Source: a phage
Strand: one strand, 5' to 3'
Length of the DNA stretch: 252 bases
Sequence record: BH153091.1
In this document: positions 1 through 252 of the stretch, piece by piece
Numbering within the stretch: the stretch's first letter is position 1
Layout of the letters: every line of letters begins with the position of its first letter
Position numbers and translations under genes: made by a program
Notes under the pieces: generated by a model
The model's input: only the letters and a program-made list of their open reading frames with translations
What the model was told of the DNA's origin: nothing
Database searches by the model: none

Positions 1-86
1 TATATGAATACTCCGTTTTCGAACCAAACGACGGAACTATTCGATTCGAAAAACGTCATCCTACATTCGGTGGCGCAATTGATGTA
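1..86. other. Cloned insert DNA of unidentified origin (non-vector part of a recombinant clone)
   Basis: Sequence 1-86 matches no lac/pUC element I recognise and abuts the polylinker at the BamHI-side junction. It contains two TTCGAA palindromes (18-23, 45-50) and a CAATTG site (76-81). Origin cannot be determined without a database search. Confidence 0.5.
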
Positions 87-125
87 GATCCCCGGGTACC
101 GAGCTCGAATTCGTAATCATGTCAT
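61..125 (-). CDS. lacZ: lacZ-alpha reporter 5' end (vector-borne), interrupted by the polylinker insert; short fusion ORF ends in the insert
   Basis: Minus strand reads ATGACATGATTACGAATTCGAGCTCGGTACCCGGGGATC..., i.e. canonical ATGACCATGATTACGAATTCG... minus one base. First ATG (125-123) gives ATG ACA TGA, an immediate stop. Second ATG (120-118) opens a frame encoding MITNSSSVPGDLHQLRHRM, with TAG at 63-61. MITNSSSVPGD is the known pUC18 lacZ-alpha N-terminus. Confidence 0.8.
87..112. other. pUC18/M13mp18-type multiple cloning site remnant: BamHI-derived GATC junction, SmaI/XmaI, KpnI, SacI, EcoRI
   Basis: Directly seen: GATC 87-90 preceded by A (AGATCC 86-91, BamHI site not regenerated), CCCGGG 91-96, GGTACC 95-100, GAGCTC 101-106, GAATTC 107-112. 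This order with EcoRI next to the lacZ start is the pUC18/mp18 orientation. Confidence 0.9.
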
Positions 126-138
126 AGCTGTTTCCTAG
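121..138 (-). other. M13/pUC reverse sequencing primer site and lacZ Shine-Dalgarno (AGGA, minus strand 133-136)
   Basis: Reverse complement of 121-138 is CTAGGAAACAGCTATGAC, versus the standard M13 reverse primer CAGGAAACAGCTATGAC. The match is exact except for one extra A at position 137. AGGA sits about 7 nt upstream of the ATG at 125. Confidence 0.85.
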
Positions 139-143
139 TGTGA

Positions 144-164
144 AATTGTTATCCGCTCACAATT
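144..164 (-). promoter_or_regulatory. lacO: lac operator O1 (LacI binding site)
   Basis: Plus strand 144-164 is AATTGTTATCCGCTCACAATT, the reverse complement of the canonical O1 AATTGTGAGCGGATAACAATT. Exact match as recalled. Confidence 0.9.
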
Positions 165-169
165 CACAC

Positions 170-199
170 AACATACGAGCCGGAAGCATAAAGTGTAAA
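170..199 (-). promoter_or_regulatory. lac promoter (Plac): -10 TATGTT at 170-175 and -35 TTTACA at 194-199 on the minus strand, 18-bp spacer; transcription runs toward decreasing coordinates
   Basis: Plus strand AACATA (170-175) and TGTAAA (194-199) are the reverse complements of the wild-type lac -10 and -35 hexamers. The 18-bp spacer 176-193 (CGAGCCGGAAGCATAAAG) matches the canonical lac spacer. Confidence 0.88.
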
Positions 200-211
200 G
201 CCTGGGGTGCC

Positions 212-234
212 AATGAGTGAGCTAACTCACATTA
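212..234 (-). promoter_or_regulatory. CAP/CRP binding site of the lac promoter
   Basis: Plus strand 212-234 AATGAGTGAGCTAACTCACATTA is the reverse complement of lac CAP site TAATGTGAGTTAGCTCACTCATT. TGTGA and TCACA half-sites are present; one T is missing at the distal edge (between 211 and 212) relative to canonical. Confidence 0.85.
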
Positions 235-246
235 ATTGCGTTGCGC

Positions 247-252
247 TCACTG
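247..252 (-). pseudogene. lacI: 3' terminus of the truncated lacI remnant carried by pUC-type vectors (last codon CAG plus TGA stop); continues beyond the window
   Basis: Reverse complement of 241-252 is CAGTGAGCGCAA, matching the end of lacI (...GGGCAGTGA) followed by GCGCAACGCAATTAATG upstream of the CAP site. Only two codons fall inside the window. Confidence 0.6.

Follow-up and report, generated by a model that had tools for sequence, protein, structure and literature searches.

What joined phage DNA to cloning vector in this stretch of sequence, and at exactly which base does the one give way to the other? The stretch analysed here, 252 bases in full and called the window throughout, reads AGATCC at 86-91 on the + strand, where pUC18-type vectors carry GGATCC at the same place. 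The earlier note had drawn attention to this substitution and had read it as the product of compatible-end ligation into a BamHI site; a site scan and an alignment to pUC-type sequences confirm that AGATCC replaces the vector GGATCC. We hold with high confidence that the window is the read of a laboratory clone: 90 bases of Escherichia phage RB49, running from one GATC to the next, sit in the BamHI site of a pUC18/M13mp18-type vector.

The AGATCC hexamer by itself is statistically unremarkable. By chance, 0.08 copies are expected per shuffle of the window, and at least one copy appeared in 16 of 200 shuffles. The site scan found GATC once in the 252 bases and GGATCC nowhere among them. AGATCC becomes meaningful because of its position: identity to RB49 covers bases 1-90, identity to vector covers bases 87-252, and the two overlap in exactly GATC (87-90), a 4-base overhang. 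Around this core, RB49 reads GATGTA-GATC-AATACG and the window reads GATGTA-GATC-CCCGGG, the phage continuing the junction GATC as GATCA and the vector as GATCC. A86 is the phage base and C91 is the base of the vector BamHI site, such that the hybrid, non-regenerated AGATCC (86-91) stands between AGATCA of RB49 and GGATCC of the vector. A GATC core common to insert and vector (87-90), where phage identity stops at 90 and vector identity begins at 87, is the signature of cohesive-end ligation between annealed 5'-GATC ends. In the polylinker alignment, for which U36911 and GQ149343 served as pUC-type references, the vector has GGATCCCCGGGTACCGAGCTCGAATTC and the window has AGATCCCCGGGTACCGAGCTCGAATTC; bases 87-112 of the window (GATCCCCGGGTACCGAGCTCGAATTC) are identical to these references, and the GATCC half of the BamHI site is intact.

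The GATC-only overlap of the RB49 and vector identities supports the compatible-end ligation that had been proposed. The source genome, NC_005066.1, carries a GATC exactly at the junction; within L001, the RB49 stretch of 3,090 bases that we used for GATC positions and density, it lies at 1587-1590 and corresponds to window bases 87-90. The insert had been placed at base 86 and below, which holds for the insert-only bases 1-86, while 87-90 are common to insert and vector. Searches of viral, genome and metagenome contigs, and of the phage and plasmid collections, recovered no copy of the exact junction, and both halves were found together in 0 of the 56 matching phage records.

Over bases 1-90 the window agrees at every position with RB49 (NC_005066.1 157942-158031, minus strand) and with six further Krischvirus genomes (100% identity), and some 40 more relatives match the insert at 97-99%. 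No phage record matches past base 90. We rejected an origin of the insert in E. coli, given that it has no match in any of 5,426 complete E. coli genomes. The insert-specific RB49 (Krischvirus) DNA at 1-86 (+ strand) comes from the 3' end of RB49p262, whose sense strand is the + strand of the window and whose in-frame translation here is YEYSVFEPNDGTIRFEKRHPTFGGAIDVD. The insert falls within about the last 35 codons of this gene, minus the final five sense codons and the stop, and 30 of about 252 codons lie in the window, cut at both ends by the cloning enzyme. The product of RB49p262 (L001 849-1607) is a hypothetical protein whose N-terminal part matches the Pfam family LprI/DUF1311 (lysozyme inhibitor LprI) with E = 1.3e-5 and a score of 26 bits, the cut-off being 22. 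This LprI-like region comprises residues 24-76 and is not covered by the window, whose bases 1-90 correspond without mismatch to a portion of the 3' end of the gene. The flanks do not narrow the source, because all seven genomes (RB49 and its six relatives) are identical across the insert and both flanks; the choice of RB49 over a sibling phage would therefore rest on history, the sequence giving no preference. Bases 1-90 are the sole phage DNA of the window, all of it already contained in the complete RB49 genome.

The far boundary of the insert can be located in the source genome. In RB49, a GATC at L001 1497-1500 directly precedes the base that corresponds to window base 1 (L001 1501), and no internal GATC lies between it and the junction GATC. 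Since an RB49 GATC stands directly before base 1 and none intervenes, the insert is one complete 90-bp GATC-to-GATC limit fragment. GATC occurs 18 times per 3,090 bases in this part of RB49 (0.0058 per base), and the probability that both ends of an arbitrary segment would abut GATC by chance is about 3e-5. A flank comparison found the left GATC before base 1 in the six identical relatives as well. The earlier note had looked to the other junction for a further GATC-bearing boundary; the insert end does abut a GATC of RB49, and the actual left junction lies outside the window. The left junction predicted for ligation to vector, GGATC followed by the start of the insert, was not found in viral contigs. 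The left neighbour of the insert, lying outside the window, would be either vector or a co-ligated GATC fragment; were the insert a single fragment, the sequence to the left of base 1 would read ...GTCGACTCTAGAGGATC and then continue directly into TATATG. The partial digest that had been suggested cannot be inferred, as a fragment without internal GATC is a limit-digest product. The left GATC of the fragment lies in RB49 within a BglII site, AGATCT (L001 1496-1501), and the right one within AGATCA, so one six-base enzyme could not have made both ends.

On the vector side, a whole-window blastn search of 72,556 plasmids matched bases 87-252 and nothing else. Several different pUC-derived constructs head the plasmid matches, with 97.6-98.2% identity, and all differences from the pUC-type polylinker/lac sequence are single-base indels in the alignment (against two pUC-type sequences, the window reads AGATCCCCGGGTACCGAGCTCGAATTCGTAATCAT... 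and the vector GGATCCCCGGGTACCGAGCTCGAATTCGTAATCAT...). The match to the native E. coli lacI-lacZ intergenic region starts at base 107 and has 96.6% identity. By site scan and pUC-type alignment, the vector polylinker extends over 91-112 with SmaI/XmaI at 91-96, KpnI at 95-100, SacI at 101-106 and EcoRI at 107-112. On the minus strand there follow the vector lacZ-alpha start (113-125), with an ATG at 125-123 and a second in-frame ATG at 120-118, which is one base short (ATGACATGATTACG versus the canonical ATGACCATGATTACG); an M13 reverse sequencing-primer site (121-138), interrupted in the alignment by an extra base, A137 (+ strand); and the vector lac operator, promoter and CAP-site region (139-252), with two single-base deletions (C at 165/166 and T at 211/212) and 97-98% identity to pUC-type plasmids. 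The M13 reverse primer of pUC and M13 vectors has the sequence CAGGAAACAGCTATGAC.

From the lacZ' ATG outward, with the lac promoter on the upstream side, the polylinker presents EcoRI (107), SacI (101), KpnI (95), SmaI (91) and BamHI (86) in that order; this is the '18' orientation of the pUC/M13mp series. The vectors pUC18, M13mp18, pUC118, pK18 and others of the '18' type all have this stretch in common. Because the window ends within the lac promoter region at 252, and this stretch is common to such vectors, pUC18 itself is indistinguishable within the 252 bases from M13mp18, pUC118, pK18 and other derivatives. The earlier identification of the vector was thus right as to pUC18/M13mp18-type sequence and too narrow in naming pUC18. 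From the second lacZ' ATG, the reading frame runs into the insert as MITNSSSVPGDLHQLRHRM and meets a stop after ten insert-derived codons, and such an early stop in the lacZ' frame is as expected for an insertionally inactivated clone.

Four indels distinguish this vector part from the canonical sequence: a G missing at 121, an extra A at 137, a C missing at 165/166 and a T missing at 211/212. That all four are read errors turned out to be only partly right, since other, independent sequences of vector origin also lack the G at 121. At this position (121/122) the window has CATGTCATAG and the canonical vector CATGGTCATAG. The one-base-shorter lacZ' is also present in the PLSDB records GQ149343 and GQ149346 and in ten vector-like contigs from unrelated bacterial genome assemblies (L004-L013), and the missing G may be a genuine vector variant. 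In this variant ACA TGA comes directly after the first lacZ' ATG, and the second ATG keeps the usual polylinker frame. Window bases 118-125 read CATGTCATAGC, the lacZ' start being one base under that of canonical pUC18. The remaining indels, at 137, 165/166 and 211/212, fall in the lacZ ribosome-binding region, at the operator edge and beside the CAP site, all in the distal part of the read. They were seen in no matching plasmid or contig; for the plasmids this is so because the best identity, 98.2%, equals exactly three differences. These three indels are probably single-pass read errors.

Several of the sequences that match the vector part merit comment in their own right. L006 (NZ_KB849228.1), a 1,278-bp contig of Acinetobacter johnsonii CIP 64.6, has an AGATCC hybrid junction (...GTGGCAGATCCCCGGGTACC) about 20 bases upstream of its EcoRI site, together with the one-base-shorter lacZ' variant of the vector. 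The 929 bp inserted there match the P1 derivative MH445380.1 at 100% identity and, in part, IS26 regions, and the contig looks like laboratory-construct contamination in a genome assembly. Six assemblies of marine bacteria hold near-identical vector contigs of ~4,650 bp (L004, L005, L009, L010, L011 and L013), which probably represent one contaminating plasmid common to one sequencing project; at the SmaI site they carry what looks like the start of an mCherry-like fluorescent protein with a synthetic ribosome-binding site. Four short records filed under phages (OR844963.1, OR845556.1, OR848931.1 and Z35638.1; 1.5-3.2 kb) match bases 112-252 only, and these records may contain vector-derived sequence themselves. 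It is conceivable, if rather doubtful, that the shorter lacZ' start marks a distinct and widely circulating pUC18-derived lineage, or else that the small insert reflects selection against larger clonable fragments of a T4-like phage. Such a lineage, if true, would offer a usable marker for tracing laboratory contamination. Neither the vector-lineage nor the insert-selection reading alters the nature of the junction.

Which enzyme made the insert end can be answered from the source genomes, all seven of which have AGATCA at the junction. The earlier note had listed Sau3AI/MboI, BglII and BclI, and the first pair alone fits. A six-base enzyme with GATC overhangs (BglII, BclI or BstYI) is a rival candidate, as AGATCC is precisely how a BglII end joined to a BamHI end is expected to look and the left-hand RB49 GATC sits in a BglII site. 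The source site in RB49 and its six relatives, however, belongs to none of these enzymes: BglII is ruled out by AGATCA in place of AGATCT; a BclI end would have left TGATCC, whereas the window has an A before GATC and the source is not TGATCA either; and BstYI (RGATCY) and BamHI ends are likewise incompatible with AGATCA. Because AGATCA fits no six-base enzyme, we consider an end of that kind extremely unlikely, and the sole fitting enzymes are the four-base ^GATC cutters Sau3AI, MboI, DpnII and their isoschizomers. Phage DNA from dam+ E. coli is expected to carry Dam methylation, a modification that blocks both MboI and DpnII, and Sau3AI would for this reason be the most likely enzyme. A full-text literature search for RB49 with Sau3A found no description of a library; the RB49 'snapshot' paper of Desplats et al. 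in 2002 (J Bacteriol 184:2789) is the likely source for its construction. Phage genomes of the RB49 type are without the T4 cytosine-modification genes, and sensitivity to type II enzymes has been reported for some of them (PMC2993671). According to a 2026 study, the cytosines of one Krischvirus are canonical, those of a 99.96% identical sibling modified (PMC13390438).

Other accounts of the junction have to be weighed against the same evidence. A regenerated BamHI site, GGATCC, with A86 miscalled, might be entertained in a read that has 3-4 single-base indels in its vector part. Every error seen is an indel, however, with no substitution among them, and A86 is the RB49 base at that place, inside 90 bases of perfect identity; with the phage genome carrying an A, we rejected a base-calling error, and the probability that we leave to this account is close to nil. 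The junction could also have arisen in silico, as a chimera of assembly or record editing, or in nature, as a recombinant between a phage and a lac element, and it is true that the collections searched hold no independent copy of it. A synthetic SmaI-KpnI-SacI-EcoRI polylinker is nevertheless absent from native lac, to which the match begins only at 107; the breakpoint coincides with the BamHI site in the vector and with a GATC in the phage, and a GATC also bounds the phage segment on its other side; a 4-base overlap is insufficient to drive an assembler; and the 56 matching phage records include none with both halves. An origin of this type strikes us as scarcely credible. It is very improbable, finally, that the clone is a designed sub-clone or a blunt or Gibson-type assembly rather than a member of a random GATC-fragment library. 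The ends of the fragment are two consecutive natural GATC sites, and the insert is a 3'-end piece of an uncharacterised gene, antisense to lacZ', with no obvious design purpose. Blunt-end cloning into SmaI, which the earlier note had named as an observation that would tell against its reading, would put GGG right after the insert. The window instead retains the vector GATCCCC, with the full CCCGGG intact behind the vector GATC (87-96), and RB49 has AATACG there, so that the CCC at 91-93 is not phage; SmaI cloning is excluded.

We return, then, to the cohesive-end ligation of a GATC fragment. Under this scenario, genomic DNA of RB49 or of a near-identical Krischvirus would have been cut by a four-base enzyme leaving 5'-GATC ends, and a 90-bp limit fragment would then have been joined to a pUC18/M13mp18-type lacZ-alpha vector opened with BamHI in its polylinker. 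In the junction nearer EcoRI, ...GTA would derive from the phage, GATC from the annealed overhangs and C-CCGGG from the vector. The resulting AGATCC would be refractory to BamHI and still cleavable by Sau3AI.

A single-pass read along the + strand would have started on the far, HindIII/universal-primer side and passed through the short insert before entering the vector. The M13 reverse-primer site (121-138) lies inside the window, which goes on for a further 114 bases after it. Priming at that site is thereby excluded, and the read must have crossed the insert from the opposite side; we infer a read direction along the + strand. The insert has 0 errors in 90 bases, and 3-4 indels occur from base 121 onward; these counts are too small for a statistical test, and the placement of the indels is compatible with read quality decaying in the + direction. 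The 5' vector would have been trimmed up to its GGATC, and the 3' vector (87/91-252) left in the record. Trimming would be expected to stop at base 1, because the vector GGATCC matches through GGATC and the window starts right after the left GATC. The start of the window thus suggests that 5' vector was trimmed and 3' vector retained.

The AGATCC site is an ordinary cloning scar of an already known kind, with no biological novelty. Cloning vector makes up about 165 of the 252 bases (87/91-252), or two thirds of the window; this part should be masked, a step whose value is one of data hygiene only. Left unmasked, the vector makes lac, pUC and E. coli sequences turn up as spurious 'phage' matches, and several short 'phage' records that match the lac/vector part appear to give matches of just this sort. 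The case also illustrates that a four-base junction call can be rigorously verified when the source genome is available.

Besides the RB49p262 gene, two known cloning systems come closest to this window. The first is the lacZ-alpha region of pUC18/M13mp18, with which the window has in common the order EcoRI-SacI-KpnI-SmaI-(BamHI), the M13 reverse-primer site, and the lac operator, promoter and CAP site. Compared with that region, the window has four single-base indels, and the backbone (bla/ColE1 or the M13 genes) lies outside it. The G at 121 of pUC18/M13mp18 is missing from the window, so its lacZ' reads ATGACATG, a variant that recurs in other vector-derived sequences. The second is the classical shotgun clone, in which a Sau3AI, MboI or DpnII fragment is placed in a BamHI site, and which has the same retained GATCC, the same genomic GATC ends, the same 4-bp overlap and the same loss of the BamHI site, the flanking insert base being A and not G. 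Here the insert, at 90 bp, is shorter than usual, and the window does not reach the second junction; between this clone and the classical shotgun clone there is no difference in kind.

Follow-up and report, generated by a model that had tools for sequence, protein, structure and literature searches.

The lac cassette of the pUC vectors places transcription of lacZ-alpha under the control of CAP and LacI, and this lac segment is common to pUC18, M13mp18, pUC118, pK18 and similar vectors. The native E. coli lacI-lacZ control region, the evolutionary source of positions 113-252 of the stretch studied here, has neither the EcoRI-creating base change nor the polylinker, and it runs into lacZ codons 5 onwards. 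A further relevant system is RB49p262 of Escherichia phage RB49 (Krischvirus RB49, Straboviridae), a 252-codon gene whose product is a hypothetical protein (NP_891833.1, 252 aa).

We analysed the whole 252-base stretch of sequence record BH153091.1, hereafter called the window, and found two parts that meet at GATC, positions 87-90. From the lacI stop to BamHI, the window has the same order, spacing and sequence as the pUC18/M13mp18-type lacZ-alpha multiple cloning site (MCS) cassette (the vectors of Yanisch-Perron, Vieira and Messing). It differs from that cassette by four single-base indels (at about 121, 137, 165 and 211) and by a destroyed BamHI site, which reads GGATCT instead of GGATCC on the minus strand. 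With respect to RB49p262, the window holds only 29 of the 252 codons, in frame, and the last five codons and the stop (QYVCK-stop) are replaced by vector. We consider with high confidence that the window was read from a laboratory clone and is composed of a 90-bp RB49 restriction fragment and untrimmed pUC18/M13mp18-type vector. As such it is an artefact of human making, and no natural genome has it as a feature.

When positions 87-252 (166 nt) were compared by BLAST with 72,556 plasmid records, full-length matches (100% of the query, 97.6-98.2% identity, E = 4e-71 to 1e-72) came only from a handful of small, vector-bearing plasmid records, and the match to vector is far beyond chance. The local alignment to the pUC-derived part of U36911.1 spans exactly 87-252 with 165 of 169 columns identical (97.6%), and the two sequences differ by four 1-nt indels and by no substitution. 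In U36911.1, blaTEM-116 lies about 1 kb from the match. An earlier note on this DNA had assigned 87-252 to a pUC18/M13mp18-type backbone, placed the boundary at 86/87 and expected 97-98% identity to the pUC lac region. BLAST, base-by-base alignment and the positions of the sites confirmed the assignment, the observed identities bear out the expectation, and the boundary is right, with the local alignment starting at 87. The following elements were located in this part.

87-91, minus strand: BamHI half-site GGATC, the end of the '18' polylinker at the junction.
87-112, minus strand: polylinker in '18' orientation, with SmaI/XmaI at 91-96, KpnI at 95-100, SacI at 101-106 and EcoRI at 107-112.
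112-125, minus strand: lacZ-alpha start, read as ATGACATGATTACG, with ATG at 123-125 and one C of ATGACCATG missing at about 121-122.
121-136, minus strand: M13 reverse primer site, with an extra base at 137, where CACACAGG is read as CACACTAGG.
133-136, minus strand: Shine-Dalgarno AGGA, within the M13 reverse primer region 121-138.
144-164, minus strand: lac operator O1 AATTGTGAGCGGATAACAATT, an exact 21-mer, with one G missing just upstream at about 165.
170-199, minus strand: wild-type lac promoter, with -35 TTTACA at 194-199, an 18-nt spacer and -10 TATGTT at 170-175.
212-231 (region 211-231), minus strand: CAP/CRP binding site TGTGAGTTAGCTCACTCATT, with one A missing alongside at about 211.
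247-252, minus strand: last codon and stop of lacI (CAG TGA), by alignment to a native locus in which the lacI CDS end is annotated.

The lac control region (CAP site, Plac and lacO1) and the lacZ-alpha start thus occupy 113-252 of the minus strand at the expected spacing, and the lac promoter on that strand was picked up by a generic promoter scan as well. A synthetic polylinker follows lacZ codon 4, with EcoRI beside the ATG and then SacI, KpnI, SmaI and BamHI. Polylinker, lacZ-alpha start, lacO1, Plac, CAP site and lacI had been described in the earlier note as lying in the order and spacing of pUC18, and all of them were found, on the minus strand. Two of the elements it named need qualification. 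The M13 reverse primer site is present at 121-136 but is broken by the extra T at 137 and the missing C at about 121, and the lacI tail is present but only 6 nt long. A search of both strands of the window against Rfam at a permissive threshold found nothing. In this sequence the lac cassette performs no native biological function.

The polylinker of the window is identical to the MCS in U36911.1 and GQ149343.1. Past the junction, U36911.1 continues with GGATCCTCTAGAGTCGACCTGCAGGCATGCAAGCTTGGCACTGGCC, the remainder of the '18'-orientation polylinker, and base-by-base alignment showed that the reference vectors run on through XbaI-SalI-PstI-SphI-HindIII. By every feature that falls inside the window, the vector belongs to the '18'-orientation lacZ-alpha family, within which pUC18, M13mp18, pUC118 and pK18 are alike over the window; the term 'pUC18/M13mp18-type' in the earlier note leaves room for this. 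pUC18 and M13mp18 are inseparable here because the XbaI-HindIII polylinker and the backbone (bla/ori or M13 genes) lie outside the window. A full-length match to M13mp18 was not obtained in the phage collection, which evidently does not contain M13mp18.

The searches also returned several other records with such a cassette. In GQ149343.1 (L001:1029-1260), GQ149346.1 and GQ149348.1, which are presented as natural plasmids of E. coli from the gut of giant pandas, a pUC18-type lacZ-alpha/MCS is intact from EcoRI to HindIII; these records probably contain cloning-vector sequence. A lac promoter and the start of lacZ-alpha, 95-97% identical, were also found in the short unannotated 'phage' records OR844963.1, OR845556.1 and OR848931.1 (1.5-3 kb; phages of Enterococcus, Escherichia and Listeria) and in Z35638.1, a 3.1-kb record labelled phiX174, and these are probably further phage records that contain vector. 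Two small plasmids of non-enteric hosts, CP041081.1 (Bacillus tropicus, 9.9 kb) and NZ_CP067031.1 (Agrobacterium fabrum, 14 kb), contain a lac/MCS cassette that matches 87-96% of the query at 98% identity, and they are likely to be laboratory shuttle or binary vectors deposited within genome assemblies.

Much of the vector part is also shared with E. coli itself, and the window might be read as a native lac region, chromosomal or carried on an F' or other plasmid, lying beside unrelated DNA. Positions 107-252 match 5,340 of 5,426 complete E. coli genomes at 94-97% identity, and many Klebsiella and Enterobacter plasmids are matched as well. However, these native matches comprise 107-252 only, F' plasmids and the Klebsiella lac plasmids likewise match only up to position 107, and positions 87-106 found no match in any native lac record in the plasmid and E. 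coli genome searches. After ATGACCATGATTACG, native lac reads GATTCACTGGCC, while the window reads AATTCGAGCTCGGTACCCGGGGATC. Native loci read ACGGATTCACTGGCCGTCG after lacZ codon 4, whereas the window has ACGAATTCGAGCTCGGTACCCGGGGATC, which is synthetic polylinker, and a lacZ that continues ATGACCATGATTACGGATTCACTGGCCGTCG free of polylinker is not what the window contains. No native E. coli lac locus has the EcoRI-creating change ACGAATTC (native ACGGATTC) or the polylinker. A native lac locus is refuted by the base-by-base alignment, given the polylinker in the window, and we assign this reading a negligible probability. The earlier note had likewise thought a native chromosomal locus improbable, and the check has now been run, with native matches ending at position 107.

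The four indels that separate the window from the reference vectors are listed below.

About 121: C lost, ATGACCATG read as ATGACATG.
137: T gained, CACACAGG read as CACACTAGG.
About 165: G lost, GTGTGGAATT read as GTGTGAATT.
About 211: A lost, CATTAGGC read as CATTGGC.

All four fall between 121 and 211, in the later half of the read, and as read the lacZ-alpha frame gives M-T-stop. None of the reference vectors compared has all four together. The loss that turns ATGACCATG into ATGACATG recurs in GQ149343, and this recurrence suggests a systematic reading artefact. The four single-base indels most likely represent base-calling errors, although four of them within 121-211, a supposedly clean Sanger region, exceed what a good read gives. 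That they are real mutations of an undescribed vector variant, or that an engineered RB49-type phage or host strain replicates with this junction and an integrated lacZ-alpha vector, seems to us quite improbable. At the transcription-start region, the native lac locus of E. coli E2865 (L003) reads GTGTGAAATTG where the vectors read GTGTGGAATTG, and at this polymorphic spot the window lost a base and reads GTGTGAATTG. The E2865 difference is probably a natural polymorphism at that position and irrelevant to the window.

The other part of the window is phage DNA. Positions 1-90 are 100% identical to RB49 NC_005066.1 157942-158031 on the reverse strand. Eight other Krischvirus records are also 100% identical over 1-90, and about 40 further relatives match at 97-99%. 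RB49 is most likely the source of the insert but not the only candidate, since nine Krischvirus genomes are identical over it. Two features describe this part and its end.

1-86, plus strand: insert, the coding strand of RB49p262 in frame +3 (YEYSVFEPNDGTIRFEKRHPTFGGAIDV..), with 100% DNA identity to an annotated CDS.
87-90, no strand assigned: GATC ligation junction, at once a native RB49 site and the vector BamHI core by three-way alignment.

Window frame +3 (YEYSVFEPNDGTIRFEKRHPTFGGAIDVD) matches the C-terminal region of RB49p262, five codons before the stop. Collinearity with RB49 ends at position 90, where RB49 continues AATACGTTTGC; past that position no phage record matches the window, and none joins both halves. 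When the insert was searched against plasmids and E. coli genomes, only chance-level matches were obtained in the former and no match in the latter, and therefore it is not host or plasmid DNA. A 29-mer from the insert had zero matches in the viral contig collection, and none of the three open 28-29-aa insert frames matched in a Pfam scan.

The gene itself, at 1849-2607 of the RB49 locus examined (L004; NC_005066.1 157925-158683), is represented in the window by its C-terminal part, positions 3-89. Gene 52 and the holin gene t flank the variable region in which it lies. The N-terminus of its product resembles a signal peptide. Residues 24-76 form a 'lysozyme inhibitor' domain (Pfam LprI/DUF1311; 26 bits, cutoff 22, E = 1.3e-5), and beyond it come an acidic linker and a C-terminal domain without assignment. 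By analogy with T4 Spackle, one might speculate that RB49p262, as a secreted lysozyme-inhibitor-like protein, could take part in superinfection exclusion.

The junction between the two parts was examined by three-way alignment. After it, RB49 continues GATCAATACG and the vector GATCCCCGGG; past position 90, RB49 reads GATCAATACGTTTGC and the window GATCCCCGGGTACC, which is vector. The overlap of the two parents at the join is 4 nt only, GATC. Directly before window base 1, RB49 reads ...GGCAAGAAAGATC. In the RB49 locus, GATC sites are found at L004 2497-2500 and 2587-2590 (the latter being window 87-90) with none between, and therefore the insert is one complete 90-bp GATC-to-GATC fragment. 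The locus contains 30 GATC sites in 5,090 nt, about one per 170 nt, and the chance that both ends fall on adjacent sites, calculated from this density, is about 3.5e-5. The left site, AGATCT, doubles as a BglII site. AGATCA, on the right, is not recognised by BamHI, BglII, BclI or BstYI, and the cut there thus calls for a four-base GATC cutter. The one normally used is Sau3AI, which differs from MboI and DpnII in being insensitive to Dam methylation. The enzyme would have been of the Sau3AI type.

A GATC end ligated into BamHI-cut vector gives exactly the GGATC followed by T that is seen instead of GGATCC. The window, which takes in the right-hand vector junction only, has the features of a Sau3AI-in-BamHI clone, namely native GATC at both insert ends and a retained vector GGATC half-site. 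The 4-base overlap, which equals a cohesive end, and the second end on the neighbouring site point to a probable ligation in vitro, and neither an assembler chimera nor natural recombination is expected to give such a pattern. The earlier proposal, which named neither the insert nor its two GATC ends, can be refined: in all probability the insert is a cloned 90-bp Sau3AI-type RB49 fragment in a BamHI site, with GATC at both ends.

We also considered whether the junction was produced in silico, by an assembler that joined contaminating pUC18-type reads to RB49 reads, with no physical molecule behind it. Both parents are common laboratory DNAs, and the errors fall in the vector half with none in the phage half. 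The 32-mer across the junction had zero matches in the viral, genome and metagenome contig collections, which fits such a chimera. However, the 4 nt shared by the parents are far below any assembler overlap and are exactly the BamHI/Sau3AI cohesive end. Moreover, the other end of the phage part falls exactly on the neighbouring GATC, for which an assembler has no reason. This explanation is very unlikely in our judgement.

The same junction would be seen in an engineered or recombinant replicon, that is, an RB49 derivative or a host in which a pUC18-type plasmid had integrated through cloned homology (insertion or substitution type), and the window alone is silent on what lies beyond either of its ends. 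Against this, 90 bp of homology is very short for such constructs, and no Krischvirus record carries lac sequence. The record also starts exactly after the left GATC, which fits vector trimming and not a longer phage context. We hold the engineered replicon to be just as unlikely as an assembler product. Under the clone reading, the sequence upstream of window base 1 would be vector XbaI-BamHI TCTAGAGGATC, as opposed to the GGCAAGAAAGATC of RB49. Three readings, the assembler chimera, the integrated construct and the native lac locus, were thus considered and rejected, and we are strongly inclined to see the window as a sequencing read, or the deposited record, of a recombinant clone.

We propose the following origin of the record, a cloning history inferred from the sequence alone. 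RB49, or a relative identical in this region, would have been cut by a Sau3AI-type four-base cutter, and the 90-bp fragment would have been ligated in vitro into a BamHI-cut pUC18/M13mp18-type vector, in which it lies antisense to Plac. Since the reverse-primer site and all that follows it are within the read, priming would have been from the universal-primer or HindIII side. The read would then have crossed the tiny insert and SmaI-KpnI-SacI-EcoRI, passed the lacZ-alpha start, lacO1, Plac and CAP site in turn, and gone as far as the stop of lacI. On the left the vector appears to have been trimmed through GATC, while the 162-166 vector bases on the right would have been left in. The left junction of such a clone would read ...TCTAGAGGATCTATATGAAT. 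With the missing C restored, the lacZ-alpha frame would give the fusion MTMITNSSSVPGDLHQLRHRM-stop, and therefore a white colony or plaque on X-gal would be expected. Desplats et al. in 2002 reportedly obtained 'randomly sequenced small fragments' that cover about 20% of RB49, and these would be a natural source for the record. A search of the full-text literature for RB49 with Sau3A gave nothing relevant.

The join also creates an open reading frame. In frame +3 of the plus strand, positions 3-116, the phage gene runs into the polylinker and ends at the stop TAA at 114-116. The product would be a chimeric peptide of 37 aa that ends in AIDVDPRVPSSNS (full product YEYSVFEPNDGTIRFEKRHPTFGGAIDVDPRVPSSNS), and an exact look-up of YEYSVFEPNDGTIRFEKRHPTFGGAIDVDPRVPSSNS found none on record. 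This phage-polylinker peptide is an artefact, which a gene caller would report as a partial gene.

In place of native genome the earlier note offered two alternatives, vector contamination and a cloned-fragment read, of which the second is correct. Its advice to treat apparent novelty as artefact first is upheld, since both halves, the pUC18/M13mp18-type lacZ-alpha MCS and the RB49 genome, were already known and contain no novel biology. The importance of the finding is one of data hygiene only. Synthetic cloning vector makes up about two thirds of the record (166 of 252 bases), and whatever it seems to show in the way of a promoter, operator, ORF or 'phage-bacterium gene transfer' is an artefact. 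We advise masking the vector at positions 87-252 and giving no weight to any regulatory or coding novelty that appears there. Bases 1-90 alone are worth keeping as RB49 sequence, and NC_005066.1 already covers them fully.

Follow-up and report, generated by a model that had tools for sequence, protein, structure and literature searches.

Organization of the analyzed stretch

The DNA analyzed in this work (252 nt, hereafter the window) consists of 90 bp of coliphage RB49, cloned in a pUC18-type vector, followed by vector sequence that was read and left untrimmed. Its features are the following, with coordinates given as positions in the window:

1-86, plus strand: insert from phage RB49 (Krischvirus), 3' part of the hypothetical gene RB49p262 (90/90 identity, gene table, open frame +3)
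87-90: GATC ligation junction between the Sau3AI end of the insert and the BamHI end of the vector (comparison of RB49 with pUC18)
91-112, minus strand: polylinker in the pUC18/M13mp18 orientation, with SmaI at 91-96, KpnI at 95-100, SacI at 101-106 and EcoRI at 107-112, as in U36911, GQ149348 and GQ149343
117-125, minus strand: lacZ-alpha start with the one-base deletion of site 1 (121/122), from the alignments
Between 121 and 122: site 1, one G absent in CATGGTCAT (ATGACCATG turned into ATGACATG)
137: site 2, an extra A (T on the lac sense strand) after TTTCCT, just 5' of the Shine-Dalgarno AGGA
144-164, minus strand: lac operator O1 (AATTGTGAGCGGATAACAATT), intact by direct reading and identical to the references
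165-166: site 3, one C of a CC doublet lost in AATTCCACAC, with a single C left at 165 (G of GTGTGG on the sense strand)
170-199, minus strand: lac P1 promoter, intact, with -35 TTTACA at 199-194, an 18-nt spacer and -10 TATGTT at 175-170 (promoter scan, references)
211-212: site 4, a T lost in GCCTAATGAG (A of CATTAGGC on the sense strand)
212-233: CAP site
247-252, minus strand: lacI remnant, namely its last six bases CAGTGA with the stop codon at 249-247, where the record ends (alignment)

The segment at 144-164 was named O1 in line with established knowledge of the lac operon. Neither terminators nor complete open reading frames of at least 30 aa were found in the 252-nt window, and an Rfam scan of its whole length returned no RNA family. 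Further, the junction between insert and vector had no exact match in IMG/VR viral contigs or in JGI metagenome contigs.

The insert is a Sau3AI fragment of a Krischvirus phage

Positions 1-90 are 100% identical (90/90) to positions 157942-158031 of Escherichia phage RB49 (NC_005066.1), and eight other Krischvirus records are equally identical over the same interval; RB49 itself is the likeliest source of the insert, with a near-identical Krischvirus as another possible one. Frame +3 of the window is open and corresponds to the reading frame of RB49p262, a gene of which a mere 90 bp are represented. In the RB49 locus (L005), this gene spans positions 849-1607 and encodes a 252-aa protein that is conserved in Krischvirus phages and matches phrog_14799, a family of unknown function. 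GTDB genome contigs contained no match to a 30-mer taken from the insert, as expected for a lytic phage, and searches of the insert against plasmid records returned chance matches only.

GATC sites flank the insert on both sides in the RB49 locus (L005 1497-1500 and 1587-1590), and the window starts at L005 1501. Since one GATC lies right before window position 1 in RB49 and another one is found at 87-90, the insert together with 87-90 is one complete 90-bp Sau3AI/MboI fragment (GATC to GATC) placed in a BamHI site. Moreover, the record starts exactly after the 5' GATC, and thus the vector was trimmed at the 5' side and left in at the 3' side. Past the second GATC, the sequence of RB49 continues as GTAGATCAATACG (AATACG...), whereas the window runs GATCCCCGGGTACC / CCCGGGTACCGAGCTCGAATTC, like pUC18; the BamHI site was not regenerated because base 86 is an A. 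The clone may be linked to the RB49 'snapshot' project (Desplats et al. 2002).

The vector portion differs from pUC18 by four single-base indels

The remainder of the window was studied through a multiple alignment with the pUC18-bearing records U36911, GQ149348 and GQ149343 and the native K-12 lac region on F128, and a second alignment, pairwise and global, was made against the pUC18 portion of U36911. In reverse complement, 87-252 matched pUC18-bearing plasmid records end to end, at about 98%, over the lac promoter, lacZ-alpha and the polylinker. Positions 87-117 were identical to U36911, GQ149348 and GQ149343 and unlike the native lac sequence GGATTCACTGG, and the order ATG..ATTACG-EcoRI-SacI-KpnI-SmaI-BamHI confirmed the mp18 orientation. 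Both the alignments and the promoter scan displayed the lac control region (CAP site, -35 TTTACA, -10 TATGTT and O1) joined to the lacZ-alpha start, with the lacZ Shine-Dalgarno AGGA at 133-136. At the distal end, the lacI coding sequence terminates at position 306 of locus L004, where the match begins at 301.

The window has in common with the pUC18/M13mp18 cassette (vectors of Yanisch-Perron, Vieira and Messing) the lacI 3' remnant, the CAP site, lac P1, O1, the Shine-Dalgarno sequence, the lacZ-alpha start and the polylinker order, and it departs from pUC18 in its four single-base indels and in the BamHI site destroyed by the ligation of a Sau3AI end. The record ends inside the lacI remnant, and its 166 nt of vector cannot separate pUC18 from pK18, pUC118 or M13mp18, a distinction that lies in the rest of the backbone (ori, bla). 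An initial annotation of this DNA, made from the sequence alone, had recognized a canonical lac/pUC18 cassette, which the alignments bear out; the reference to which it compared the sequence proved right in these alignments, with the qualification that GQ149343 shares site 1. The same annotation had described four indels with no substitutions, and both alignments contain them: over the 166 bases of 87-252, exactly four single-base indels (121/122, 137, 165/166 and 211/212) and 0 mismatches were counted. Site 3 is located between the -10 hexamer and +1/O1, and site 4 borders the CAP site (212-233) on its promoter-proximal side. These alignments, together with the searches described below, show what the insert and the vector are, where they join, which indels there are and whether each of them recurs elsewhere.

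Site 1 corresponds to an allele carried by real vectors

The occurrence of each indel in other sequences was assessed with a 171-nt query made of four pieces, each harboring one indel in otherwise canonical sequence and cut to a length at which any 28-mer megablast seed has to span the indel; shuffling the order and the strand of the pieces prevented alignment run-on between them. Among 72,556 PLSDB plasmid records, this exact-variant search recovered the site-1 allele in 6, all of them matched by the site-1 piece alone and canonical at sites 2-4:

MH192349, pRT801
CP041081, Bacillus tropicus p8
GQ149343
GQ149346
CP067031, Agrobacterium pCH32
CP135179, Vibrio plasmid

Just 3 PLSDB records contained the canonical pUC18-type start (ATGACCATGATTACGAATTC in context). 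A 37-mer containing the site-1 allele and the polylinker was present in 9 GTDB genome contigs, produced by several independent projects, as well as in 3 metagenome contigs. In IMG/VR the allele gave 0 matches, in a search with almost no power, given that the canonical pUC18 string itself occurs in just 1 contig there.

The published literature holds the allele as well. The string ATGACATGATTACGAATTC, which is exact across codon 2 and the EcoRI site and equals window positions 107-125 on the minus strand, is printed as the vector overlap of cloning primers in 44 papers, versus 59 for the canonical string, among about 8 million papers. It forms part of a primer stated to overlap pK18mobsacB (PMC9959259), and of primers for pK18ms deletion plasmids (PMC5985610), for a pK18mobpheS-based system (PMC11423575) and for pKC-named Streptomyces constructs (PMC11837490).

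The engineered plasmid CP135179 (Vibrio cyclitrophicus ZF270, L009 1374-1398 and 1501-1538) carries two lacZ-alpha starts: Plac precedes the canonical ATGACCATG, and a tac promoter precedes ATGACATG. The coexistence of both alleles in one assembly argues against a systematic assembly error, and shows that the canonical and the deleted lacZ-alpha starts are distinct physical lineages of the cassette. Taken together, these findings show that ATGACATG exists physically, as an allele of the pUC18-type lacZ-alpha cassette, and is widespread. The vectors with ATGACATGATTACGAATTC (the pK18mobsacB family, pKC-named constructs, pRT801, pCH32 and the Ptac cassette) share with the window the codon-2 deletion and the EcoRI-proximal polylinker and, unlike the window, are canonical at 137, 165/166 and 211/212.

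Whether the deletion was already in the vector or arose in the read can be weighed from its position and its frequency. In a 168-nt vector stretch, the chance that a random deletion hits that particular GG doublet is about 0.012, rising to about 0.035 when any of three deletions may do so, and the two alleles have similar frequencies among pUC18-type cassettes; on these grounds, site 1 was very likely already present in the vector stock of this library. As a GG-to-G contraction, site 1 is also of a common read-error kind, which leaves some room for chance noise. The proposal that all four indels are read noise is supported for 137, 165/166 and 211/212, which were found nowhere else, and is not supported for site 1, an allele of real vectors.

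The initial annotation had further stated that the G deletion frameshifts the lacZ-alpha initiator, which is accurate for one of two initiators. With the site-1 allele, the first ATG (125-123) reads ATG ACA TGA, while the second ATG (120-118) lies in the lacZ-alpha/polylinker frame; the allele is tolerated because this second ATG keeps the frame. Vectors with the allele would still give blue/white screening. In this particular clone the frame effect is moot, since the insert brings a stop into the lacZ-alpha frame (MITNSSSVPGDLHQLRHRM*). The ATGACATG allele is worth knowing for vector-screening references and for primer designers, as departures from textbook pUC18 are not always noise.

Sites 2-4 are found in the window alone

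Conversely, sites 2, 3 and 4 had no match among the 72,556 PLSDB records, and strings across them, on either strand, occurred in 0 papers among about 8 million. The pieces for sites 1-4 had no match in 5,426 complete E. coli genomes (20,395 records), nor among 50,697 phage records. At bacterial mutation rates, a plasmid is vanishingly unlikely to acquire, in the absence of selection, three independent indels within 75 bp. With sites 2-4 lacking a counterpart in any collection searched, and with three unselected indels in 75 bp not being credible, read error is the best explanation for them; their uniqueness and this implausibility suggest that they are most likely base-calling or gel-reading errors.

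If these sites were real, the extra base at 137 would sit immediately 5' of the Shine-Dalgarno sequence, the 165/166 deletion would leave the -10 hexamer one base closer to +1/O1, and the 211/212 deletion would bring the CAP site one base nearer to the -35 hexamer. For the 165/166 deletion, a -10-to-operator distance shortened by 1 base had been proposed earlier, and this geometry is right. In a disrupted cloning cassette, the geometry of the indels is without consequence. The promoter scan also revealed that the site-4 deletion creates a TTGGCA hexamer: by turning CATTAGGCA into CATTGGCA, it places a -35-like TTGGCA (window 208-213) 17 nt upstream of TATGCT (185-190) on the minus strand, and the scan reports this pair as a site. 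The TTGGCA/TATGCT site is an artefact of the probable read error.

Origin of the record and alternative explanations

We hold with good confidence that the record derives from a plasmid shotgun clone through a short single-pass Sanger-type read, in which the site-1 allele of the vector stock is combined with three read errors. According to this explanation, a 90-bp Sau3AI fragment of RB49, or of a near-identical Krischvirus, would have been joined to the BamHI ends of a pUC18/M13mp18-type vector, and the read would have the direction given by the universal (-20/-40) primer, crossing the small insert and continuing into the lac promoter side of the vector. The deposited record would be such a single-pass read, or be derived from one, with the 5' vector trimmed at GATC and the 3' vector (87-252) left in; site 1 would most probably have pre-existed in the vector stock as the ATGACATGATTACGAATTC allele, and sites 2-4 would be base-calling or gel-reading errors located about 175-250 nt from the -20 primer.

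The read direction, the sequencing technology and the error status of sites 2-4 are inferred. The plus-strand orientation corresponds to a universal-primer read, which puts window position 1 at base 39 from the -20 primer, the indels at bases 159, 175, 203 and 249 and the end of the record at base 290. Automated Sanger reads are normally good between bases 159 and 250 from the primer; this read must therefore have been poor, manual or early-generation. The overall error rate, 3-4 in 252 nt, fits single-pass Sanger reads. The errors are not significantly more concentrated in the vector part (P = 0.19-0.29), and the last 40 bases (213-252) are error-free; these points, like the position of the errors in a normally good part of a read, count against the read-error account. 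A Sau3AI/BamHI clone in pUC18 with one-sided vector trimming would have the anatomy of a classical Sanger shotgun library.

The indel profile had earlier been called typical of uncorrected long-read or low-quality sequence, and the data do not support the long-read origin. At error rates of 5% and 10%, a 252-nt read would have no more than 4 errors with probabilities of about 0.005 and 2e-7, respectively, so that the observed rate is far too low for raw long reads; in addition, all runs of at least 4 in the window (TTTT, AAAAA, CCCC and GGGG) and all runs of at least 3 in the vector part are correct. The errors comprise two doublet contractions, one single-T loss and one A insertion without an A neighbour, and the homopolymer-error test indicated that the longest homopolymers are not where they accumulate. 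An origin of the indels in a homopolymer-sensitive or long-read platform (454, Ion Torrent, nanopore, PacBio) is for these reasons very improbable, even with an indel-only profile, a length of 252 nt that resembles a 454 FLX read and doublet contractions in 2 of the 4 indels: the long homopolymers are correct while a single T was lost and a non-homopolymer A was inserted, the error probabilities just given are too small, and the clone anatomy would point to the classical Sanger shotgun library.

A reading in which the pUC18 was fully canonical and all four indels arose in sequencing or base calling is unlikely. The absence of substitutions among the four single-base indels, the nature of site 1 as a doublet contraction like site 3, and the existence of the canonical allele in real vectors too are in line with it, but noise would have had to reproduce a known allele (chance of about 0.012 for one random deletion and about 0.035 for any of three) that is as common as the canonical one among pUC18-type cassettes (6 vs 3 in PLSDB, 44 vs 59 in papers). 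At the opposite end, all four indels could be physically present, in a clone made in a mutated or variant vector, an otherwise undescribed pUC18 derivative. The reality of the site-1 allele lends something to this view, as it shows that the departures from canonical are not all noise; nevertheless, sites 2-4 are missing from all the plasmids, E. coli genomes, phage records and papers searched, the records with the site-1 allele that were examined are all canonical at sites 2-4, and three independent unselected indels within 75 bp are vanishingly unlikely by established knowledge, all of which makes such a vector highly improbable. If true, it would have a shifted CAP-to-promoter spacing, a shortened -10-to-+1 distance and an altered base before the Shine-Dalgarno sequence. 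Finally, a natural variant of the E. coli lac operon could be considered on the basis of the 96.6-96.7% identity between the window, from 106/107 to 252, and native lacI-lacZ. The probability of this is negligible: an mp18-type polylinker (EcoRI-SacI-KpnI-SmaI-BamHI half-site) lies next to the lacZ start, the lac segment is fused to phage DNA at GATC, and the indels are in none of the 5,426 E. coli genomes, with 96.7% as the best identity of the window to any genome. Natural E. coli lac polymorphism is refuted by the polylinker.

Vector sequence in this and other public records

The whole stretch is thus a cloning artefact, and all its parts are known things: a pUC18/M13mp18-type vector, a known vector allele, an RB49 fragment and read errors. 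It holds no new biology, as no mechanism, new element or open question is touched, and its relevance is one of data hygiene alone. Positions 87-252 are cloning vector and should be masked; otherwise, a lac promoter and lacZ-alpha would be wrongly credited to the phage.

Comparable cases were observed in other deposited sequences. In IMGVR_UViG_3300005346_000334, a 16-kb 'viral' contig, positions 1-164 (L006) consist of the untrimmed pUC18 lac promoter, lacZ-alpha and the polylinker up to a SmaI half-site, followed by the insert; a public viral contig is here contaminated with vector. Like the window, this entry has a pUC18 lac/polylinker block at the end of a deposited viral sequence; unlike the window, it was cloned at SmaI, and its vector part is canonical and error-free. 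Likewise, GQ149343, GQ149346 and GQ149348, described as 'E. coli plasmids from giant panda intestine', contain a complete pUC18 lac/polylinker block, two of them with the deleted ATGACATG allele and one with the canonical start; these three records look like cloning-vector chimeras deposited as natural plasmids.

The ATGACATG allele also turns up as a contaminant of genome and metagenome assemblies. The polylinker with the deleted allele is carried by contigs of 4,650-4,852 bp, four of them of exactly 4,650 bp, in isolates of six unrelated marine genera (JAHK*) from one sequencing batch, and it is found too in the assemblies of A. johnsonii CIP 64.6, Klenkia sesuvii and Methylobacterium organophilum. 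Its presence in the marine isolates and in these three other assemblies is probably due to laboratory vector contamination.
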